Of a stretch of DNA of 64,000 nucleotides, positions 1 to 64,000 are shown in pieces. Origin of the DNA: Gaiellales bacterium (GTDB lineage: Bacteria; Actinomycetota; Thermoleophilia; Gaiellales; Gaiellaceae). The stretch spans positions 14,879 to 78,878 of the forward strand of contig JBBRXG010000003.1 of the NCBI GenBank assembly GCA_038248655.1. Reading direction: 5' to 3'. The notes beneath the pieces are model-generated. The model searched no databases. It saw nothing but the letters and a program-made list of their open reading frames with translations, and was not told the DNA's origin. The translations under genes were made by a program, and so were the position numbers. Numbering within the stretch: position 1 is the first letter of the stretch; the number at the start of each line of letters is the position of its first letter.

Positions 1-464
1 ATCGCGCAGTCCGAGCCGACCGTGAGCACGATCCGCGCGCCCACCTCGAGGTTCGCCCCGGTCGGGACGTTCAGGCCGCCCGGCGGCTTGCGGAGGTCGC
101 GGAGCTCGACGCCGTGCCGGCGGGCGAGCGCGACCAGCTCCGGGTCGTCGGTCACGTACTCGTGCAGCCCGTTCTCGAGGTCGAGGCCCGCCGTGATCGC
201 GCTCTTCAGGAGCTCGTGCCACGCAGGCGGGAACCGCCCACCCTGCGTCGCGACGCCGACCAGCGCGGTCGTCGGCTCGTAGGCGAGCGCCTCCTCGACC
301 GTTTCGACGATCGGGACTCCTCCGTGGCTCTCCCCTGCGCGCTCGGAGTCGAGGATCGCAACCGTCGGCGCGTCGCCGTATCGGAGCACGCCGCGCATCG
401 TCTTCCCGTAGTGCGGGTCGCCGCTCCGGCCCTCGGCGAGAATCAGGTACCGCTTTCGGTTCAC
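1..464 (-). CDS. DUF1611-family protein (DgcN-like), N-terminal part; the 3' end runs off the window
   Basis: My own minus-strand translation from GTG at 464 gives VNRKRYLILAEGRSGDPHYGKTMRGVLRYGDAPTVAILDSERAGESHGGVPIVETVEEAL..., open to position 1. The pattern matches DUF1611 N-termini as I recall them. It lies directly downstream of a dipeptide-epimerase-like gene. Confidence 0.55.
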   Translation of the reverse strand, partial: MNRKRYLILAEGRSGDPHYGKTMRGVLRYGDAPTVAILDSERAGESHGGVPIVETVEEALAYEPTTALVGVATQGGRFPPAWHELLKSAITAGLDLENGLHEYVTDDPELVALARRHGVELRDLRKPPGGLNVPTGANLEVGARIVLTVGSDCA

Positions 465-472
465 TTCAGTAT

Positions 473-596
473 CGGGGTCTGACCCCGTGACGAGACTGCA
501 ACTTCTGCACGAGGCAAGCGTTCATGCGGTTCGCGTGCCGCTCCGTGTGCCTTCTGTCACGCTTTCGCCACGCTCTCGTAACGGGGTCTGACCCCG
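473..596. repeat. 124-bp MITE/REP-like element bounded by imperfect 23-nt inverted repeats (CGGGGTCWGACCCCGTKACGAGA)
   Basis: The left end at 473-495 matches the reverse complement of 574-596 at 21/23 positions. The core palindrome GGGGTCTGACCCC sits at 474-486 and 583-595. Confidence 0.7.
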
Positions 597-1588
597 AGTC
601 CGGGCTCCACCGATGGGGTCTGCACGCCGTCGACGAGCTCGACGCCCGGCCACGGATCGTCGGCGAGCAGGAGGTTTCCGTCCAGGTCCACGTGGTCGCA
701 CAGGCTCGCGATCGCGGCACCGGCGGCGATCCCGAGCCCCGACTCGACCATGCACCCGAGCATCACGCCAAGGCCGAGGGCGCGGGCGGCGTGCGCCATC
801 CGTACGGCCTCGTGGATCCCGCCCGACTTCGCCAGCTTGATGTTGACGCCGTGCGCGATCCGGGCGCAGGCGGCGACGTCGTGGAGCGTGTGACAGTCCT
901 CGTCCACGTAGATCGGAAGCGGGGCCCGCTTCTTCAGCTCGTGACCCTCCGCGTCGCCCGCCGGCAGCGGCTGCTCACAGTACTCGACGCCGAGCTCGGC
1001 CAGCTGCGGCAACGCATCGAGCGCCTGGTCGAGCGTCCAGAACTCGTTCACGTCGACCTGCAAAGGAACACCGGTCACGCCACGGACGGCGCGGACCCGC
1101 TCGACGTCGAGCCCGTCGCCGCCGCCCAGCTTCAGCTTCAGCCGTTTGAACCGCCCGTCGGCCTCTACACGTTCGGCGCTGCGCGCCATCTCGTCCGGCC
1201 CGGCGAGGCCGATCGTCCGTGCCGTCGGCGGCCCGAGGCGCTCGAGCCCGAGCACGTGCCAGACCGGTTCGCCGAGCAGCTTCCCGCACAGGTCGTGCAG
1301 GGCGGCGTCGATCGCCGACCGGGCCGCGAACTGCTCGGCCGGCAGACGCCCGAGCACCTCTTCGAGCGCGAACGGATCGTCTCCGAGGTCGCCGGCGACG
1401 AGCTCCGCATACCCGAGCGCGGACTCGGCCGACTCGTCATACCGATCGATCGGCGCCCCCTCCCCGAACCCGGACACTCCCTCGTGGCGGATCTCGACCT
1501 CGACCACGTCGGCCCTGTCCTGCGAGCCCCGCGCGATCGTGAACGTCTCGGCCAGCTCGAGAGAGACGATCCGGGCCCTCAACTCCAC
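557..1588 (-). CDS. Dipeptide epimerase, enolase superfamily (L-Ala-D/L-Glu epimerase / DgcA-like)
   Basis: 343-aa ORF with MR/MLE-type motifs: KLKLGG, QVDVNE, CEQPL, YVDEDC, NIKLAKSGG. The last 12 codons and the stop lie inside the repeat element. Confidence 0.8.
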   Translation of the reverse strand: MELRARIVSLELAETFTIARGSQDRADVVEVEIRHEGVSGFGEGAPIDRYDESAESALGYAELVAGDLGDDPFALEEVLGRLPAEQFAARSAIDAALHDLCGKLLGEPVWHVLGLERLGPPTARTIGLAGPDEMARSAERVEADGRFKRLKLKLGGGDGLDVERVRAVRGVTGVPLQVDVNEFWTLDQALDALPQLAELGVEYCEQPLPAGDAEGHELKKRAPLPIYVDEDCHTLHDVAACARIAHGVNIKLAKSGGIHEAVRMAHAARALGLGVMLGCMVESGLGIAAGAAIASLCDHVDLDGNLLLADDPWPGVELVDGVQTPSVEPGLGVRPRYESVAKA

Positions 1589-1610
1589 GCCGGTACACTA
1601 CGGCGCGCCA

Positions 1611-1683
1611 GCGCCTGTAGCTCAGGGGATAGAGCGCGCGCCTCCGGAGCGCGAGGTCGCAGGTTCGATTCCTGCCAGGCGCA
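1611..1683 (+). tRNA. tRNA-Arg (anticodon CCG)
   Basis: 73-nt cloverleaf folded by hand: acceptor GCGCCTG/CAGGCGC, anticodon stem CGCGC/GCGCG, loop CTCCGGA, T-loop TTCGATT. Confidence 0.9.
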
Positions 1684-1777
1684 ATCGCGGTCGTCCGGAG
1701 GGGACTCGACACCGCTTCCCGGTTGCCGCCGCAGTAGGATGTGACGGCCATGCGGACGGACGACCCCCTCAGTACGA

Positions 1778-2761
1778 ATGCCCAATCTGCCTCGCATCAA
1801 GCGGACGGGCGCGCCTGCGGCGGTCGAGGCAGTCGGCCCGCGCGAGCCGCGGCTCGCTGAGCTCACCGCCCACGGTCTCACCTGGGCCCACCTCGACGCC
1901 CCGACAGCAGACGAGGCGGCCCAGCTGGCCGGGCGGTTCGGCTGGCACCCGCTCGACCTCGAGGACGTCCTCTCGAAGCGCCAGCGGCCGAAGGTGGACG
2001 AGTACCCCGAGTACCTGTTCGTCGTCCTTCACTTCCCCGTGTACGACAAGGCAGTCCAGCGACTGAACGCCGGCGAGCTCGACGCCTTCCTCGGTCCCGG
2101 CTACCTCGTCACGCTGCCCACGGTCGAGCTCCTGCCGGTGACGCGGCTCTTCCTGCGCTGCAAGGAGGACGAGGAGCTGCGGGAGAACCTGTTCTCGAAG
2201 GGGTCCGGCTACCTGCTCTACCACGTCCTCGACGATCTCTTCGACTACTGCTTCCCGATCCTCGACAAGATCGGTCACAAGCTCGACTCGATCGAGGACG
2301 AGATGTTCGTGGGCCGTGCCGAGGACGTCGTCCGCGATCTCTCGAACGTGAAGCAGGAGATCATCTCCTACCGCAAGATCATCAAGCCCGAGCGCTCGAC
2401 CCTGCGTCTGCTCGAGCGACACGTGCCCCGCTACCTGCCGAAGGAGCTCGATCTCTACTTCGACGACATCGTCGACGCCTCGGAGCGGGTCTGGGACCTG
2501 CTCGACAACTACAAGGAGGTCGTCGAGGGCCTCGAGCAGACGAACGAGTCGGTGATCTCGCACCGGCAGAACAACGTGCTGCGCATTCTCACGGTGTTCA
2601 GCGTCGTGCTCCTCCCGCTGACGCTGATCTCCGGCATCTTCGGGATGAACGTCGACTTCCCCGGGTTCGGCACCGCCGAGGCGTTCTGGGTGATCGCCGG
2701 CGTGATGATCGGCCTGGCCGCCGGACTGGTCGGCTTCTTCCGCTACAAGCGCTGGCTCTGA
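1778..2761 (+). CDS. corA: Magnesium/cobalt transporter CorA
   Basis: 327-aa ORF with two C-terminal TM segments and the GMN signature (ISGIFGMNVDFPG). Confidence 0.85.
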   Translation: MPNLPRIKRTGAPAAVEAVGPREPRLAELTAHGLTWAHLDAPTADEAAQLAGRFGWHPLDLEDVLSKRQRPKVDEYPEYLFVVLHFPVYDKAVQRLNAGELDAFLGPGYLVTLPTVELLPVTRLFLRCKEDEELRENLFSKGSGYLLYHVLDDLFDYCFPILDKIGHKLDSIEDEMFVGRAEDVVRDLSNVKQEIISYRKIIKPERSTLRLLERHVPRYLPKELDLYFDDIVDASERVWDLLDNYKEVVEGLEQTNESVISHRQNNVLRILTVFSVVLLPLTLISGIFGMNVDFPGFGTAEAFWVIAGVMIGLAAGLVGFFRYKRWL

Positions 2762-2833
2762 ACGGGAGTGCAAACCCGGTCCGCATCACGCACGTGACGC
2801 ACCGATGAGCAGCGCGGACCCCAGGAGGCTCGG

Positions 2834-3319
2834 GTGGTGACGAAGCAGCTATGGGCACCGTGGCGGCTGGAGTACATCCGGCAGGCGGACGAGCTGGACG
2901 CGTGCGTGTTCTGCCGGGCAGCCGACGGGCCCGACGAGGATCTCCTCGTCGTCGATCGCGGCGAGGCCGCGTTCGTCCTCCTGAACAGGTTCCCGTACGC
3001 CTCCGGCCACCTGATGGTCGCCCCGTATCGACATGCCGGTGATTTCGGCGGGCTGTCGGACGCCGAGGCGCTCGAGTTGCACCGGCTGGCCGAGCGCGGG
3101 ATCGCCGCGCTCGCCGAGACCTTCGAACCGCAGGGCTACAACCTCGGCTGGAACCTCGGACGGACCGCCGGCGCCGGCGTGGTCGACCACGTCCATCTGC
3201 ACGTCGTGCCCCGCTGGGCGGGCGACACGAACTTCATGCCGGTGCTCGCCGACGTCAAGGTGCTGCCCGAGCACCTGAGCGAGACGCGCGCGAAGCTGGC
3301 GGCGGCCTGGCCCCGTTAG
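2834..3319 (+). CDS. HIT-family nucleotide hydrolase/phosphorylase (Ap4A phosphorylase-like)
   Basis: 161-aa ORF with the histidine triad HVHLHVVPR and the upstream FLLNRFPYASGHLMV block. Confidence 0.85.
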   Translation: MVTKQLWAPWRLEYIRQADELDACVFCRAADGPDEDLLVVDRGEAAFVLLNRFPYASGHLMVAPYRHAGDFGGLSDAEALELHRLAERGIAALAETFEPQGYNLGWNLGRTAGAGVVDHVHLHVVPRWAGDTNFMPVLADVKVLPEHLSETRAKLAAAWPR

Positions 3320-3699
3320 GCGTTGCCGAAGAAGAGCGGTCGGCCGACGCGCGCCTCGACCCTCAGGTACCGCCAGAGCCGAAAGCCCTCCACCTCCGAC
3401 TCGCGGACGAGGTTGCACACGGCCGCGACCGCCTCCAGTGACGGCGCGTCGGCCAGGATGTACGCCGTCCACGGCCAGGTCGCGGACGAGCCCACCATCA
3501 GCTCGTCGTCGTCGAGCGTGCCCAGCACCTCCAGCCCGAAGCGTCCGCCGAGGTCGGAGAACGCCCGGGTGATCCCCTCGACGATCGACGGCACGCGCGC
3601 CGGCTCCTCGTCGAAGAAGCTCTGCGTCACGCCGATGCAGAAGAGAACGCGGAAACCCTCCCCGCGGACGTTCCGATAGCTCGCCGCCGTCTCGCCCAT
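3316..3699 (-). CDS. Hypothetical protein
   Basis: ORF 3316..3753. I prefer the internal ATG at 3699 (MGETAASYRNVRGEGF...). GC3 is high and there is a 4-nt overlap with the HIT gene's stop. I do not recognise a family. Confidence 0.45.
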   Translation of the reverse strand: MGETAASYRNVRGEGFRVLFCIGVTQSFFDEEPARVPSIVEGITRAFSDLGGRFGLEVLGTLDDDELMVGSSATWPWTAYILADAPSLEAVAAVCNLVRESEVEGFRLWRYLRVEARVGRPLFFGNA

Positions 3700-3700
3700 C

Positions 3701-4945
3701 TTGCAACGTCTCCCGCCGCGTGAGACCGTACCAGCTGTGGAACGGCCGTTCACCAGTCGGGAGCGGGAGATCCTCGAGCTGACAGGGCGACTCGCGGACG
3801 CGTTCGCCGAGCGCGCCCCCGGGCACGACCGCGAGTCGACCTTCCCCTTCGAGAACTACGAGGACATGCGCGAGGCCGGCTATCTCGGCCTCACCGTCCC
3901 GGAGGAGCTCGGCGGAATGGGTGCGTCGCTGTGGGAGCTGATCGTCGCCCAGGAGCGCCTGGCGATGGGCGACGGCTCGACCGCCCTCGCTGTCAACATG
4001 CACGTCTCGCCGATCGGGCAGCTCGCCTCGCTCTGGCGTACGTCGGGCGACGTAGAGCTTGCGGACGTCCTCACCCGGGCCGGAGACGGCCGTCTCGTCT
4101 ATGCGTCGATGTCGGCCGAGCCGGGCGACCCGCTCCTGATGAGCTCGACGACGATCGCGCGCCGCGTGGACGGCGGTTACCGGGTGACCGGCAAGAAGAT
4201 CTTCGGCACCGAGTCGGCGGTCTGCACCGAATTCTCCACGCGCGCGCTCGACGAGGAGCGCGGCCGCGTGCTCTTCTTCCGCGTCCCGCGCGACGCCGAC
4301 GGTCTCCGGTTCAAGGACACCTGGGACACGATGGGCATGCGGGGGACGCTCTCGAACGACTTCGAGCTGGAGAACGTGTTCGTGCCGGACGAAGCGATCT
4401 TCCACTCCTACCCGGCCGACCACTTCGACGGGACGATGCTGAAGACGGTGTGGGGCTGGGCGATGCCGACCTTCGGCGCCGTCTATCTGGGGATCGGCGC
4501 GGGCGCGACGGCGCTCGCGCGCGCGCAGGTCGAGGCCCGCGGACGGCAGGGCGACCCCCAGGTCCAGCACGTGTTCGCGGAGATGGAGGTGCTGCTCGAG
4601 ACGGCGCGCGCGGTGCTCTACCGTCACGCGCAGGAGATGGACAGCGGAGCCCTGTACTCGGTGCCGGTGCAGGACGGCATGGCTCGAGCCGTGCTGACGA
4701 AGTACGTGTGCACCAACAACGCCGTCGCGATCGTCGACCGGGCCCTCCACGTCGTCGGAGGAGCCGGCTACTTCCGTCGTCTCCCGCTCGAGCGGATGTA
4801 CCGCGACGTCAGGGCGGGACCGATCATGCCGTACAACAACCTGGAGGCCCATGACCTGTTCGGGCGGAACGCGCTCGGGATCGAGATCGCGCCCGCCGTC
4901 CCGCTGGCCGCCGATGACGAGCCGTCGGCCAGCATCATCCCCTGA
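3701..4945 (+). CDS. Acyl-CoA dehydrogenase family protein
   Basis: 414-aa ORF with typical ACAD N-terminal, middle and C-terminal blocks (FPFENYEDMREAGYLGLTVPEELGG..., GMRGTLSNDFELENVFVP). An alternative GTG start is at 3737. Confidence 0.8.
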   Translation: MQRLPPRETVPAVERPFTSREREILELTGRLADAFAERAPGHDRESTFPFENYEDMREAGYLGLTVPEELGGMGASLWELIVAQERLAMGDGSTALAVNMHVSPIGQLASLWRTSGDVELADVLTRAGDGRLVYASMSAEPGDPLLMSSTTIARRVDGGYRVTGKKIFGTESAVCTEFSTRALDEERGRVLFFRVPRDADGLRFKDTWDTMGMRGTLSNDFELENVFVPDEAIFHSYPADHFDGTMLKTVWGWAMPTFGAVYLGIGAGATALARAQVEARGRQGDPQVQHVFAEMEVLLETARAVLYRHAQEMDSGALYSVPVQDGMARAVLTKYVCTNNAVAIVDRALHVVGGAGYFRRLPLERMYRDVRAGPIMPYNNLEAHDLFGRNALGIEIAPAVPLAADDEPSASIIP

Positions 4946-4968
4946 ACGACCAACCGAGGAGGGACAGC

Positions 4969-6138
4969 ATGCAAGGAACACGTTCACGACGAGTGCTAGC
5001 CGCGCTGGCTGCGCTCGCCGCCACTGCCGTAACGGCCGGCAGCGCGGGTAGCGCGCCGAAGCCACCCGTTCATCTGGCGATGATCTCGCCGCTGACCGGA
5101 CCACTCTCGTTCGTCGGCGTCGACAACCTCGCCGGCGCACGCGCGGCCGTTCGGGAGATCAACGGGCAGGGCGGCGTCAAGGGGCGGCGCATCGTCCTCG
5201 ACGTCTTCGACGACGGCTCCAACCCGTCGCAGGGCGTCGTCAACATGCAGCGAGTCGTCGGCAACAAGCAGTATCTCGGCGTCGTCGGCTCGGGCTTCAG
5301 CTCGGTCGGGCTCGCCGTCGCGCCGATCGTCTCCGCCGGACACATCCCGTACATCTCGATGGCCTCGTCGGCGGCGCAGGTCACCCCGGCGAAGCCGTAC
5401 TACTTCATGACGACCGCGACGAGCCGCCTCTTCGCGTACTCGATGGCGTTCGAGCTGCGCAAGGAGGGGATCAAGCGGATCGTCGTCATGGCCGACAACG
5501 GCGGCTTCGGGCAGGAGGGTGTGCGCAACGTCCGGGAGCTGGCGAAGGCCTTCGGGTTCACGATCGTCGACGAGATCATCTTCCCGCTCACCTCGACGAC
5601 CTTCACCGCCGAGCTGAACAACGTCAAGAGCTCGAACGCAGAGGCGCTCTGGCTCTGGAACGCGACCACGCTGGCAGTGACGATCACGAAGGAGATGCGC
5701 CAGCTGGGCCTGACGCAGAAGCTCGTCCTGACGGGCGGCAACGCCTCGGTCAACTACCTCCAGCCGGCCTGCCCGCAGGCGAACGGAGCGCTGGTGAACA
5801 CGTACCTCGGACCGATCGCCCAGTTCATCCGGAAGGACAACCCCTCGCGTGCAATCGCCCTGCGCGTGAACAAGCTGCTGGGCAAGCAGGGCTCGACCTT
5901 CAACTACGACGGCTACACCGCGGTGACGATGTTCAAGGCGGCGATGGAGCGCGGCGGCTTCTCGCGCGAGGCGATCAACCGGGCGCTCGAGACCAAGCTG
6001 AAAGGGTTCGCGGGCCCCGGCGGCCAGTACTACTACTCGGCCGTCAACCACTCCGGGCTCGGCTTGAAGAGCATGGTCGTGTCGCAGATCCGCGACTGCA
6101 AGATGCGGCCGATCGCGGGGCAGGCGCTGCCGAAGTAG
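4969..6138 (+). CDS. ABC transporter substrate-binding protein, LivK/Peripla_BP_6 type
   Basis: 389-aa ORF with a signal peptide (RRVLAALAALAATAVTAGSAGS) and LivK-like blocks (ISPLTGPLSFVG, GGVKGRRIVL). Confidence 0.85.
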   Translation: MQGTRSRRVLAALAALAATAVTAGSAGSAPKPPVHLAMISPLTGPLSFVGVDNLAGARAAVREINGQGGVKGRRIVLDVFDDGSNPSQGVVNMQRVVGNKQYLGVVGSGFSSVGLAVAPIVSAGHIPYISMASSAAQVTPAKPYYFMTTATSRLFAYSMAFELRKEGIKRIVVMADNGGFGQEGVRNVRELAKAFGFTIVDEIIFPLTSTTFTAELNNVKSSNAEALWLWNATTLAVTITKEMRQLGLTQKLVLTGGNASVNYLQPACPQANGALVNTYLGPIAQFIRKDNPSRAIALRVNKLLGKQGSTFNYDGYTAVTMFKAAMERGGFSREAINRALETKLKGFAGPGGQYYYSAVNHSGLGLKSMVVSQIRDCKMRPIAGQALPK

Positions 6139-6861
6139 GTGGCTCTCAACGGCCGAGCCGCAGTCGTCACCGGCGCGGGGCAGGGTCTGGGCGAGGCGAT
6201 TGCCCGGGCCCTGCACGCGCACGGGGCGGCGGTGGTGCTCGCGGATCTGAACGTGTCCCGGGCCGAGGCGGTTGCGCGCGCGCTGGGCGACCGCGCCTCG
6301 GCCGCGTTCGTCGACGTCCGCGAGCGCTCGTCTCTCGAGCGGCTACTCGACGACGTCACCGACCTCGACATCCTGGTCAACAACGCCGCTCGCACGGTCG
6401 CGCGGCCGCTCTGGGAGATCGAGCAGGCGGAGTGGGACGACGTCCTGGCGACGAACCTGCGCGGCGTCTTCTTCGGGTGCCAGGTCGCCGGCCAGCGCCT
6501 GCGCGAGCGCGGCTGGGGGCGAATCGTGAACCTGGCGTCGATCGGCGGGCAGCAGCCGGGGGCGATGGGCGCCCACTATGCGGCCTCCAAGGCGGGGATC
6601 GTGATCGTGACGAAGCTGTTCGCCGCCGAGCTCGCGCCGACAGGCGTGACCGTCAACGCGGTCGCGCCGGCGGCGGTGCGCACGCCCGCGTTCGACGAGC
6701 TCTCGGACGAGCAGCTCGAAGCGCTGAGGCGCCGGATTCCGGTCGGCCGCTTCGGCGAGCCCGCGGAGATCGGCGAGCTGGTCGCCTTCCTCTGCTCCGA
6801 GGCGGCAGGCTACGTCACCGGGGCGACGCTCGACGTCAACGGCGGCCTGCTGATGCGCTGA
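6139..6861 (+). CDS. SDR-family oxidoreductase (FabG-like)
   Basis: 240 aa with TGAGQGLG cofactor motif, NNAA, and the YAASKAG catalytic motif. Confidence 0.85.
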   Translation: MALNGRAAVVTGAGQGLGEAIARALHAHGAAVVLADLNVSRAEAVARALGDRASAAFVDVRERSSLERLLDDVTDLDILVNNAARTVARPLWEIEQAEWDDVLATNLRGVFFGCQVAGQRLRERGWGRIVNLASIGGQQPGAMGAHYAASKAGIVIVTKLFAAELAPTGVTVNAVAPAAVRTPAFDELSDEQLEALRRRIPVGRFGEPAEIGELVAFLCSEAAGYVTGATLDVNGGLLMR

Positions 6862-6869
6862 CGCCGGGC

Positions 6870-7940
6870 CTACGCCTCCGGCTCAGCGCGGCGCAGGCGC
6901 AGGCGCCTGCCGAGGCCGGCGACGGTCGGCAGAAGGCCGCGCGGCATGAACAGCATCACGACGATCAGGATCAGCGCGAAGACGCCGAGCTCGAAGACGG
7001 CCGGCGCGGTCAGCGGGAGCTCGAAGCCGAGGAGGTGCTCGCGCGTCCCGAGGCCGCGCAGCTCGTCGCGAATCCAGACGATCGCCACCGCGCCGAGCAC
7101 GGCTCCGTACACGCTGCCCAGGCCGCCGACCACGACCATCACGACGAACTCGATCGAGATCAGGAGGGGGAACGCGTCCGGCGAGAGAAACTGGAGCCGG
7201 AAGGCGTACAGTCCCCCGGCGAGCCCGGCGAAGGCGGCGGCGAGCACGAACAGGCGCAGCTTGTAGCCGGCGACGTCGATCCCGACGGAAGCCGCCTCCC
7301 GCTCGCCTGCCGCGATCGCCCGAAGCGCGCGCCCCGCCCGCGACCGGACCAGGTTGACCGCGATCACGAGCACGACCGCGACGAGCGCCCAGATCAGCGC
7401 GGCGAGCCGCCGCTTCGTCGGATCGGCGACGTCGGTGATCGTGTATCCGCCCACCGCGAGCGGCTTCGTGATCGAGAGGCCCGGGTCCTGGCCGCCGGTG
7501 AAGCGATCCTGGGCGAAGAGGACCGCGAGCACGATCAGGTGCAGCGCGAGGGTCGCGAACGCGAGGTAGTGACCCCGGAGCCGAAGCAGCGGCACCCCGA
7601 CGACTGCGGCGACCGCCGCGGTCAGCACGGGCGCAGCGGCGACCGCGAGGAGCGGATGGATGCCGGCGTTCGGATCGACGTAGCGCGTGGCGGGGTCGAC
7701 GCCCATCGTCAGGATCCCGGCCGTGTACGCGCCCAGGATGTAGAAGGCGCCCTGGCCGAGCGAGATCTGCCCGGCGAAGCCCATCAGCAGCGAGAGCCCG
7801 ATCGCGACCATCGCGGCGAGGCCCATGTCGAGGTAGATCGGCAGGTGATCGCTGCCGAGGCGGAAGGCGAGCCAGACGGCGACCGCGCCGCCGGCCGCGA
7901 TCGCGAGCACGCGCCCCGCAGCGAGCGTCCCCGCCCTCAC
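6870..7940 (-). CDS. Branched-chain-amino-acid-type ABC permease (LivM-type)
   Basis: This is the C-terminal 357 codons of ORF 6870..8846. The GTG at 7940 overlaps the upstream stop (GTGA). It is multi-TM, with LLMGFAGQISLGQGAFY. Confidence 0.8.
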   Translation of the reverse strand: MRAGTLAAGRVLAIAAGGAVAVWLAFRLGSDHLPIYLDMGLAAMVAIGLSLLMGFAGQISLGQGAFYILGAYTAGILTMGVDPATRYVDPNAGIHPLLAVAAAPVLTAAVAAVVGVPLLRLRGHYLAFATLALHLIVLAVLFAQDRFTGGQDPGLSITKPLAVGGYTITDVADPTKRRLAALIWALVAVVLVIAVNLVRSRAGRALRAIAAGEREAASVGIDVAGYKLRLFVLAAAFAGLAGGLYAFRLQFLSPDAFPLLISIEFVVMVVVGGLGSVYGAVLGAVAIVWIRDELRGLGTREHLLGFELPLTAPAVFELGVFALILIVVMLFMPRGLLPTVAGLGRRLRLRRAEPEA

Positions 7941-8809
7941 GCCACCTGCTCCTTCCGCGCCCGCCAGCCGATCAGGACGAGCATGATCACGAGCGCCGCG
8001 GCAAGCTCGTACTGGCGTGCCTGGTGGATCCCGATCCGGTCGCCGTACGCGACCACGAGCTGCTCGGCGATGCCGAGCACGAGCCCGCCGACGAACGCGA
8101 GCCGGATCGAGACGAGCCCGCCGAAGGCCGCCGCCGCGAACCCGTTGACCGCGATCGACACGTCTGCGTCGTAGGTGACCGGGACGATCGGCGTCACCAG
8201 CAGGCCGCCGATCGCCGACAGGAGCGCGGAGACGGAGAAGGTGGCGATCGCGACCGACCGCAGCGAGAGGCCGACGAGCTCGGCGGCGCGCACCGAGTCC
8301 GCCGTCGCGACCAGGGCGTGCCCGAGGATCGTGCGGTGCAGCAGGAGGGTCAGAAGCAGCGTCGCGACCACAGTCACGCCGGCGATCAGCACGTACTGCG
8401 GCTGGACGACGACCCCGCCGACCTCCCAGGCTCGCGCGGAGACCGCCGGGTACGTGTGCGGCCGGTCTCCGAACCCGAGCAGCTCGGCCGCCTGCGCGAG
8501 GAAGGCGATCCCGAGCGTGATCACGAGACTCGCGAGCGGGGTGGTCAGGCCCCGGATCCCGACGGCGACGAAGCCGGTGGCCGCGCCGACGAGGGCGACG
8601 ATCGCAACGGCAGCGGCGGCCGCGGCCGGAATCGGCCATCCGTGGTCGACGAACCAGACGGTGAACTGGCCGCCGAGGACGGCGAATGCGCCCTGGGCGA
8701 AGTTGACGATGTTGGTGGTGCGGAAGATGAGCGCGAACGAGATTCCGACGAGCGCGAACGCCGAGCCGACCGACAGGCCCAGGACGATCGTCTGCACCAG
8801 CTGGGTCAC
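7937..8809 (-). CDS. Branched-chain-amino-acid-type ABC permease (LivH-type)
   Basis: 290-aa multi-TM ORF (FALIFRTTNIVNFAQGAF). Confidence 0.85.
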   Translation of the reverse strand: MTQLVQTIVLGLSVGSAFALVGISFALIFRTTNIVNFAQGAFAVLGGQFTVWFVDHGWPIPAAAAAAVAIVALVGAATGFVAVGIRGLTTPLASLVITLGIAFLAQAAELLGFGDRPHTYPAVSARAWEVGGVVVQPQYVLIAGVTVVATLLLTLLLHRTILGHALVATADSVRAAELVGLSLRSVAIATFSVSALLSAIGGLLVTPIVPVTYDADVSIAVNGFAAAAFGGLVSIRLAFVGGLVLGIAEQLVVAYGDRIGIHQARQYELAAALVIMLVLIGWRARKEQVA

Positions 8810-9579
8810 CCGCCCACCCCGAGCCCGCCGCCGAGGTACGCGGCACGAACGAGCGGGTCCCGCTCGAGCTCCTTCGCCGGCCCCTCGAGCACCACTCGCC
8901 CGGTCTCGAGCACGTAGGCCCGCTCGCAGACGTGGAAGGCGAGCGCCGCGTTCTGCTCGACGAGCAGCAGCGCGACCCCCTCCTGCTCGTTCAGCGCGAG
9001 CAGGAACTCCGAGAGATCCTGGACGACCAGCGGCGCGAGCCCGAGCGAGAGCTCGTCGACCGCCAGCAGTCGCGGCTGGGCCATCAGAGCGCGGCCGATC
9101 GCGACCATCTGCTGCTCGCCGCCCGACGTCTTGCCGGCAGGCCGGTCCCGCAGCTCGCGCAGCTTCGGGAGCAGCTCGTAGACGGCCTCCAGCCTGGACT
9201 GCACGTCGGCCTTCCGCCGCGTGTAGCGGAGCGTCGAGGAGAGGAGCTCGCCGCTGAACTCGCGCCCGAAGGCGCCCAGGAGGAGATTGGCCTCGACGGG
9301 AAGGGTGGCGAAGACCTGCCGCCCCTCCGGGACCTGCGTGACGCCGAGGCGGACGATCGCGCGCGGCGAGTGGCCGGTGACGTCGCGACCGTCGATCCGC
9401 ACCCGCCCCGCCGCCGGCTTCACGAGGCCGCAGATCGCGTTCAGGAGCGAGCTCTTGCCGGCCCCGTTCGGCCCGATCAGCGCGACCCGCTCCCCGGGCT
9501 CCAGCCGGAGCGTGACTCCGTCGACGGCGACCGCGGGTCCGTAGCGAACGGCGAGGTCGGCGACCTCGAGCAGCGTCAT
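8806..9579 (-). CDS. ABC transporter ATP-binding protein (LivF-type)
   Basis: The internal ATG at 9579 gives MTLLEVADLAVRYG... It has Walker A GPNGAGKSS and the signature SGGEQQ, with an ATGA overlap to the upstream gene. Confidence 0.85.
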   Translation of the reverse strand: MTLLEVADLAVRYGPAVAVDGVTLRLEPGERVALIGPNGAGKSSLLNAICGLVKPAAGRVRIDGRDVTGHSPRAIVRLGVTQVPEGRQVFATLPVEANLLLGAFGREFSGELLSSTLRYTRRKADVQSRLEAVYELLPKLRELRDRPAGKTSGGEQQMVAIGRALMAQPRLLAVDELSLGLAPLVVQDLSEFLLALNEQEGVALLLVEQNAALAFHVCERAYVLETGRVVLEGPAKELERDPLVRAAYLGGGLGVGG

Positions 9580-10346
9580 ATCGTCGCGGTTCCGAGATAG
9601 GCGACGATGACGCGCTCGTCCGCCCGGACCTCCGCGGGGGACCCGTCGGCGATCGGGCGGCCGCGGTCGAGGACGATTACGCGCTCGGCGACGCTGCCGA
9701 CGAACTGCATGTCGTGCTCGACGATGATCTGCGTCAACCCTCGCTCGCGCAGGTCGTGGAAGAGCCGGCCGAGCGTCTCCTTCTCGCCGGCGCGGAGACC
9801 GGCCACCGGCTCGTCCAGCAGGAGTAGCGAGGGGCGCTGCGCCAGCACACGGGCGACCGCGATCAACCGCAGCTGGCCGAGCGGCAGCGATCCGATCGGG
9901 TCCGCGGCGCGACTCTCGAGGCCGACGAGCTCGAGCGCCCGGAGCGCCGCCTCGTGGATCTCGCGCTCCTCGCGCCACTGCCAGGGCGGTCGCAGGATCC
10001 CCTCGACGAACCCGGCTCGGGTCCAGGCGTGGCAGCCGACCATCACCGCGGTGAGCACGTCCAGCTCCAGGGGCGCGCGGGTGACCTGGAACACCGTGCC
10101 CAGCCCGTGGCGCGCGCGCTCGTGAGCCGGCCGGCCGGAGATGTCGCGCCCGCCGAGCAGGATTCGCCCCGCGTCCTGGTCGAGCGAGCCGGAGACGCAG
10201 TGCAACAGCGTCGACTTGCCGGCGCCGTTCGGGCCGATCAGGCAGGTGAGCGAGCCCGATTCGACCTCGAACGAGACGTCGTCGAGCGCGCGGACGGCGC
10301 CGAACGACTTCGAGATCCCCTCGAGGCGCAGCGCGGCCTCGGCCAT
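9576..10346 (-). CDS. ABC transporter ATP-binding protein (LivG-type)
   Basis: 256 aa with Walker A GPNGAGKST and Walker B LLLLDEP. Confidence 0.85.
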   Translation of the reverse strand: MAEAALRLEGISKSFGAVRALDDVSFEVESGSLTCLIGPNGAGKSTLLHCVSGSLDQDAGRILLGGRDISGRPAHERARHGLGTVFQVTRAPLELDVLTAVMVGCHAWTRAGFVEGILRPPWQWREEREIHEAALRALELVGLESRAADPIGSLPLGQLRLIAVARVLAQRPSLLLLDEPVAGLRAGEKETLGRLFHDLRERGLTQIIVEHDMQFVGSVAERVIVLDRGRPIADGSPAEVRADERVIVAYLGTATI

Positions 10347-10393
10347 CCGGCGAATATATAAGCGGTGCCGGGGCCCTTCGAGCGGAGAGCGGC

Positions 10394-11653
10394 GTGATCT
10401 TCGAGCGCGAGCTCGAGACGCTGCCGCGCTCCGAGCTGCGCCGGCTCCAGTCGCACCGGCTCCGCCGGGTCGTCGCCTACGTGCGCGAGCGCGTCCCCTT
10501 CTACGCGAAGCGGCTCGAGGGGATCGACGTCCACTCGACCGACGATCTGCCGTTCGTCCCCTTCACGCGCAAGGCCGACCTGCGCGACCACTACCCCTTC
10601 GGCCTCTTCGCCGTGCCGATGAGCGAGGTCGTCCGCATCCACGTCTCCTCCGGTACGACCGGCCAGCCGACCGTCGTCGGCTACACCCGCGGCGACGTCG
10701 ACGTGTTCGCGCGCGTCAACGCCCGCTCGCTGGCGATGGCCGGGGCCGAGCCCGGGATGATCCTCCACAACGCGTACGGCTACGGGCTCTTCACCGGCGG
10801 GCTCGGCCTCCACTACGGCGGCGAGCGCCTAGGCCTGGCGGTCGTCCCGATCTCCGGCGGCATGACCGAGCGCCAGCTGCTTCTGATCGAGCACTTCCGG
10901 CCGGACGTGCTCTGCGCGACGCCGAGCTACGCGCTGACGCTCGCGCACGAGCTTGCGACCCGCGGCGTCTCGCCCGAGGAGATCTCGCTCCGCTTCGCCT
11001 GCCTCGGCGCGGAGCCGTGGACCGAGACGATCCGCGCCGCCGTCGACGAGGAGCTCGGCATCCGCTCGACCAACATCTACGGTCTGTCCGAGATCATCGG
11101 TCCCGGGATCTCGAACGAGTGCGTCGAGGAGCGAGACGGCTCCCACGTCAACGAGGACCACTTCTATCCGGAGATCGTCGACCCGGAGTCGGGCGAGCCG
11201 CTGGCGGAGGGCGAGGAGGGCGTGCTGGTCCTGACGACGCTGACGAAGGAGGCGCTGCCTCTGCTCCGCTACTGGACGGGCGATGTGTGCTCGCTCTCGT
11301 CCGAGCCGTGCTCGTGCGGCCGCACGCTCCGGCGCATGAGCCTGATCAAGGGCCGGACGGACGACATGCTGATCGTCCGCGGCGTCAACGTCTACCCGTC
11401 CCAGGTCGAGGCGCTGCTCCCCGGCGTCCCCGGGTTGACGCCCGACTACCTGCTCGTCGTCACCCGCGAGGGGACGCTCGACGAGCTCGAGGTCCAGGTG
11501 GAGGGCTCCGGCCCGGCCGCCGCCGCCGAGCTCACGCGGCTGATCGGCGAGACGATCGGCTGCAGGGCGAGGGTCACGGTCGTCCCTCCGGGGACGTTGC
11601 CGCGCTCGGAGGGCGGGAAGGCGCAGCGGGTGCGCGACCTGCGCGAGCTGTGA
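10394..11653 (+). CDS. Phenylacetate-CoA ligase family protein (PaaK-like)
   Basis: 419 aa. N-terminus ELETLPRSELRRLQSHRLRRVVAYVRERVPFYAKRL, then SSGTTGQPT, then C-terminal RVRDLR. Confidence 0.8.
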   Translation: MIFERELETLPRSELRRLQSHRLRRVVAYVRERVPFYAKRLEGIDVHSTDDLPFVPFTRKADLRDHYPFGLFAVPMSEVVRIHVSSGTTGQPTVVGYTRGDVDVFARVNARSLAMAGAEPGMILHNAYGYGLFTGGLGLHYGGERLGLAVVPISGGMTERQLLLIEHFRPDVLCATPSYALTLAHELATRGVSPEEISLRFACLGAEPWTETIRAAVDEELGIRSTNIYGLSEIIGPGISNECVEERDGSHVNEDHFYPEIVDPESGEPLAEGEEGVLVLTTLTKEALPLLRYWTGDVCSLSSEPCSCGRTLRRMSLIKGRTDDMLIVRGVNVYPSQVEALLPGVPGLTPDYLLVVTREGTLDELEVQVEGSGPAAAAELTRLIGETIGCRARVTVVPPGTLPRSEGGKAQRVRDLREL

Positions 11654-12060
11654 GGCCGATCCCGACCGGCTTCGAGGGCCGCGTCTCGATCGTCGTCACG
11701 AAGGAGATGACGGTCGATTTCGAGGAGCTGGGTCGCGTCCACCCGGTGTACGCCACGTACTGGCTCGCGAAGCACATGGAGGAAGCGGGCCGGAAGATCA
11801 TCATCCCGTTCCTCGAGGACGGCGAGGAGGGGATCGGCAGCGCGGTCGCGGTCCGCCATCGCGCTCCGGCGTTCCCTGGTACGCGGATCGAGGTCGTCGC
11901 CGAGCACGAGCGGACGGAAGGCAACCGCGTCCATGTGCGCTGCCGCGCGCGGACGAGCGGCGGCAGGCTCGTCGGCGACGGCGAGACGGAGCAGACGATC
12001 CTGCCGGCCGGCCGGATCGAGGAGCTCCTGGCGGCGGCGAGACGGGAAGCGGGCGCATGA
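11650..12060 (+). CDS. Hotdog-fold thioesterase-like protein
   Basis: 136 codons from the GTG at 11650 (GTGA overlap with the PaaK-like stop): RPIPTGFEGRVSIVVTKEMTVDFEELGRVHPVYATYWLAKHMEEAGRK. It resembles FlK/thioesterase-superfamily proteins from memory. Confidence 0.5.
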   Translation: MRPIPTGFEGRVSIVVTKEMTVDFEELGRVHPVYATYWLAKHMEEAGRKIIIPFLEDGEEGIGSAVAVRHRAPAFPGTRIEVVAEHERTEGNRVHVRCRARTSGGRLVGDGETEQTILPAGRIEELLAAARREAGA

Positions 12061-13619
12061 TCTCCCCCGAGCACACGGGCGAGGCGATGCGCGCCGCCGA
12101 TCCCGGGCAGCGCACCCTGCCGGCGCTGCTCGAGCGCCAGTGCGAGCGCTTCGGCGACCGCCCGCTCCTCCGTGTCGGCGAGCGGAGCCTCGGCTTCCGG
12201 CTCGTCCGCGACTCCGCCGCCGCTCGAGCGGGCGCGCTCGCCGCAGCCGGGATCCGGCCCGGCGACCGGGTGGCCGTCTTCAGCGAGAACCGCTACGAGC
12301 CGCTCGAGCTCTGGCTGGGCTGCGCCTGGCTCGGAGCGATCTTCGTCCCGATCAACGCGGCGCTTCGCGGACGCCAGCTCGAGCACGTCCTGGCCGACTC
12401 GGACGCCCGCGTCATCGTCGTCGAGGAGGAGCTGCGCGGAGCGCTCGCCGCGGTCGCTCACCCCGACAGCCTCGAGCTGATCTGGGAGATCCCCGGCTCC
12501 TATCCCGTCCTCGGCCGGCCGGTCCCCCCGGCTCCGGCTCGTCCCGGCGACATCGCCGCGATCCTCTACACGTCGGGGACGACCGGACCCTCGAAGGGGG
12601 TGCTCTGCCCGCACGCGCAGTGGTACTGGTGGGCTGCGCTGACCGGCGAGGTGCTCGGGATCGGCGCCGACGACGTGCTCTTCACCTGTCTGCCGCTCTC
12701 CCACACGAACGCGCTGAACACCTTCTGGCAGGCGGTCCTCGCCGGCGCCGCCTACCACCTCGGGCCGCGGTTCTCCGCCTCGCGCTTCTGGAGTCGAGCC
12801 GCCGAGGCGGATGCGACCGTCACCTACCTGCTCGGCCCGATGGTCTCGATCCTGCTCAAGCAGCCTCCATCCTCCCTCGACCGCGCGCACCGTGTCCGCG
12901 TCGCGCTCGCCCCGGCCACCCCGCCGGAGCTGCACGAGCCGTTCCGCGAGCGGTTCGGCGTCGTCCTCGTCGATGCGTGGGGATCGACGGAGACGAACAT
13001 CGTCATCGCCAACAGGGCGGCCTCGCCGCGGCCCGGCACGCTCGGCCGCGTGCTGGCGCAGTTCGAGGCGCGCGTGGTCGACGACGAGGACGCCGAGGTC
13101 CCGGACGGATCCCCCGGCGAGCTCGTCGTCCGCAGCCGCGAGCCGTTCGCGTTCTCGCTCGGGTACTTCGGCCTGCCGCAGGCGACCGTCGCCGCCTGGC
13201 GGAACCTCTGGTTCCACACCGGTGACCGCGTCGTCCGCGAGGCCGGGGGTGTCTACCGCTTCGTCGATCGCCAGAAGGACGTGATTCGCCGGCGCGGCGA
13301 GAACATCTCCTCGTTCGAGGTCGAGCAGGTCCTCCACTCGCACCCGGACGTGACCGCGGCCGCGGTCGTCGCGGTCCCCTCCGAGCTCGGGGAGGACGAG
13401 GTGCTCGCGTGCGTCGTCGCCCGGCGGGGCACGGTCCTCGACCCGGCGGCGCTCGCCCGCTTCTGCGAGGGGCGGATCGCGCGGTTCGCGATCCCGCGCT
13501 ACGTCGAGGTCGTCGACGCGCTTCCGCTCACGCCGAGCGGGAAGGTGGAGAAGTACCGCCTGCGCCGGCGAGGCATCCTCCCCTCGACCTGGGATCGCGA
13601 GCAGGCGGGGGCGGCGTGA
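12057..13619 (+). CDS. AMP-dependent acyl-CoA synthetase/ligase
   Basis: 520 aa with the AMP-binding motifs LYTSGTTGPSKG, GSTET, TGD and PSGKVEK. Confidence 0.8.
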   Translation: MISPEHTGEAMRAADPGQRTLPALLERQCERFGDRPLLRVGERSLGFRLVRDSAAARAGALAAAGIRPGDRVAVFSENRYEPLELWLGCAWLGAIFVPINAALRGRQLEHVLADSDARVIVVEEELRGALAAVAHPDSLELIWEIPGSYPVLGRPVPPAPARPGDIAAILYTSGTTGPSKGVLCPHAQWYWWAALTGEVLGIGADDVLFTCLPLSHTNALNTFWQAVLAGAAYHLGPRFSASRFWSRAAEADATVTYLLGPMVSILLKQPPSSLDRAHRVRVALAPATPPELHEPFRERFGVVLVDAWGSTETNIVIANRAASPRPGTLGRVLAQFEARVVDDEDAEVPDGSPGELVVRSREPFAFSLGYFGLPQATVAAWRNLWFHTGDRVVREAGGVYRFVDRQKDVIRRRGENISSFEVEQVLHSHPDVTAAAVVAVPSELGEDEVLACVVARRGTVLDPAALARFCEGRIARFAIPRYVEVVDALPLTPSGKVEKYRLRRRGILPSTWDREQAGAA

Positions 13620-14743
13620 TCGCGGGGGCGGCGGAGACGCGCTACGCGCGCCGGCCGGGGCCGGAGACGACGCTGACGCTGCTCGCCGCCGCTGCCCGGG
13701 GCGCGCTCGGAGACGCGGGGTTCGAGCTGCGCGACGTCGACGGGCTCGCCGTTTCCTCGTTCACCCTCGCGCCCGACCACGCCGCCGACGTCGCCTGGCG
13801 GCTCGGGCTGCGCCTGCGTTGGCTGATGGAGGATACGAGCGGCGGGGCCTCCGGCCTGAACATGCTCCAGCACGCGACGCGGGCGGTCGAGGCAGGGGAC
13901 GCGGAGGTCGTGCTCGTCCTCGCCGGCGACCGGTTCGGCGAGGGTGACTTCGGCCGCCTCGCCGCCGCGTACAACGGCGCGACCCGCGACCACCTGGCGC
14001 CGATCCCCCACGGCGGGCCGAACGCGCTCTTCGCGCTCTTGACCCTGCGGCACATGCGGGCCGAGGGCCTCACCCGCGACACCTACGGCCGGCTCGTCGT
14101 CGCGCAACGCACGTGGGCGAGCTCGAATCCCGGCGCGCTTCACCGGCAGCCGCTCACGCTGCAGGACTACCTGGCCGCGCCGACCGTGGTCGAGCCGCTC
14201 GGACTCTACGACTGCGTCCCGATCGTCTCGGGAGCGGATGCGGTCGTGGTCGCCGCGAGGCCCCGCCCGGGCTCCCCGCGGGTCGAGGTCAGCGCCCTCG
14301 TCGCGGCCTACAACCCCGATCACCAGGAGGGAGACGGACTGCGCACCGGGCTCGGCGAGGCGGCCCCGGCCCTCTGGGACAGCGCCGGGGTGGGTCCGGG
14401 GGACGTCGACGTCGCCGCCGTCTACGACGACTACCCGGCGATGGTGCTGATCCAGCTCGCCGACCTCGGGCTCGTCGAGAACGGAGACTCCGCCCGCTTC
14501 GTCGAAGAGGTGATCGCCACCCGCCGGCTGCCCGTGAACACCTCGGGCGGCCAACTCGCCGCCGGGCAGGCCGGCGCAGCGGGGGGCCTCCACGGCCTCG
14601 TCGAGGCGGTGCGACAGCTTCGCGGCCGGGCGGGCGAGCGCCAGGTCGAGGACGCTCGGGTCGCGCTCGTCACGGGCTACGGCATGGTCGCCTACCGCTA
14701 CGGCGCGTGCGCCAACGCAGCAGTGCTCCGGCGGCTGGAATGA
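13616..14743 (+). CDS. Thiolase-like protein (SCP-x/lipid-transfer type)
   Basis: 375 codons from the GTG at 13616 (GTGA overlap). The thiolase fold is judged by eye, and the gene is followed by a DUF35-type partner. Confidence 0.65.
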   Translation: MIAGAAETRYARRPGPETTLTLLAAAARGALGDAGFELRDVDGLAVSSFTLAPDHAADVAWRLGLRLRWLMEDTSGGASGLNMLQHATRAVEAGDAEVVLVLAGDRFGEGDFGRLAAAYNGATRDHLAPIPHGGPNALFALLTLRHMRAEGLTRDTYGRLVVAQRTWASSNPGALHRQPLTLQDYLAAPTVVEPLGLYDCVPIVSGADAVVVAARPRPGSPRVEVSALVAAYNPDHQEGDGLRTGLGEAAPALWDSAGVGPGDVDVAAVYDDYPAMVLIQLADLGLVENGDSARFVEEVIATRRLPVNTSGGQLAAGQAGAAGGLHGLVEAVRQLRGRAGERQVEDARVALVTGYGMVAYRYGACANAAVLRRLE

Positions 14744-15045
14744 CCGGCGTTCCCGTCTCCGTCTGCGCGCGCTGCCGGCGCGTGGTCTTCCCCGCGCGCG
14801 AGCTGTGCCCGGGCTGCGGATCTTCCCACTGGCATCGCGACGAGCGCTCGGCCGGTGTCGTCGAGGACGCGACGGTGGTCGAGCGGGCGCCCCGCGGGCT
14901 GCGGGCCGGCGCCCGAGTCGGAACGGTGCGCCTGGACGACGGCCCCCGTCTCGTCGCCCGCCTCGGGCCGGGGGCGGAGATCGGCGCCCGAGTGCGAGTC
15001 GTGATCGAGGAAGGTGCGCCGGTCGCGCTACGGTACCCCGTGTAA
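14740..15045 (+). CDS. Zn-ribbon/OB-fold protein (DUF35-like partner of thiolase-like proteins)
   Basis: 101 codons from the ATG at 14740 (ATGA overlap). It has CxxC...CxxC (CARCRRVVFPARELCPGCGS) followed by an OB-like C-terminus. Confidence 0.6.
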   Translation: MTGVPVSVCARCRRVVFPARELCPGCGSSHWHRDERSAGVVEDATVVERAPRGLRAGARVGTVRLDDGPRLVARLGPGAEIGARVRVVIEEGAPVALRYPV

Positions 15046-15059
15046 GCGGAACCGCTCCG

Positions 15060-16007
15060 ATGGCCAAGCCCTTCGCCTCCAGCACCGACCTCGAGCAGAA
15101 GCCCTCCACGCTCGAGGAGATCGCGGAGGGCGTGTACGCGTTCACGGCCGAGGGCGACCCGAACGTGGGCGCGGTGGTCGGCCCCGAGTCCGTCCTCTGC
15201 GTGGATGCGCGGGCGACGCCGACGGCGGCGGGCGAATGGCTCGCTGCGCTCCGCGAGCGCACCGAGAAGCCGGTCGAGCTCCTCGTGCTCACGCACTACC
15301 ACGCCGTCCGGGTGCTCGGCGCCTCCGCCTTCGACGCCCGGCACATCGTCACGCATGCGAGCACGCACCGGTGGATCCGCGACCGCGGCGCGCAGGATTG
15401 GGAGTCGGAGTACCGGCGGTTTCCGCGCCTGTTCGAGGACGCGACGTCGATTCCCGGGCTGACCGTGCCGGACCTGGTCTTCGCCGACCGGCTCACGGTC
15501 TTCCTCGGCAACCGGGAGGTCCAGCTCCGCTGGCTCGGCCGCGGCCACACGGCCGGCGACACGGTGGTCTGGTTGCCGGAGGAGCGCGTCCTCTTCGCCG
15601 GCGACCTCGTCGAGGCGCGGGCGGCGCCGTACATGGGCGACGCCTTCGTCGAGGACTGGCAGGCGGGCACGCTCGCCGGTATCGAAGCGCTCTCGCCCGA
15701 GGCGCTCGTGCCCGGACGCGGTCCGGCGCTCCGGGGCGACGAGGTCGGCCGCGCGATCGCCGAGACCGGCGAGTACCTGCAGGCGGTCTGGTCGACGGTT
15801 CGCGGCGCCCGCGAGCGGGGCGAGGGGCTGAAGGACGCGGCGGCGTCGGCGCGGGCCGCGCTCGAGCCTCGCTTCGGGGACTGGTGGATCTTCGAGCACT
15901 GCTTCCCGTTCAACGTCGCCCGCTGCTACGACGAGGCGGGCGGGGTCGAGCCGCGAGTCTGGACCGCCGAGCGGGACGCCGAGGTCTGGGCCGGGCTGCA
16001 GGGGTAG
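15060..16007 (+). CDS. MBL-fold metallo-hydrolase
   Basis: 316 codons from the ATG at 15060, with THYHAVRV (HxHxD-like) and later GHTAGD. Confidence 0.75.
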   Translation: MAKPFASSTDLEQKPSTLEEIAEGVYAFTAEGDPNVGAVVGPESVLCVDARATPTAAGEWLAALRERTEKPVELLVLTHYHAVRVLGASAFDARHIVTHASTHRWIRDRGAQDWESEYRRFPRLFEDATSIPGLTVPDLVFADRLTVFLGNREVQLRWLGRGHTAGDTVVWLPEERVLFAGDLVEARAAPYMGDAFVEDWQAGTLAGIEALSPEALVPGRGPALRGDEVGRAIAETGEYLQAVWSTVRGARERGEGLKDAAASARAALEPRFGDWWIFEHCFPFNVARCYDEAGGVEPRVWTAERDAEVWAGLQG

Positions 16008-16010
16008 GTC

Positions 16011-17432
16011 GTGGCCGAGCCGGTCGTGATCGTCGGGGCCGGTCCAGTGGGGACGACGCTCGCCCTCGAGCTCGCCCGCCACGACGTCCGCACGATCGTC
16101 CTCGACCGCACGTCCGGACTCCAGCCGACCGGCTCGCGTGCGATCGTGCTCGCCCGGCACGCGATCGAGGCGTTCCGGCGGCTCGGCTGCGGCGCGGCGA
16201 TCCTGCGGAAGGGAGTCGCCTTGACGCGAGCGCGGACGTACTTCCGCGACGTGGAGCTGTTCAGCGTCGAGTTCCCGCCGCCCGGGGCCGACGAGATCCC
16301 CCGGTTCCTCAACCTGCAGCAGACGTACACCGAGCGCTTCCTCCACGAGCGGGTGCGGGAGACGCCGCAGATCGACCTGCGCTGGCAGAGCGAGGTGATC
16401 GGCCTCGCCGACGACGGGCGCGGCGTCACCGTCACGCTTACCGACGGGACGCGGGTCCGCGGCTCGTACGCCGTCGGCTGCGACGGAGCCCACGGCGTCG
16501 TCCGCAAGCTGATCGGGGTCGAGCTCGAAGGCAAGTCCTACGACGATCGTTTCCTGATCGCCGATATCCGGGCCGAGCTTCCGTTCCCGAGCGAACGGCG
16601 ACTGTTCTTCGACCCGGCTGCCAACCGGGGCCGTCAGGTCCTCATCCACCCCCAGCCGGACGGCGAGTGGCGGATAGACTGGCAGGTCGCGGGCGAGACG
16701 GACGCCGAGCAGGAGCGCTCGTCGGGCCGGCTGGACGGACGGATTCGGGCGATCTTCGGCGACGCTCCGTACGAGCTCGTCTGGATCACCTCCTACCGCT
16801 TCCACGAGCGGCTCGCGAGCCGATTCCGCGTCGGCCGCGTGTTCCTCGCCGGCGACACCGCGCATCTGTTCGCGCCGTTCGGGGCGCGTGGCATGAACAG
16901 CGGCGTCGAGGACGCCGGCAACCTCGCCTGGAAGCTGGCCTACGTCCTGCGCGGCGACGCGCCCGAGTCGCTGCTCGAGTCGTACGAGCGCGAGCGCCGG
17001 CAGGCGGCGACGCGGAACCTGAAGGTGACGAGCGCGACGATGCGCTTCATGGTCCCGCCCACGCGCGCCCACCGCCTGCTGCGCGACGCGATCCTGCGCG
17101 CGAGCGTCAGAAGCACGGTCGCGCGACGCTTCGTCGACGGCGGCAGGCTCGCCGAGCCGGCCCGGTACGGCGGTGGCGACAGCCTGGTCGGCCGGCTCGC
17201 CCCGGCAGGTCTGCGGGCGAGCCTGACGGGGGCGGCTTTCACCGTCGTCTGCATCGCGGCCGGCGCGCCAAGCGTCCGCGGCGTGGCGACGACCGAGCTC
17301 GAGGAGCTCGACGGCCTCCCGCCGCGGACGTGCCTGCTCGTCCGCCCGGACGGCTACGTCGCGGCACGGCTCGCCTCGCCCGATGCGGCCGCGATCCGGG
17401 CCGCCCTCGCCGAGGCGCTGTCCCGAGGGTGA
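16011..17432 (+). CDS. FAD-dependent aromatic-ring monooxygenase (class A, MhpA/PheA-like)
   Basis: 473 aa with GAGPVG dinucleotide fold, DGAHGVVR, and GDTAHLFAPFGARGMNSGVEDAGNLAWKL. Confidence 0.8.
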   Translation: MAEPVVIVGAGPVGTTLALELARHDVRTIVLDRTSGLQPTGSRAIVLARHAIEAFRRLGCGAAILRKGVALTRARTYFRDVELFSVEFPPPGADEIPRFLNLQQTYTERFLHERVRETPQIDLRWQSEVIGLADDGRGVTVTLTDGTRVRGSYAVGCDGAHGVVRKLIGVELEGKSYDDRFLIADIRAELPFPSERRLFFDPAANRGRQVLIHPQPDGEWRIDWQVAGETDAEQERSSGRLDGRIRAIFGDAPYELVWITSYRFHERLASRFRVGRVFLAGDTAHLFAPFGARGMNSGVEDAGNLAWKLAYVLRGDAPESLLESYERERRQAATRNLKVTSATMRFMVPPTRAHRLLRDAILRASVRSTVARRFVDGGRLAEPARYGGGDSLVGRLAPAGLRASLTGAAFTVVCIAAGAPSVRGVATTELEELDGLPPRTCLLVRPDGYVAARLASPDAAAIRAALAEALSRG

Positions 17433-17439
17433 AGCGGGG

Positions 17440-19010
17440 GCGTAGCCGGTCAAAGTCCCTATGACCGGGGCCGGCCACCTGCGTGGGATGAAATGCTGGC
17501 GTGGTGGCCGCCGGGTGTGGTTGCCGACGCTTCTTGCAGCCTCGTGCGCGTTCAAAGTCTGGTGCGGGGGCCTTGAGGACCGTTGAGTGTCGCTGCGAGC
17601 ACGAACCCCAGATTCCCGCTTCGCTCGGTCTTCCTCCCGGCGGCGAGCTACGACGACTGGGAGGTGAGCGTGATGAAGCAGATCAGGGACCGGGTTGCCG
17701 GTCTGGATGTGCATCGGGACACGGTGGTCGCTTGCTGCCGGCTGCGTGATCCCGACGGCGAGGTCGAGGTGAGCGGCCGTTCGCGACGACCCGTGGGGGG
17801 CTGTCCGAGCTGGCGGCGTTCCTCCGCGACGCGGCGGTGACGACGGTGGCGATGGAGGCGACCGGCGTCTACTGGAAGGGCCCCGTACTACGCGCTCGAG
17901 GGGCTGTTCGAGGAGCTGTGGCTGTGCAACGCCCAGCACGTCAAGAACGTCCCCGGGCGCAAGAGCGACCTCTCCGATGCCGAGTGGCTGGCGGACGTGG
18001 CCGCGCACGGGATGGTGCGCCCGAGCTTCGTGCCGCCGCCGGCGATCCGGGAGCTGCGCGAGCTGACCCGCTACCGCAAGACGCAGGTAGACGCGCGGGC
18101 GAAGGAGATCCAGCGTCTGGAGAAGGTACTCCAGGACGCCGGGATCAAGCTGACCTCGGTCGCCTCCGCGGTCTGGAGTGCCTCCTCGCGCGCGATGGTC
18201 GAGGCGCTGATCGCCGGTGAGCGCGACCCGGCCGTGCTCGCCCGGCTGGCCAAGGGGCGGATGCGTTCGAAGGTCGCCCGGCTCGAGGAGGCGCTGGCGG
18301 GCAGCTTCGGCTCCCACCACGCGATCGTCTGCCGGCAGATCATCGAGCACATCGATTTCCTCGACTCCTCGCTCGCCGCGCTGAACGAGGAGATCACCGC
18401 CCGGCTCGTCCCTTTTGAGCCGGCGCTCGCGTTGATCAGCTCGATCACCGGCATCTCACGCACGACCGCCGAGGTGATCGTCGCCGAGACCGGCGCCGAC
18501 ATGTCTCGCTTCCCGAGCGCGGGCCACCTCTGCGCCTGGGCGGGGCTGGCGCCGGCCAGCTACGAGTCGGCCGGTAAACGACGCCCGGCCGGCACCCGCC
18601 ATGGCGCGCCCTGGCTGCGCCGCACGCTCATCGAAGCCGCCAGGGCGGGGGCGCGCAGCAAGGGCAGCTACTTCTCCGCCCAATACGCGCGGATCGCCCG
18701 ACGACGCGGCCCGAACAAGGCCGCGGTCGCCGTCGCCCACTCCATGCTCGCGGTCGTCTGGCATCTGCTCACCACCGGCGCCTTCTACCAGGACCCCGGC
18801 GCCGACTACTTCGAGCGTCGCCACGATCCCGTCGTCGAGGCGAAGCGGCTCAGACAACGGATCGAGGCGCTCGGATTCGAGGTCATCCTGCACGAGAAGG
18901 CGGCATAGCTCCCCACTCGCGCTCAACCACACCCGACATCTTCACCCGACCGAACGAGGTCCTCCTCGCACGCTCACAAACCCGCGACAGGCAAGGCATT
19001 TCACCCCAGC
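17440..19010 (+). mobile_element. IS110-family insertion sequence (boundaries approximate)
   Basis: It contains a DEDD/Transposase_20-type transposase gene. It has about 230 nt of structured non-coding 5' arm and about 100 nt of 3' arm. No terminal inverted repeats are seen, as expected for IS110. Confidence 0.6.
17673..18908 (+). pseudogene. IS110-family transposase interrupted by two frameshifts
   Basis: The protein is split across three reading segments. MKQIRDRVAGLDVHRDTVVAC... is in frame 0. ...RPFATTRGGLSELAAFLRDAAVTTVAMEATGVYWK is in frame 2. YYALEGLFEELWLCNAQHVKNVPGRKSDLSDAEWLA...SYESAGKRR...HEKAA is back in frame 0. The shifts lie near 17770 and 17880. A GGAGG RBS precedes the ATG at 17673. 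Confidence 0.8.
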
Positions 19011-19021
19011 AGGAGTGGGTA

Positions 19022-19378
19022 CTACCGTCGGGACTGCGATCCCGATCGTCGATGACGCTCCTGAGGGTGATCCCGGTCGATCTGTTCACGCGCCTCACCG
19101 ACCTTCTCGACCACCACGAAGCCGACGTGTTTCTGGACGACCTGCTCGACGTCCGGCTGCACGTGACCCGGAACGACGACGAATCTGTATCGCTGGGACA
19201 GGATCTGCTCATAGAGGACGGGCGGCACGTCGATCTTCTCCAGGCACGGGGTCTTCGCGCATTCGCAGTGGAACGGCATCGGGTCGCCGACGCCATGGAG
19301 CTCGGCTCCCTCCTCGATCTTCCGGTTCACGTCCCGGACGATCTCCTCGTTCCGCGCCGCGCGTTGCGCGAAGTCCAT
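19022..19378 (-). CDS. Hypothetical protein
   Basis: ORF 19022..19411. I prefer the ATG at 19378 (MDFAQRAARNEEIVRDVNRKIEEG...). No family is recognised. Confidence 0.4.
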   Translation of the reverse strand: MDFAQRAARNEEIVRDVNRKIEEGAELHGVGDPMPFHCECAKTPCLEKIDVPPVLYEQILSQRYRFVVVPGHVQPDVEQVVQKHVGFVVVEKVGEAREQIDRDHPQERHRRSGSQSRR

Positions 19379-19478
19379 CCCCTGCCTTGAGATCAACCTG
19401 AGTGGCATCATCTCGCCGTTCCTATTCTCTCTGCCTTCCCGACCGACAGCGCCCCGTCGATCGCTTCCAAGGTGGCGA

Positions 19479-19706
19479 TTAGCGACCCGATCTCACCGGC
19501 TGCGAGCACGTCGAACGGCTGGGGAGCGGAAGCGACATCAGCTCATCGGCGATCTCGGCCGCACGAGGAGCGAGCGCCCGGCCGTTCTTGGAGCGGACGC
19601 CGTGCTTCACGTTGCGGGAGTTGCCCTCCACCTCCGCGGGCGGAGTCAGCGTCTTCGCGTGCCCGGGCCGGGTTCCGTGGCGTGCCATAAGGCGTTGCTT
19701 GCTCAT
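19479..19706 (-). CDS. Hypothetical protein, possible phage/plasmid gene fragment
   Basis: MSKQRLMARHGTRPGHAKTLTPPAEVEGNSRNVKHGVRSKNGRALAPRAAEIADEL... The GNxxNxKHG motif resembles small-terminase-like proteins from memory (unverified). The ORF looks truncated and sits in a lower-GC patch. Confidence 0.3.
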   Translation of the reverse strand: MSKQRLMARHGTRPGHAKTLTPPAEVEGNSRNVKHGVRSKNGRALAPRAAEIADELMSLPLPSRSTCSQPVRSGR

Positions 19707-20141
19707 GACGTCAGCCTGCCGACGCGATCGGACCGTCACGAAGCGCCGCCTCCGGATCACGACGACGAGCTTGGTGTCTTCGGTTCTGAACAATGGCGGC
19801 CTCTAAATCCCTGTCGCTATCGGCTTCTCCGGCGTCGTCTGTTCGGTTCTGAACATCGGCGTTCACCGTGCCCAGGCCGACGCCGAGTGCTTTCGCTGTG
19901 GCCCGCTGCGTCGCCGGCGGCTCGGCCGCTTTGCAATCGCCTCGCAAAACGGCCGCTCCGCGTAAGGTAACGCGTGCTAGCTGGACTAACCACACACCTT
20001 CGAGACGGCTGATTGCGTCCGGACGAAGAGGACAAGCGCGGCGCGACGGGTCGGCATGCGCGCGGTCGGAGAGAGCTGCACCCGCCCTCGTAGGCACGCA
20101 ACATCAGGGCAGCGGCGAAGCCGGAGACTGTGCAGAAGCTG

Positions 20142-20378
20142 CTACCGGACCCGTGGCGGCGCTGTCCCGGGTGGCGGAGGCGGCACCGGCGGTTGCCCGA
20201 TCCCGCTGCGGAAGCGCGCCTGCAGCTCCGCCAAATCGAGTTGTCCGAGCAGGAGGGCGGCGCCGAGGTAGAAGACGACCGCGCCGACGAGGCAGAGGAT
20301 CCCAGCCGCGAAGTCGACGCCGATCCACACAGCGACGAAGGCGAAGCCGAGCGCTGCGGCGAACTGTCCTGGACTCAT
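20142..20378 (-). CDS. Small integral membrane protein (DUF2273-like)
   Basis: 78 aa with two hydrophobic helices and a Pro-rich tail. It is the last gene of the Asp23 operon and has a 4-nt overlap with the upstream gene. Confidence 0.5.
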   Translation of the reverse strand: MSPGQFAAALGFAFVAVWIGVDFAAGILCLVGAVVFYLGAALLLGQLDLAELQARFRSGIGQPPVPPPPPGTAPPRVR

Positions 20379-20986
20379 TTGAGCTCCCTTCGGTGTTTGC
20401 GGTCGAACCCGGTCAGCGTGACGTTGACGGGCATCTGGGGTAGATCGTGCTGGGCGAGCGCAGCGTCGACGCGATCTCGGACGTCGTAGACGGTGCCCGG
20501 AACTTCTCGCGCCTGATCAACGGCGACGCTCACGTTCAACCCGTCCTCTCCGCCGTAGCGTGCCGCTGCGCCGCTAACGGCCGGATGCTGACTTGCCGCG
20601 ACCTCAGCGGCCCGCTCGATCGCGCGCGGCTCGACGCTGACCGTCGTCAGCTCGTCCTCATAGAGGTCGAGGCTGCTGCGTGCGAGATACGGACGGGGGA
20701 TCTTCTTCCACGCGAGATAGGCGCAGAGCAGGAACGTGGCCAAGCCGGCGAGGCCCGCGATCAGGCGTACGCGGTCGGTTATGTCGCCCGCCTCAAGACC
20801 TGCGAAGTAATCGTAGATCGTCCGGTACCCGCTGATCTGGTCGACGCGGCGCGGGGACGCCTTCAACCCGAGCAATGCCAACATTAGGCCGTACCAGACG
20901 AGTGCGCCGCCGGCGACGACAACCAGCAGGTCCCCGAGATAGCCGATTGGGGAGACCCGGATGCGCAGACGCTGGCGCACCATCAC
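20375..20986 (-). CDS. Membrane protein of the AmaP (Asp23 anchor) type
   Basis: 203 aa with two N-terminal TM helices and then a soluble domain. Its position in an Asp23 operon supports the call. The family name is from recollection only. Confidence 0.5.
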   Translation of the reverse strand: MMVRQRLRIRVSPIGYLGDLLVVVAGGALVWYGLMLALLGLKASPRRVDQISGYRTIYDYFAGLEAGDITDRVRLIAGLAGLATFLLCAYLAWKKIPRPYLARSSLDLYEDELTTVSVEPRAIERAAEVAASQHPAVSGAAARYGGEDGLNVSVAVDQAREVPGTVYDVRDRVDAALAQHDLPQMPVNVTLTGFDRKHRRELK

Positions 20987-21585
20987 TGCACCCGTGCACG
21001 CCCCCGCTCGCCCAGTCTTGGGCGCACGCGGGTTCGGAGGTGGAACGCATTGGCGAGCGGCTCGACCGCGCCGCTGACGCGTGTGACGATCTCATTCGGT
21101 GCGCGGTTCCTGGGGTGGAAGGCGGTCACTCGCAGCCCGCCCCCAGTGCGCCAGCGGCTCGACCGAACCCGGGTCTTCGCGAGGCTGACGCCGCGCTCCT
21201 GCTCCGCCAGCGCCGCGGCGATCTGCGTCAGGGGCCGGCGCCGTGCGGCGAGGGTAGATCCTTCCTCCCCATCGAGCACGAGCACGCGCTCGCGACGGGG
21301 TGCCAGCTCTCCCACGAGCACCAGCAGCCCGAGCGCGGCCGCCGCCGCCCCGGCGCCGACCGAGATCCAGGCAGTCGGCCCGCTGCGCTCGAGAGACGAG
21401 AGATAGTCGCCGGCGATGTCCTCGAGTTGGGGCAGCCGGAAGTGGGCTGCGAGCCTTGGGAGGCTGAGTGTATTCGAGTTGCCCTGCAGGGAGAAGATCG
21501 CGGTCGCCAGCCCGAGAGCAGCGAGAGCCACCAAGAGCAGGAAGGCGATCGCGCGCGCCAAGGCGCGGAGCGCGAGAACGATCAC
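20983..21585 (-). CDS. Membrane protein (DUF6286/AmaP-like paralogue)
   Basis: 200 aa with the same two-TM plus soluble-domain layout as the next gene, and 4-nt overlaps on both sides. Confidence 0.45.
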   Translation of the reverse strand: MIVLALRALARAIAFLLLVALAALGLATAIFSLQGNSNTLSLPRLAAHFRLPQLEDIAGDYLSSLERSGPTAWISVGAGAAAAALGLLVLVGELAPRRERVLVLDGEEGSTLAARRRPLTQIAAALAEQERGVSLAKTRVRSSRWRTGGGLRVTAFHPRNRAPNEIVTRVSGAVEPLANAFHLRTRVRPRLGERGRARVQ

Positions 21586-21932
21586 AGAGGTTCTCCCATC
21601 GGTTCGACGTCCTCGATCGAGACGTCGATCGAGCCAACGAGATCTCCGAGCCCTGCTTGCTCCGCTGTCCGGACGATCCGCTCACGAATCAGCTCCGCCA
21701 ACTCGCGAAGCGGCACGGGCCGCGCGATCAGGTGGAGCTCGATCGCGTATCGCCCGTCGGCCTGTGCAGCCGCCACGATCCCGGGCAGGCGCTCGCCGTC
21801 GACCTCGGTGATCCAGACGCCGTTCGGCCCGGCATCGGTGCCGGCGACGTCCGGGACTGCAAGCGAGGCTCCGAGCGCAATCTGCGCCAGCGTGGCACGC
21901 TCCGAGGAGCGCTGCGTCTCGAGCTCAGACAC
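21582..21932 (-). CDS. Asp23/Gls24-family protein (short)
   Basis: 116 aa with an Asp23-like layout (IALGASLAVPDV...YAIELHLIARPVPLRELAELIRERI...IDVSIEDV). Confidence 0.6.
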   Translation of the reverse strand: MSELETQRSSERATLAQIALGASLAVPDVAGTDAGPNGVWITEVDGERLPGIVAAAQADGRYAIELHLIARPVPLRELAELIRERIVRTAEQAGLGDLVGSIDVSIEDVEPMGEPL

Positions 21933-21952
21933 GGTGATCCGGCTGTGACGTG

Positions 21953-22468
21953 CTATTCGACTCGCTGGGGTTCTGGGACCTCGTCGCCCGGGAAGTAAAG
22001 ATCGTCCACCGCGATGTTGACTTCGGTCACCGAGAGACCGGTGATGCCCTCGATGCGCTTGATCAGGTTGTCGCGGACTGCCTGCGCGACTTGGGGGATC
22101 GACTCGCCGTACTCGACGACGATCGTCAGATCGACGGCCGCCTCGCGCTCGCCGACCTCGACCGATACTCCCTGACTGCGCTCGTCACTGATACCGACGC
22201 GCTGGGTGACTGCGCCCATCGCCCGTGACACGCCCCCGCCGAGCTCGTGCACGCCACGCACTTCGCGCGCCGCGATGCCGGCGACCTTCGTGACGACGGT
22301 ATCCGCGATGCTGGTCGAACCGCGCTCGGACTCGAGCGGCGAGGAGGCCTCAATCGACCTCGACGCGGTGGTCTCCTTCGCGGCCGCGGCCCCGCGCGCG
22401 GCGCTCCGGCTGCGACCAGTGCTCGGCGTGGTCTGCTCGCCTCCGATTGTCGTATCGTCTGATCCCAC
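21953..22468 (-). CDS. Asp23/Gls24-family envelope stress protein with a low-complexity N-terminus
   Basis: GTG at 22468 is preceded by AAGGAG. The core reads IADTVVTKVAGIAAREVRGVHELGG...VDLTIVVEYGESIPQVAQAVRDNLIKRIEGITGLSVTEVNIAVDDL. Confidence 0.8.
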   Translation of the reverse strand: MGSDDTTIGGEQTTPSTGRSRSAARGAAAAKETTASRSIEASSPLESERGSTSIADTVVTKVAGIAAREVRGVHELGGGVSRAMGAVTQRVGISDERSQGVSVEVGEREAAVDLTIVVEYGESIPQVAQAVRDNLIKRIEGITGLSVTEVNIAVDDLYFPGDEVPEPQRVE

Positions 22469-22565
22469 GGTCGTCTCCTTTGCGTGCGGCTTGTGGACAT
22501 CGCGGGTCGATGTCTCCTGATCATTTAGAACGAGACATGTGCAAAAAGTTCCGCGGCCGGTGACA

Positions 22566-23258
22566 TTACGGTCGAGGTCGCTCCGCAAGCCGGACCCGTC
22601 TGGGCTCCGGAGTGCTCGGGAAGCCGTACACGTCGTCGACCGCGATGTCGATCTTGCCCGGCTCGAGCCCGGTCACTCTCTCAACCCACCGGACAACGCG
22701 GTCGCGTATGCCAGCCGAGACAACGGGAATCCGTCTCCCGTACTCGATCACGATCCGGATCTGGACGTCGACTCGGTGCCCATCCACGGCGACCGTCACC
22801 CCGCGAGCAGCCATCCCGCCAGGGCTGTTACCGGACACCGCAATCGCCCCGCGCGCGCTGAGCGCGTAAACGCCCGGCGTCTCGCGAGCGATCCGCGCGA
22901 CGAGCCGCGCCACAACCGTGTCGGCGATGCGCGTCACGCCGCCGGGGCCTCCAAGCAGCGCGTGACGGACGAGTCGCGGAACCACGATCTCCAGCGGGAC
23001 GAGCTGGCCGAGCGCCCTTAGCTCGCGCCGGATCCGGCGTACGACGCTCTCGACCAGGCCGGGCGGACGGACGATGGCCTCGCGAGCTACCTCGCGCACA
23101 ATTCCCCAGAGAGGCTCGAGGTGCCGCAATGCCGCCTGACAATGCGGGCAGCTCTCCTGGTGCTTGGCTTCCGCCGGGGGAAGCCCCTCGGCCACCTGAT
23201 CGATCAAGGTTGCCAACTCCACCCCGCAGGGCAGGCGCTCGAGATGGTCGGCGGTCAT
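22566..23258 (-). CDS. Putative zinc-binding (ZAS, HxxxCxxC) anti-sigma factor fused to an Asp23 domain
   Basis: 230 aa. The N-terminus carries H-QES-C-PH-C. The C-terminus reads IADTVVARLVARIARETPGVYAL...VDVQIRIVIEYGRRIPVVSAGIRDRVVRWVERVTGLEPGKIDIAVDDV. No TM segment is seen. There is a 4-nt overlap with the ECF sigma gene. Confidence 0.65.
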   Translation of the reverse strand: MTADHLERLPCGVELATLIDQVAEGLPPAEAKHQESCPHCQAALRHLEPLWGIVREVAREAIVRPPGLVESVVRRIRRELRALGQLVPLEIVVPRLVRHALLGGPGGVTRIADTVVARLVARIARETPGVYALSARGAIAVSGNSPGGMAARGVTVAVDGHRVDVQIRIVIEYGRRIPVVSAGIRDRVVRWVERVTGLEPGKIDIAVDDVYGFPSTPEPRRVRLAERPRP

Positions 23259-23791
23259 TGTTGCTCCCTCATCATCGCCACGAGCTCGAGGCGGGCGCGT
23301 CGGATGCGGCTCTTGACCGCAGGAAGCGAAATCTCGAGGACAGCGCCAATCTCCTGGTAGGTCAGGCCCTCGAATTCGCGGAGCACGAGCGGTGCGCGCT
23401 GCTCGGGGGTCAGGTGCATGATGCTCGTCTTCAGCAAGTCCAGCGCGTCCGCCGTCTCCACGATCTTCCCTGGCTCGCTCCTCGGCGCCTCATGCCCTTC
23501 GGACAGCGGCTCCGTCGGCCGCCGACGCTGGAGCAGGTTCAAGCAGCGGTTCGTGACCACGCGGTAGAGCCAGGTCGCCGTAGAGCTCTCGGCTCGGAAC
23601 GTCGGCAGAGCTTGCCAGGCCTGCACGAGCGCATCTTGCGTCGCATCCTCGGCCTCCGTCGGATTCCCGAGGAGGCGCAGCGCGACTCGGTAGACAGGCA
23701 GCTCGTAGCGTCGAACGAGTGCTTCGAACGCGGCCAGGTCGCCCGTCTGGGCGGCGTGGATGAGGTGAATGTCCTCTGTCTCGCGAACCAT
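23255..23791 (-). CDS. ECF-type RNA polymerase sigma-70 factor
   Basis: 178 aa with region 2 (AFEALVRRYELPVYRVALRLLGNPTEAEDATQDALVQAW) and region 4 (REFEGLTYQEIGAVLEISLPAVKSRIRRAR). Confidence 0.85.
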   Translation of the reverse strand: MVRETEDIHLIHAAQTGDLAAFEALVRRYELPVYRVALRLLGNPTEAEDATQDALVQAWQALPTFRAESSTATWLYRVVTNRCLNLLQRRRPTEPLSEGHEAPRSEPGKIVETADALDLLKTSIMHLTPEQRAPLVLREFEGLTYQEIGAVLEISLPAVKSRIRRARLELVAMMREQQ

Positions 23792-23926
23792 GCCGCGGCG
23801 CTGTCGTACCGAGCGACGGCTACAGCTAACGACGATGTCGCCATCTCTGCTCTGCTGTAATCGCTAGACCGACGAGCTGAGGGCCGAGCCCAGGGGGCAA
23901 GTCGAGCCCGCCCTACGCCAGGGGCC

Positions 23927-24091
23927 TTATTTGCCCTTCAGCTTGTCAGCAACCTTATCGACCGCGCGCTTGGCCTTGGCGCCAGCCTGGTCGACTTTGC
24001 CCTCGCGCTGTAGCTCCTTGTCACCAGTGAGGTCGCCGGCGGCCTCCTTCGCGCGGCCCTTGCCCTCGTCGAGCTTCTCCTTCATGGTCAT
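23927..24091 (-). CDS. CsbD-family stress protein
   Basis: 54 aa: MTMKEKLDEGKGRAKEAAGDLTGDKELQREGKVDQAGAKAKRAVDKVADKLKGK. A GGAAGGA RBS lies upstream. Confidence 0.8.
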   Translation of the reverse strand: MTMKEKLDEGKGRAKEAAGDLTGDKELQREGKVDQAGAKAKRAVDKVADKLKGK

Positions 24092-24201
24092 CCTTCCGTC
24101 GCGTGTCTGGTACCTATTCGACACGCGCTGAGCGCAGAAGTTGCGTGGCGAGCACCGGTCAACCCCGTATGTGCCCTCCGTCCAAGAAGAACCTGAGAAT
24201 G

Positions 24202-24230
24202 GAAAAGCCCCGGCTCTCCCGGGGCTTTTC
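24202..24230 (-). terminator. Intrinsic-terminator-like hairpin downstream of tRNA-Gly (symmetrical, could act in both directions)
   Basis: GAAAAGCCCCGG-CTCTC-CCGGGGCTTTTC: a 12-bp stem with A4/T4 flanks, 4 nt from the tRNA 3' end. Confidence 0.55.
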
Positions 24231-24234
24231 TGTG

Positions 24235-24307
24235 AGCGGGGGACGGGGTTCGAACCCGCGACCCTCAGCTTGGGAAGCTGATGCTCTACCAACTGAGCTA
24301 CCCCCGC
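24235..24307 (-). tRNA. tRNA-Gly (anticodon CCC)
   Basis: Reverse complement GCGGGGGTAGCTCAGTTGGTAGAGCATCAGCTTCCCAAGCTGAGGGTCGCGGGTTCGAACCCCGTCCCCCGCT folds as a cloverleaf, with anticodon loop TTCCCAA. Confidence 0.9.
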
Positions 24308-24344
24308 GCGTCGCCCCCAAGGATAGCGCGGCGCCGCGTGCGAC

Positions 24345-25690
24345 CTACCGGATCGAGACCTGGACGAGCCGGCGAGTGGCGACACCGGCGAGCAGATTGT
24401 CCCCCGGCCTCCGCGCGCGGACGAAGAGGACCAGCGCGGCGCGGCGGATGGGCATCTTCGCGGTCGGGAAGAGCTGGATCGTCGCCCAGCCGTCGGCGCC
24501 GGTGGTCGCCTCGGGGGCGGCGCGCAGCCACGGGTACGGCAGGCCGAGCACGTAGACGAGCGCGCCGCGGACAACGTACCCGCGCGTGTCGATGACGCGG
24601 AACCGTCCGACGAACGCCTGGCGGGAGCTGAGACGGGCCGGGATGAACTTCACCGACGAGACGACGAGCCGCTGGGGCGGGGCGATCATCTCGATGGGCA
24701 GCGACGTCTCGCCAGAGGGGAGCTTGATCGCGCCCGGCGGCAGCGCTGCGGCGACGACCGCGGTCGGCACCGAGGTGGCGAATCCGCTCGTGCCGAACTG
24801 GTTCGTCGCGGCCACCTGGACGCGGATCCGGTCGCCGACGTCGGCACCTCCGAGGAGCTGGGTCTGCGCCGTCCCGATCGTCGTCGAGCAGTTGTTCCCC
24901 GCGCTGTCGCAGCGCAGCCAGCGGAACGAGAAGCGCGAGGGGGCGTTCGACCAGGCACCGGCGGTGGCCGTCAGGTCTGGCCGTCACGGGCGGTGCCGGC
25001 GATCGTCGGCGGGGTGACGATGCCCGGAGCCGCCGGCTGCTCACCGACGACGCCGGTGGGATTGGACACGGCGGCCGTACCGCCATAGCGGTTGCGTGCC
25101 CGGACGACGACCCTGATCGTGGAGCCGATGTCGCCGCGGTCGACCTTGTAGGTGCTGTGGTTGCCGCCGACGTTGCTGCAGTTTGCGCCCCGCGTGTCGC
25201 AGTGTTTCCACTGGTAGCTGAACGAGGTCGGACTGTTTGCCCAGCCACCGTTCGTCGTGGCGAGCGTCTGGCCGTCTCTCGGCGTCCCGGAGATCACCGG
25301 AGCCGCCGTGTTCGCCGGCTGGAGCCCCTTGGCGATCGTCGCCGTCGCGCCGGACAGCGCATTGGCCGAGCCGCTCGAGTTCTGTGCGGTGACCGAGACG
25401 CGGATCCTGTGGCCGATATCGTCGCCCGAGAGCCGGTACGTCTGGCTCTTCGCCCCGTCGATATCGCGGCAGTTGCCTCCGCTCGAGTTGCACCGCCGCC
25501 AGCGGTAGTGGAACGACATCGGCGTCGAGCCCGACCACGACCCGCTCGTCGCGGTCAGCGTGTCCCCCTCGTGATTGCCGCCGGAGATCTTCGGCGGCGC
25601 GGTGTTCGACGGAGCAGCCGTGACCGCGCCCTGCGCCGCGGCTCCGGAGAGGAGCCCGACCAGTGCGAGCACCGAGACGATCTTCCACAT
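24345..25690 (-). pseudogene. Secreted protein with three tandem ~85-aa Cys-containing repeats, interrupted by a 1-nt frameshift near 24975
   Basis: It has a signal peptide (MWKIVSVLALVGLLSGAAAQGA). The repeat G.TLTAT.G.W....F.Y.W.RC...G.NC..I.GA....Y.L...D.G..IRV.V.A.N occurs twice in ORF 24971..25735. The third copy (LTATAGAWSNAPSRFSFRWLRCDSAGNNCSTTIG...) continues in another frame into ORF 24345..24815. Confidence 0.7.
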
Positions 25691-25797
25691 GCTCGCCGTA
25701 TCCCCCGCCCGCTGACTTCGTACCACCCCAAACACAATGCTTACGAGGCCCGTTTGCGACGATAATCCGGGTCAGAGCGAACGACGAGGAGGAACCG

Positions 25798-26889
25798 ATG
25801 GGACACAATCTCGAGGAGACGGCCCGCGCGCTCGTCGCGCCGGGCAAGGGGATCCTCGCCGCCGACGAGAGCGACGGCACGATCAAGAAGCGTTTCGACT
25901 CGATCGGGGTCGACTCGACGGAGGAGACGCGGCGCGCGTACCGCGACCTGCTCTTCACCACCGAGGGCGCCGCCGACCACGTCAGCGGCGTGATCCTCTA
26001 CGACGAGACGATCCGGCAGAGTGCGGCCGACGGCACGCCGTTCCCCCGGCTGCTTGAGCGCCAGGGGATCATTCCGGGGATCAAGGTCGACAAGGGTGCG
26101 AAGGAGCTCGCGAACGCGCCCGGCGAGAAGATCACGGAGGGCCTCGACGGCCTCCGCGAGCGGCTCGGCGAGTACCGGGAGCTCGGGGCCCGGTTCACGA
26201 AGTGGCGGGCGGTGATCACCATCGGCCCCCGGTCGCCGGAGGCGACCCGATCCGCGGGGCCGGGCGACGCGGGCTCCGGCGGCGACGCTTCCAGGCACGC
26301 GATCCCCAGCGAGTACTGCCTGTGGACGAACGCCCACGCGCTCGCCCGGTACGCCGCCCTCTCCCAGGAGGCGGGCCTGGTGCCGATCGTCGAGCCCGAG
26401 GTGCTGATGGACGGCGACCACTCGCTCGAGACGAGCTTCGACGTCACCTCGCGGACGCTGCACGCCGTGTTCACCGAGCTCCGCGACCAGCGGGTCCAGC
26501 TCGAGCAGATGCTGCTGAAGCCGAACATGGTCCTGTCGGGTTACGAGGCGTCGCAGCGGGACGGGGTGCAGGAGGTCGCGGAGGCGACCGTCCGCTGCTT
26601 CCGCCGCCACGTGCCGGCCGCGGTCCCGGGGATCGTGTTCCTCTCCGGCGGCCAGACCGACGAGGACGCGACCGCCCACCTGAATGCGGTGAACGCCACG
26701 GGCCCGCGCCCCTGGGAGCTGTCGTTCTCGTACGGTCGGGCGCTCCAGGCCCCGGCCCTGAAGGCGTGGGCCGGCCAGGCTGCGAACGTCGCCGCCGGCC
26801 AGGCCGCCTACCTCCACCGCGCGACGATGAACGGGCTCGCCCGGTCGGGGTCGTACTCGCCGGACCTGGAGACGAAGGTCGCCGCGTAG
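25798..26889 (+). CDS. fba: Fructose-bisphosphate aldolase, class I
   Basis: The ATG at 25798 follows GAGGAGG. Motifs: GKGILAADESDGTIKKRF, FTKWRAV, IVEPEVLMDGDH, LLKPNM (Schiff-base Lys), SFSYGRALQ. Confidence 0.85.
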   Translation: MGHNLEETARALVAPGKGILAADESDGTIKKRFDSIGVDSTEETRRAYRDLLFTTEGAADHVSGVILYDETIRQSAADGTPFPRLLERQGIIPGIKVDKGAKELANAPGEKITEGLDGLRERLGEYRELGARFTKWRAVITIGPRSPEATRSAGPGDAGSGGDASRHAIPSEYCLWTNAHALARYAALSQEAGLVPIVEPEVLMDGDHSLETSFDVTSRTLHAVFTELRDQRVQLEQMLLKPNMVLSGYEASQRDGVQEVAEATVRCFRRHVPAAVPGIVFLSGGQTDEDATAHLNAVNATGPRPWELSFSYGRALQAPALKAWAGQAANVAAGQAAYLHRATMNGLARSGSYSPDLETKVAA

Positions 26890-26922
26890 CGCTCGAGCAG
26901 CCCTTGGAACGGATGGGCGCCC

Positions 26923-27909
26923 TCAGCTGTAGCGCGCGCCCGTGAGCTCTGCCAGCTTGGCCAGGCTGTGCTCGGCGCGCACGCGCCGGATCGTCCCCGA
27001 GCGTGAGCGCATCACGATCGACTCGGTCACCGAGACGCCTCCCGCCAATCGCACGCCGCGGAGGAGCGCCCCGTCCGTCACACCGGTGGCGGCGATGAAC
27101 AGGTCGGCGCCGGAGACGAGGTCGTCGGCGGTCAACACGCGGTCGACGTCGTAGCCCGCGTCGACCAGCTGCCGTCGCTCGTCCCGGTCACGCGGCCACA
27201 GTCGCCCCTGCATCGCCCCGCCGATGCACTTGATCGCCGCGGCGGAGATCACCCCTTCCGGGGTACCGCCGATGCCCATCACGAGGTCGACGCCGGTTCC
27301 CTCCCGGGCGGCCGCGATCGCCGGCGCGACGTCGCCGTCCGTGATCAGGCGGACATTCGCACCCACATCGCGCAGCTCGGCGATCAGCGACTCGTGCCGG
27401 TCCCGGTCGAGGACGACGACGGCGACGTCCCGGGGCGCGATCCCCTTGGCCTCGGCAACCCGGCGGACGTTCTCGGCCGGCGACTGTCGGATATCGATCG
27501 CGTCGGCCGCGGCCGCACCGACCGCGATCTTGTCCATGTACACGGCCGCCCCCGGGGAGAACATCGTTCCGCGCTCGGCGACGGCGATCACGGCGATCGC
27601 GTTCGGCGCGCCGTTCGCTGTCAGGCGCGTGCCTTCGAGCGGGTCGACCGCCACGTCGACCGCCGGCCCCTCCCCGCTCCCGACCTCCTCGCCGTTGAAG
27701 AGCATCGGTGCCTGGTCCTTCTCCCCCTCGCCGATCACGACCACGCCGTCCATCGCGACCGTGTCGAGCATCAGCCGCATCGCGTCGACTGCGGCCTGGT
27801 CGGCCGCCTCCTTGTCTCCCCGACCGACCCACCGTGCCGCCCCCATCGCCGCGGCCTCGGTCACCCGCACGAGCTCGAGCGCCAGGTTCCGGTCCGGGGG
27901 GAGGCTCAC
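26923..27909 (-). CDS. glpX: Fructose-1,6-bisphosphatase class II
   Basis: 328 aa: [52 protein letters not shown]. Confidence 0.85.
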
Positions 27910-27967
27910 GGGGCAATCCTAGAGCGGGCGGGAGCTCGGCGCCCGCGCCGCCGCCCGCGCGAGCCGT

Positions 27968-29485
27968 CTACATGCGCTCGGGCGCCTCGACGCCGACGAG
28001 TCCGAGCGCGGTCGCGATCACCGTCTGCGTCGTCCGGGCGAGATCGCGGCGAAACGGCACCACCTCGTCGGCGGAGATCACACGGTTGTGGTGGTAGAAG
28101 CGGTGAAAGTCGTCGGCAACCCGGATCGCGTACACCGTCAGCATGTGCGGCGCGCGGCGTTCGGCCGCCTCGGACGCGACCTGCGGGAACTCGAGCAGCC
28201 GCTTGACGAGCTCCCGCTCCTGCTCGCCCAGCTCGGGATCGGCGGCAGCGACGGGGAGCCCGGCGGCGTTCCGCATGATCCCGGCGATCCGGGCGTGGGC
28301 GTACTGGACGTAGTAGACCGGGTTCTTCTCGGTCCGCTCGGCCGCCAGGGCGACGTCGATCTCGATCGTCTGGTCCGGGCTTCGGTTGACGAGGTGCCAG
28401 CGGGCGGCGTCGACTCCGATCTCGTCCATGAACTCGTCGAGGAAGACGACGTCGCCGCGGCGCTTGGACATCTTCGTCTGCTCCCCGGCCCGGGTGAGAT
28501 GCACGAGCTGGTACAGGAGCACCTCGACGCGCTCCGGGTCGTACCCGAGCATGCGCGCGATCGCCGCGTACCAGTTTCGTGTCCCGTGATGGTCGGCCCC
28601 GACCACGTAGATCGCCCGGTCGAAGCCCCGCTCGAGCTTGTCGACGAGGTAGACGACGTCGGCGGCCCTGTAGGTCGGCCCGCGGCCGCCGGAGCGGATC
28701 AGGACGCGGTCGTCGTCGTCTCCGTAGGCGGACGAGCGGGCCCAGACCGCCCCCTCGCGTTCGTAGGTGTCGAGCTGTGGAAGCAGTTCGGGCAGCCGCT
28801 CGGCCAGCTCGCTCTGGCGGGCCCACGAGTCGAAGTGGATGCGGAAGCGCTCCAGTGTCCGCTCGATCCGCCGGAGCATCGGTGGGATCGGATCCCCGGT
28901 GGTCGCCGCCAGCTCGCGGACGTAGCTGCCGCGGTATCCGTCCTCGGGCGGCTCCTCCCCGCGGCGCACGGCCTCGACCGACTCGCGGAACTTCTCCATC
29001 TGAGCGCCGGCGTCGTTGTAGTAGTACTCCCGCTCGACCCCGTCGCCGGCGAAGGCGAGCAGGCGGGCGACGGAGTCGCCGATCGCGCCGTTCCGGGCCG
29101 CCGAGACGACGATCGGGCCGGTCGGGTTCGCCGAGACCATCTCGACCTGCACCTGCTCCTGCACGGAAGCGGAGCCGGCCCCGTAGCGGTCTCCGGCCCG
29201 GAGCATCTCTCCGACGGCGTCGCGATACCAGTCGGGCGCAAGCACCACGTTGACGAAGCCGGGCCCGGCAACCTCGGCCCGTTCGACGTCGGGCAGGTCG
29301 GAGGCGGCCGCTGCGAGCCCGGAAGCGAGCTCGTGGGGCGGCACCCCCCGTGCGGGCGCGGCCTTCAGCGCGGCGCTCGTCGCGTAGTCGCCGTGGGCGG
29401 CGTCGGCCGGCCGCTCGAGCTCGACGACGGCGCCGGCGGCCTCCGAGAGGACGGCCTCCAGACGGGAGATCGGGCTAGCCCGCAA
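27968..29485 (-). CDS. argS: Arginine--tRNA ligase (start uncertain)
   Basis: It has class I motifs, the ADHHGT region and KMSKRRG. The TTG at 29485 is preferred over the ORF-track start at 29578, which would overlap the upstream gene by 104 nt. Confidence 0.85.
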   Translation of the reverse strand: MRASPISRLEAVLSEAAGAVVELERPADAAHGDYATSAALKAAPARGVPPHELASGLAAAASDLPDVERAEVAGPGFVNVVLAPDWYRDAVGEMLRAGDRYGAGSASVQEQVQVEMVSANPTGPIVVSAARNGAIGDSVARLLAFAGDGVEREYYYNDAGAQMEKFRESVEAVRRGEEPPEDGYRGSYVRELAATTGDPIPPMLRRIERTLERFRIHFDSWARQSELAERLPELLPQLDTYEREGAVWARSSAYGDDDDRVLIRSGGRGPTYRAADVVYLVDKLERGFDRAIYVVGADHHGTRNWYAAIARMLGYDPERVEVLLYQLVHLTRAGEQTKMSKRRGDVVFLDEFMDEIGVDAARWHLVNRSPDQTIEIDVALAAERTEKNPVYYVQYAHARIAGIMRNAAGLPVAAADPELGEQERELVKRLLEFPQVASEAAERRAPHMLTVYAIRVADDFHRFYHHNRVISADEVVPFRRDLARTTQTVIATALGLVGVEAPERM

Positions 29486-30572
29486 CGGCCTCGCCCCCGG
29501 CACCGGCAGCGCCGGTGCCGGTGCCGTCCCGCCGGGCGACAGCGGCTTTGCCGCCGTCGCTTCCGGCGGACGGCGCAAAGAGCTCCTCGAGCGCCTGCAG
29601 CTCCTCCGCGGTGCCGACGGCGATCAGCATGTCTCCGGGATCGAGCTGGGCGTCCGGATTCGGTGTCGTATCGAACGTCCCGTCCAGCTTGCGCAGGGCG
29701 ACGATCAGCGCCCCCGTCTCGTGACGGATGCGCGACTCGCCGATCGTGCGCCCGGCCTGGGGGCAGTCCTCGGTCACCTCGATCTCCTCAAAGCGCAGGT
29801 CGGGCCCGCCGTGGCGCGAGACGATGTCGAGGAACGCCGAGACGGTGGGCTTCAGCATCAGCTTGGCGATCTCCTGGCCGGCCGACGCGTACGGCTGGAC
29901 GACGCGGGTCGCTCCGGCGCGCAGCATCTTCGACGCCGCGTCCTCGGTCGAGGCCCGGGCGACGATCGTCAGGTCGGGCCGTTCGGAGCGGGCCGAGACC
30001 GTGATGTACAGGTTGTCGACGTCCGAGTCGGACGAGGCGACGAGCCCGCGCGCGCGCGCCAGCCCGGCCTCCGCGAGGTCGGCGTCGTTCGTGCCGGTGC
30101 CGTCGATGTAGGGGACGTTCTCCGCCCGCGCGATCGCGAGCGATTCGGGATTGAAGTCGAGGACGACGAACGGCACCCCGGCGTCGCGGAACTCGTCGGC
30201 GACCTCGCGGCCGACACGGCCGTAGCCGCAGATGATGTAGTGGTCGCTGATCCGGTCGATCATCCGGCGCCTCCTCCGGTCGGACAATGCTCCCGTGAGC
30301 ACGCCGTGAGCGATCAGCTCGACGAGCGCGCTCGCCAGGTAGCCGTAGATTGCCATCCCGGCGAGGATCAGCACGATCGTGACCACCTCGCCGCCCTTCC
30401 CCTGCGGCTTCGTGTCGATCCCGGTCAGCGAGACGGTCACGGTTGCCCGGTAGAACGCCTCGAGCGCGGTCTCGTGCAGGACGAGCGCGAAGGCCAGCGC
30501 CCCACCGCCGAGCACGCTGACGAACGCGCCCATCGCCAGCTTGAAATGGCGCAGGTTGTAGGGCGTATCCAC
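29475..30572 (-). CDS. Two-TM ion-channel protein with RCK/TrkA N and C domains (degenerate K+ filter)
   Basis: It has a pore-like segment TVTVSLTGID, then a Rossmann GYGRVG RCK-N domain and a TrkA-C domain. The GTG at 30572 avoids overlap with the divergent gene. Confidence 0.7.
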   Translation of the reverse strand: MDTPYNLRHFKLAMGAFVSVLGGGALAFALVLHETALEAFYRATVTVSLTGIDTKPQGKGGEVVTIVLILAGMAIYGYLASALVELIAHGVLTGALSDRRRRRMIDRISDHYIICGYGRVGREVADEFRDAGVPFVVLDFNPESLAIARAENVPYIDGTGTNDADLAEAGLARARGLVASSDSDVDNLYITVSARSERPDLTIVARASTEDAASKMLRAGATRVVQPYASAGQEIAKLMLKPTVSAFLDIVSRHGGPDLRFEEIEVTEDCPQAGRTIGESRIRHETGALIVALRKLDGTFDTTPNPDAQLDPGDMLIAVGTAEELQALEELFAPSAGSDGGKAAVARRDGTGTGAAGAGGEAVAG

Positions 30573-30585
30573 GTCAGTAGTATCC

Positions 30586-30891
30586 GTGGCGGTGGAAGGC
30601 GAGGACCAGAGCCAGGAGCGCCAGCTCAACATTCACGTCGAGCCGCAGTTTCTCGGCGGGTACTACGCGAATTTCGCGAACGTCAGCTTCTCCGACTACG
30701 AGTTCACGATCACCTTCGCCCGGATCGACCACGAGGTCGAGGAGGGGGACATCCCCGGCGTCGTCGTCTCGCGCGTGAACCTGTCGACGCGGTTCATGAA
30801 GGAGCTGCTCGACGCGATGCAGGACGCATGGTCGAAGTACTCGGCGCGCGAGGGGATCCGGAACCTGCCCGAGACCCCGCCCCAGCCCTAG
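30586..30891 (+). CDS. DUF3467-family protein
   Basis: 101 aa: GGYYANFANVSFSDYEFTITFARID..., as I recall for DUF3467. Confidence 0.65.
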   Translation: MAVEGEDQSQERQLNIHVEPQFLGGYYANFANVSFSDYEFTITFARIDHEVEEGDIPGVVVSRVNLSTRFMKELLDAMQDAWSKYSAREGIRNLPETPPQP

Positions 30892-32120
30892 CGAGCGACG
30901 TTCCGGGCCTGCCAGGCCCGGACCATGCCGATCCGCTGCATCAGGGTCGGATGGTCGTCGAACCAGAGGTACGCCCAGGTCGGCGGATCCGGATCGCCGA
31001 GGCTCGTCCGGGCGAAGTCCTGGAAGAGCGCCTGGCCGGCCCGCGGATCGCGGGTGGTCTGGAGCGCGGTCCAGTCGGCCTCCTGCTCGAGGTGACGTGT
31101 GATCGCCGCCTGGAGCGGAGTCGCGAGGGTGTTCAGCAGCACGAGGACGAGCAGTGCAAGCGGCACCGCCTCGGGGGTGCGCAGCCCGGCCCGCCTGCGC
31201 GTCGCCCGCGCGATCACGTATGCACCCGGGAACGCGAACAGCGCGTACCAGGCGATCCCCTTGACCAGATGCTCGCGCGCCTGATGGCCGAATTCGTGTG
31301 CGAGCACGAACAGCACCTCGGCGTCGGAGAAGCGGCCGTCGAGGAGCGTGTCCCAGAGGAAGACCTTTCGCGTCGGCCCGAAACCGGTCGTGAACGCGTT
31401 CGCCGCGCTGGTCTCACCGTGCACGTCCTGCACCCGGACCGGAATCCCGCCGACGCCCGCTCGCTCCGCCAGTCGCTCCGCGCGCTCGGCGAGCACGGGC
31501 CGCTCGCTCCGGAGCGACCTGGTGCCGGTGACGAGGTACGGCGAGATGAAGGAGAAGAGCGCGAACAGAACGACGAAGAACGCCGCTCCCGGGATCCACC
31601 AGCGATCGCCGACGAGCCTCGCCAGGCCCATCACGACGAGCACGGCCAGGCAGAGGAAGACGAACTCGACGCCGAGCGCCACCCAGCCGCCGAAGATCGC
31701 CGTCGCGTAGCCGCCGTGAGCGACCCCGTGGCGGCGCTCCCACCACAGGGCCGCGATCTGGAACGGGAGCCCGACGAGCCAGACGAGCGCGAAGCCGAGC
31801 ATCGCGAGCAGCATCCCCGAGCCGATCGGACCGGCCGCCGAGTCGCGCAGGAAGCGCCTTCCCCAGCGCGCGTAGCCGACGAAGACGACGATCGTCACCA
31901 CGGCGGAGATCAGCGAGTCGACCCGGAGGAACCGCTCGTATCGATCGCCTGCGCGGAGCAGGCTCTCGGTGAAGAAGTCGCGGCCGCGAAGTCCGTCGAT
32001 GTGCAGGTTGCCGGGCACGTGCGTCGAGTGCCAGAGGAAGAACGCGGCTGCAGCCCAGGCTCCGGCGAGCGTCGCTAAGGTTGCGAGCCGCAGCGGGAGG
32101 CCCATGCGCGTCGCAGTCAT
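30888..32120 (-). CDS. M48-family zinc metallopeptidase (Ste24/HtpX-like), membrane-bound
   Basis: 410 aa, multi-TM, with HExxH in VLAHEFGHQAREH. Confidence 0.8.
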   Translation of the reverse strand: MTATRMGLPLRLATLATLAGAWAAAAFFLWHSTHVPGNLHIDGLRGRDFFTESLLRAGDRYERFLRVDSLISAVVTIVVFVGYARWGRRFLRDSAAGPIGSGMLLAMLGFALVWLVGLPFQIAALWWERRHGVAHGGYATAIFGGWVALGVEFVFLCLAVLVVMGLARLVGDRWWIPGAAFFVVLFALFSFISPYLVTGTRSLRSERPVLAERAERLAERAGVGGIPVRVQDVHGETSAANAFTTGFGPTRKVFLWDTLLDGRFSDAEVLFVLAHEFGHQAREHLVKGIAWYALFAFPGAYVIARATRRRAGLRTPEAVPLALLVLVLLNTLATPLQAAITRHLEQEADWTALQTTRDPRAGQALFQDFARTSLGDPDPPTWAYLWFDDHPTLMQRIGMVRAWQARNVAR

Positions 32121-32829
32121 CTCCGATATCCACGCTAACCTGCACGCGCTCGAGGCGGTGAGCGAGGCGATCGAGGCCGCCGCCCCCGATGCGATCTGGT
32201 GCCTCGGCGACGTGGTCGGCTACGGTCCGATGCCGACCGAATGCTGTGCCTGGGCGGCAGACCGGACGCGCATCTGCCTCGTCGGCAATCACGACCTCGG
32301 CGTGCTGGGCACGCTCGACCTCGAGGACTTCTCGCCGGATGCGGCGACGGTCGCGCGCTGGACACGCGAGCGCCTCGACCCGGGGGCCCGGTCGTACCTC
32401 GACCGCCTCGGCTCGAAGGCGGCGTGTGACGGCGTCGGCCTGTACCACGGGAGCCCGCGCGATCCGGTCTGGGAGTACGTGCTGACGTGGGAGGCGGCAC
32501 GCGACGCGATCCGCGACTCGGGAACCGACGTCACTCTCGTCGGCCACAGCCACGTGCCGCTCGCGATCGTCGACGGACGGGGCTCGATCGGCGGCCACGC
32601 CGCCGGGGGAACCGAGGTCGATCTCGCCGCCGGCCGCTGGCTGCTCAACCCCGGCTCGGTCGGCCAGCCGCGCGACGGAGATCCCGCTGCGGCGTGGCTC
32701 CTGCTCGACCTCGACGCCGGGCGCGCAGCGTTTCGGCGGGTGGCCTACGACGTCGCTCGAACCAAGGCTGAGATCAGGGAGCAGGGACTACCCGATGCGC
32801 TCGCGGAACGCCTTGCGCACGGCGTGTAG
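32104..32829 (+). CDS. Metallophosphoesterase (YfcE/MJ0936-like)
   Basis: The ATG at 32104 gives MRVAVISDIHANLHALEAV, then GDVVGYGP, GNHD and GHSH. Confidence 0.8.
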   Translation: MRVAVISDIHANLHALEAVSEAIEAAAPDAIWCLGDVVGYGPMPTECCAWAADRTRICLVGNHDLGVLGTLDLEDFSPDAATVARWTRERLDPGARSYLDRLGSKAACDGVGLYHGSPRDPVWEYVLTWEAARDAIRDSGTDVTLVGHSHVPLAIVDGRGSIGGHAAGGTEVDLAAGRWLLNPGSVGQPRDGDPAAAWLLLDLDAGRAAFRRVAYDVARTKAEIREQGLPDALAERLAHGV

Positions 32830-33106
32830 CGCCGCCCTCGTGCTCGCTGCCCTGGCCGGCTGCGGCGGGAGCGCAAACGACGAGCGTCTGCCCGTGCTCG
32901 CCGCTCTGCGCATCGGGGCACTCGCCCGCGGCGTCGCCGCCGGACGCGGCTGCGGAGCGCCGCTCGTCTCGGCGGTGGTCGCCGCAGTTAACCGCGGCGA
33001 GGTGCCGCCCGGCCTGCAGGAGCGGCTCCTCTCCGACTCCAACCGCGTGGCGTCGACCTGCTCGAGGCCGCTGGCCCGCGCGCTGTCCGACCGCCTGCGG
33101 CCCTAG
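32795..33106 (+). CDS. Small putative lipoprotein
   Basis: 103 aa with a lipobox (LAALAGC-GGS) and high GC3. No family is recognised. Confidence 0.45.
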   Translation: MRSRNALRTACSAALVLAALAGCGGSANDERLPVLAALRIGALARGVAAGRGCGAPLVSAVVAAVNRGEVPPGLQERLLSDSNRVASTCSRPLARALSDRLRP

Positions 33107-33690
33107 CCGGCGGTCTCTACATCGGCCTCGACCGGCTTCGGCCGGCTGCCGAACGTGATCCCCTCGCGAGCGAGGGCGAGGGCGACCTCTTCGCGCGCCT
33201 TGTAGATGCGCCACTTGACGGTCGCGAGCGTGACCTCCAGCGAGTCGGCGATCTCCGTGTACGAGAGCCCGGTGACGTCGCGGAGGAGAAGCGCCATCTT
33301 CAGGTCGACGGACAGGGCGTCGATCGCGCGCCACAACGCGTCGACCGTCTCGCCGCGCTCGTACGGCGCGTCGAGCACCTCGAGGGGCGCGATGTCGTCG
33401 AGCGCGACCAGGTGCCGCGGCCGGCGCTCGCTCGCGCGCAGCTCGTCGAGGACGCGGTTCTTGGTCACCTGGAAGAGCCAGGTCGTGAACTTGCACCGCA
33501 GCGAGAACCTCGGCAGCCCCTGGTAGACGCGCAGGAACACCTCCTGGGTCAGGTCCTCGGCCAGCGACCGGTCTCCGACGAGGCGGAGGACGTAGTTGTA
33601 GACCGGCGTCTCGTACGCCCGTACGATCAGCGAGAACGCCCGCTCGTCACCCCGCTGGGCCTTCCGCAGCACCCCGAGATCAGGTTGCAT
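33103..33690 (-). CDS. ECF-type RNA polymerase sigma-70 factor
   Basis: Region 2 (AFSLIVRAYETPVYNYVLRLVGDRSLAEDLTQEVFLRVY) and region 4 (LSYTEIADSLEVTLATVKWRIYKAR). I prefer the ATG at 33690 over the TTG at 33699. Confidence 0.8.
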   Translation of the reverse strand: MQPDLGVLRKAQRGDERAFSLIVRAYETPVYNYVLRLVGDRSLAEDLTQEVFLRVYQGLPRFSLRCKFTTWLFQVTKNRVLDELRASERRPRHLVALDDIAPLEVLDAPYERGETVDALWRAIDALSVDLKMALLLRDVTGLSYTEIADSLEVTLATVKWRIYKAREEVALALAREGITFGSRPKPVEADVETAG

Positions 33691-33708
33691 CAGTGACAAG
33701 GCGGGCGG

Positions 33709-33736
33709 AGTATAGCCCCGCCAGCCGAATCCTGAA
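33709..33736 (-). promoter_or_regulatory. Possible sigma-70-type promoter for the ECF sigma gene
   Basis: On the minus strand: TTCAGG, 16 nt, TATACT, ending about 19 nt upstream of the ATG at 33690. This is a pattern match only. Confidence 0.25.
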
Positions 33737-33764
33737 CCTCCGCGCGGGAGGGTTTACGAAAGGC

Positions 33765-35213
33765 TTACCCTCGGGTCGCGAGGAGGGTCCGTCCGGTCAT
33801 CTCCGCCGGCGCCTCGATGGCGAGCAGGTCGAGGACGGTCGGCGCGAGGTCTGCGAGCTCGCCGTCCGGGCGCAGGTCCCCGCCGGGCAGTGTGACGACG
33901 AGCGGTACCGGGTTCGTCGTGTGGGCCGTGTGCGGGCTGACGCCGTCGGCGGCGAGCATCTTCTCGGCGTTGCCGTGGTCGGCGGTGACGAGCGAGACGC
34001 CGTCTGCGAGTGCGACGGCGGCGAGCACATCTCCGAGGCAACGGTCGGTCGCCTCGACAGCCGCGATCGCAGCCGGGATCGAGCCCGAGTGGCCGACCAT
34101 GTCCGGATTTGCGAAGTTGACGATCCCGAAGCCGTAGTCACGGCCGATCTCGGCCGCGAAGCGGCGAGCGACCTCCGCCGCCGACATCTCGGGCCTCCGG
34201 TCATAGGTGCCGACGTCACGCGGCGAGGGAACGAGCACCCGCGTCTCCCCGGGCCACTCGTCCTCGCGACCACCGTTGAGGAAGTAGGTCACGTGGGCGT
34301 ACTTCTCCGTCTCGGCACAGTGGAGCTGGCGCACCCCCTGGCGGGCGAGCACCTCGGCGAGGGCGTCCGGCACCTGCTGCTCCTCGAAGACGACCGGACA
34401 GTCGAGCTCGTCGCTGTACCGGGTCATCGTCGTCAGATCGAGGCCGGCGCCGAGCAGGAGCTGCGACAGCTGGCGTGCCCGGTCGGGCCGGAAGTTGAAG
34501 AAGATCACCGCGTCCCCCGGCTCGATCCCGGGCCGACCCTCGAAGTGGACCGGCTCGAGGAACTCGTCGGTCACACCGGCGTCGTACTGCCGTTGCACGT
34601 ACGTGAAGGGGTCAGACCCCGTTACCGGAGTGCAACGGACGATCGCATCGTAGGCCCGTTCCGTCCGCTCCCGTCGCCCGTCGCGGTCCATTGCGTAGTA
34701 CCGGCCCGCGACGGAGGCGATCCGGTCAACCGGCAGCTCGGCGAGGTCGCCGAGCGCGGCGTGCGGCGAGACGTCGCGCCCGTCGGTGAAGGCGTGGATC
34801 CACGTCTTCTCGAGGGCGAACCGGAGCAGGGCGCGGAGGTGGTCGATATGCGAGTGGACGCCGCCGTGCGAGACGAGGCCGAGCAGGTGGACGCGGGCGC
34901 CGCGCTCGAACGCGTCCCGGAGCGCCGGGTTCTCGAAGAACGACCCGTCCTCGATCGCCTTGTTCACCCGCATCAGGTCCTGGTAGAGGATCCGCCCCGA
35001 GCCGATCGTCAGATGGCCGACCTCGGAGTTCCCCATCTGGCCCGGCGGCAGACCGACCGCGGCGCCCGATGCCTGAAGCGTCGTGTGCGGGTGCTCTGCC
35101 CAGAGCCGGTCGAAGACGGGGGTCTCGGCGAGATCGACCGCGTTGCCGGGACCCGGCGGGGCGAGCCCCCAGCCGTCCAGGACGACGAGGACGACGAGCG
35201 GGACCGGGTTCAG
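33765..35213 (-). CDS. gpmI: 2,3-bisphosphoglycerate-independent phosphoglycerate mutase; probable CTG start
   Basis: The ORF track starts at the Met of GQMGNSEVGH (35036). The in-frame upstream 59 codons encode the conserved N-terminus (NPVPLVVLVVLDGWGLAPPGPGNAVDLAETPVFDRLW). The only plausible start is the CTG at 35213, which overlaps the tpiA TGA. Confidence 0.85.
   Translation of the reverse strand: MNPVPLVVLVVLDGWGLAPPGPGNAVDLAETPVFDRLWAEHPHTTLQASGAAVGLPPGQMGNSEVGHLTIGSGRILYQDLMRVNKAIEDGSFFENPALRDAFERGARVHLLGLVSHGGVHSHIDHLRALLRFALEKTWIHAFTDGRDVSPHAALGDLAELPVDRIASVAGRYYAMDRDGRRERTERAYDAIVRCTPVTGSDPFTYVQRQYDAGVTDEFLEPVHFEGRPGIEPGDAVIFFNFRPDRARQLSQLLLGAGLDLTTMTRYSDELDCPVVFEEQQVPDALAEVLARQGVRQLHCAETEKYAHVTYFLNGGREDEWPGETRVLVPSPRDVGTYDRRPEMSAAEVARRFAAEIGRDYGFGIVNFANPDMVGHSGSIPAAIAAVEATDRCLGDVLAAVALADGVSLVTADHGNAEKMLAADGVSPHTAHTTNPVPLVVTLPGGDLRPDGELADLAPTVLDLLAIEAPAEMTGRTLLATRG
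34591..34639. repeat. 49-nt near-palindrome inside gpmI containing a copy of GGGGTCAGACCCCGTTAC
   Basis: CCGTTGCAC-N9-GGGGTCAGACCCC-N9-GTGCAACGG. The 18 nt at 34609-34626 are identical to the reverse complement of 578-595. Confidence 0.7.
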
Positions 35214-35920
35214 CCGGTCCCTCTCGGAGCAGACCCGACGATCGCCGCGAACGAGTCGACGTCGAGTGAGGCGCCTCCGACGAGCGCGCCGGAGACGTCC
35301 GGCAGGGCGAGCAGGTCAGCCGCGTTCTCCGGCTTGACCGAGCCGCCGTAGAGGATGGGCACGTCGAGCAGCGCCCGAATGAACGCATGCGCCTCCTGAA
35401 CCTGCTCGGGCGTCGCCGTTCTGCCTGTTCCGATCGCCCAGACCGGCTCGTAGGCGACGACGAGCTGCTCGTGCGCTTCGAGCACCGCCAGCTGGCGCCT
35501 GAGCACGTCCTCGGTCTTGCCGCGCCCGCGTTCCTCCTCCGTCTCGCCCACGCACGCGATCACCCAGAGGCCCGCCTCGAGCGCAGCGCTCGCCCGCCGG
35601 GCGACCCCGTCGTCGGTCTCCCCGAAGAGGAGGCGGCGCTCGGAGTGCCCGACGATCGTCCCGTACACGCCGAGCTCCTGGAGCATGGTGGCCGAGACCT
35701 CGCCGGTGAACGCCCCTTCCTGCTCCCAGTGGACGTTCTGGGCGGCGACCGCGATCTCGGTGCCGGCGAGCGCCTGGACCGCACCGGCGAGCGACGGAAA
35801 GGGCGGGCAGACGGCGACGTCCACTCCCTCGACGTCCGCCAGCCGCTCGCGAAGCGCCCCGCAGTACCAGGGCGTCTCCTGCGAGCCCTTGTACATCTTC
35901 CAGTTCCCCGCGATCAGCAC
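35210..35920 (-). CDS. tpiA: Triosephosphate isomerase
   Basis: 236 aa: MLIAGNWKM, VGHSERR, AYEPVWAIGTG. GTG start with an AGGA RBS. Confidence 0.9.
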   Translation of the reverse strand: MLIAGNWKMYKGSQETPWYCGALRERLADVEGVDVAVCPPFPSLAGAVQALAGTEIAVAAQNVHWEQEGAFTGEVSATMLQELGVYGTIVGHSERRLLFGETDDGVARRASAALEAGLWVIACVGETEEERGRGKTEDVLRRQLAVLEAHEQLVVAYEPVWAIGTGRTATPEQVQEAHAFIRALLDVPILYGGSVKPENAADLLALPDVSGALVGGASLDVDSFAAIVGSAPRGTG

Positions 35921-35944
35921 GGATCGATCCTAAAGGCCACGTCC

Positions 35945-36057
35945 GGGGTCAGACCCCTGCCATGTTCGGAGCGGCCACCGGTGGGCCAAACGTCCCTGCA
36001 AAGGCCGCTCATAGCATGTTGGATGCTCTGCAAGGGGGGTCAGACCCCTGCCGTGTC
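35945..36057. repeat. Pair of direct repeats GGGGTCAGACCCCTGCCRTGT flanking a 78-nt structured spacer (pgk-tpiA intergenic)
   Basis: Core palindromes lie at 35945-35957 and 36036-36048. The repeats match at 20/21 nt. The spacer holds additional hairpins (GGCCACCGGTGGGCC, AGCAT-N5-ATGCT). Confidence 0.7.
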
Positions 36058-37104
36058 CCGTCGCGCCGGGGGGATCGCCGACACGCCGGGCAGCTCCTTG
36101 CCCTCGAGCAGCTCGAGCGAGGCACCGCCGCCGGTCGAGACCCAGTCGATCTCGCCGGCGAGCCCGCTTTCCTCGAGCGCCCGCACCGAGTCGCCGCCGC
36201 CGACGACGCTGTACGCGGGGGCGGCGGCGATCGCACGCGCGATCGCGACCGTTCCCTCCGCGAAGCGCGGCCACTCGAAGACACCCATTGGCCCGTTCCA
36301 GAACACCGTCCGCGCCATCGCGATGCGCTTCGCGTAGCCCGCGCACGTCTCGGGCCCGATGTCCAGGCCGAGCCACCCATCCGGAACGTCCATGGCGGGA
36401 ACGACGATCGCCTCCGCATCGGCCTCGAACGCGGCCGCGGCGACGACATCTCTCGGCAGCTTCACCTCGACGTCGATCGGGTGCATCCGGATCTCCTCTG
36501 CCATCTTCCCGCCGACGAGGACGACGTCCGCGCGTTTCGCGAGGGTGCGCAACACGCCGATCTTGTCCTCCACCTTCGCCCCGCCGACGATCGCCACGAA
36601 CGGACGCCCCGGCTCCTCGAGCAGCTTGCCGAGCTCGATCAGCTCGCGCTCGAGCAGCAGTCCGGCGAAGGCCGGCAACAGGTGGGCGACGCCCTCCGTC
36701 GACGCGTGCGCGCGGTGAGCGGAGCCGAAGGCGTCATTCACGTAGACGTCCGCCAGCGAGGCGAGCTCCTCCGCGAGCTTCGGGTCGTTCGCCGTCTCCC
36801 CGGGGTCGAAACGTGTGTTCTCGAGCACCCGCACCCGGCCGTCCGCGTCGAGCAGATCGTGGAGCCGCTCAGCGACGGGCGCGATCGCGTAGGCGGGATC
36901 GGGCCCCTTCGGGCGCCCGAGGTGCGAGCAGACGATCACCTCCGCCGCCCCGCGCTCGAGCAGGAGCCGAATCGTCGGGAGCGCCGCCCGGACCCGGGAG
37001 TCGTCCGCGACCCGGCCGTCCTCGAGGGGGACGTTCAGGTCGGCGCGGACGAGCACGCGCCTGCCCGCGATGTCGGCGTTCCGAACCGAGCGGGGGAGCC
37101 TCAC
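36040..37104 (-). CDS. pgk: Phosphoglycerate kinase
   Basis: 354 aa: RADLNVPL, NDAFGSAHRAHAS, FWNGPMGVFE, STGGGASLELLEGK. The stop codon is the central TGA of the palindrome. Confidence 0.9.
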   Translation of the reverse strand: MRLPRSVRNADIAGRRVLVRADLNVPLEDGRVADDSRVRAALPTIRLLLERGAAEVIVCSHLGRPKGPDPAYAIAPVAERLHDLLDADGRVRVLENTRFDPGETANDPKLAEELASLADVYVNDAFGSAHRAHASTEGVAHLLPAFAGLLLERELIELGKLLEEPGRPFVAIVGGAKVEDKIGVLRTLAKRADVVLVGGKMAEEIRMHPIDVEVKLPRDVVAAAAFEADAEAIVVPAMDVPDGWLGLDIGPETCAGYAKRIAMARTVFWNGPMGVFEWPRFAEGTVAIARAIAAAPAYSVVGGGDSVRALEESGLAGEIDWVSTGGGASLELLEGKELPGVSAIPPARRDTAGV

Positions 37105-37105
37105 C

Positions 37106-38140
37106 TCAGGCGCTGGCGGCAGCGGCCCCGACCGGCAGCGTCTTCCCGATCATCGCGATCAGGTCGACGATCCGGCAGCTGTAGCCCCACTCGTTGTCGT
37201 ACCAGCCGAAGACCTTTGCCATCGTCCCGTTCGCCATCGTCAATTCGCTGTCGAAGATGCACGAGTACGGGGAGCGCTCGATGTCGGAAGAGACGAGCGG
37301 CGCGTCCGTGAACTGGAGGTAGCGGCCGAGCGGTCCGCCGGCCGCCTTCCGGTAGGCGTCGATCACCTCGTCTCGCGTGACCTCGCGGCCGAGCCTGACG
37401 ACGAGATCGGTGATCGATCCCGTCGGTACGGGGGCGCGGACGGAGACCCCGTCTACCTTCCCGTTCAAGCCCGGCAGGACGAGCCCGATCGCCTTCGCCG
37501 CCCCGGTCGAGGTCGGAATCAGGTTGATCGCCGCAGCGCGTGCCCTGCGCAGATCCTTGTGCGGGAGGTCGAGGATGCTCTGGTCGTTCGTGTACGCATG
37601 GATCGTGGTCATGAATCCCTGCTCGACGACGAAGGCGTCGTTCAGCACCTTCGCGAGCGGCGCGACGCAGTTCGTCGTGCAGGAGGCGTTCGAGACCACG
37701 TGGTGGGACGCCGGGTCGTAGGCGTCGTCGTTGACGCCGAGGACGAGCGTGACGTCGGGCTCGGTCGCCGGCGCGGAGATCACCACCTTCTTAGCGCCCG
37801 CGTCGAGGTGCTTCTGCGCGTCCTCGCGCTTCGTGAAGAAGCCCGTGGACTCGAGCACGACGTCGACGCCCAGCTCGCCCCACGGCAGCGCGGCGGGGTC
37901 GCGCTCGGCGAGCATCCTGATCTCGCTGCCGGCGGCGACGATCGCTCCGTCGCGCTCCTCGACCTCGTGCCCGAGCGGGCCGAGCACCGAGTCGTACTCG
38001 AGCAGGTGCGCCATCGTGTGCGCGTCGCCGAGATCGTTCGCGGCGACGATCTCGAAGTCGCCGCCGCGCTCCAGCTGGGCACGGAAGAAGTTGCGCCCGA
38101 TGCGCCCGAACCCGTTGATGCCTACGCGAACCTTGGCCAT
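37106..38140 (-). CDS. gap: Glyceraldehyde-3-phosphate dehydrogenase, type I
   Basis: 344 aa: [39 protein letters not shown]. Confidence 0.9.
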
Positions 38141-38365
38141 GTCGTCGCCCCCCAGTCGTTGTCCGCTGCGAGTCTAACCGGGCATCTGCAGACGGAAATC
38201 CGTAGTCGGCCGAAGACCGAGCGCGGGCCGGAGGGGAAGCTCCGAGGACGACCTCCCCCTCCGGTCATGCCGCGCTCAGGACCGAGCCGGCAGACGGGGT
38301 CTGAATCCGCCGGCGGACGAGCGCGGACCCGCGGGGGAGAGTATGGAGCATCGGACCCCGTAACG

Positions 38366-39301
38366 CTACAGCCGGGGCGACGCGAGTCCGGCGAGCGAGA
38401 CGAGCCGCCCGAGGCGCCGATGCGCCGTCGCCTTCGTCGCCGGAGGCCTGCACTTCGCGCCGAGCTCGCGTGCCGACGACGACGGGTTCCGGAGCCTGAG
38501 CTCTGCGACCTCGCGGAGCGACGGGGAGAGCCGCTCCAACCCTCCCGCCTCCTCGAGGCTGCGGATCGCCTGCACCTGGAGGTGTGCAGCCCGGCTCATC
38601 CGGACGAGGTTTGCGTGGTCGGCGTTCGCGAGCCGATTGGCGTGGGCACGCGCATCGCCGACCACCGCGTGCTCGTCGATCGCAAGGGCGCTGTCTCCGG
38701 AACCGGCGAGCGCGAGCGCGTCGGCGACCGCGTCGGCGCCCTTCGCATAGGCGATCGCGTGACGCCCGCGGTCGTGGACACGTAGCGGCACGTCCTCGCG
38801 CTCTGCGACCCACGCGACGAGCGCGGCGCCGGCCCTCGTCGAGCTGCGGATCTCCAGGTGCAGCGCGCGCGGGCCGCTGACCGAGCCGCCGCCCAGGAAC
38901 GCGCCGCGCAGATACGCACGCCGGCAGCACGAGCGCCCGATTACCCGCTTCGGGGGCACCTCGAGCGGCGCGTGGCCGGCCGAGAGCACTCCGGCCCGGC
39001 GCAGCACCCCGAGCACACCCGCCGTCCCGGGCACGTGCAGCTGGTAGCGGGTGCCGCCCTCGAACGCACGCCGACGGTACGTTCGGATCTCGGTCTCGAC
39101 ACCGAAGTCGCGGAGGAGGCCGAACCCGCGCCGGGCGACGGCGGACTCGGCGAGATCGAGGTGGACGGAAAACTCACCGTGGCCGCGCAGATGGAGGCTG
39201 CCGGCGGTGTGGAAGAGACCCGAGAGCTCCGCCAGGCGGTCGCAGTCGCGCGTCGGCTCGATCGCCGCGAGCTCGCGGCGGACGTCCTCAGAGAGCGACA
39301 C
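38366..39301 (-). CDS. whiA: DNA-binding sporulation/cell-division regulator WhiA
   Basis: 311 aa with a LAGLIDADG-like N-domain (ELSGLFHTAGSLHL) and a C-terminal HTH (SLREVAELRLRNPSSSARELG). Confidence 0.9.
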   Translation of the reverse strand: MSLSEDVRRELAAIEPTRDCDRLAELSGLFHTAGSLHLRGHGEFSVHLDLAESAVARRGFGLLRDFGVETEIRTYRRRAFEGGTRYQLHVPGTAGVLGVLRRAGVLSAGHAPLEVPPKRVIGRSCCRRAYLRGAFLGGGSVSGPRALHLEIRSSTRAGAALVAWVAEREDVPLRVHDRGRHAIAYAKGADAVADALALAGSGDSALAIDEHAVVGDARAHANRLANADHANLVRMSRAAHLQVQAIRSLEEAGGLERLSPSLREVAELRLRNPSSSARELGAKCRPPATKATAHRRLGRLVSLAGLASPRL

Positions 39302-39806
39302 CCTCGAGCTCCAGCAGACGGCGCTTGTAGTCGATGCCGAGCGACCCGTACGACCCGACCCCGGCCGCGGCGAGGACGCGGTGGCAGGGAAGGATCAGCG
39401 GCAGACGGTTGTGGGCGCAGAAGGTGCCCGCCGCCCGCTGGGCGTTCGGGTACCCGGCGAGCGCGGCCAGCTCGCCGTAGGTGACCGTCTCACCGTAGCC
39501 CACCCTGCGCAGCACGTTCGCAACCGCGAGCTGGAACGGCGTGCACCATTCGAGATCGAGGCTGACGCGCCCGAACGAGACCCGCTCGCCGGCGAAGTAC
39601 CGCCGGACGAGCCGCGCGGCTTCCGGCACGGAACCGGCACGGTCGCGTGCGTCCGATGCCGCTAGCGTGATCGCAGGGGGGTCGAAGCCCCCCTCGGGGG
39701 GGTACGCTCGCAGACGCGTCGGCAGCTCGTGCCAGACGGGCACGTCGCCGTCGAACCACAGCTCCCCCACGCCCCAGTCATCGGCCGCGTAGCGGACGAC
39801 CTGCAT
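39288..39806 (-). CDS. ogt: Methylated-DNA--protein-cysteine methyltransferase
   Basis: Active site LILPCHRVL and TYGELAALAGYPNAQRAAG. I prefer the ATG at 39806. The gene overlaps the whiA start by 14 nt. Confidence 0.75.
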   Translation of the reverse strand: MQVVRYAADDWGVGELWFDGDVPVWHELPTRLRAYPPEGGFDPPAITLAASDARDRAGSVPEAARLVRRYFAGERVSFGRVSLDLEWCTPFQLAVANVLRRVGYGETVTYGELAALAGYPNAQRAAGTFCAHNRLPLILPCHRVLAAAGVGSYGSLGIDYKRRLLELEGVAL

Positions 39807-39822
39807 CGCCGCCCACCATACA

Positions 39823-41469
<1,647 letters not shown>

Positions 41470-41651
41470 ACCGCGGTTCTTACGGGATCCTTACCGCCCT
41501 CTCAGCGTGCTCTAACACCTCGTTCCTAGCCTACGGTCATGCGTTTCCTCGCAGTAGCCGCCGGGTGGCTGACGATTCTCGTGCTCGTGCTGCCCGTCAA
41601 GGGCTTCTAGGCAACCCCCCCGAGACACCGGCGGATGACGCAGTCCGGCGG

Positions 41652-42395
<744 letters not shown>

Positions 42396-42404
42396 GCCGG
42401 GATC

Positions 42405-44255
42405 CTAGGCCCGGCCTGCCTTGTGCAGCTGAGCGTAGATCGCACGGGCTGTCCTCTCCGGGACGCCGGGGACGCCCTCGAGCTCCTCCTGCGTCGCGTC
42501 GAGCAGACGCTCGACCGACCCGAAGTGGCGGAGGAGCGCACGTCGTCTCGTTGGGCCGACCCCCTGGAGATCGTCGAAGATCGACCCGCGCGCCTTCGCG
42601 TCGCGTCGCTGGCGGTGGAAGCCGAGCGCGAAGCGGTGGGCCTCGTCCCGGACGCGCTGGAGGAGCTGGAGGCCGGCCGACTCCCGCCCGAGCACGATCG
42701 GCGCCGCGCGGCCCGGGACGAAGACCTCCTCCTCGCGCTTGGCGAGCGAGATCACGGCGACGCGCGGGAGGTCGTAGGCCTGGATCGCCGCCAGCGCCGC
42801 GGACAGCTGGCCCTTCCCGCCGTCGATCACGATCAGGTTCGGGGTGGCGGCGAACGACTCGTCGTAGTCGTCCGCGGTCGCGTCCTTCAACCGGGCGAAG
42901 CGCCGCGAGACGACCTCGCCGATCGCGGCGAAGTCGTCCGGCCCCTCGAGGTCGCGGACGCCGAACTTCCGGTAGTGGGCCTTCTTCGGGGCGGCGTCCT
43001 GGAAGACCGCCATCGAGCCGACCGGAGACTCGGACTGGATGTTCGAGATGTCGAAGCACTCGATCCTGATCGGCAGGCTCTCCAGGTTCAGCGCCTCGCG
43101 GAGCTCCTCGAGCGCCTCGACCCGGCGCAGGCGCCGCTGCTCGGTCTGGAGCACGTCCGACTCGACGGCGAGGCGGGCATTCTGGTCGGCGAGCTCCTGG
43201 AGGCGCCGCTTGTCCCCGCGCTCCGGCGTGCGCACCTCGACGCGGGACCCGCGCCGGTCGGTGAGGAACTGCGCGAGCGCCGCCGTGTCCCCGGCGCCGC
43301 GCGGCACGACCAGCTGCGGCGGCACGCTCGGCGCCGAGCCGTAGTACTCGAGGCAGAACGCCTCCAGCACCGCCGCGGTGTCCTCGCCCTCGACGTTCTC
43401 GAGATGGAAGGCGTAGCGGTCGACGAGCTTGCCGTCGCGGAGCGGGAAGATCTGCACCGCAGCCCGGTCGCCGGCGATCGAGATCCCGATCACGTCGACG
43501 GTCCCGACCGCCCGCCGGTCGGCGCCCTGGATCTCGGCGAGGTGGCGGATCGCGAACAGACGGTTGCGGTAGCGGGCGGCGTCCTCGAATCGCTCGTCGG
43601 CGGCAGCCTCGTGCATCCGGCGCTCGAGGTCGCGGAGGACCGGCCGCGTGTTCCCGGAGAGGAACTCGATCACCCGCTCGATGATTTCCCGGTAGCTGTC
43701 CGGGTCGATGTAGCCGACGCACGGGGCCTTGCAGCGCTCGATGTGGTAGTCGAGGCAGGGAATCCCCGAGTGACGCCCCGGCTGCGGCCCTTCGCACGGC
43801 CGGTACGGGAACACGCGGTTGAGGACGTCGAGCGTCTCGCGCACCTTCTTCGCGTTCGCGTACGGGCCGAAGTAGACCACCCCGCGGCGGTGTCGTTCCC
43901 GGGTGAACATCACGCGCGGATACTCGTCCTCGACCGTGACGGCGATGTAGGGGAACGACTTGTCGTCTCGCAACCGGATGTTGAAGGGGGGCCGGTGGCG
44001 CTTGACGAGGTTCTGCTCGACGTGCAGAGCCTCGACCTCGGTGCCGGTGATGATCACCTCGATGTCGCAGACGCGCCCGGCGAGGCCGACGATCTGGGCC
44101 CGTCCGTCGCCGCCGCGCTGAAAGTACGAGCGCACGCGCGGACGGAGCGATTTCGCCTTGCCGATGTAGAGGACGCGCCCGTCGGCGCCCTTCAGGAGGT
44201 AGACGCCCGGCCTGGTCGGGAGCGACTTCAGCCGGGCTTCAATTCTTTCTAACAC
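42405..44255 (-). CDS. uvrC: Excinuclease ABC subunit C
   Basis: 616 aa with a GIY-YIG N-terminus (PGVYLLKGADGRVLYIGKAKSLRPRVRSYF), a UvrBC domain and a C-terminal HhH. Confidence 0.9.
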   Translation of the reverse strand: MLERIEARLKSLPTRPGVYLLKGADGRVLYIGKAKSLRPRVRSYFQRGGDGRAQIVGLAGRVCDIEVIITGTEVEALHVEQNLVKRHRPPFNIRLRDDKSFPYIAVTVEDEYPRVMFTRERHRRGVVYFGPYANAKKVRETLDVLNRVFPYRPCEGPQPGRHSGIPCLDYHIERCKAPCVGYIDPDSYREIIERVIEFLSGNTRPVLRDLERRMHEAAADERFEDAARYRNRLFAIRHLAEIQGADRRAVGTVDVIGISIAGDRAAVQIFPLRDGKLVDRYAFHLENVEGEDTAAVLEAFCLEYYGSAPSVPPQLVVPRGAGDTAALAQFLTDRRGSRVEVRTPERGDKRRLQELADQNARLAVESDVLQTEQRRLRRVEALEELREALNLESLPIRIECFDISNIQSESPVGSMAVFQDAAPKKAHYRKFGVRDLEGPDDFAAIGEVVSRRFARLKDATADDYDESFAATPNLIVIDGGKGQLSAALAAIQAYDLPRVAVISLAKREEEVFVPGRAAPIVLGRESAGLQLLQRVRDEAHRFALGFHRQRRDAKARGSIFDDLQGVGPTRRRALLRHFGSVERLLDATQEELEGVPGVPERTARAIYAQLHKAGRA

Positions 44256-44278
44256 GCGTCAAGCGTAGCCAGGGTATT

Positions 44279-45730
44279 TTGAGACGCGTGCGCGGGATCC
44301 TCGGGGTCGCCCTGGTCACACTTGCGCTCGCCTCGCCCGCCGCGGCGGGCGGGCCGACGATGCTCGTCGGAGCCGCCGAGGACAGCGTCCGCCAGCCGAC
44401 GCTGACCGAGACGAAAGCGAAGCTCGACCTGCTTCGCCTCGCCGGGCTGGACGCGGTCCGGGTCACCTCGATCTGGGACCCGGCCAATCCGGAGCCTTCC
44501 GGAGACGAGGTGAACGAGCTCGCCAACGTCGCAGCTGCGGCCAAGCTCGACGGGATGCAGAGCTTCGTGGCGATCTACCACTTCGGCAGCAAGACGACCC
44601 CGTTGACCGCCGACGCGCAGGCCAGCTTCGCCAACTACGCCGCCTCGCTCGCGCGCCGGATCCCGGACCTCCGCAACTTCATCATCGGCAACGAGCCGAA
44701 CCTGAACCGCTTCTGGCTGCCACAGTTCAATCCGGACGGGACCGACGCCGCCGCGCCCGTCTACCTGTCCCTGCTCGCGCGCACGTACACGGCCCTGAAG
44801 GCTGTCTCGCCGGAGATCAAGGTGTTCGGCGGTGCGATCTCGCCGCGCGGGATCGATCGTCCGGGCACCGGCCGAGACACGCACTCCCCGACCGTCTTCA
44901 TCCAGGATCTCGGATCCGCGTACAAGTCGAGCGGGCTCAGCGGCCCGGTGATGGACGCGCTCGCGATCCACCCTTACCCCGAGAGCTCGGGCATCCCGCC
45001 GACCTTCGCGCACCCGAACTCGACCCCGATCGGGATCGCCGACTACACGAAGCTGGTCGCCCTCCTCGCCTCCGCGTTCGACGGCACCGGCCAGCCCGGC
45101 TCGACCCTGCCGATCCTGTACGCCGAGTACGGAGTCGAAACCCAGATCCCGGCCGCGAAGGCGTCGCTCTACACCGGCACCGAGCCGGCGACGATCAAGC
45201 CGGTGCCCGAGGCGACCCAGGCGGCGTACTACCGGCAGGCGATCGCGATGTCCTTCTGCCAGCCGAACGTGATGGGGCTCTTGATCTTCCACGCGTTCGA
45301 CGAGCCGGCCCTCGACCGCTTCCAGTCCGGCATCTACTACGCGGACGGGACGCCCAAGAGGAGCCTCGGCACGGTGCGGGACGCGGTGCGCGAGACGCAC
45401 GGCGGCGTGATCGCCCGCTGCCCCGGGCTGCAGCTGACGCCCAGGGCGAGGATTGCGTACCCGCGGATCCGCTCCGTTGCCGCCGGCACGGCGGCGATCG
45501 CGGTCGCCTGCGACATCGACTGCAACGTCTACGCGAGGCTCGAGCGCCTCCCCCGCCACTCGACCACCCTCGCACGCCGCGTCAAGGTGCTCGCAGGGGA
45601 GCGCGCCCTCGTCCAGTTCCGGAGGCTGGCGCTCGCGCGAGGCCGGTACCGGTTCACCGTCAGGCTGACGGCACCGGTGAACGTCGGCCCGCCACAGATC
45701 GTTGCCAGCGGCCCGCTGATCGTCCGCTGA
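44279..45730 (+). CDS. Secreted TIM-barrel glycoside-hydrolase-like protein (clan GH-A-like)
   Basis: Signal peptide (GVALVTLALASPAAAGG), IIGNEPN (acid/base-like) and LYAEYG (nucleophile-like). The family assignment is tentative. Confidence 0.55.
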   Translation: MRRVRGILGVALVTLALASPAAAGGPTMLVGAAEDSVRQPTLTETKAKLDLLRLAGLDAVRVTSIWDPANPEPSGDEVNELANVAAAAKLDGMQSFVAIYHFGSKTTPLTADAQASFANYAASLARRIPDLRNFIIGNEPNLNRFWLPQFNPDGTDAAAPVYLSLLARTYTALKAVSPEIKVFGGAISPRGIDRPGTGRDTHSPTVFIQDLGSAYKSSGLSGPVMDALAIHPYPESSGIPPTFAHPNSTPIGIADYTKLVALLASAFDGTGQPGSTLPILYAEYGVETQIPAAKASLYTGTEPATIKPVPEATQAAYYRQAIAMSFCQPNVMGLLIFHAFDEPALDRFQSGIYYADGTPKRSLGTVRDAVRETHGGVIARCPGLQLTPRARIAYPRIRSVAAGTAAIAVACDIDCNVYARLERLPRHSTTLARRVKVLAGERALVQFRRLALARGRYRFTVRLTAPVNVGPPQIVASGPLIVR

Positions 45731-45754
45731 GGCGTCCTCGCTAGCATCTGACGC

Positions 45755-46450
45755 GTGGTGGAGGGCCAGTACGTTGCGTACACGTGTTATCGGGTCGATC
45801 GGGCGTGGCGCCGTCTGCCCATCGACGAGCGCGCGGCCGGAAAGGACGCGTTCGCCGAGGTGGTCGAGTCGTGGGCCGGTCGGATGGACGGGCTCCGCGC
45901 CTACACCTGCACCGGGGTCCGGGGCGACTGCGACTTCTTCCTCTGGAAGATCGCCGAGCGCTATGCCGATCTCGGCGAGCTCGCCACCGGGCTGAACGCG
46001 ACGCCGCTGGCCGGGTGGCTGGAGACCCCCTACTCGTACCTCGCGACGACGCGAGCGTCCCAGTACACGAACGCGCGCAAGCCGCGAAAGATCGTCCCGC
46101 ACGACCAGCCGTACCTCGTCGTCTACCCGTTCGTGAAGGTGCGGCCCTGGTACGCGCTTCCGGAGGTCGATCGAAAGCGGGCGATGGACGAGCACATCCG
46201 GATCGGGCGCGAGGAGTTTCCGGGGATCCACAATCACACGACGTACTCGTTCGGGATCGACGACCAGGAGTTCATGACCGCGTTCGAGTGCGACGAGCCG
46301 TCTGACTTCATGCACCTAATGCTTCGCCTCCGCGACAGCGAGGCGAGCCGGTACACGGAGCGGGACACGCCGATCTTCGTCGGCCGGCTCGTGGAGATCC
46401 GCGCCGCGCTCGACGCGCTCGACGGCGCCGCAGCAAGGGTCGGGGCGTAG
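45755..46450 (+). CDS. hemQ: Chlorite-dismutase-family coproheme decarboxylase (HemQ/ChdC)
   Basis: 231 aa: YLVVYPFVKVRPWYALP, MDEHIRIGREEFPGIHNHTTYSFGIDDQEFMTAFE. Confidence 0.8.
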   Translation: MVEGQYVAYTCYRVDRAWRRLPIDERAAGKDAFAEVVESWAGRMDGLRAYTCTGVRGDCDFFLWKIAERYADLGELATGLNATPLAGWLETPYSYLATTRASQYTNARKPRKIVPHDQPYLVVYPFVKVRPWYALPEVDRKRAMDEHIRIGREEFPGIHNHTTYSFGIDDQEFMTAFECDEPSDFMHLMLRLRDSEASRYTERDTPIFVGRLVEIRAALDALDGAAARVGA

Positions 46451-46614
46451 CTCAGGGACATCTCGGCGGGACTGTCCCGGAGCTCCCGGCGAATCGACCC
46501 GCCGTACCCTGGGGATGAATCGGCACGCAACTGTTCCAACCCCGGTCTCAGAGACTGGGTGGTAAACGCCACGAGGTGAGACCCGGCCCAAAGGGCGACG
46601 ACGGCGACGCTTGC

Positions 46615-46977
46615 CTAGATATACGTGTGCTGATCGCGCCAGGTACGCCACATCGCGAACCCGGCGGCGGCGAGCACGACGACGAACACGACGGCGTCCA
46701 GGCCGGTCTCGTCCGTGAACGAGATCGCTGCGATGTCGGCGACGATCAACAGCGCGCCTCCGTAGAAGACCCCCCGCGCCCGCCCCGGCCAGACCGAGAT
46801 CTCGCTCCGCCGCTCGCGCCACATCAGGTAGAGGAAGAACGCGATCGCGAGCAGGAACGCGATCCGCGCGAGCAGGAACAGGGCGGTCAGCGTCGCCTCG
46901 AGCTGCAGGGCGACGATCAGGGCCGCGACCGCGGCGATGATCAGGAAGCCGCGCAGCGTAGGATTGATCCGGCTCAC
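46615..46977 (-). CDS. Integral membrane protein, unknown function
   Basis: 120 aa with four hydrophobic helices and high GC3. Confidence 0.5.
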   Translation of the reverse strand: MSRINPTLRGFLIIAAVAALIVALQLEATLTALFLLARIAFLLAIAFFLYLMWRERRSEISVWPGRARGVFYGGALLIVADIAAISFTDETGLDAVVFVVVLAAAGFAMWRTWRDQHTYI

Positions 46978-47028
46978 CGGGTCAGGGTAGCGGCGCGTAC
47001 ACCGTGGCCTGCCACCGACGTCAGGCTA

Positions 47029-47112
47029 TGCGGATGAGAGGACTTGAACCTCCACGAGCCGAAGCCCACACGGACCTGAACCGTGCGCGTCTACCAATTC
47101 CGCCACATCCGC
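47029..47112 (-). tRNA. tRNA-Leu (anticodon CAG)
   Basis: 84 nt, reverse complement GCGGATGTGGCGGAATTGGTAGACGCGCACGGTTCAGGTCCGTG...TCATCCGCA. It has a long variable arm and the anticodon loop TTCAGGT. Confidence 0.9.
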
Positions 47113-47276
47113 GCGGGCGCGCATTGTAGCCGCGGGTAGGCTGGGGTCGTGGTCGAGGAAGGCCAGCCGGCGTCGGACTTCGCGTTGTCCGTCGTGCGGG
47201 TCCTCCGCCGGGTCGAGCCCGGCGAGCACGCCGACCTCGTGCTCGGGACGCTCGGGGCGCCGCTACCATTTTCGCC

Positions 47277-49715
47277 CTGAGACGGCTTGTTTTCCTGCTC
47301 GCGGCGGCGGTGGCCGCCGTCTTCGTCCCCGGGGTCGCCCACGCCGGCTCCGGTCCGGATCCGCTCGTGGAGGCCGTGGTGACGCTGGACGCGCCGCCGC
47401 TCGCCCGCGCGGTCCAGGAGAGCCGTGTTCTCACCGCCCGCGCCAGGGCGAGCCGCCTCGATCTCCGCTCCACCCCGAGCATCGATTACCTCCGCCTGCT
47501 CGCCGCTTCGCAGACGACGCTCGCCGCCCGGATCGCGAAAACCCTGCCGGCGGCGCGGGTGACCTGGCGCTACGAGGTCGTCCTGAACGGGATGGCGGTC
47601 ATGCTCCCCCGCTCCGCGCTCCGCCGTCTCGCCGGGGTCCCGGGGGTCGCCCGGGTCTGGCCGAGCGTCTCGTACCGGCCGCTGCTCGACCGCAGCCCCC
47701 ACCTGATCGGCGCCGACCTGCTGTGGGGCGCACCCTCGTTCACGACCGCCGGGAACGGGATCAAGATCGGAATCATCGACGACGGCGTCGACCAGGCTCA
47801 TCCCTTCTTCAACCCGGCCGGCTACACGATGCCCCCCGGATATCCGAAGGGCGACGCCCGCTTCACGACCGCGAAGGTGATCGTCGCCCGAGCGTTCTCC
47901 CCGCCCACGAACACGTGGAAGTACGCCAAGCTGCCGTTCGACCCCGAGCAGTCCGAGCACGCGACGCACGTCGCCGGGATCGCCGCCGGCAACTACTCGC
48001 CCGGCGCGATCGCCGGCCGCGGACCGCTCTCCGGCGTCGCCCCGAAGGCGTACCTGGGCAACTACAAGGTGCTGACCGTTCCGACCGCGAACTTCGGCCT
48101 GAACGGGAACGCACCGGAGATCGCGGCGGGCATCGAGGCAGCGGTTCGCGACGGCATGGACGTGATCAACCTCTCGCTCGGCGAGTCGGAGATCGAGCCG
48201 TCGCGGGACCTCGTCGTCGCCGCGGTCAACGCCGCCGCCGACGCGGGCGTCGTCCCGACGATCGCGGCCGGGAACGGCTTCGTCGACTTCGGGCGCGGCA
48301 GCGTGTCGTCGCCGGGCAGCGCGGTCAAGGCGATCACGGTGGCCGCGGTCAGCAAGCAGTTGGTCGTCGCGTCCTTCTCGAGCGCTGGGCCGACCCCGAT
48401 CTCGCTCGAGATGAAGCCGGACGTCGCCGCACCGGGAGTGGACATCACGTCGTCCGTCCCGCCACGCGAGGGTACATGGGCGTCGTACAGCGGCACGAGC
48501 ATGGCCGCCCCCCATGTCGCCGGCGCCGCGGCGCTCCTCCGCCAGCGTCATCCCGGCTGGACCGTCGCGCAGCTCAAGTCTGCTCTCGTGCTCACCGGCC
48601 GGCCGACGACCACCGGCGCCGGTGAGCCGCCGACGACACGCGAAGGGGGCGGGCTGATCGACATCCCCACCGCAAACGACCCGAAGCTGTTCGCCGCGCC
48701 GACCGACCTCTCCTTCGGCCTCCTCCCGACGGGGACGAGCGCCGTCCGGTCGATGGACCTCACCGATGCCGCCGGCGGCGCGGGCGTCTGGACAGTGAGC
48801 ATCGCCGCCCAGACGAGCGCGGTCGGGGTCAGCGTCACCGCACCCGCGACCGTGGCCGTCCCCGGCCGGCTCGACGTCACCGGATCCGCCGCGAGCGGAG
48901 CCGCCGAGGCCGACGTCACCGGGTTCGTGACGCTCACGCTGGGCCCGGTCGCGCGCCGGATCCCGTACTGGTTTCGCGTCACCCATCCCGTGCTTGCGAC
49001 CGAGCCGCACCGAACGCTGTCGGCGCCGGGCGTCTATCACGGCCAGACCAGGGGCAAGCCGTCGCGAGTGTCGACGTACCGCTACCCGGACGCTCCGCGG
49101 GGCGCGAACGCCGTGTTCTCGGGACCGGAGCAGGTCTTCCGTGTGACGCTGAGGAGGCCGGTCGCCAACTTCGGCGTCGCGGTCGTCGCGGGCGCACGGA
49201 CCTCTCCGCGTGTCGTCTCCTCAGGCAACGAGAACCGGCTCACGGGAGATGCGGGACTCCCGGTCGTGATCAACCCGTACCTGGATCGCTTCGGCGCCTC
49301 CCGGCCGGTTGCCGGAGCGGTCCGCCCCGGCCCCGGCTCGTACGACGTCGTCTTCGAGACGCGCGCAGGGACGGTTCCCGGACAGTTCACGTTCCGGTTC
49401 TGGGTCGACGACGTTACGCCGCCCGCAGTCCGGCTACTGCGCACCTCGGCCCGCGCGGGCTCGAGCCTCGAGCTCGCGGTCACCGACGCCGGCGCGGGCG
49501 TCGATCCTGCCTCGCTGCAGGCGTCGATCGACGGCCGACCGGCGCAGGTCAGGTTCGCACGCGGCCGCGCACGAGTGTCGATCGCGACGACCACTGCGGG
49601 GCTCCACCGGCTGGAGCTCCGCGTCTCCGACTACCAGGAGCTGAAGAACATGGAGAACGTTCTCCGGATCCTGCCGAACACGCGCCTCTACCGCGCCGCG
49701 TTCCGCGTCAGGTAG
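47277..49715 (+). CDS. Secreted S8 (subtilisin-like) serine peptidase; probable non-canonical start
   Basis: Catalytic D/H/S residues: IGIIDDGVD, HATHVAGIAAGN, SGTSMAAPHVAGAAALL. The ORF-track GTG at 47310 removes the signal-peptide n-region. The in-frame CTG at 47277 gives MRRLVFLLAAAVAAVFVPGVAHA. Confidence 0.85.
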   Translation: MRRLVFLLAAAVAAVFVPGVAHAGSGPDPLVEAVVTLDAPPLARAVQESRVLTARARASRLDLRSTPSIDYLRLLAASQTTLAARIAKTLPAARVTWRYEVVLNGMAVMLPRSALRRLAGVPGVARVWPSVSYRPLLDRSPHLIGADLLWGAPSFTTAGNGIKIGIIDDGVDQAHPFFNPAGYTMPPGYPKGDARFTTAKVIVARAFSPPTNTWKYAKLPFDPEQSEHATHVAGIAAGNYSPGAIAGRGPLSGVAPKAYLGNYKVLTVPTANFGLNGNAPEIAAGIEAAVRDGMDVINLSLGESEIEPSRDLVVAAVNAAADAGVVPTIAAGNGFVDFGRGSVSSPGSAVKAITVAAVSKQLVVASFSSAGPTPISLEMKPDVAAPGVDITSSVPPREGTWASYSGTSMAAPHVAGAAALLRQRHPGWTVAQLKSALVLTGRPTTTGAGEPPTTREGGGLIDIPTANDPKLFAAPTDLSFGLLPTGTSAVRSMDLTDAAGGAGVWTVSIAAQTSAVGVSVTAPATVAVPGRLDVTGSAASGAAEADVTGFVTLTLGPVARRIPYWFRVTHPVLATEPHRTLSAPGVYHGQTRGKPSRVSTYRYPDAPRGANAVFSGPEQVFRVTLRRPVANFGVAVVAGARTSPRVVSSGNENRLTGDAGLPVVINPYLDRFGASRPVAGAVRPGPGSYDVVFETRAGTVPGQFTFRFWVDDVTPPAVRLLRTSARAGSSLELAVTDAGAGVDPASLQASIDGRPAQVRFARGRARVSIATTTAGLHRLELRVSDYQELKNMENVLRILPNTRLYRAAFRVR

Positions 49716-49740
49716 ACGAGCGCCTCCGCCGAGCCGACTC

Positions 49741-49980
49741 TCAGCGTCTGGGGTCGTGCTCCTCGATCGTCGGCAGCTTCTCGAGGTCGCGCTGGACGCT
49801 GGCCGCGAACTCGTCGCTCTCGGTCCGGATCAGGCGCAGCTGCTCCTTCCGCTTCGCCCGCGCGCGCCTCTCGCGAGCGCGGCCCCCCACACGATCGGAG
49901 AGGCGCGGCCACTCGGCACCGGCCAGGACGACCACCGCGGCGGCGAGCAAGCCGATGAAGAGCCAGCTCACGTCCCACAT
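49741..49980 (-). CDS. Small single-pass membrane protein
   Basis: The internal ATG gives MWDVSWLFIGLLAAAVVVLAGAEW..., followed by a charged tail. Confidence 0.4.
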   Translation of the reverse strand: MWDVSWLFIGLLAAAVVVLAGAEWPRLSDRVGGRARERRARAKRKEQLRLIRTESDEFAASVQRDLEKLPTIEEHDPRR

Positions 49981-50047
49981 TCTAGACAAGCTCGGCCCCC
50001 CGTCGGCCTCTGCCTGCAACGGCTTGCCTCCACCCTTTCGCTCGCTG

Positions 50048-50257
50048 TCAGGCCGTTCCGCCGACCGCCTCGTCGTCGGGCTCCCGTCCGGCGAGCTTCT
50101 GCTCGAACGAGCGCCGGAGGTCCTCGCCCGAGACGTCGAGCTGGTAGCGGGGCCGGCGCGGCTCCAGCTTGACGATCTTCACCTCGGATTCGCGCATGCC
50201 GTGGCAGCGCGCATAGGCCTCCGCCTCGGTCAACGGCCTGAGGCGCTGCCTGCGCAT
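50048..50257 (-). CDS. Small hypothetical protein
   Basis: 69 aa from the ATG at 50257 (MRRQRLRPLTEAEAYARCHGMRESEVKIVKLE...). GC3 is high. Confidence 0.4.
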   Translation of the reverse strand: MRRQRLRPLTEAEAYARCHGMRESEVKIVKLEPRRPRYQLDVSGEDLRRSFEQKLAGREPDDEAVGGTA

Positions 50258-50267
50258 GCGAGCGATC

Positions 50268-50639
50268 CTAACGGGAGGCCCGGGGGCGGGCGAGGGCGAG
50301 ACAGAACCCTGCGAACGGGAGCTCGGCGACGAGCGCGAGCCCGATCGCGAACCAGCGCTCCCTGCTCGACGACGCGGTGACGATGTCGAACCACGCGTCG
50401 GCCAGCAGGAGCGCGCCGGTCGCGGCGGCCGTCGCGGGCACGAACGGAGAGCGACGCAGGATTGCCGCCGCGGTCGCGAGCAGTGCGGCGGCCAGCACGA
50501 GGTCGAACCCGACCCAGGCGAGATCCCAGTGCTCCGCAACCTTCCGCGACGGCAGCGTGAGCGCGAGCCACAGCGTCCACGGCAGGAGACCGACGCCGAG
50601 AACGGCGAGCATGCCCGCCGCGCCGTGGCTCCGGTTCAC
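50268..50639 (-). CDS. Integral membrane protein, unknown function
   Basis: 123 aa with four TM helices and a 4-nt overlap with the MprF-like gene. Confidence 0.5.
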   Translation of the reverse strand: MNRSHGAAGMLAVLGVGLLPWTLWLALTLPSRKVAEHWDLAWVGFDLVLAAALLATAAAILRRSPFVPATAAATGALLLADAWFDIVTASSSRERWFAIGLALVAELPFAGFCLALARPRASR

Positions 50640-52540
50640 CGCCGCAGCTTGGGCAACTGGCCCTCGAGCCGGAGCGCGGCGAGCCCGACCCGCAGGGGCG
50701 AGCCCTCGAAGACGAGATAGCGGGGCTCCCAGCGTGGCTCGAACTTCGCGTTGAAGCGGTACAGGCTCTCGATCTGGAAGAAGCGGTTACCGAGGCTGAC
50801 GATCCGCCCGAGCGCTCGCTCTGCCCGTCCTTCCGGCCGCCCGAGCCAACGGCCGAACGCCGCGAAGTTCAAGGAGAGCTCCTCGACGCCGCGCTCGCGC
50901 AGCGCCTCGATCGCGCGGACGACGAGAAACTCCATCAGCCCGTTCGGCGTCGAGCGGTCGCGGCGCATGAACGAGAGCGACATCGCCGGACGCCCGTAGG
51001 ACGGGACGACGTGGATGAAGCCGCGGATCGCGCCCTGCCAGTCCCGCGCGGCGAAGACGAGGCTGCCCGCCCCGTGCTCGCCGTCGAGCCGGTCCATCGC
51101 CATCGTGAACCCGCGCTCGGGCTCACCGTCCCGCCAGAGGGACGAAACACGCTCGAGTGCAGCCAGGGTCGGTGCATCGAGCTGCTCGAAGCCGAGCGTC
51201 TCGACCGAGTACCCGGCCGTCTCCAGCCGGCTGACCGACTGCCGTACCTTCCGGATCGCCCGGCCCTCGAGCGAGAAACGGCCGGTGCGCACGATCGCCT
51301 CGTCGCCGATGTAGATCCCGCGAAGCCCGGCATCGCGGTAGATGGGCAGGAGTGCGCTCCCCGCCCCGAGAGCGCCGACTCGCAATCCCCGCGCCTCCGC
51401 GAATGCGCACAGGTCGGCAATCAGCCCGGGGACGGCGGCCGGGTCTCCGACCGGATCGCCGGCGATCAGCAGGACGCCGTTCGCGACGCGGTAGCCCGCA
51501 AACGCCCTCCGGTCGGCCGTGAACCGGTAGTGAACGTCGCCGCGGAGCTTGAAGAAGGCGAGCGTGTCGCGGCCGTGCTCGCGGACGAGCCGGGCCGCAT
51601 GCGTGCGCTCGACCGTGTCGGGCAGCGACCGGGGCGCGGTGAGCGGCCGGAAGAGTACGTACGCCAGCGTCACGATGACGGCGAGGCCGAGGCATCCGAC
51701 GGCGAGCGGCAGCCAGGCGAGCTCGTCGCCGAACGACATCGGCCCTCTGGTCCACGCGAGCAGATCGCCCACCTCGCGGACGACGTCACCGGGCCTCGCC
51801 CGCGTGGCGACCCAGATTCCGATCCCGGCCAGCGAGCAGCCGGCCGCGGTCACGCCGAGCGCGAGCAGCGCCGGCGAGCGCGCGCGGAGGCGCTCGTGCC
51901 GGACGTAGAAGGAGTCACGACCCCACCACAGGAGCGAAGCAGCGGCCCAGCTCAGCACCGCTTCCTCGAAGTCGAGCCCCTTGAGGAGCTCGAGCCCGCC
52001 GAGCAGCACCATCAGGACGAGAGCCGCCTGCCACGCTCGGCGGCGACGCGCGCGCAGGTAGAAGGCGCAGACGACGAGGGTCGCGCTGGCCGGGACGGTC
52101 AGGGTGTGCAGGAGCGGAACGGCCTCGACAGGCTCGACCTGAAGCAGGAGGTGATGTCGCCACGCGACGTTCGGAGTGAGCGCCGAGAGGAGGTTGACGA
52201 GCCCGACGGCGAAGGCGACCGCCCCGGCGAGGGCCGGCAAACCCTCCCCGTGCCGGATCGCGCGCAGCGGGGCGGCACGCCGATGCAGTCCGAGCCGCCA
52301 CGCCGACGTGTCGCGCGTCGAGGGGACGAGATCGCGCCAGTCCTTGCAGACGAGCCAGACGCCGCCGGCGACGACGATTCCCGACAGGGGCGTGAGGTGC
52401 CACGCACCGACCGCCCGGCCGGTCGCGTCGGCCGCGATCGCGGCGAGCCCGAGGTGCCATTCGTGGACGCGCCGACCGAGCGCGTAGATGCGCGGCCCGT
52501 GCGGATGCCGGTCGAGTCGGATCATCGGCGAAGCGGCCAC
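50636..52540 (-). CDS. MprF-like aminoacyl-phosphatidylglycerol synthase (TM domain + DUF2156/LPG_synthase_C)
   Basis: 634 aa with a multi-TM N-terminal half. The C-terminal half reads DTLAFFKLRGDVHYRFTADRRAFAGYRVANGVLLIAGDPVGDP...FNAKFEPRW. Confidence 0.7.
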   Translation of the reverse strand: MAASPMIRLDRHPHGPRIYALGRRVHEWHLGLAAIAADATGRAVGAWHLTPLSGIVVAGGVWLVCKDWRDLVPSTRDTSAWRLGLHRRAAPLRAIRHGEGLPALAGAVAFAVGLVNLLSALTPNVAWRHHLLLQVEPVEAVPLLHTLTVPASATLVVCAFYLRARRRRAWQAALVLMVLLGGLELLKGLDFEEAVLSWAAASLLWWGRDSFYVRHERLRARSPALLALGVTAAGCSLAGIGIWVATRARPGDVVREVGDLLAWTRGPMSFGDELAWLPLAVGCLGLAVIVTLAYVLFRPLTAPRSLPDTVERTHAARLVREHGRDTLAFFKLRGDVHYRFTADRRAFAGYRVANGVLLIAGDPVGDPAAVPGLIADLCAFAEARGLRVGALGAGSALLPIYRDAGLRGIYIGDEAIVRTGRFSLEGRAIRKVRQSVSRLETAGYSVETLGFEQLDAPTLAALERVSSLWRDGEPERGFTMAMDRLDGEHGAGSLVFAARDWQGAIRGFIHVVPSYGRPAMSLSFMRRDRSTPNGLMEFLVVRAIEALRERGVEELSLNFAAFGRWLGRPEGRAERALGRIVSLGNRFFQIESLYRFNAKFEPRWEPRYLVFEGSPLRVGLAALRLEGQLPKLRR

Positions 52541-52654
52541 CTGGACCGCCGCTCAGCGTAGCCGAGCATCCACACGGATCAGGGCGGCGACCGCCCGCTG
52601 GTGGATCGGGCCGCCGATCCGGGCCATGGCGACGGCGGTGGCGGAGGTGAGGAT

Positions 52655-54748
52655 TCAGCCGCAGGGGATCACGGCGGTGAGGCGGGTACCCCGGCCGCGT
52701 GGACTTTCGACGTGCAGCCGGCCCCCGAGCGCTTCCACGCGATCGGTGAGGCCGATCAGACCGGAGCCGCGGCCGGGCTCAGCACCTCCGATACCGTCGT
52801 CGCTGACGACGGCGGTAGCCATGCCGTTCGATCGTTCGACGGCGACACGTGCGCGGGTTGCTTGCGCGTATTTCGCGACGTTCGTTATCGCTTCGGCGAC
52901 GAGATAGTAGATCGCGGCCTCGATCGAGGCGGGTAGCCGATCGTCCGGCATGCGCTCGAGCGCGACGGTGACCGGCGCGCGTTGGGTGAGCGCCTCCAGA
53001 GCGGCCGTCAGGCCCCGTTCCGTGAGGATGGTCGGGTGGATGCCGCGCGCCAGCTCGCGCAGCTCCTCGAGCGCGGATCCGAGCTCGCTGTCCGCGGCGG
53101 CCAGGAGCGCCTCGGTCGATTCGGGGTCGTTCCGCTCCGCACGCTCGCCTTCACGATGCGCAGCTGGAGCACGAGCGAGACGAGCCGTTGCTGGGCGCCG
53201 TCGTGCAGGTTTCGCTCCAACCGTCGCCGCTCGCTGTCGGCTGCCTCGACGATCCGGGCTCGCGAAGCCGCGAGCTTCGCGTAGGCGTCGGCGTTCGCCA
53301 GCGCTTGTGCGAGGAGCTCGGTGAAATCTGTCATCCGGCGCTCGGCTCCGTCCGGAAACGGGGCATCGCGACCCCCGGCTGCAACGAGCGCGCCCCATAC
53401 TCGCCCGCCGAGCTTCACCGGCGCGGCGATCGCGCGGCCGTAGCCGAAGCTTGCAAAGCGCTCGAGGAGCGGGCCGGCGCCGGTTTCGTAGCGCTCGATC
53501 CGTTGCGGCTGGCCGCTGTCGCGCACGGCGGCGAGGATCTTCGTATCGGTCAGGGTCAGACGGGAGCCGACCGGGAACGCAAGTTTGCCGTGTTCACTCC
53601 AGCCGCCCACGAAGGCGACCGTGCCGCCCTCGTCGAAGTGCGCGAGACTGGCCGCGCGCGCCCCCACCGTCTGTGCGGCCTCGGCCGCGACCTGCTCGAA
53701 GACGTGCTCGGAAACGGCCTCGCCGGCCACCAGAGTCGCGATCCGCCGCAACGCGGCTTGCTCCGCGGTCAGCGCGCGCTGTGCAGTCTCGCTCGCCGAT
53801 CGCTCGGCGGTCACCGCCGCGAGCACGAGCGAGGTCAGAGCGGCGACGGCGACGAACAATTGACTCGCCAGCAGGCTGTGAGTGATCGATGCTCGCACAA
53901 ACGGCCCGGAGCCGTGCGCTGTATTCCAGACGGCCAAGAAGGACACGGTCGCGACCGCGGTCGCGGCGCCCGCCGCGCCGAGGCGGAGGGCCGCCCAGAT
54001 CAGGACGGGAAACACGATGTACGGGACGTCTTGTTGTGACGGCACCTCGGCCAGAACGACCAGGGCCGTGAGCAGTAGCACGCCCTCTGCGAATCGGGCG
54101 CGCGCCATTCGCCACGAGGCGTGCCTCGCCCAGACGAGGAAGAGCGGAGCGACGACCAGGGCACCCGAGAAGTCTGAGAGCCACCACGTCCGAAAGACGT
54201 TCACGAACTGCGAGGCCTTGATCACATGGCCGAGCCTGAGCGAGGCTACCCCGAACGCTGCACTGATCAGCGTCCCGAGCGCCGCGCACACGACGAGACT
54301 GAGCACATCCCGGACCCGCTCGAGTCCGATCCGGCGTCTGGCGAGGCGACGGAAGAGCAGCGCCGCGACAACCACCTCCAGCGTGTTCCCGAGCGCCTGC
54401 CCGAGCACGGTTCCGAGGCGTGGAGAAGTCGCCGACCAGCAGATCCCCGATCACGATCGCGGGCCAGAGGCGAGGGCCCCGGATCGCGAGGAGGGCGATC
54501 CCGACTCCGACCGGTGGCCACAGCGCGGTGACGCTGCCGTGGAGGTAGGCGAGGTGAAGCCCTGTGCGTGCCGCTCCGTAGTAGAGCGCGGCGACCTTGC
54601 CGGCCTCGAGCCCGTACGAGACGAATCGACCCGCCTCCGTCTCCCGTTGCGCCCGTAGACGCCCGAACAGCGACCGACCCTGCAGAAGAGGAGCAGTTAT
54701 CGTCGGACGTAGCTTACTACAGGTACGGCCGCTCGTCGCGCCCGCCAA
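52655..54748 (-). pseudogene. MASE1-GAF-HisKA_3-HATPase sensor histidine kinase interrupted by two frameshifts
   Basis: Three overlapping ORFs in different frames together make one kinase. ORF 53594..54748 carries the MASE1 N-terminus (WPPVGVGIALLAIRG). ORF 53008..54408 carries the rest of MASE1, the GAF domain and LHDGAQQRLVSL. ORF 52655..53398 carries LRELARGIHPTILTERGL and AEAITNVAKYA...DDGIGG...GSGLIGLTDRV. The shifts lie near 54415 and 53150. Confidence 0.75.
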
Positions 54749-54773
54749 CGTCGCTCAGGACGCCGCGGCGATG

Positions 54774-54850
<77 letters not shown>

Positions 54851-54890
54851 ACGGCTGCCAGAACGGCTTCGGCATGGTATCGGAGGCGCT

Positions 54891-55472
54891 TCAGGGCAGC
54901 GCCCGACGAAGCTCGGCGGATGCGCGCTCGGGGTCGGGCGCGTCGCCGATCGCGCGCACGACGGCGACCCTCGTTGCGCCTGCGGCGACCACGTCGGCGA
55001 CGTTCGAGGCGTCGATGCCGCCGATCGCGAACCACGGCACGCGAGCGTTCGCAGCGGCGTGGCGGACGAAGTCGAGGCCGACGGCGGGCCTTCCTTCCTT
55101 CGTCGGCGTCTCGTGCACCGGGCCGACGCCCGCGTAGTCGGCCTCGGTTCGCTCGAGCGCGGCGGGTGCGTGCGTCGACTGGCCGACGCGGAGACCGAGA
55201 CGGCGCCCGGCGGCCACCGGCAGGTCGTCCTGGCCGAGGTGGACGAAGTCGGCCTCGGAGAGGAGGGCGAGATCGGGACGATCGTTGACGACGAGCGGGA
55301 CGCCGAGCGCCCGCGTCACCTCTCTCGCCGCCAGCAGCACGGCGAGGAGCTCGGCATCGGAGAGGGACTTCTCCCGGATCTGGACGAGGTCGACCCCGCC
55401 GGCGACCGCCGCCGCGAGAAATGCGGGCAGATCGGGCCGTGCGGCGGTGATCAGGTAGAGGCGGCTATCCAC
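54891..55472 (-). CDS. thiE: Thiamine-phosphate synthase
   Basis: 193 aa: [43 protein letters not shown]. Confidence 0.85.
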
Positions 55473-55611
55473 CGGCGACCGGCCTGGCGACGACCAGAGC
55501 GTCGCCGTCCTCGAGCGCGTACTGCGCGGTCAGGCCGAGACCTTCGAGCAGCGTCTGCACCGTCTCGTCTGCCGCCGCCTCGCGGGTGCGGCCGTTGACG
55601 GTCACGTTCAC
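55465..55611 (-). CDS. thiS: Sulfur-carrier protein ThiS, unusually short (48 aa)
   Basis: The GTG at 55611 overlaps the thiG stop (GTGA). Sequence: [48 protein letters not shown], ending in Gly-Gly. Confidence 0.6.
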
Positions 55612-56381
55612 GCCCGCGCGGCGAGACCGCCGAGCGGGCTGGACGGCTCGGCCGTCTCGTGTTCCTCGATCAGGCCGGCCAGCCGCGCTGTGCGCCCTGC
55701 TTCGACGCCGAGCCGGAACGCCTGCGCCATCGCGGCGGGATCCTCGGCCCGCGCGATCGCCGTGTTGACGAGGACCGCGTCGGCGCCGAGCTCCATCGAC
55801 TCGGCCGCGTGCGAGGGCGCGCCGAGGCCGGCGTCGACGACCACGGGAACCTCGGCCTGCTCGACCATGATCTCGATCGTGTGGCGGAGCTTCAGCCCGC
55901 GACCGCTTCCGATCGGGGAGGCAAGGGGCATGACCGCGGCGCAGCCGACCGCCTCGAGCCTGCGTTGCAGGACCGGATCGGGCAGGACGTACGGAAGAAC
56001 GGTGAAGCCCTCCGAGACGAGCTGCTCCGCGGCGGCGAGCGTCGCCACGGGGTCGGGCAGAAGCCAGCGCGGGTCGGGAATCACCTCGAGCTTGATCCAG
56101 TCGGGCAGCCCGCCCGCCCGGGCGAGGCGGGCGATCCGCACGGCCTCGCCGGCCGTGGCCGAGCCCGCCGTGTTCGGAAGAAGCGTGATGCCTGCCGGCA
56201 GGTGGTCGGTGATCGACTCCTCGACGGTGTCGAGGTCGATCCGGCCGACGGCGACGGTGACGAGCTCGCATCCGGAAGCGACGACCGCAGCGCGCATCGC
56301 CTCGGACGAGGCGTACTTCCCCGTTCCGGTGATCAGCCGCGAACGGAACTCGCGCCCGGCGATGACGAGCGGATCGTGCAC
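55608..56381 (-). CDS. thiG: Thiazole synthase
   Basis: [41 protein letters not shown] prefer the GTG at 56381, 13 nt after the dnaG stop. Confidence 0.85.
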
Positions 56382-56394
56382 GATGTCAGGGTAG

Positions 56395-58035
56395 CTAGGT
56401 AAGGGCGCCGACGGCCTCGCGCAGCCGGGCAAGCGCCGCCTGGAGCTCCTTGAGCCGCTCGGGGTCGTCGCAGCCGTCGAGCTCTCGCTTGATGCCGCGC
56501 ACCCGCAGGCGCAGGAGCATCTCGGTCGCGGTGTCCTCGTCGATCTCGTCCTCGGATGCGCGAGCGTCGAGCTCGGCGAGGAGGCCGATCAGCTCCTCGT
56601 CTGCCGTGCCGGGCGCCAGCAGGTGCTCGCGCACCCGTCGGTGGAGATCGAGGTCGAAGTGTTCCGGGGTCAGCTCGGCGAGGAGCGGGACGAGGGACGG
56701 ATGGGCGACCGCGCCGGCGAGCACACCGCGCTCGAGCCGGTCGCCGGCCTCGATCAGCTTCGGTGACACCGTGCCGGTCCTGGCAAGCGCCCTCGGTGCA
56801 AACGTTCCGGGCGGAACCCGGAGGAGGTCTTCCGCGACCTGCGCCGCATCCTGTCGGTCGACCGAGTTCGGGATCGTCCGGAGAATCTCGGCAACCCGAT
56901 CGGCGGCGTTCTTGCGGTCGGGCTCGCGCTGGATCTCGAGCCGGACGCGATAGACCGGGTAGCTCTCGGCCCGGGCAAGGAGGTCTCCGAAGGTCTCGCC
57001 GGCGTCGGCGGGGTCGACACCGGGCGGCATCGGCACGACACGGACGTCGAGCTTGTGGGCAAGAGCGAGATCCATCCCCCGGAGCGTCGCGTCCTGCCCC
57101 GCCTTGTCGCCGTCGAAGCAGAGCGTGATGTGGGTGCTCAGCTGCGACAGGTCCTTGAGCTGCCGCTCGGTCAGGGCGGTGCCCATCGACGCGACGACGC
57201 GCTCCAGCCCGGCCTGGCGGAGGGCGAGCACGTCGGGGTTGCCCTCGACGACGATCGCGCCGTTCTCCTTCGCGATCGCCGCCCGGGCGCGGTCGAGCCC
57301 GTACAGGATCGAGCCCTTGCGGAAGAGATCGCCCTCGGGCGAGTTCACGTACTTCGCCTCGATCGGGTCGTCGTCGGCGAGCCGGCGCGCCTGGAAGCCG
57401 AGAATCCTGCCGCGCGCGTCGGCGAGCGGGAACATCAGGCGGCCCTGGAAGTAGTCGTTGCCGCGCCGGTTGACGAGGCCCGCGGCCCGAAGCTCGTCGT
57501 CGCTGAAGCCTTTCTCGCGTGCCTTCTGCGCCAGCGTGCGACCGTCGGCCGGCGAGAGGCCGAGCCGGTAGAGCTCGGCCACCTCGCGCCCCAGCCGACG
57601 GCCGTCGAGGTACGCGCGGGCTGCCTCTCCGGTGGACGACTCCCACAGGTACCGCTCGTAGAACGATGCGGCCTGCTCGAGGAGCGCGTGCAGCCGGTCG
57701 GTGCGCCGGCGCCGTGCATCGACCTCGGGCGACACCTCCTCGTACTCGAGCTGAACGTGGAAGCGGTCGGCGAGCCACTCGATCGCCTGCGCGAAGTCGA
57801 GTCCCTCCTTCTCGCGCACGAAGGTGATCGCGTCTCCCCCCGCGCCGCAGCCGAAGCAGTAGTACAGCTTGTCCACCGCGTTGATCGACAGGCTGGGCGT
57901 GCGCTCCTCGTGGAACGGACACCGGGCCGTGTAGCGCGACCCCGCCTTGCGCGGAGAGGTGTACGCGGAGACGAGATCGACCATGTCGATCGCGGCCTTG
58001 ACCGCCTCGACGGACGTGTCCGTGATCCGCGCCAC
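56395..58035 (-). CDS. dnaG: DNA primase
   Basis: 546 aa with a zinc finger ([30 protein letters not shown]) and a TOPRIM domain ([15 protein letters not shown]). Confidence 0.9.
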
Positions 58036-58991
58036 TAGCGGAGCTTCTCGGCGTGTGCGAGCGCGTAACGGTCGGTCATCCCCGCGACATATTCGACGAT
58101 CTCGTCGGCGGAGTCACCGCGCCTGACCAGATGATCGACGATGGTCGCGACGGCGGCATGCGCGCGCCGGTGCTCCTCCTTCGCGTGTGCCGCGAGGTAC
58201 ACGCGGTCGAACATGAACGCGCGCAGACGGTGCATCGCGTCGCCGATCTCGTCGCTCTGCCGAATCTCGCCAACTGCCGCCGACGTCTCGACGAGGTCGT
58301 GCACGAGCCGGTCGATGCGCTCGGAGCCGGTCGGGCCGAGGAGCTCGAGCTCCGCTCGCGGCAGATCGTCTTCGTGGAGGAGCCCGTAGCGCACTGCATC
58401 GTCGATGTCGTGGTTGATGTACGCCACCCGGTCGACGAGGCGCACGATCCTCCCCTCGAGCGTGCCGGGCTCGACCGACCCGGTGTGGGTGAGGATTCCC
58501 TCGCAGACCTCGTGGGTCAGGTTGAGCGCGGCCGCGATGCGATGCGATTGCTCGTTGTGGCGGAAACGGCGCCCGAACTGCGCCCGCAGCGCCTCGTCGA
58601 GCGCGTCCTCCCCGGCATGTCCGAACGGCGTATGGCCGAGATCGTGCCCGAGCCCGATCGCTTCGGTCAGATCCTCGTTCAGACGCAGCGCCCGAGCGAC
58701 GACCCGCGAGATCGCCGTTGTCTCGAGCGTGTGCGTCATCCGGGTCCGGTAGTGATCGCCCTGCGGGTCGATGAAGACCTGCGTCTTCCCCTTCAGGCGG
58801 CGGAAAGGCTTCGAGTGGACGATGCGGTCGCGGTCGCGCTGGAACGGCGTCCGCACCGCGCACGGTTCCTCGTCGCGGTCCCGTCCGCGCGTCTCGTACG
58901 AGCGCACGGCGAGGGGTGACAGCCAGGCTTCCTCCTGCTCGCGGAAGCGGGCTTCGAAGGCGTCACCGACTCTCCCGGCCAGCTCGGGCAT
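58035..58991 (-). CDS. dgt: dGTP triphosphohydrolase-like HD-domain protein
   Basis: RTPFQRDRDRIVHSKPFRRLKGKTQVF, HDLGHTPFGH. I prefer the ATG at 58991; the ORF track starts at 59051. Confidence 0.8.
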   Translation of the reverse strand: MPELAGRVGDAFEARFREQEEAWLSPLAVRSYETRGRDRDEEPCAVRTPFQRDRDRIVHSKPFRRLKGKTQVFIDPQGDHYRTRMTHTLETTAISRVVARALRLNEDLTEAIGLGHDLGHTPFGHAGEDALDEALRAQFGRRFRHNEQSHRIAAALNLTHEVCEGILTHTGSVEPGTLEGRIVRLVDRVAYINHDIDDAVRYGLLHEDDLPRAELELLGPTGSERIDRLVHDLVETSAAVGEIRQSDEIGDAMHRLRAFMFDRVYLAAHAKEEHRRAHAAVATIVDHLVRRGDSADEIVEYVAGMTDRYALAHAEKLR

Positions 58992-59058
58992 CACGTCCAG
59001 GGTAGATGCTGCGGCGGAGAGACCGAATCGTCGGGTCGACCCGTCGTACACTCGGCCG

Positions 59059-62000
59059 ATGATCTGTCCGCAGTGCGGTCAGGAGAATCCGGCAGGCGCC
59101 CGCTTCTGCAACTCCTGCGGCTCGGCCCTGCAGACAGCTGCCGTCGCCCGCGAGGCCCGGAAGACGGTCACGGTCCTCTTCTGCGACCTCGCCGGTTACA
59201 CGGCGGCGGGCGAGCGCCTCGACCCCGAGGCGCTCCGCAAGCTCCAGTCCCGCTACTTCGACGTCGCCCGGGCAGCCCTCGAACGCCACGGCGCAAGCGT
59301 CGAGAAGTTCATCGGGGATGCGGTGATGGCCGTGTTCGGCATCCCCGAGCTCCACGAGGACGACGCGCTGCGCGCCGTGCGGGCGGCGATCGCCCTGCGC
59401 GACGCGGTTGCGGAGCTGGAACTGGAGGCACGCATCGGCGTCAACACCGGCGAGGTCGTTGCCGGCTCCGGCGATGCACTCGTCACCGGGGATGCGGTCA
59501 ACGTCGCTGCACGCCTCGAGCAGGCCGCCGAGCCGGGCGCGATTCTCGTCGGCGAAGCGACGCATCGTCTCGTCGCCGGAGCGGTCGTCTCCGAGAGCGT
59601 CCGCCCGGTGGCCGCGAAGGGCAAGGCAGATCCGATTCGAGCCTGGCGGCTCTTCGAGGTTCGTCCGGATGCGGAGGCGATCATGCGCAGGCTCGACTCG
59701 CCGGTGGTCGGCCGTACCCGTGAGCGCGCCATCCTTCGCCAGGCATTCGACCGCGCCGTCGACGAGAACGCCTGTCACCTCTTCACCGTCCTCGGAGCGG
59801 CCGGCGTCGGAAAGTCGCGGCTCGTCGCAGAACTCGTCCGCGAGGTCGGGCAGGAGGCGCGCGTGCTCGGTGGACGCTGCCTCTCCTACGGGGAGGGCAT
59901 CACCTTCTGGCCATTGTACGAGGCGCTGGACGGGCTCGGGGACCGCTCCTCGCCGGTTCTGTCGCTGCTCGAGACGGGCGCTCCGTCCGAGGAGCTCTTC
60001 CTCTCGGTGTGCAGGCTCCTCGAGGAGCTCGCGCGCGAACAACCGCTCGTCGTCGTCTTCGACGACATTCAGTGGGCGGAGCCGACGTTCCTCGACCTCG
60101 TCGACCACGTCTCCGACTGGTCGAGGAACGCACCGCTCCTCGTCGTCTGCGTCGCCCGTCCGGAGCTCATCGACGGTCGCCCGGGCTGGGGCGGCGGCAA
60201 GCTGAACGCGATCTCTGTCCTCCTGGAGCCGCTTGACGACGACGAGTGCGAGCTCTTGATCACGAACCTGATCGGTGAGGCGGCCCTGACTCGACCGGCA
60301 CGGGAGCGGATTTTCGCAGCGGCCGAAGGCAATCCGCTCTTCGTCGAGGAGACACTCGAGATGCTGATCGACGACGGCCTGCTCGAGCGGCACGACTGGT
60401 CCTGGGTGGGAACCACGGACCTCACGGAGCTCGCCGTTCCACCCACGATCCACGCACTGCTCGCCGCCCGCCTCGACCGGCTCTCTGCAGACGAGCGAGC
60501 CGTTGTCGAGTGCGCGGCGGTCGAAGGCACGCTCTTCCACCGCGGCGCGGTTGCGGCGCTCGCCCCCGAGGTCCTCCAGCCCTCCGTGACCGCGCACCTG
60601 CTCTCGCTCGTCCGCAGGCAGCTCGTTCGGCCGGACGAGCCGGAGTTCGCTGGCGAGGACGGCTTCCGCTTCCGCAATCTGCTCTTTCGGGACGCCGCGT
60701 ACACGTCGCTGCCGAAGGAAGCACGGGCCGCGCTGCACGAACGATTCGCCGCCTGGCTCGAAGGAAAGGCAGGTGAAGAGCGTACCGCGTTCGAGGAGAT
60801 CCTCGGCTACCACCTCGAGCAGGCGTTCAGCTACGGGGCCGAGCTCGGCTCGCCAGACCAGGCGCTGGCACGGCGCGCGGCGGAGCTCCTCGGCTCGAGC
60901 GGGCGGCGCGCCCTCGCGGCGGGCGACCGGAACGCGGCCCGCTCGCTCCTCGAACGCGCGGCCGACCTGCTGCCGGCAGACGATCCGATCCGGCTTTCGG
61001 TCCTCCCGGAGCTCGGCGCTGCCCTCGAGGACACCGGTGACTTCGCGCGATCGCGCAAGGTTCTCGACGAAGCGCTCGAGCTCGCCCGCGCGGCAGGCGA
61101 CGAGCGCACTGCAGGGCACGCACGGGTGGTGCTCCTCAACGGCAGGATGAAGTTCGAGTCGCAGGTGGACACGGAGGAGCTCCGTCGAGAGGCGGAGTCT
61201 CTGCGGTCGCTCTTCGAGCGGCTTCGCGACGAGCGCGGCCAGGCGGAGGCGCTCTTTCTGCTGGCGCTGCTGAGCTGGACCGCAGCGCACGCCGCTCGGG
61301 CGGCCGCCCTGGCCGAGCGTGCCCGCGAGCATGGTCGTCGCGCGGGCGACCGCCGCATCGAACTCGAAGCGTCCCGCAGGCTGGCGCACGCGTGGGCGAT
61401 GGGGCCGATGCGCGCTGAGAAAGGGCTGGAGCGCCTCGACGGGTTCGCGTCGGCCGGCGACGCGTTGCTGCCCGGGCTGGTGGCGGTTGCGCGCGCTGTG
61501 CTCGAGGCGATGCTCGGCCGCTTCGACGACGCCCGCCGCTCGCTCGCGCTCGGCCTCGAGACGCGCGAGCGGCTCGGCCAGCGAGTTCTCGTCGAGAGTG
61601 CTCGCGGCCAGGCCGGCGCGTTCATCGAACGCCTCGCAGGAGATCCTGCGGCTGCGGAGCGACTGCTCCGGCAAAGCCTCGAGGTGCTGGAGCGCTTCGG
61701 GGAAAGGGCCTTGCTCTCCACCAACGCCGCGCAGCTCGGCCAGGTGCTGGTCGCACGGGAGAGATTCGACGAGGCGGAGGAGCTGGCACGGCTGAGCGAG
61801 GAGTCCGCCTCGTCCACCGATGTTGCTTCGCAGTCCGTCCTCTGGGCGGTGCGGGCGCAGGTCCTCGCACGAAGAGGTGAGCTCGAGCTCGCCGAGACAG
61901 CGGCCCGCCGGGCCCTCGAGGTCGTCGAGCGGTCGGATTTCCTGGATGAACAGGCGGACACGTACGTTGCCCTCGCCGACGTGCTGTCGCTCGCCGGACG

Positions 62001-62112
62001 CACCGACGAGGCCGTCGCCGCGCTCGGAGAAGCGCTCGAGCGGTACGAGCTCAAGGGCAATGTCGTCTCCGCAGCGTGGACGCGCGAGCGGCTGAACGGC
62101 CTCAGAGGATGA
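59059..62112 (+). CDS. Zinc-ribbon + class III adenylate/guanylate cyclase + STAND (AAA/NB-ARC-like) ATPase + TPR protein
   Basis: The ATG at 59059 gives MICPQCGQENPAGARFCNSCG. The cyclase core is VTVLFCDLAGYT...KFIGDAVMAVFG...GVNTGEVV. A P-loop (GAAGVGKSRL) follows, and the last ~450 aa are helical repeats. No HTH is visible. Confidence 0.8.
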   Translation: MICPQCGQENPAGARFCNSCGSALQTAAVAREARKTVTVLFCDLAGYTAAGERLDPEALRKLQSRYFDVARAALERHGASVEKFIGDAVMAVFGIPELHEDDALRAVRAAIALRDAVAELELEARIGVNTGEVVAGSGDALVTGDAVNVAARLEQAAEPGAILVGEATHRLVAGAVVSESVRPVAAKGKADPIRAWRLFEVRPDAEAIMRRLDSPVVGRTRERAILRQAFDRAVDENACHLFTVLGAAGVGKSRLVAELVREVGQEARVLGGRCLSYGEGITFWPLYEALDGLGDRSSPVLSLLETGAPSEELFLSVCRLLEELAREQPLVVVFDDIQWAEPTFLDLVDHVSDWSRNAPLLVVCVARPELIDGRPGWGGGKLNAISVLLEPLDDDECELLITNLIGEAALTRPARERIFAAAEGNPLFVEETLEMLIDDGLLERHDWSWVGTTDLTELAVPPTIHALLAARLDRLSADERAVVECAAVEGTLFHRGAVAALAPEVLQPSVTAHLLSLVRRQLVRPDEPEFAGEDGFRFRNLLFRDAAYTSLPKEARAALHERFAAWLEGKAGEERTAFEEILGYHLEQAFSYGAELGSPDQALARRAAELLGSSGRRALAAGDRNAARSLLERAADLLPADDPIRLSVLPELGAALEDTGDFARSRKVLDEALELARAAGDERTAGHARVVLLNGRMKFESQVDTEELRREAESLRSLFERLRDERGQAEALFLLALLSWTAAHAARAAALAERAREHGRRAGDRRIELEASRRLAHAWAMGPMRAEKGLERLDGFASAGDALLPGLVAVARAVLEAMLGRFDDARRSLALGLETRERLGQRVLVESARGQAGAFIERLAGDPAAAERLLRQSLEVLERFGERALLSTNAAQLGQVLVARERFDEAEELARLSEESASSTDVASQSVLWAVRAQVLARRGELELAETAARRALEVVERSDFLDEQADTYVALADVLSLAGRTDEAVAALGEALERYELKGNVVSAAWTRERLNGLRG

Positions 62113-62854
62113 TCGGCACGGTGCCGCCGTCCGCGCTCCACGCCGACCCGGTCACATAGCTCGCACGGTCGGAGCAGAGGAAGACGATCACGGCGGCGAT
62201 CTCGTCCGGCCGCGCGAGCCGGCCGAGCGGGCGGCCGGCGCCGACCTTCGCGAGGACCTCGGCACGTTCGCCCTGCTGGTCGGCCAGGCCTCCGTCGCCG
62301 AGCCACGCATCGGTCGCCGTCGGGCCGGGCGTGACCGCATTGCAGCGGATCGCGTCCTGGGCGTAGATGTCTGCGACCAACCTGGAGAGAGACAGCACGG
62401 CCGCCTTCATCACCGAGTAGTGCGGCATCGAGGTCGACGGCCGCTTGCCCGCGGTCGACGACACGTTTACGATCGATGCGGCCGCGGACTCGCGCAGATA
62501 CGGCAGCGCGGAGCGGATCGCGCGCACGTAGCTCATCACGTCCAGCTGCCAGTACGCCTCCCACTCCTCGTCGAGGACGTCCTCGAAGCGCGCCTGTCGG
62601 GCAACGCCGACGTTGTTGACGAGCACGTCGATTCCGCCGAGCGCCTGCGCGGCCTCCGCGACCACCCGCTCGGGCTCTCCGGCGACGCCGAGATCGGCGC
62701 GCACGTGGAACGTCTCCCCGATCGCGGGCGCGTCCCGGCGACCGCAGGTGACGACGCGCGCGCCCTCGTCGAGCAGCATCCGCACGGTTTCGAGGCCGAT
62801 CCCGGCCGTGGAACCGGTGACGACGCACGCACGTCCGCGGAGCCCGAGATCCAC
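62102..62854 (-). CDS. SDR-family oxidoreductase
   Basis: The GTG at 62854 gives VDLGLRGRACVVTGSTAGIG. It also has NNVG and YSVMKAA. Confidence 0.8.
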   Translation of the reverse strand: MDLGLRGRACVVTGSTAGIGLETVRMLLDEGARVVTCGRRDAPAIGETFHVRADLGVAGEPERVVAEAAQALGGIDVLVNNVGVARQARFEDVLDEEWEAYWQLDVMSYVRAIRSALPYLRESAAASIVNVSSTAGKRPSTSMPHYSVMKAAVLSLSRLVADIYAQDAIRCNAVTPGPTATDAWLGDGGLADQQGERAEVLAKVGAGRPLGRLARPDEIAAVIVFLCSDRASYVTGSAWSADGGTVPIIL

Positions 62855-62873
62855 GCCGCTAGCGTATCCGTGG

Positions 62874-63407
62874 ATGACCACGATCCTGCTGGCCCGGCAT
62901 GGTGAGACGGACTGGAACCGCGAGGGTCGATTCCAGGGTTGGGCAGATCCGCCGCTCAACGAGACGGGACGCGAGCAGGCCCGGGCGCTGGCCGAGCAGC
63001 TGTCCGACGTGCCGTTCGAGGCCGTGTACTCGAGCGACCTGCGGCGCGCCCACGAGACCGCGCTGATCGTCGCCGAGCCGCACGGAGTGCCGGTCGTCTC
63101 CGATCCCGCCCTCCGCGAGATCGACGTCGGCTCCTGGTCGGGCCTGACGCGTCCGGAGATCGAGGCGCGCTTCCCCGGGGCCGGCCACCACGACGGCGAG
63201 ACCCGCGCCGAGCACCTCGCACGCGTCCTCGCCGCCGTCGAGCGCATCGCGCGCGCCCATCCCGGCGAGCGGATTCTGATCGTCTCGCACGGCGGCTCCT
63301 TGCGAACGCTGCGCCGGCACGCGATCGGCGACCCGGTGCACCCGATCGAGAACTGCGGCGTCTACGAGCTCCGGTTCCGGAACGGCGCGTTCTCGGCTAT
63401 AGACTGA
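62874..63407 (+). CDS. Histidine phosphatase family protein (PGM/cobC-like)
   Basis: The ATG at 62874 gives MTTILLARHGETDWN, then SDLRRAHET and VSHGG. Confidence 0.8.
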   Translation: MTTILLARHGETDWNREGRFQGWADPPLNETGREQARALAEQLSDVPFEAVYSSDLRRAHETALIVAEPHGVPVVSDPALREIDVGSWSGLTRPEIEARFPGAGHHDGETRAEHLARVLAAVERIARAHPGERILIVSHGGSLRTLRRHAIGDPVHPIENCGVYELRFRNGAFSAID

Positions 63408-63414
63408 GCCGCAG

Positions 63415-63663
63415 GTGGAGGACTACACCAGCAAGTACAAGGGGGAGCAGGTCGAGGTGGCGCTGATGAACGGCGACTACCAGGACGGCGTCCTCACCGC
63501 GTACTGCGCGATCGACGACGTCGCGCATGTCGAGCTCAACGGCCACATCCTGATCCCTCTGCAGAACGTGGCTTCCCTCCACTGCTCGAGCCGCTGTGAC
63601 GCGCCTGAGCCTGACTGGCCCCCGCGCGGACTCGCCGAGGACGAGCGCGACGACGAGGGCTAG
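63415..63663 (+). CDS. Hypothetical protein
   Basis: 82-aa ORF with an acidic tail. No family is recognised. Confidence 0.35.
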   Translation: MEDYTSKYKGEQVEVALMNGDYQDGVLTAYCAIDDVAHVELNGHILIPLQNVASLHCSSRCDAPEPDWPPRGLAEDERDDEG

Positions 63664-63687
63664 GCGTTGCGCGCCGCCTGGCCGGCG

Positions 63688-64000
63688 ATGCGCAACGTCG
63701 CGAAGGCGTGGGGCCTCCTGGCTGCGCTCTGCGCCGCGCTCGGCGCGCTCGGCTGGTGGCTGAGCGGGTACCGCGTCGGTTCGGTGTTCGTCTTCTGCGG
63801 ACTCCTGCTCGGGGTCGCCGCCTACTGGTACGCGGACCGGGTGGCGTTGGGGATGGTCGGGGCGCGGGAGCTCTTGCCCGGTGAGGCTCCGGCCCTGCAC
63901 TCGCTGGTCGAGCGGCTGTCGATGCGCGCGGGCGTGGTCAAGCCGCGCCTGTACGTGATCTCCGACGGATTCCCGCGTGCGTTGTCGGCAGGGCGCGGTG
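63688..64000 (+). CDS. htpX: HtpX-like M48 protease, N-terminal part (runs off the window)
   Basis: My own translation gives MRNVAKAWGLLAALCAALGALGWWLSGYRVGSVFVFCGLLLGVAAYWYADRVALGMVGARELLPGEAPALHSLVERLSMRAGVVKPRLYVISDGFPRALSAGRG. This is the typical HtpX layout upstream of HExxH. Confidence 0.7.
   Translation, partial: MRNVAKAWGLLAALCAALGALGWWLSGYRVGSVFVFCGLLLGVAAYWYADRVALGMVGARELLPGEAPALHSLVERLSMRAGVVKPRLYVISDGFPRALSAGRG

Follow-up and report, generated by a model that had tools for sequence, protein, structure and literature searches.

The question raised by the locus at positions 473-596 is what kind of DNA fills the 124 nt at the junction of a dipeptide (L-Ala-D/L-Glu) epimerase gene and a DUF1611 gene, and how it came to supply the end of the epimerase reading frame. 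The whole stretch analysed, hereafter the window, is 64 kb (64,000 nt) long. Both genes at the junction lie on the minus strand, and the closest named homologues of the epimerase, as well as of the gpmI product encoded further along the window, are from Gaiellaceae MAGs with about 80% amino-acid identity. The features of the junction are as follows.

1-464, minus strand: 5' part of the DUF1611 gene, which leaves the window; GTG start at 462-464; aligned to the DUF1611 genes of relatives
446-473, minus strand: outer flank of the left REP, REP-like, GATACTGAAGTGAACCGAAAGCG, with the DUF1611 GTG (462-464) inside; identified by nhmmer (E = 8e-5) and by comparison with the empty site L123
474-486, no strand assigned: left REP core, GGGGTCTGACCCC
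487-503, plus strand: inner flank of the left REP, GTGACGAGACTGCAAC; its first 9 nt finish the 23-nt arm that pairs with 574-596
496-573, no strand assigned: stretch between the 23-nt arms, overlapping the right REP flank; 63% G+C against 71% for the window
551-582, minus strand: right REP flank, containing the box CGAAAGCGTGAC, which holds the epimerase stop codon TGA (557-559)
583-595, no strand assigned: right REP core, GGGGTCTGACCCC; the coding (minus) strand reads GGG GTC AGA CCC C, the G-V-R-P of the epimerase tail
557-1588, minus strand: dipeptide epimerase gene; stop codon at 557-559; tail GVRPRYESVAKA; the last ~9 codons and the stop REP-derived

The sequence of 473-596 reads as described in an earlier note on this DNA, which had taken it for a MITE/REP-like element. 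The left arm (473-495, CGGGGTCTGACCCCGTGACGAGA) and the reverse complement of the right arm (574-596, CGGGGTCAGACCCCGTTACGAGA) agree at 21 of 23 positions, as claimed there, the two mismatches being the central W and one G/T. Each arm is indeed centred on a palindrome of 13-15 nt, and its perfect 13-nt core, GGGGTCWGACCCC, is present as five exact copies in the window, starting at 474, 583, 34608, 35945 and 36036. With up to one mismatch allowed, 0.20 copies are expected in the window, and none of 100 shuffles gave five. When up to three mismatches were allowed, the window gave 21 matches as compared with 31.7 in shuffled sequence, and hence no credible degenerate copies were added; nor did an nhmmer profile of the 46-nt unit defined below find additional copies in the window. 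The claim of related copies at four other places in the window was thus not borne out, as only three further core sites lie outside the pair, and that at 34608 is not an insertion.

As judged by folding, the 124 nt, taken as single-stranded DNA, form one long hairpin (-38.9 kcal/mol, z = -6.7), and the minus-strand RNA of 460-610 is also strongly structured (-68.4 kcal/mol, z = -3.9), in agreement with the hairpin that had been proposed. Because the core is its own reverse complement, the orientation of a unit can be read from its flanks only, and the inner flanks of this pair are inverted. Besides the inverted 23-nt arms, the segments 451-500 and 560-609 form 50-nt direct repeats with 72% identity. 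The right REP, with its flank at 551-582, matches the family profile with nhmmer E = 1e-11, a value for a copy that is itself in the profile training set. On the left, REP-like sequence continues beyond 473 to about 446 (nhmmer E = 8e-5), so that the limits 473-596 hold for the arms and the hairpin but not for the REP-like part, which includes the DUF1611 GTG. No promoter consensus, terminator-like site or U-tract was found in a scan of 300-800, and in an Rfam search only tRNAs scored above the gathering threshold, the sole match below it being a plant microRNA hairpin (E = 0.11). A literature search for the 13-mer gave none, and its 11-mer substrings gave unrelated matches only. Elsewhere in the window, a CCG/GCC trinucleotide run of about 45 nt is found at 42316-42363.

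The C-termini of the best 120 epimerase homologues consist mostly of PGLGV followed by RQAVPSPR or a near variant, giving proteins of 341 aa, and this general ending (PGLGVRQAVPSPR) overlaps the DUF1611 start in most orthologues. The number of residues after PGLGV ranges from 3 to 13 and is usually 8 (RQAVPSPR). The view that epimerases of this family end soon after PGLGV therefore needs amending: the tail in the window differs from the usual one, but its length barely does, the protein having 343 aa against the usual 341, a small net change. As PGLGVR is conserved in orthologues without the element, G-V-R is ancestral. Thus, of the last 12 epimerase codons and the TGA that the element had been thought to contribute, the TGA and about 9 residues are element-derived.

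In the comparison of orthologous C-termini that had been proposed, epimerases of loci without the element end differently, and their genes overlap DUF1611. Minority tails among the best 120 homologues are RPRFEAATSV, RPRYETPAGA, RPRAEAPA and RPRSET. Tails related to that of the window were accordingly found elsewhere (GVRPRFEAATSV, GVRPRYETPAGA, GVRPRAEAPA and GVRPRSET), yet all four loci carry the core or a degenerate copy of it at this place and are therefore filled sites, so that the claim of a tail supplied by inserted DNA stands.

In the empty site L123, where the epimerase tail is RQAILDPR and the DNA is CTCGGTGTCAGGCAAGCGATACTTGATCCTC, the epimerase and DUF1611 genes share 32 nt, the GTG start of the latter lying within GGT GTC, two codons of the former. 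The PGLGV codons of the epimerase and the DPHYG codons of DUF1611 are 55 nt apart in L123, as compared with 185 nt (window), 195 nt (L121) and 184 nt (L122). Two cores are present at the junction in each of the window, L121 and L122, the left core of L122 being degenerate, and REP DNA therefore accounts for the extra sequence (184-195 nt with cores against 55 nt without), the insert amounting to about 130-150 nt. The junction of L204 has one degenerate unit (88 nt) and that of L205 a decayed single copy, while L206 and L207 have unrelated spacers. The insert boundaries resemble the element itself (GGTGTCAG versus GGGGTCAG on one side, AAGCG on the other), and no target-site duplication brackets the insert in the alignment of empty and filled sites.

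In a tree of the epimerases, filled junction states are scattered among empty ones, which indicates repeated insertion or repeated loss; the tree does not fix the order of gain and loss with confidence, and in principle the compact junction could be the derived state. The locus L063 was considered as a third comparison of empty and filled sites and was set aside, as its gene content differs and no clean alignment was obtained. In L122, extra genes, including one for an IstB_IS21-like ATPase, occupy 4591-9547 between CorA and the epimerase. The window has only a tRNA-Arg there, and the neighbourhood is therefore rearranged relative to L122.

Two further sites in the window carry the core.

35945-36048, no strand assigned: second REP doublet, an insertion at the pgk/tpiA junction; cores 35945-35957 and 36036-36048
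34588-34640, no strand assigned: REP look-alike hairpin in the gpmI coding sequence, with the core at 34608-34620; no insertion

The core at 36036-36048 has the pgk stop codon, TGA (36040-36042), at its centre. In the empty sites L208 and L210, pgk ends in AIPPG or AIPPA directly followed by the stop codon, and the tpiA start lies 11-13 nt further, whereas the junction in the window has about 138 extra nt and a longer pgk tail (..IPPARRDTAGV), of which about 8 C-terminal residues are repeat-derived relative to the relatives. The Gaiellaceae MAG locus L209 has another doublet between pgk and tpiA, with a spacing of 65 nt and the same right-hand boundary as in the window. Hence, this orthologous site is filled in the window and L209 and empty in L208 and L210. 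The flanks of the pair 35945/36036 are direct rather than inverted. On the sequence evidence, this pair is an insertion similar to that at 473-596.

The copy in gpmI resembles a REP closely. The segment 34588-34640 folds as a 49-nt hairpin (z = -4.05), and it is matched on both strands by a profile of the 46-nt unit from which it had been left out (E = 3.5e-6 and 8e-6). An in-frame insertion was considered here and rejected, as there is no gap at this place relative to solved iPGM structures and no change in length among 119 orthologues. A stretch of equal length (45 residues, typically PVTGTDPVTYVQQ) is present in all 119 orthologues in which it could be delimited, and the conserved segment ..VRCTPVTGSDPFTYVQRQ.. 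holds the exact REP core. The orthologous DNA of L208, GGGACAGACCCCGTGACGTACGTGCAAC, is near-core, that of L210 contains the exact core in its version with the alternative central base, and GSDP is found at the core position in 5 of 120 orthologues. The equal length in orthologues and the near-core DNA of L208 identify the gpmI copy as ancestral coding DNA and not an insertion, and REP look-alikes thus exist. Convergence, conversion or an ancient origin may each explain the resemblance.

The gpmI reading frame (minus strand) is open for 93 codons upstream of its first ATG (35036), over 35036-35318 of the window. This stretch encodes the conserved N-terminus ..LVVLVVLDGWGLAPPGPGNAV.. and contains no ATG, GTG or TTG; the public record of the gene gives a 423-aa product without the conserved N-terminal part. 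The CTG at 35212-35210, which overlaps the tpiA stop codon, is a candidate start.

A scan for CGGGGTCTGACCCCG across one genome per species matched at least 120 eight-kilobase blocks. Among the matches listed, many are from MAGs assigned to Gaiellaceae, Gaiellales, Thermoleophilia or "uncultured Actinomycetes", and others are from Oxalobacteraceae, Vicinamibacterales, Omnitrophota and further groups; 58 of the 120 blocks listed hold two or more cores. The bases adjoining the core are GTGAC, GTTAC or GTCAC (GTNAC) in what is here called family A, and other lineages differ. The flanks often lengthen the palindrome, and the sequence that does so is specific to the lineage (e.g. GTGAATAAAC-core-GTTTATTCAC). 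In 215 distinct copies, Watson-Crick complementarity between the flanks at offsets 2-10 was 0.36-0.49, as compared with 0.25-0.30 when the right flanks were shuffled among copies. This excess, together with the diversity of the stems, indicates that the core often forms the tip of a hairpin whose stem varies.

Doublets with a core spacing of 91-159 nt recur in Actinomycetota loci, and proteobacterial core pairs are tight (15-17 nt) and inverted. The latter were seen in L013, L027, L037, L076, L078, L085, L089, L100 and L104 (Duganella, Rugamonas and a Burkholderiales MAG), where the two cores have opposite central bases, an architecture unlike that of the Gaiellaceae doublets. In L087, a Gaiellaceae MAG, positions 802-888 comprise three REP units in tandem, each a core plus GTCGTGTCTCGAACGGACATGGCC, repeated every 37 nt. 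REPs typically number tens to hundreds per genome. Orthologous loci of relatives gave 6 cores in about 77 kb, a density biased by the choice of these loci as orthologues of REP-bearing sites. Across genomes, units occur singly, as direct pairs, as inverted pairs and in tandem arrays, and what is conserved is the palindrome with one flank; the spacers and interiors of doublets show no conservation above a shuffled null. As judged by these alignments, the demonstrable conserved unit is a single REP of about 46 nt and not the whole doublet.

A link to a transposase was found by searching for genes between core pairs 500-1000 nt apart. In L115 (Gaiellaceae) and L103, a gene for a Y1/HUH transposase has the core on both sides in inverted orientation, and tblastn revealed three more such genes beside the core or a variant, in L046, L017 and L073. 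Those of L046 and L017, and likewise those of L127, L183, L187 and L191, are flanked by the core in inverted orientation. Besides Gaiellaceae, the carriers of core-flanked Y1/HUH genes include further Actinomycetota MAGs. The central base (A/T) was tried as a means of orienting the units and was abandoned, as it gave no consistent orientation relative to the transposase gene.

The gene in L073, a gammaproteobacterial MAG (3093-3638), has inverted flanking copies of the variant core GGGGACAGACCAC, and two exact GGGGTCAGACCCC copies lie about 560-750 nt from it; its protein falls outside the subclade of the other core-associated RAYTs. In the metagenome contigs L183 and L187, the RAYT genes (1097-1871 and 1966-2757, respectively) have 3-5 exact cores on each side, the upstream cores all with central T and the downstream ones all with central A. 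The RAYT homologue of L103 (4301-5014) has a C-terminal helix-turn-helix extension (residues about 200-237, similar to sigma-70 region 4 and HTH_23), which is absent in the Gaiellaceae RAYT.

Two of the transposases scored 49.6 and 33.9 bits against Pfam Y1_Tnp (PF01797; cut-off 23), and 87.6 and 79.4 bits against NCBIfam REP_Tyr_transpos (NF047646; cut-off 80), one protein being marginally under the latter cut-off. The core-flanked transposases retain the HxH motif as well as the catalytic Tyr. The best solved relative of the RAYT profile is E. coli TnpA(REP) (PDB 4ER8, E = 1e-6), and the IS200-type TnpA follows with about 0.07. These data identify the enzyme as a RAYT rather than an IS200 TnpA.

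In a reverse test with 80 metagenomic loci of RAYT homologues, 5 (L127, L149, L183, L187 and L191) have an exact core no more than 400 nt from the gene, and a sixth, L203, has one core about 490 nt off. In a neighbour-joining tree, all homologues with an exact or near-exact core fall into one high-GC subclade, and no homologue in the remaining clades has the core alongside. RAYT genes flanked by inverted REPs, with a REP sequence that follows the RAYT clade, are the pattern reported for REPs and RAYTs (PMC2817692, PMC5581495), and the core-flanked genes and their restriction to one subclade conform to it.

The window is tied to this system by the REP directly upstream of the L115 RAYT gene, which is 38/46 identical, ungapped, to 596-551 (minus strand) of the window, including the box CGAAAGCGTGAC with the epimerase stop codon; L115 thus holds the repeat subfamily of the window, and its RAYT is flanked by inverted REPs. 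As tblastn found no RAYT gene in the 64-kb window, what is said of the partner enzyme and of copy number across the genome is extrapolated from relatives.

Taken together, these data make it very probable that 473-596 is a doublet of REPs (repetitive extragenic palindromes), REPIN-like, of a family with the core GGGGTCWGACCCC whose partner is a RAYT (REP-associated tyrosine transposase, Y1/HUH) related to E. coli TnpA(REP). The assignment draws on sequence comparison, which gives membership of a repeat family, association with the transposase in relatives, and presence or absence at two orthologous junctions, epimerase/DUF1611 and pgk/tpiA, with remodelled frame ends. It agrees with the idea of a small non-autonomous, REP-like hairpin pair that lands on the 3' end of a gene and rewrites it, given the RAYT flanks, the empty sites and the shared stop-codon sequence. 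Measured against the short, imperfectly palindromic units of about 20-45 nt that characterise REPs, the core here has 13-15 nt and the family A unit is conserved over about 46 nt. Since the doublet interiors are not conserved between genomes, replication of the doublet as a whole, which the strict definition of a REPIN implies, is conjectural.

The reading that competes best with REPs dependent on a vertically inherited, single-copy RAYT is that an active IS200/IS605-type IS has these repeats as its ends and the small units are its transposase-less derivatives, or PATEs (palindrome-associated transposable elements). Elements of the IS200/IS605 type have ends that are recognised as hairpins, insert without target duplication and can excise precisely. 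They and PATEs share the transposase superfamily PF01797 with the genes found here, to which can be added the one score just under the RAYT cut-off, the resemblance of the gene with its flanks to an insertion sequence, and the occurrence of the core in several phyla, which could reflect horizontal spread. However, the RAYT profile is far nearer to TnpA(REP) than to IS200-type TnpAs, no TnpB partner gene was seen beside the five transposase genes inspected, and the left and right flanks are one symmetric unit, short hairpins or arrays rather than distinct left and right ends. What separates the two readings is solely the status of the transposase, which the REP reading takes to be a RAYT, domesticated and single-copy; a RAYT is favoured by the comparisons with PDB and NCBIfam, and the IS reading is considered improbable.

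A MITE with terminal inverted repeats of 23 nt, descended from a transposon of the DDE type or the Tn3 family, would fit the small size, the absence of coding capacity and the 21/23 match of the arms, the first 10 nt of which (GGGGTCTGAC) presumably resemble the start of the Tn3 inverted repeat. Correia/NEMIS of Neisseria and ERIC are likewise small non-coding repeats with inverted ends, located at or in gene ends, that can alter mRNA stability and reading-frame ends. They have longer terminal inverted repeats, target-site duplications and a DDE-element origin, none of which was seen here: no duplication was found at the boundaries in the comparison of empty and filled sites, and the sole transposase found alongside the core is a Y1/HUH enzyme. 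Moreover, the conserved unit is a palindrome with one flank, in single, direct, inverted and tandem arrangements. Thus, only the second half of the label MITE/REP-like is retained, and a MITE is very unlikely.

No greater weight is given to the palindrome as an operator bound by a dimeric transcription factor or by some other DNA-binding protein of the host, with the pairs as regulatory sites of operons. Such a role might be read from the perfect 13-bp palindrome, from a pair spacing of about 9-10 helical turns and from the glycolytic operon gap-pgk-tpiA-gpmI, which contains three of the five sites. The sites are, however, at the 3' ends of genes and not at promoters, no promoter consensus was found, the core flanks transposase genes in several lineages, and close relatives differ in having or lacking the sites, along with some 130 nt of additional DNA. 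The extension of the palindrome by unrelated flanks in many genomes also fits a hairpin and not a fixed duplex site. A non-mobile origin, in which the hairpins arose at their present sites as RNA structures serving as terminator, processing site or stabiliser, would account for the strong predicted folding and the location between cistrons, but the lack of a U-tract terminator and of an Rfam match, the clean empty sites and the 38/46 match to a unit at an unrelated locus of another genome make this extremely improbable.

The REP doublet with a RAYT partner has its closest known counterparts in the E. coli REP/BIME with TnpA(REP)/YafM, the REPINs of Pseudomonas fluorescens and the REPs of Stenotrophomonas (PMC2817692, PMC3116915, PMC5581495). 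Shared with them are short, over-represented palindromic units at gene junctions, present as singlets, doublets and clusters; a Y1/HUH gene flanked by inverted units, with the REP sequence tracking the RAYT clade; and a doublet, here of about 110-124 nt, that folds as one long hairpin. Unlike in the known systems, the host belongs to Gaiellaceae (Thermoleophilia, Actinomycetota) and not to Proteobacteria, the core is a perfect 13-nt palindrome found in several phyla, and many doublets have direct rather than inverted flanks. Also, both doublets in the window overlap the end of the upstream coding sequence and are thus not strictly extragenic. The GT(A/G)G head of proteobacterial REPs is absent next to the core, which GTNAC abuts instead. 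A conserved 5' GT(A/G)G head is a mark of the classical proteobacterial REPs (PMC2817692) and defines proteobacterial groups but not every RAYT group (PMC5581495). The family is therefore new for the Gaiellaceae lineage and has an unusually conserved core, and the REP/REPIN-RAYT kind as such is already known.

By analogy with studied RAYTs and IS200/IS605 elements, a RAYT whose gene lies elsewhere in the genome would act in trans, recognising the REP units as single-stranded DNA hairpins and, as for TnpA(REP), cutting and rejoining them. At the epimerase junction, the insertion replaced the tail ..RQAVPSPR with ..RPRYESVAKA and provided its stop codon, placed 92 nt of strongly self-pairing sequence between the two reading frames, and shifted the DUF1611 start to the GTG inside the REP flank. 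If E. coli REPs are a guide, the most likely present effect would be a loss of translational coupling, and the hairpin may be a stable, protective structure at the 3' end of the upstream cistron.

A more far-reaching reading, which we hold to be unlikely on present evidence, is that the 13-nt palindrome is a recognition element which one RAYT subclade has preserved unchanged across several phyla and that the units enter sites already similar to the element, possibly guided by homology. It is suggested by near-matches to both ends of the 46-nt unit in the ancestral epimerase junction (GGTGTCAGGCAAGCG), by the pgk junction, which was hit at least twice, and by the gpmI segment, which matches the profile on both strands and has arrived at the exact core in 2 of the orthologues whose DNA was read. 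If true, REP units could overwrite coding DNA or be seeded from it, beyond intergenic space.

To our knowledge, REP/REPIN-RAYT systems have been studied almost only in Proteobacteria, and Gaiellaceae are an abundant, barely cultured lineage of soil. The present data document a REP family well in Gaiellaceae; its core is easy to search for, its partner transposases are identified, and its empty and filled sites are clean. For annotation, repeats are the source of tails such as ..GVRPRYESVAKA and of stop codons that fall inside GGGGTCTGACCCC, and the start of the downstream gene may be misplaced by gene callers. The epimerase/DUF1611 junction further provides a concrete outcome of such an insertion, in which two overlapping, probably translationally coupled genes are separated and both frame ends are REP-derived or REP-like.

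Follow-up and report, generated by a model that had tools for sequence, protein, structure and literature searches.

The window analyzed here, i.e., the whole 64-kb stretch of DNA, is GC-rich (about 70%). On its minus strand lies a compact row of genes that holds an ECF sigma factor gene, a gene for a 230-residue fusion protein, and several genes for Asp23 and membrane proteins. The features of this row are listed below, with the basis of each assignment given in parentheses.

23255–23791, minus strand: ECF sigma factor, 178 aa (Pfam Sigma70_r2, 7.6e-20; Sigma70_r4_2, 7.3e-16).
22566–23258, minus strand: fusion of a putative soluble ZAS-like anti-sigma domain and an Asp23 domain, 230 aa (Pfam, homologue alignments, PDB profile, and hydropathy).
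23013–23258, minus strand: predicted cryptic class-I/ZAS-like anti-sigma domain, residues 1–82 of the fusion (profile match to RsiW).
23226–23228, minus strand: Cys11 codon, putative fourth Zn ligand (invariant in alignments A1, A4, A6, and A7).
23139–23162, minus strand: H33-x3-C37-x2-C40 motif, HQESCPHC (invariant in homologue alignments).
22935–23012, minus strand: linker, residues 83–108, with a conserved PLExVVPRLVRHALL helix (homologue comparison and AF2).
22629–22934, minus strand: Asp23 domain, residues 109–210 (Pfam PF03780, 62.3 bits).
22525–22552, minus strand: ECF-type promoter-like element GGAACTTTTTGCACATGTCTCGTTCTAA before the Asp23 module (unique in the window; syntenic).
21953–22468, minus strand: stand-alone Asp23 protein, 171 aa, with a GTG start after AAGGAGA (Pfam Asp23, 97 bits).
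21582–21932, minus strand: divergent Asp23-like protein, 116 aa (hhalign; syntenic in loci L001–L011).
20983–21585, minus strand: membrane protein, 200 aa, weakly DUF6286/AmaP-like (TM segments at residues 1–35 and 71–96; syntenic).
20375–20986, minus strand: membrane protein, 203 aa, weakly DUF6286-like (TM segments; syntenic).
20142–20378, minus strand: small membrane protein, 78 aa, the last gene of the module (hydrophobic residues 3–52; syntenic in L001–L011).

The ATG start of the fusion gene and the TGA stop of the ECF sigma gene share the four letters ATGA, and a Shine-Dalgarno-like GGGAG was found about 6 nt upstream of this start. The 4-nt overlap noted in a preliminary description of this DNA was hence read directly. 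That description had also assigned to the protein a full Asp23 domain paralleling the downstream Asp23 protein, which was borne out by both Pfam and pairwise comparison. The domain covers positions 5–107 of the 108-position PF03780 model and scores 62.3 bits, the cut-off being 28, while residues 107–223 share 39% identity with the downstream Asp23 protein (E 2e-20), and both end in a PEPxRV tail. Likewise, no transmembrane segment was detected by Kyte-Doolittle analysis over the whole 230 residues, as had been claimed; the maximum 19-residue mean was 1.18, compared with 2.3–2.7 for the operon's three membrane proteins. A model generated by AF2 (mean pLDDT 80.8) placed N-terminal helices at residues 15–24, 31–36, 38–59, 68–82, and 89–100, followed by an alpha/beta Asp23 domain at residues 113–211, with a disordered hinge (pLDDT below 50) at residues 96–108. 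When this full-length model was searched by Foldseek, the Asp23 domain dominated the result, and the matches were cytoplasmic C-terminal domains of CDF transporters.

The N-terminal domain carries the zinc-anti-sigma signature H33-QES-C37-PH-C40, in agreement with the preliminary description, from which an additional upstream cysteine, C11, was missing. This C11 corresponds to the fourth ligand expected of class-I anti-sigma domains (ASDI), a Cys or His about 20–27 residues upstream of the motif. The other hallmarks of such domains, namely the H-x3-C-x2-C motif, homology to a solved anti-sigma domain, and a gene adjoining that of an ECF sigma factor, were found as well. Homology was detected by profile comparison: a 25-sequence N-domain profile searched against 177,635 PDB sequences gave RsiW first (E 0.034) and RslA second (E 0.11), and profile A7, consisting of 60 diverse N-domains, ranked the same two at the top with E-values of 3.9e-5 for RsiW (5wuq_C) and 0.15 for RslA (3hug_B). 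An hhalign comparison of the N-domain profile with RsiW gave a probability of 73% and an E-value of 3e-5, and the alignment with RsiW extends from HxxxCxxC through helix 3 to helix 4 of the anti-sigma domain ('veaPxxlxxxVm'). The ZAS assignment rests on this profile evidence because the curated models miss the domain: Pfam zf-HC2 (PF13490) gave no match at E≤10 in 25 isolated N-domains or in the full protein, and no anti-sigma model of NCBIfam or Pfam matched the N-domain in scans of the full protein. In the AF2 model, H33 closes one helix and C37 and C40 open the next, so that the HCC motif is situated at the junction of helices 2 and 3, as in ZAS domains. The N-domain helices follow the order expected of a four-helix ASD, with all Foldseek matches being non-significant; for the isolated N-domain model, ChrR came first at an E-value of 2.6 and RslA was at rank 7. 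This structural comparison was counted as neutral. It is well supported that the N-domain is a divergent class-I ZAS-type anti-sigma domain, in which C11, H33, C37, and C40 would ligate zinc and through which the sigma factor would be bound.

A word-indexed search with the fusion protein retrieved 31 homologues, all of which are labelled solely as Asp23/YloU. In an alignment of 26 homologues extending down to 30% identity, C11, G12, H33, C37, and C40 were invariant, and the four putative ligands were also invariant in alignments of 64 and 113 homologues. The pattern C-x(~21)-H-x3-C-x2-C occurred in 215 of the 217 family members checked, far beyond chance for these candidate ligands, and the C-to-H spacing was 21 residues in 188 of the 213 members measured. 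The family logo around the motif reads H-Q-x-x-C-(P/V)-H-C-Q-A-A-L, and the N-domain is the most conserved part of the fusion protein in the alignment of 113 fusions. When a profile of the N-terminal 80 residues was compared with 1.84 billion representative sequences, 377 clusters were obtained at E≤1e-3, of which 232 reached E≤1e-10, while the profile of the 113 full-length fusions identified at least 501 clusters (90% identity) at E≤1e-10; among the 120 matches listed, the precomputed annotation was PF03780 alone in every case. A total of 339 N-domain proteins were collected, of which at least 269 carry Asp23 (241 near-complete and 28 truncated domains) and 15 represent a genuine stand-alone class, the remainder being fragments. 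The named sources all belong to Actinomycetota (Gaiellales, Gaiellaceae, Solirubrobacterales, Jatrophihabitantaceae, Streptosporangiaceae, Actinomycetospora atypica, and Pseudonocardia), and the Pseudonocardia carrier is a plasmid of a cultured strain. Judged from these sequences, the N-domain/Asp23 fusion is conserved across Actinobacteria. Two kinds of apparent exceptions were examined and rejected. The loci L014 and L015 looked like separate anti-sigma and Asp23 genes, but a six-frame view revealed the continuation in another frame, so that they are frameshifted records of fused genes; many short proteins that seemed to hold the N-domain only proved to be truncated records running into the start of the Asp23 domain. 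The possibility raised in the preliminary description that the fusion is a strain-specific artefact of a lost stop codon was thereby refuted, since the fusion is the dominant, conserved architecture and the apparently split loci are frameshifted.

A genome scan, for which the profile comprised 17 sequences, gave 13 genome loci, in all of which an ECF sigma gene lies directly upstream of the fusion gene. The same arrangement was found in Actinomycetospora, in L014 and L015, and on the Pseudonocardia plasmid, where the two genes again overlap by 4 nt; in every gene context read, the gene immediately upstream of the N-domain gene encodes an ECF sigma factor. A stand-alone N-domain protein of 110–115 aa that has no Asp23 domain also follows an ECF sigma gene with a 4-nt overlap and is followed by a gene for an MscS-like channel. 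What stays constant beside the sigma factor is thus the N-domain rather than Asp23. The truly stand-alone class is limited to proteins of about 112 aa with a PRLGxALLxY tail. A 16-residue linker insertion, PLExVVPRLVRHALL, was identified in the subfamily of the window protein (26 sequences) and in the stand-alone MscS-linked class (LLPRLGWALLTYGGL) and in no other fusions; the linker helix is missing from most of the N-domain family. Its presence in both formats suggests that domain shuffling occurred between fusion and stand-alone forms. Taken together, the profile homology to RsiW, the invariant ligands, the sigma pairing, and the lack of a TM segment lend good support to the identity first proposed for the window protein, a soluble ZAS-type anti-sigma factor joined to a complete Asp23 domain.

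Downstream of the fusion gene is a five-gene module. The start of its 171-aa Asp23 protein was assigned from the ribosome-binding site and from homologous loci; the longer ORF would cross the promoter element. The 116-aa protein had no Pfam match, and its hhalign comparison with the family profile gave a probability of 83% and an E-value of 9e-6 over the Asp23 domain. Because this protein is Asp23-like, the locus contains three Asp23-fold proteins. The scores of the two larger membrane proteins were below the cut-offs: the 200-aa protein reached 17.6 bits against 55 for AmaP (NCBIfam, E 0.0025) and 25.3 against 35 for DUF6286 (E 2.2e-5), and the 203-aa protein reached 15.8 bits against 35 for DUF6286 (E 0.02). 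They are weakly 'AmaP-like', by topology (TM segments at the N-terminus, then a domain at the C-terminus) and position only. The order sigma, fusion, Asp23, 116-aa, 200-aa, 203-aa, and 78-aa is kept in L001–L004 and L008–L011. In L005–L007, the sigma/fusion pair stands immediately behind the five genes of the Asp23 module, so that the adjacency is kept despite the permuted order. The sigma/fusion pairs of L012, L013, L020, and L021 have no adjoining Asp23 module, and their partners, if any, are encoded elsewhere.

The element GGAACTTTTTGCACATGTCTCGTTCTAA is located after the fusion gene and before the Asp23 gene and has the form GGAACTTT-N14/15-TTCTAA. The pattern GGAACTTT-N13-17-TCTAA matched once in the 64-kb window, compared with 0.00 matches expected, and an exact GGAACTTT-type match was observed at the syntenic place, once each, in nine loci, with one mismatch in two more. 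The sigma-E consensus is a promoter of the GGAAC/TCTAA type. The closest solved structures to the window ECF sigma factor are those of RpoE/AlgU/SigE/SigW-type ECFs, and this candidate promoter has the form of RpoE/SigW-type ECF promoters, which fits the RpoE/SigW-like nature of the sigma factor. Given the conserved ECF-type promoter and the relatives of the sigma factor (AlgU, RpoE, SigE, and SigW), the Asp23 module is very probably the local regulon of the window ECF sigma factor, which would use this promoter. The same ECF-type promoter was sought upstream of the sigma gene, where it would point to autoregulation, and none was found in the non-permuted loci. In L005–L007, the sigma/fusion pair could be read through from the promoter of the module.

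The window protein was compared with known anti-sigma factors. RsiW of B. subtilis (PDB 5WUQ) and RslA of M. tuberculosis (PDB 3HUG) resemble it in the C/H...HxxxCxxC ligands, in helix 3 and the 'xxPxxhxxxVMxxh' helix 4, and in an anti-sigma gene located directly downstream of that of its ECF sigma factor. They differ in being membrane-spanning, whereas the window fusion has a cytoplasmic Asp23 domain in place of the TM and extracytoplasmic parts, and its N-domain is too divergent for Pfam zf-HC2. ChrR of Rhodobacter sphaeroides is soluble and combines an N-terminal ZAS domain with a C-terminal sensor domain (PMC8999054), the arrangement that is also seen here. Its C-terminal domain is a cupin, whereas that of the window fusion is Asp23. 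The first zinc ligand of ChrR is a His, which is replaced by a Cys in the window fusion. ChrR is hence the closest analogue by architecture, and RsiW the closest solved relative by sequence. RsrA and RshA are also soluble and share the Cys-His-Cys-Cys zinc site; the family of the window protein does not, however, conserve the residues that determine redox behaviour around the HCC motif, and RsrA has no C-terminal domain. SigX-CfrX-CmpX of P. aeruginosa (ECF102), in which a small soluble putative anti-sigma factor accompanies an MscS-like channel, provides a parallel to the stand-alone class as an analogy of circuit design only.

With regard to the downstream module, the asp23 operon of staphylococci is SigB-dependent. 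S. aureus Asp23 is bound via AmaP to the inner face of the membrane and forms filaments, and its loss induces a cell-wall stress response (PMC6954212). The S. aureus Asp23-AmaP system resembles the window locus in that an Asp23-family protein, membrane proteins (here weakly AmaP/DUF6286-similar), and a small membrane protein lie in one module (PMC6954212). The difference is that one Asp23 paralogue of the window locus is fused to a regulator. We know of no Asp23 protein with an anti-sigma domain in staphylococci. An association of ECF sigma factors with Asp23 is already published: Casas-Pastor et al. linked ECF286 and ECF292 to Asp23 neighbours in 2021 and proposed Asp23 as a novel anti-sigma factor type (PMC7826278), and a 2022 review filed both groups under 'unknown mechanism', with WP_003983642.1 of S. 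rimosus and WP_036395736.1 of M. cosmeticum as the respective reference proteins (PMC8999054). The majority of ECF anti-sigma factors are located in the membrane. In the 2021 classification, one TM helix was typical for 82 groups, and soluble anti-sigma factors were predicted in just 10 (PMC7826278). The window locus resembles ECF286 and ECF292 by neighbourhood only, i.e., in having an actinobacterial ECF sigma factor, several Asp23-family genes, and no canonical regulator annotated; three Asp23-fold proteins adjoin the window sigma factor, and the databases annotate only Asp23. It differs from these groups as published in that a cryptic but canonical domain of the ZAS type is part of its Asp23 protein. 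Our literature search turned up no description of a ZAS domain on sigma-adjacent Asp23 proteins, and what is new is this cryptic class-I ZAS-like domain. If it binds the sigma factor, it would probably explain the two ECF groups reported without a canonical regulator, as far as likeness of neighbourhood indicates.

From these features, we consider it reasonably probable that the 230-aa protein is the cognate ZAS anti-sigma factor, whose Asp23 domain couples release of the sigma factor to the membrane Asp23 assembly that this sigma factor induces. Residues 1–82 would bind zinc through C11, H33, C37, and C40 and, on the grounds of homology and gene coupling, would sequester the sigma factor. The cytoplasmic Asp23 domain would stand in for the usual transmembrane and extracytoplasmic sensor part and, by analogy to Asp23-AmaP of S. 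aureus, most likely joins a membrane-proximal assembly of Asp23, the 116-aa protein, and the AmaP/DUF6286-like proteins. The sigma factor would act at the conserved GGAACTTT-N14/15-TTCTAA promoter and thereby drive expression of the Asp23 module. If the Asp23 assembly is disturbed or depleted, the anti-sigma factor may then change its state and release the sigma factor, whereupon more of the module would be produced until the sigma factor is sequestered again. The preliminary description had likewise suggested membrane tethering through Asp23–Asp23 or Asp23–anchor contacts, with release by a change of that assembly or by oxidation of the ZAS site; this mechanism is plausible, its oxidation route less so. 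In the PspA-PspF system, the negative regulator is at the same time an effector protein, and the loop postulated here would be a Psp-like homeostatic one of analogous logic; the resemblance to the Psp response is an analogy of circuit design only. The release loop cannot depend on adjacency everywhere, because L012, L013, L020, and L021 have no Asp23 module beside the pair.

The zinc site would probably be structural in this mechanism and not a switch operated by thiol oxidation. In an RsrA-like redox switch, oxidation of the thiols would eject zinc and free the sigma factor, and the Asp23 domain would merely localise or stabilise the protein. The cytoplasmic location of the protein and its C-H-C-C ligand set, the same as in RsrA and RshA, speak for this explanation, as a soluble ZAS protein is the classic format of redox sensing (PMC8999054). 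RsrA owes its redox sensitivity to E39, E40, L45, and E46 (PMC3177212), and the family presents R/A/Q, D/S/G/T, Q (79%), and A (85%) at these positions; this lack of conservation makes oxidation of the zinc site less likely as the release trigger. In addition, sequence comparison gives RsiW as the best structural homologue, a protein that was swapped against RsrA in experiments on the HCC region (PMC3177212), and the sole nearby target with a conserved promoter is a module for the envelope rather than one for thiol redox. We thus regard a redox switch as rather unlikely. Release could instead be brought about by regulated proteolysis, or by another partner such as the membrane proteins, acting on the hinge or linker without a change of the Asp23 assembly. 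The disordered hinge at residues 96–108 and the linker helix common to the MscS-linked class would offer a site for this, and ChrR and many anti-sigma factors of class I undergo degradation on signal (PMC8999054), but no protease gene is conserved in the neighbourhoods examined and the linker helix is missing from most of the family, which leaves such a route improbable.

The two other explanations concern which part of the protein, if any, acts on the sigma factor. The published proposal that Asp23 itself represents a novel type of anti-sigma factor (PMC7826278) accords with the enrichment of Asp23 copies around these sigma genes. It is hard to reconcile with the stand-alone form of 110–115 aa, which pairs with a sigma factor without any Asp23, and with the N-domain being homologous to a known anti-sigma domain and the most conserved part of the protein, so that we consider it very unlikely. 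The protein might also be no regulator at all, but a paralogue of Asp23 that is extended by a zinc-ribbon-like part and transcribed together with the sigma factor as a member of its regulon. All databases annotate the fusion simply as Asp23/YloU, and neither the Pfam and NCBIfam anti-sigma models nor the structural search with the N-domain gave a significant match, as this explanation would have it. Against it stand the strict, 4-nt-coupled place of the gene right after that of the sigma factor in every context, the significant profile match to the RsiW ASD with helix 4 included, and the retention of the N-domain beside the sigma factor where an MscS neighbour replaces Asp23; we judge it very unlikely. 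A ZAS anti-sigma factor coupled to the Asp23 assembly hence remains the reading that we favour. As a doubtful but conceivable extension of it, the polymerisation or membrane-binding state of Asp23 may itself be the signal, perceived through co-assembly of the anti-sigma factor with the Asp23 filament and its AmaP-like scaffold, while in a sister lineage the same anti-sigma domain would be wired to an MscS-type channel. If true, these proteins would form a modular family of actinobacterial sensors that monitor the state of the membrane from the cytoplasmic side, and what Asp23 proteins sense could be read out directly for the first time.

The present results turn the vague proposal of Asp23 as an anti-sigma factor into a concrete, testable model of two modules. 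They define a family of domains, several hundred clusters in size, which is unannotated in Pfam, NCBIfam, and RefSeq, and its sister class with the MscS-like channel suggests that the same sigma-binding module is re-used for different membrane sensors on the cytoplasmic face. Gram-positive bacteria contain Asp23 proteins in abundance, and what these do at the molecular level has yet to be clarified (PMC6954212). A ready reporter for what perturbs the Asp23 system is provided by the conserved GGAACTTT...TTCTAA promoter, and the locus as a whole provides a handle on the function of Asp23 proteins.

The N-domain of the fusion protein (residues 1–82), a putative zinc-binding region, contains a C-P-H-C stretch in which P-H is the usual spacer between the two cysteines, with His present in 78% of family members. 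This tetrapeptide is identical to that of the DsbA active site, and its extra conserved His could serve as an alternative ligand. The stretch, located from the window sequence and the family logo, is listed below with the C-terminal tails and the neighboring genes.

Window 23139–23150 (−), C-P-H-C stretch of the fusion protein
Window 22566–22610 (−), C-terminal tail of the fusion protein
Window 21953–21985 (−), C-terminal tail of the stand-alone Asp23 protein
Window 23927–24091 (−), gene for a CsbD-like general-stress protein (Pfam CsbD, E = 8e-12)
Window 24234–24307 (−), tRNA-Gly gene, anticodon CCC
Window 19022–19411 (−), ORF of 129 aa that contains Cys and matches no Pfam family, downstream of the module of Asp23 and membrane-protein genes

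The predicted Asp23 domain (window 22629–22934, −) was compared by Foldseek, whose neighbors included the cytoplasmic metal-binding C-terminal domains of the CDF transporters MamM, MamB, and YiiP, with TM values of approximately 0.7–0.78 on the target and E of approximately 1e-3. Since the sequence identity to these domains is only about 10%, the resemblance probably reflects a common ferredoxin-like fold and not homology. Following this domain, a C-terminal tail is shared by the fusion protein (FPSTPEPRRVR) and the stand-alone Asp23 (FPGDEVPEPQRVE), and it is kept in their closest relatives.

The CsbD-like gene lies directly upstream of the ECF sigma gene, and the tRNA gene sits between it and the following ORFs. 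A CsbD gene was also detected near L014, a related locus on an ENA metagenome contig. For the 129-aa ORF, tblastn gave two weak matches near one related locus, L005 (36–571).

In L014 (6001–6656) and L015 (6001–6619), another such contig, the fusion gene was called as two or three genes owing to frameshifts; naturally split genes were ruled out, as the fusion reading continues in another frame. Such records raise the apparent count of proteins consisting of the N-domain only. A metagenomic 247-aa record, P0160, reads sigma and N-domain as a single polypeptide, and its CxxC pair shows Arg at the position of the first Cys. Rather than a sigma/anti-sigma fusion that exists in nature, this record is most likely a chimera produced by assembly or by a frameshift.

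The zinc N-domain also occurs as a separate protein of 110–115 aa (P0064, P0065, P0068, and approximately 12 more) with a conserved C-terminal tail, LLPRLGWALLTYGGL. Its genes in three related loci are listed here.

L016, 5001–5333, stand-alone N-domain gene
L018, 4144–4485, stand-alone N-domain gene
L019, 1275–1616, stand-alone N-domain gene

The gene order around this form is constant, running from an ECF sigma through the N-domain protein to an MscS-like channel, and the N-domain gene overlaps each neighbor by 4 nt. By analogy, this trio recalls SigX-CfrX-CmpX of Pseudomonas.

Follow-up and report, generated by a model that had tools for sequence, protein, structure and literature searches.

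Why do two near-identical palindromes separate pgk from tpiA, with the pgk stop codon inside one of them, and did they arise for this glycolytic operon or do they belong to something more widespread? The window, by which we mean the whole 64,000-nt stretch of high-G+C DNA that was analysed, carries whiA, gap, pgk, tpiA and gpmI in this order on the minus strand. The two 21-nt repeats, GGGGTCAGACCCCTGCCATGT at 35945-35965 and GGGGTCAGACCCCTGCCGTGT at 36036-36056, are identical at 20 of 21 positions and lie 91 nt apart, start to start. Both are built on the 13-nt palindrome GGGGTC(A/T)GACCCC, a perfect 6+1+6 core, and 78 nt separate the two cores. The coordinates, the degree of identity and the length of the spacer given in the initial annotation were all confirmed, as was its assignment of the pgk TGA to the centre of the upstream (second) palindrome. 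The same 1-kb stretch was recovered, identical, in a sediment and a soil metagenome that had been assembled independently, and no RNA run containing it was found; an exact-product look-up returned no record identical to the PGK or GAPDH of the window. The features of the region are the following.

38366-39301, minus strand: whiA
37106-38140, minus strand: gap
36040-37104, minus strand: pgk, open reading frame with the Pfam domain PGK
36043-36063, minus strand: seven extra PGK codons (RRDTAGV), from the 5' arm of the repeat and the first half of its core
36040-36042, minus strand: pgk stop codon TGA, at the centre of the upstream core
36024-36060, minus strand: upstream repeat copy (B2), 5' arm GGGACACGGCA and core GGGGTCTGACCCC (36036-36048); covariance model 31.4 bits, E 1.3e-05
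35958-36035, minus strand: 78-nt spacer between the cores, locus-specific and not a dispersed repeat
36006-36033, minus strand: conserved first part of the spacer, TTGCAGA-N13-TGCTATGAGCG, found in four orthologous doublets
35933-35969, minus strand: downstream repeat copy (B1), complete, with 5' arm GAACATGGCA, core 35945-35957 and 3' arm GGACGTGGCC
35918-35931, minus strand: tpiA ribosome binding site AGGA (35928-35931) and GTG start (35918-35920), directly 3' of the repeat
35210-35920, minus strand: tpiA, GTG start, Pfam domain TIM

On the mRNA strand, the junction reads ...CCG GCG CGA CGG GAC ACG GCA GGG GTC TGA CCCC - 78-nt spacer - GGGGTCTGACCCC GGACGTGGCC TTT AGGA TCGATCC GTG, and only 3 nt lie between the end of the downstream palindrome and the tpiA ribosome binding site. 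B2 has no matching 3' arm, and its 5' arm and half of its core are translated as the end of pgk. Because B1 extends to 35969 and B2 begins at 36024, the spacer overlaps the arms of the repeats. With at most one mismatch, the 13-mer was found at five sites of the window (10 matches over both strands), where 0.19 matches were expected and none of 100 shuffles gave more than 2; for the 17-mer, 4 matches in the window compare with 0.43 expected.

The consequence for the protein was examined in 120 PGK relatives of 80-87% identity. Most of them are about 347 residues long and end in ...LPGV(A/S/T/V)AIP(P/A/S)A* or a close variant, the usual tail being AIPPA*. Extensions of seven residues were seen in only five cases, RRDTAGV in the window, RTDMSGV in P0019, ETDMTGA in P0022, EGDTSGA in P0028 and ETDVSRV in P0092, and all five are the translation of a repeat arm followed by GGGGTC-TGA. 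The initial annotation had treated everything that follows LPGV as a non-conserved tail. This is correct for the seven extra residues RRDTAGV, whereas the AIPPA part is conserved in the relatives.

The remaining copies in the window show that the palindrome is not confined to the glycolytic genes. A second pair of cores, at 474-486 and 583-595 and 109 nt apart, occupies an intercistronic junction of the minus strand, and a single exact core was found inside gpmI.

473-487: second doublet, copy nearest to the downstream gene, CGGGGTCTGACCCCG, 8 nt before the GTG (463-465, minus strand) of an open reading frame that runs off the start of the window
582-596: second doublet, copy in the 3' end of an MR_MLE-family open reading frame (557-1588, minus strand), translated there as GVRP
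34608-34620: exact core within the gpmI coding sequence (TGSDP), where relatives have AGGGACAGACCCC (TGTDP) in the same codons

Four of the five window sites lie at intercistronic junctions, and the inner flanks of the 582-596 and 473-487 copies are complementary to each other (GTGACGAGA / TCTCGTAAC). A covariance model of the repeat subfamily described below returned the same five window sites and nothing else convincing, and this search of the window revealed no decayed copies beyond them. In the MR_MLE-family protein, the GGGGTC half of the core at 583-595 falls on the G-V codons that close the conserved ...PGLGV end (Pfam MR_MLE_C). The tail that follows, RPRYESVAKA*, probably derives from the repeat or the spacer; if so, the same core family would have rewritten a second gene end. 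The gpmI core, judged from the relatives, is probably not an inserted element. It became perfect through three substitutions relative to them, by chance or by ectopic conversion from the other copies.

Outside the window, a scan for two cores 75-105 nt apart located at least 120 loci in metagenome contigs, mostly from soil and of about 70% G+C. Among the matches listed, 382 cores were counted in 644 kb, and they occurred as pairs, clusters and tandem arrays. The initial annotation had let its reading depend on the presence of the motif in other intergenic regions, and the core is indeed found there, both as the 474/583 pair and in many related and unrelated contigs. At the loci listed by the paired-core scan, 33 of 283 cores (12%) lie inside predicted coding sequence, which makes up 76% of the bases, and 14 of these 33 are no more than 30 nt away from the end of an open reading frame. 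By its PGK, the window genome, a Gaiellales-like actinobacterium from soil or sediment, falls near Gaiellaceae and Gaiellales MAGs. The core was absent from the PGK-related loci of these GTDB representatives (PGK identity 66-72%), and none was present within 11-21 kb in the closest relatives, L202, L206 and L207.

The arms that flank the core differ between lineages and contigs but tend to be mutually complementary, above shuffle expectation at arm positions 1-11 in 285 copies. Since the arms are lineage-specific there is no single extended consensus, and a subfamily of 30 copies was analysed instead, which have the extended form CGGaCAcGGCc-core-gGaCgTGGCC in common and include both pgk-tpiA copies. 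B1 matches this consensus with 50 bits (E 2.2e-10) in the covariance model. Within the subfamily, 80% of the cells in the arms are paired, compared to 28-45% when the 3' partner is slid, and four arm positions switch between AU and CG or between UA and GC. The covariation analysis proposed in the initial annotation gave a score of 0.097 for these 30 copies versus 0.069 in shuffles, a value reached by 6 of 500 shuffles. The arm type of the window genome is GGACAYGGCM / KGNCRTGKCC. From the subfamily alignment it follows that the direct repeat of 20/21 identity corresponds to two copies of the arm-plus-core consensus of the family.

The repeat is a short imperfect palindrome able to form a stem-loop, with a perfect 13-nt core and arms of about 10 nt, and it is mainly extragenic, which are both properties of REP sequences. 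The tetranucleotide tags GTAG and CGTC are absent from the subfamily consensus and from the window copies. These tags define two REP super-families and are typical of many described REPs (PMC3733652); they do not define REPs as a whole. The core sequence is not contained in that survey of GTAG/CGTC REPs (PMC3733652), and literature matches to the 13-mer or 11-mer were unrelated primers and viral sequences only. REPs are a known kind of bacterial repeat, and we found no published description of the GGGGTC(T/A)GACCCC family.

These data bear on an alternative in which local duplication or chance produced the pair without relation to any family, or else the pair is a miniature element (MITE) derived from a DDE transposon. 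Direct repeats of 21 nt around some 70 nt do resemble a long target duplication; yet the repeated part is the consensus arm and core of a family present at many loci, terminal inverted repeats with a short target duplication are lacking, and the transposases found nearby on other contigs are of the Y1/RAYT type. Chance is excluded by the shuffles. Taken together, we consider an origin of this kind very improbable.

Several further occurrences of the core deserve mention. The identical 13 nt were found in contigs with a G+C content of 26-44%, where the arms are AT-rich and lineage-specific (L163 12367-13543, L171 74-626, and L088, L108, L172 and L177). On the basis of the sequences, its presence in both low- and high-G+C contigs could reflect common descent from an old lineage, or convergence on a few GC-rich palindromes. 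In L208 (18444-18511), the interval between glpX and fba holds a variant pair, GGTGTCTGACACC and GGTGTCAGACACC, with both sides of the stem changed in a compensating manner relative to the usual core. Four cores within 125 nt (TTTTGGGGTCTGACCCCG units) were seen in L081 (1364-1487), a contig filed as a giant-virus MAG in IMG/VR. Single exact cores are intergenic in two Bacillaceae genomes (L039 5589 and L061 15080), among 1.4 Mb fetched for PGK only, where by a rough estimate about 0.04 would be expected by chance.

A transposase is associated with the repeat. On contig L126, an open reading frame of 196 residues (2099-2689) has three cores with central T on its left and five with central A on its right. 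Its product matches Pfam Y1_Tnp above the cut-off (E 3e-6). In NCBIfam, the model 'REP-associated tyrosine transposase' scored best, with E 9e-19 and 68 bits, which is short of the 80-bit equivalog cut-off. Homologues adjoin cores on one side in L092, L163 and L171, the RAYTs of L163 and L171 being only 26-29% identical to the high-GC one. All four contigs had been chosen because they contain cores, and an independent test therefore requires contigs that are picked by protein similarity alone. A search of the protein database with the L126 protein gave 357 homologues, many of them named RayT or REP-associated transposase by JGI; two contigs picked from protein similarity, L209 (57% identical to the L126 protein) and L210 (69%), both have a core on each side of the gene. 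This brings the RAYT genes with flanking cores to six contigs, with cores on both sides in L126, L209 and L210. The REP-transposase model gives the RAYT homologues far higher scores than the IS200 model does. A RAYT gene flanked by copies of the repeat is the signature of REP/RAYT systems (PMC3116915, PMC3337134), and here a Y1/HUH gene flanked by the same repeat was found on these other contigs. No RAYT gene is present within the 64-kb window, and for the window genome the transposase link thus rests on the other contigs. On L126 (2650-3005), the repeat arrays are also translated into the ends of called proteins, the RAYT itself ending in ...GSDPFGVRPRP and the neighbouring aconitase in ...GSDPSSSPPAGV. 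For annotation, this means that odd C-terminal tails in these taxa (...DTAGV, ...GSDP, ...GVRP) are an artefact of repeat read-through.

We therefore attribute the pgk-tpiA palindromes, with good confidence, to a REP family with an invariant GGGGTC(T/A)GACCCC core and lineage-specific, self-pairing arms, arranged here in a REPIN-like manner. They are not a locus-specific riboregulator; a dispersed repeat linked to RAYT genes is not an element that arose for the glycolytic operon. The distribution also speaks to the idea that a dimeric DNA-binding regulator of the glycolytic operon uses the palindromes as operators. Two copies of a perfect 6+1+6 palindrome do match the geometry of many operators, but the sites lie inside the operon at the 3' end of a gene and not at a promoter, the core is also found beside unrelated genes (the MR_MLE enzyme, an alpha-hydroxy-acid-oxidase-like gene in L195, the aconitase), and it occurs in tandem arrays with a period of 23-55 nt and around RAYT genes. 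A role as operator is accordingly a most unlikely one.

How the REP copies reached this junction was approached by comparing the DNA of eight related pgk-tpiA junctions. In L202, whose PGK is 87% identical, the junction is free of REPs and reads ...CCGGGC TAGGATC ACGCACGCT GTG, with a 13-nt spacer and the stop codon TAG overlapping the tpiA ribosome binding site. L207 is likewise REP-free with a 13-nt spacer. L206 retains only a remnant of a 3' arm (CCTGACGTGACC), and L204 has a single long palindrome directly before TAGGATC. L203, L205 and L208 have doublets like that of the window with spacers homologous to it; the cores of L205 are decaying, and in L208 a stop codon of its own lies 21 nt upstream of the core. 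Comparison of the junctions of L202, L204, L203, L205 and L208 identifies the TAGGATC at the start of tpiA in the window as the old pgk stop codon and the tpiA ribosome binding site, as in the REP-free L202. In the window group, an insertion directly 5' of the old stop codon explains both the read-through of pgk and the intact ribosome binding site. The initial annotation had expected spacers of a few to some tens of nucleotides in related genomes. This is what L202 and L207 have, with 13 nt, but the long doublet junction is not peculiar to the window and recurs in L203, L205 and L208. A separate doublet was seen in L099 (390-602; PGK 75% identical), 3 nt after a normal TAA stop codon, with an unrelated spacer, the opposite central base and a gap of about 210 nt. 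As this doublet is independent, the pgk-tpiA junction has been colonised at least twice.

The four orthologous doublets (window, L203, L205 and L208) have long been retained. Between these genomes the four-fold sites of pgk are 0.47-0.63 identical, that is near saturation, and 100 of 104 core positions are kept across the four. The first ~30 nt of the spacer are also conserved, with invariant TGCA.A and TGCTA.G blocks. Spacer copies were found nowhere else in the window or in about 200 loci, the only homologous sequences being the pgk-tpiA spacers of L203, L205 and L208; no promoter, terminator, open reading frame or Rfam family was found that would account for the conserved segment at 36006-36033. 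Within each doublet both copies have the same 5' arm, giving a direct repeat of 21-24 nt including the core (window 35945-36056, L203 3863-3990, L205 1250-1375, L208 9655-9770), yet this arm differs between the four genomes despite the homologous spacer (GGACAYGGCA, GGACATGTCA, GGAYATGRCA and GATTGTTAA). Arms that are alike within a genome and different between genomes suggest, from the alignments, concerted evolution or overwriting in place.

In a neighbour-joining tree of PGK, the REP carriers are scattered and form no clade. A history with a single insertion is then compatible with the tree only if the element was repeatedly and seamlessly lost, if lineages recombined, or if the tree is weak. 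The tree was set aside for dating the insertion, as with scattered carriers it is either uninformative or reflects repeated loss. Both metagenomes (X1 and X2) contain a contig of about 945 nt, with a depth similar to that of the window contig, which starts exactly at a further copy of this REP (window 35926-35976) and then continues into other sequence; REP repeats break short-read assemblies. Among the contigs of the two metagenome DNA runs, no clean excision joint was found. A mobile doublet with a conserved spacer was considered and set aside, as no copies of the spacer were found elsewhere in the 64-kb window or in the roughly 200 loci compared. The two window doublets have neither arms nor spacer in common, and among 101 doublets, spacers are common only to a few pairs of putatively orthologous contigs. 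Nothing in these comparisons identifies the doublet, rather than the single REP, as the mobile unit.

The structures predicted for the repeats depend on whether the copies fold singly or together. Single REP hairpins have energies of -10 to -13 kcal/mol and z-scores of -1.35 to +0.08, no better than shuffles. The 161-nt pgk-tpiA region has a z-score of -1.96, and a 161-nt stretch around the 474/583 doublet forms one long hairpin with a z-score of -5.09. For the four orthologous doublets, RNAalifold predicted pairing of the upstream 5' arm and core with the downstream core and 3' arm, a helix of about 20 bp around the spacer. This long-range helix contains one compensatory C-G/U-A switch, and the same pairing is seen in the minimum-free-energy fold of the window. 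As B2 consists of a 5' arm and core only and B1 has both arms, the mRNA or single-stranded DNA could form either two short local hairpins or the ~20-bp long-range helix. The ends of both window doublets, at pgk-tpiA and at 474/583, are complementary and close into one long hairpin in the predicted folds, as in REPINs. The two spacer hairpins of the initial annotation (GGCCCACCGGTGGCC; AGCAT..ATGCT) are present in the sequence but are not kept in the orthologous doublets L203, L205 and L208.

It could also be asked whether the copies are intrinsic terminators or delimit a small RNA gene, a function that the initial annotation had put forward. After the upstream core, L203, L205 and L208 have TTTT(T), and one terminator-like site was called in L203. 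Against this, the T-run is degraded in the window to CCTT (CCUUGC in RNA), where the U-tract that would follow the G+C-rich hairpin of a Rho-independent terminator is lacking; no terminator-like or promoter-like site was called in 35000-38400, none was called in L208, and the count in L203 is as in shuffles. A terminator after the upstream core was dropped as a candidate on these grounds. A candidate internal promoter, TTGCAG-14 nt-TATGAG with a TG ahead of the second hexamer, found no support either: it failed the scan for sigma-70-type sites, is poorly spaced and lacks the final T. A small open reading frame in the spacer (32 residues, ending on the tpiA start) is kept in L203 and not in L205 or L208, as read from the alignment. 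At the gathering score, Rfam matches in the whole window are tRNAs only, and a local search with E up to 10 gave ar7 as the best match, with 19.3 bits compared to a gathering score of 60. With no Rfam family, no promoter, and neither the candidate small open reading frame nor the spacer hairpins conserved, the small-RNA locus found no support, and we regard terminators or small-RNA boundaries as highly unlikely.

A repeat family with an extragenic bias and a RAYT association, gene ends that are read through, an orthologous series of junctions and long retention of the doublet are the observations from which a course of events can be proposed. By analogy with IS200/IS605 and with E. coli TnpA-REP, REPs would be cut and joined as single-stranded DNA hairpins by the RAYT (Y1/HUH) without target duplication. 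A REP doublet would have entered the gap-pgk-tpiA-gpmI operon directly 5' of the stop codon that pgk originally had, the TAG in TAGGATC, a sequence that is also the tpiA ribosome binding site. Translation of pgk would since then run through seven codons of the REP arm and end at the TGA in the centre of the core. Most likely the insertion was tolerated and may be mildly useful. In the polycistronic mRNA, the structure could impede 3' exonucleases or serve as a double-stranded processing site, as the biology of E. coli REPs would suggest; with the stop codon in a structured region, pgk translation would terminate more slowly, and the levels of gap-pgk and tpiA-gpmI could then differ. By this analogy, protection of mRNA 3' ends, processing or attenuation by the doublet, functions which the initial annotation had raised, is plausible.

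A stronger version holds that the doublet is a co-opted and selected intercistronic module built from REPs, be it a site of processing by RNase III or RNase E, or an insulator between gap-pgk and tpiA-gpmI that uncouples the two. This extends the REP explanation and does not exclude it. In its favour, four lineages keep the doublet and its cores despite saturated four-fold sites in pgk, the first ~30 nt of the spacer are conserved, the predicted ~20-bp long-range helix contains a compensatory C-G/U-A switch, and the L099 lineage gained an independent doublet at the same junction. On the other hand, most relatives do without it (the spacers of L202 and L207 have 13 nt, and most of the 120 PGK tails are normal), the cores of L205 are decaying, and retention of the cores could stem from gene conversion or overwriting by other REP copies, a process suggested by the within-genome identity of the two arms. 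On balance, we hold selection for such a module to be possible, though doubtful. We would put forward only as a speculation, and a rather unlikely one, the comprehensive picture in which selection has maintained the doublet, an old insertion, across several Gaiellales-like lineages as a processing or insulating module, consisting of the ~20-bp helix and the conserved 30-nt spacer segment, with copies kept identical in each genome by conversion or RAYT-mediated overwriting, and in which, more broadly, one 13-nt core is common to RAYT systems from 26% to 78% G+C.

In summary, the palindromes between pgk and tpiA are most probably REPs. To our knowledge, REP/RAYT systems have been studied almost only in Proteobacteria, and with the present family, uncultured soil Thermoleophilia (Gaiellales-like) now provide a clear case. 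By rewriting a gene end, the repeat has given a core glycolytic enzyme a new stop codon and a 7-residue tail. One junction can be traced through empty, remnant, single and double states and is as such a natural experiment on the arrival, persistence and loss of a repeat; the same series provides a simple set of constructs for testing whether REP doublets tune expression within operons. The main interest lies in this clean evolutionary series at one junction, and we consider it to be moderate.

Finally, the family can be compared to known systems. REP hairpins of E. coli protect upstream mRNA from 3' exonucleases and affect translation near the stop codon; Higgins et al. 1988 is among the works cited in PMC3337134. 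The E. coli REP/BIME sequences with their RAYT (TnpA-REP, YafM) resemble the present repeats in being short imperfect palindromes that lie mainly outside genes, often at gene 3' ends or intercistronic junctions, in occurring as pairs or clusters, and in having a Y1/HUH transposase gene that is flanked by copies. They differ in that the window family belongs to another phylum, has another sequence and shows no GTAG head, and in that the window element overlaps a coding end and supplies the stop codon. The core of the window family is, moreover, a near-perfect 13-nt palindrome, so that only the central base and the arms distinguish direct from inverted orientation.

The REPIN-RAYT system of Pseudomonas fluorescens SBW25 (Bertels and Rainey; PMC3116915, PMC3337134) has doublets some 100 nt long that fold into a long hairpin through pairing of their ends, RAYT genes flanked by repeats, and copies that persist for a long time in lineages, all as described here. 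For REPINs, a scheme 'a-palindrome ... palindrome-a(complement)' and long palindromic singlets arising from excision of the centre of a doublet have been described (PMC3337134), and the single long palindrome of L204 can be explained by excision of the centre in the same way when compared with L203 or the window. In SBW25, however, the whole doublet including the spacer is the unit replicated at many loci, whereas the two window doublets have unrelated spacers, and recurrence of a spacer is limited to a few pairs of contigs that look orthologous; the cognate RAYT of the window genome was not seen within 64 kb. Unlike the ends of IS200/IS605, the repeats of the window family are not the ends of a transposase-bearing insertion sequence at each site. 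With these elements and their palindrome-associated miniature derivatives they have in common a Y1 transposase that recognises subterminal DNA hairpins, and seamless insertion and excision of the IS200/IS605 type, without target duplication, would explain why REP-free junctions such as that of L202 look untouched.
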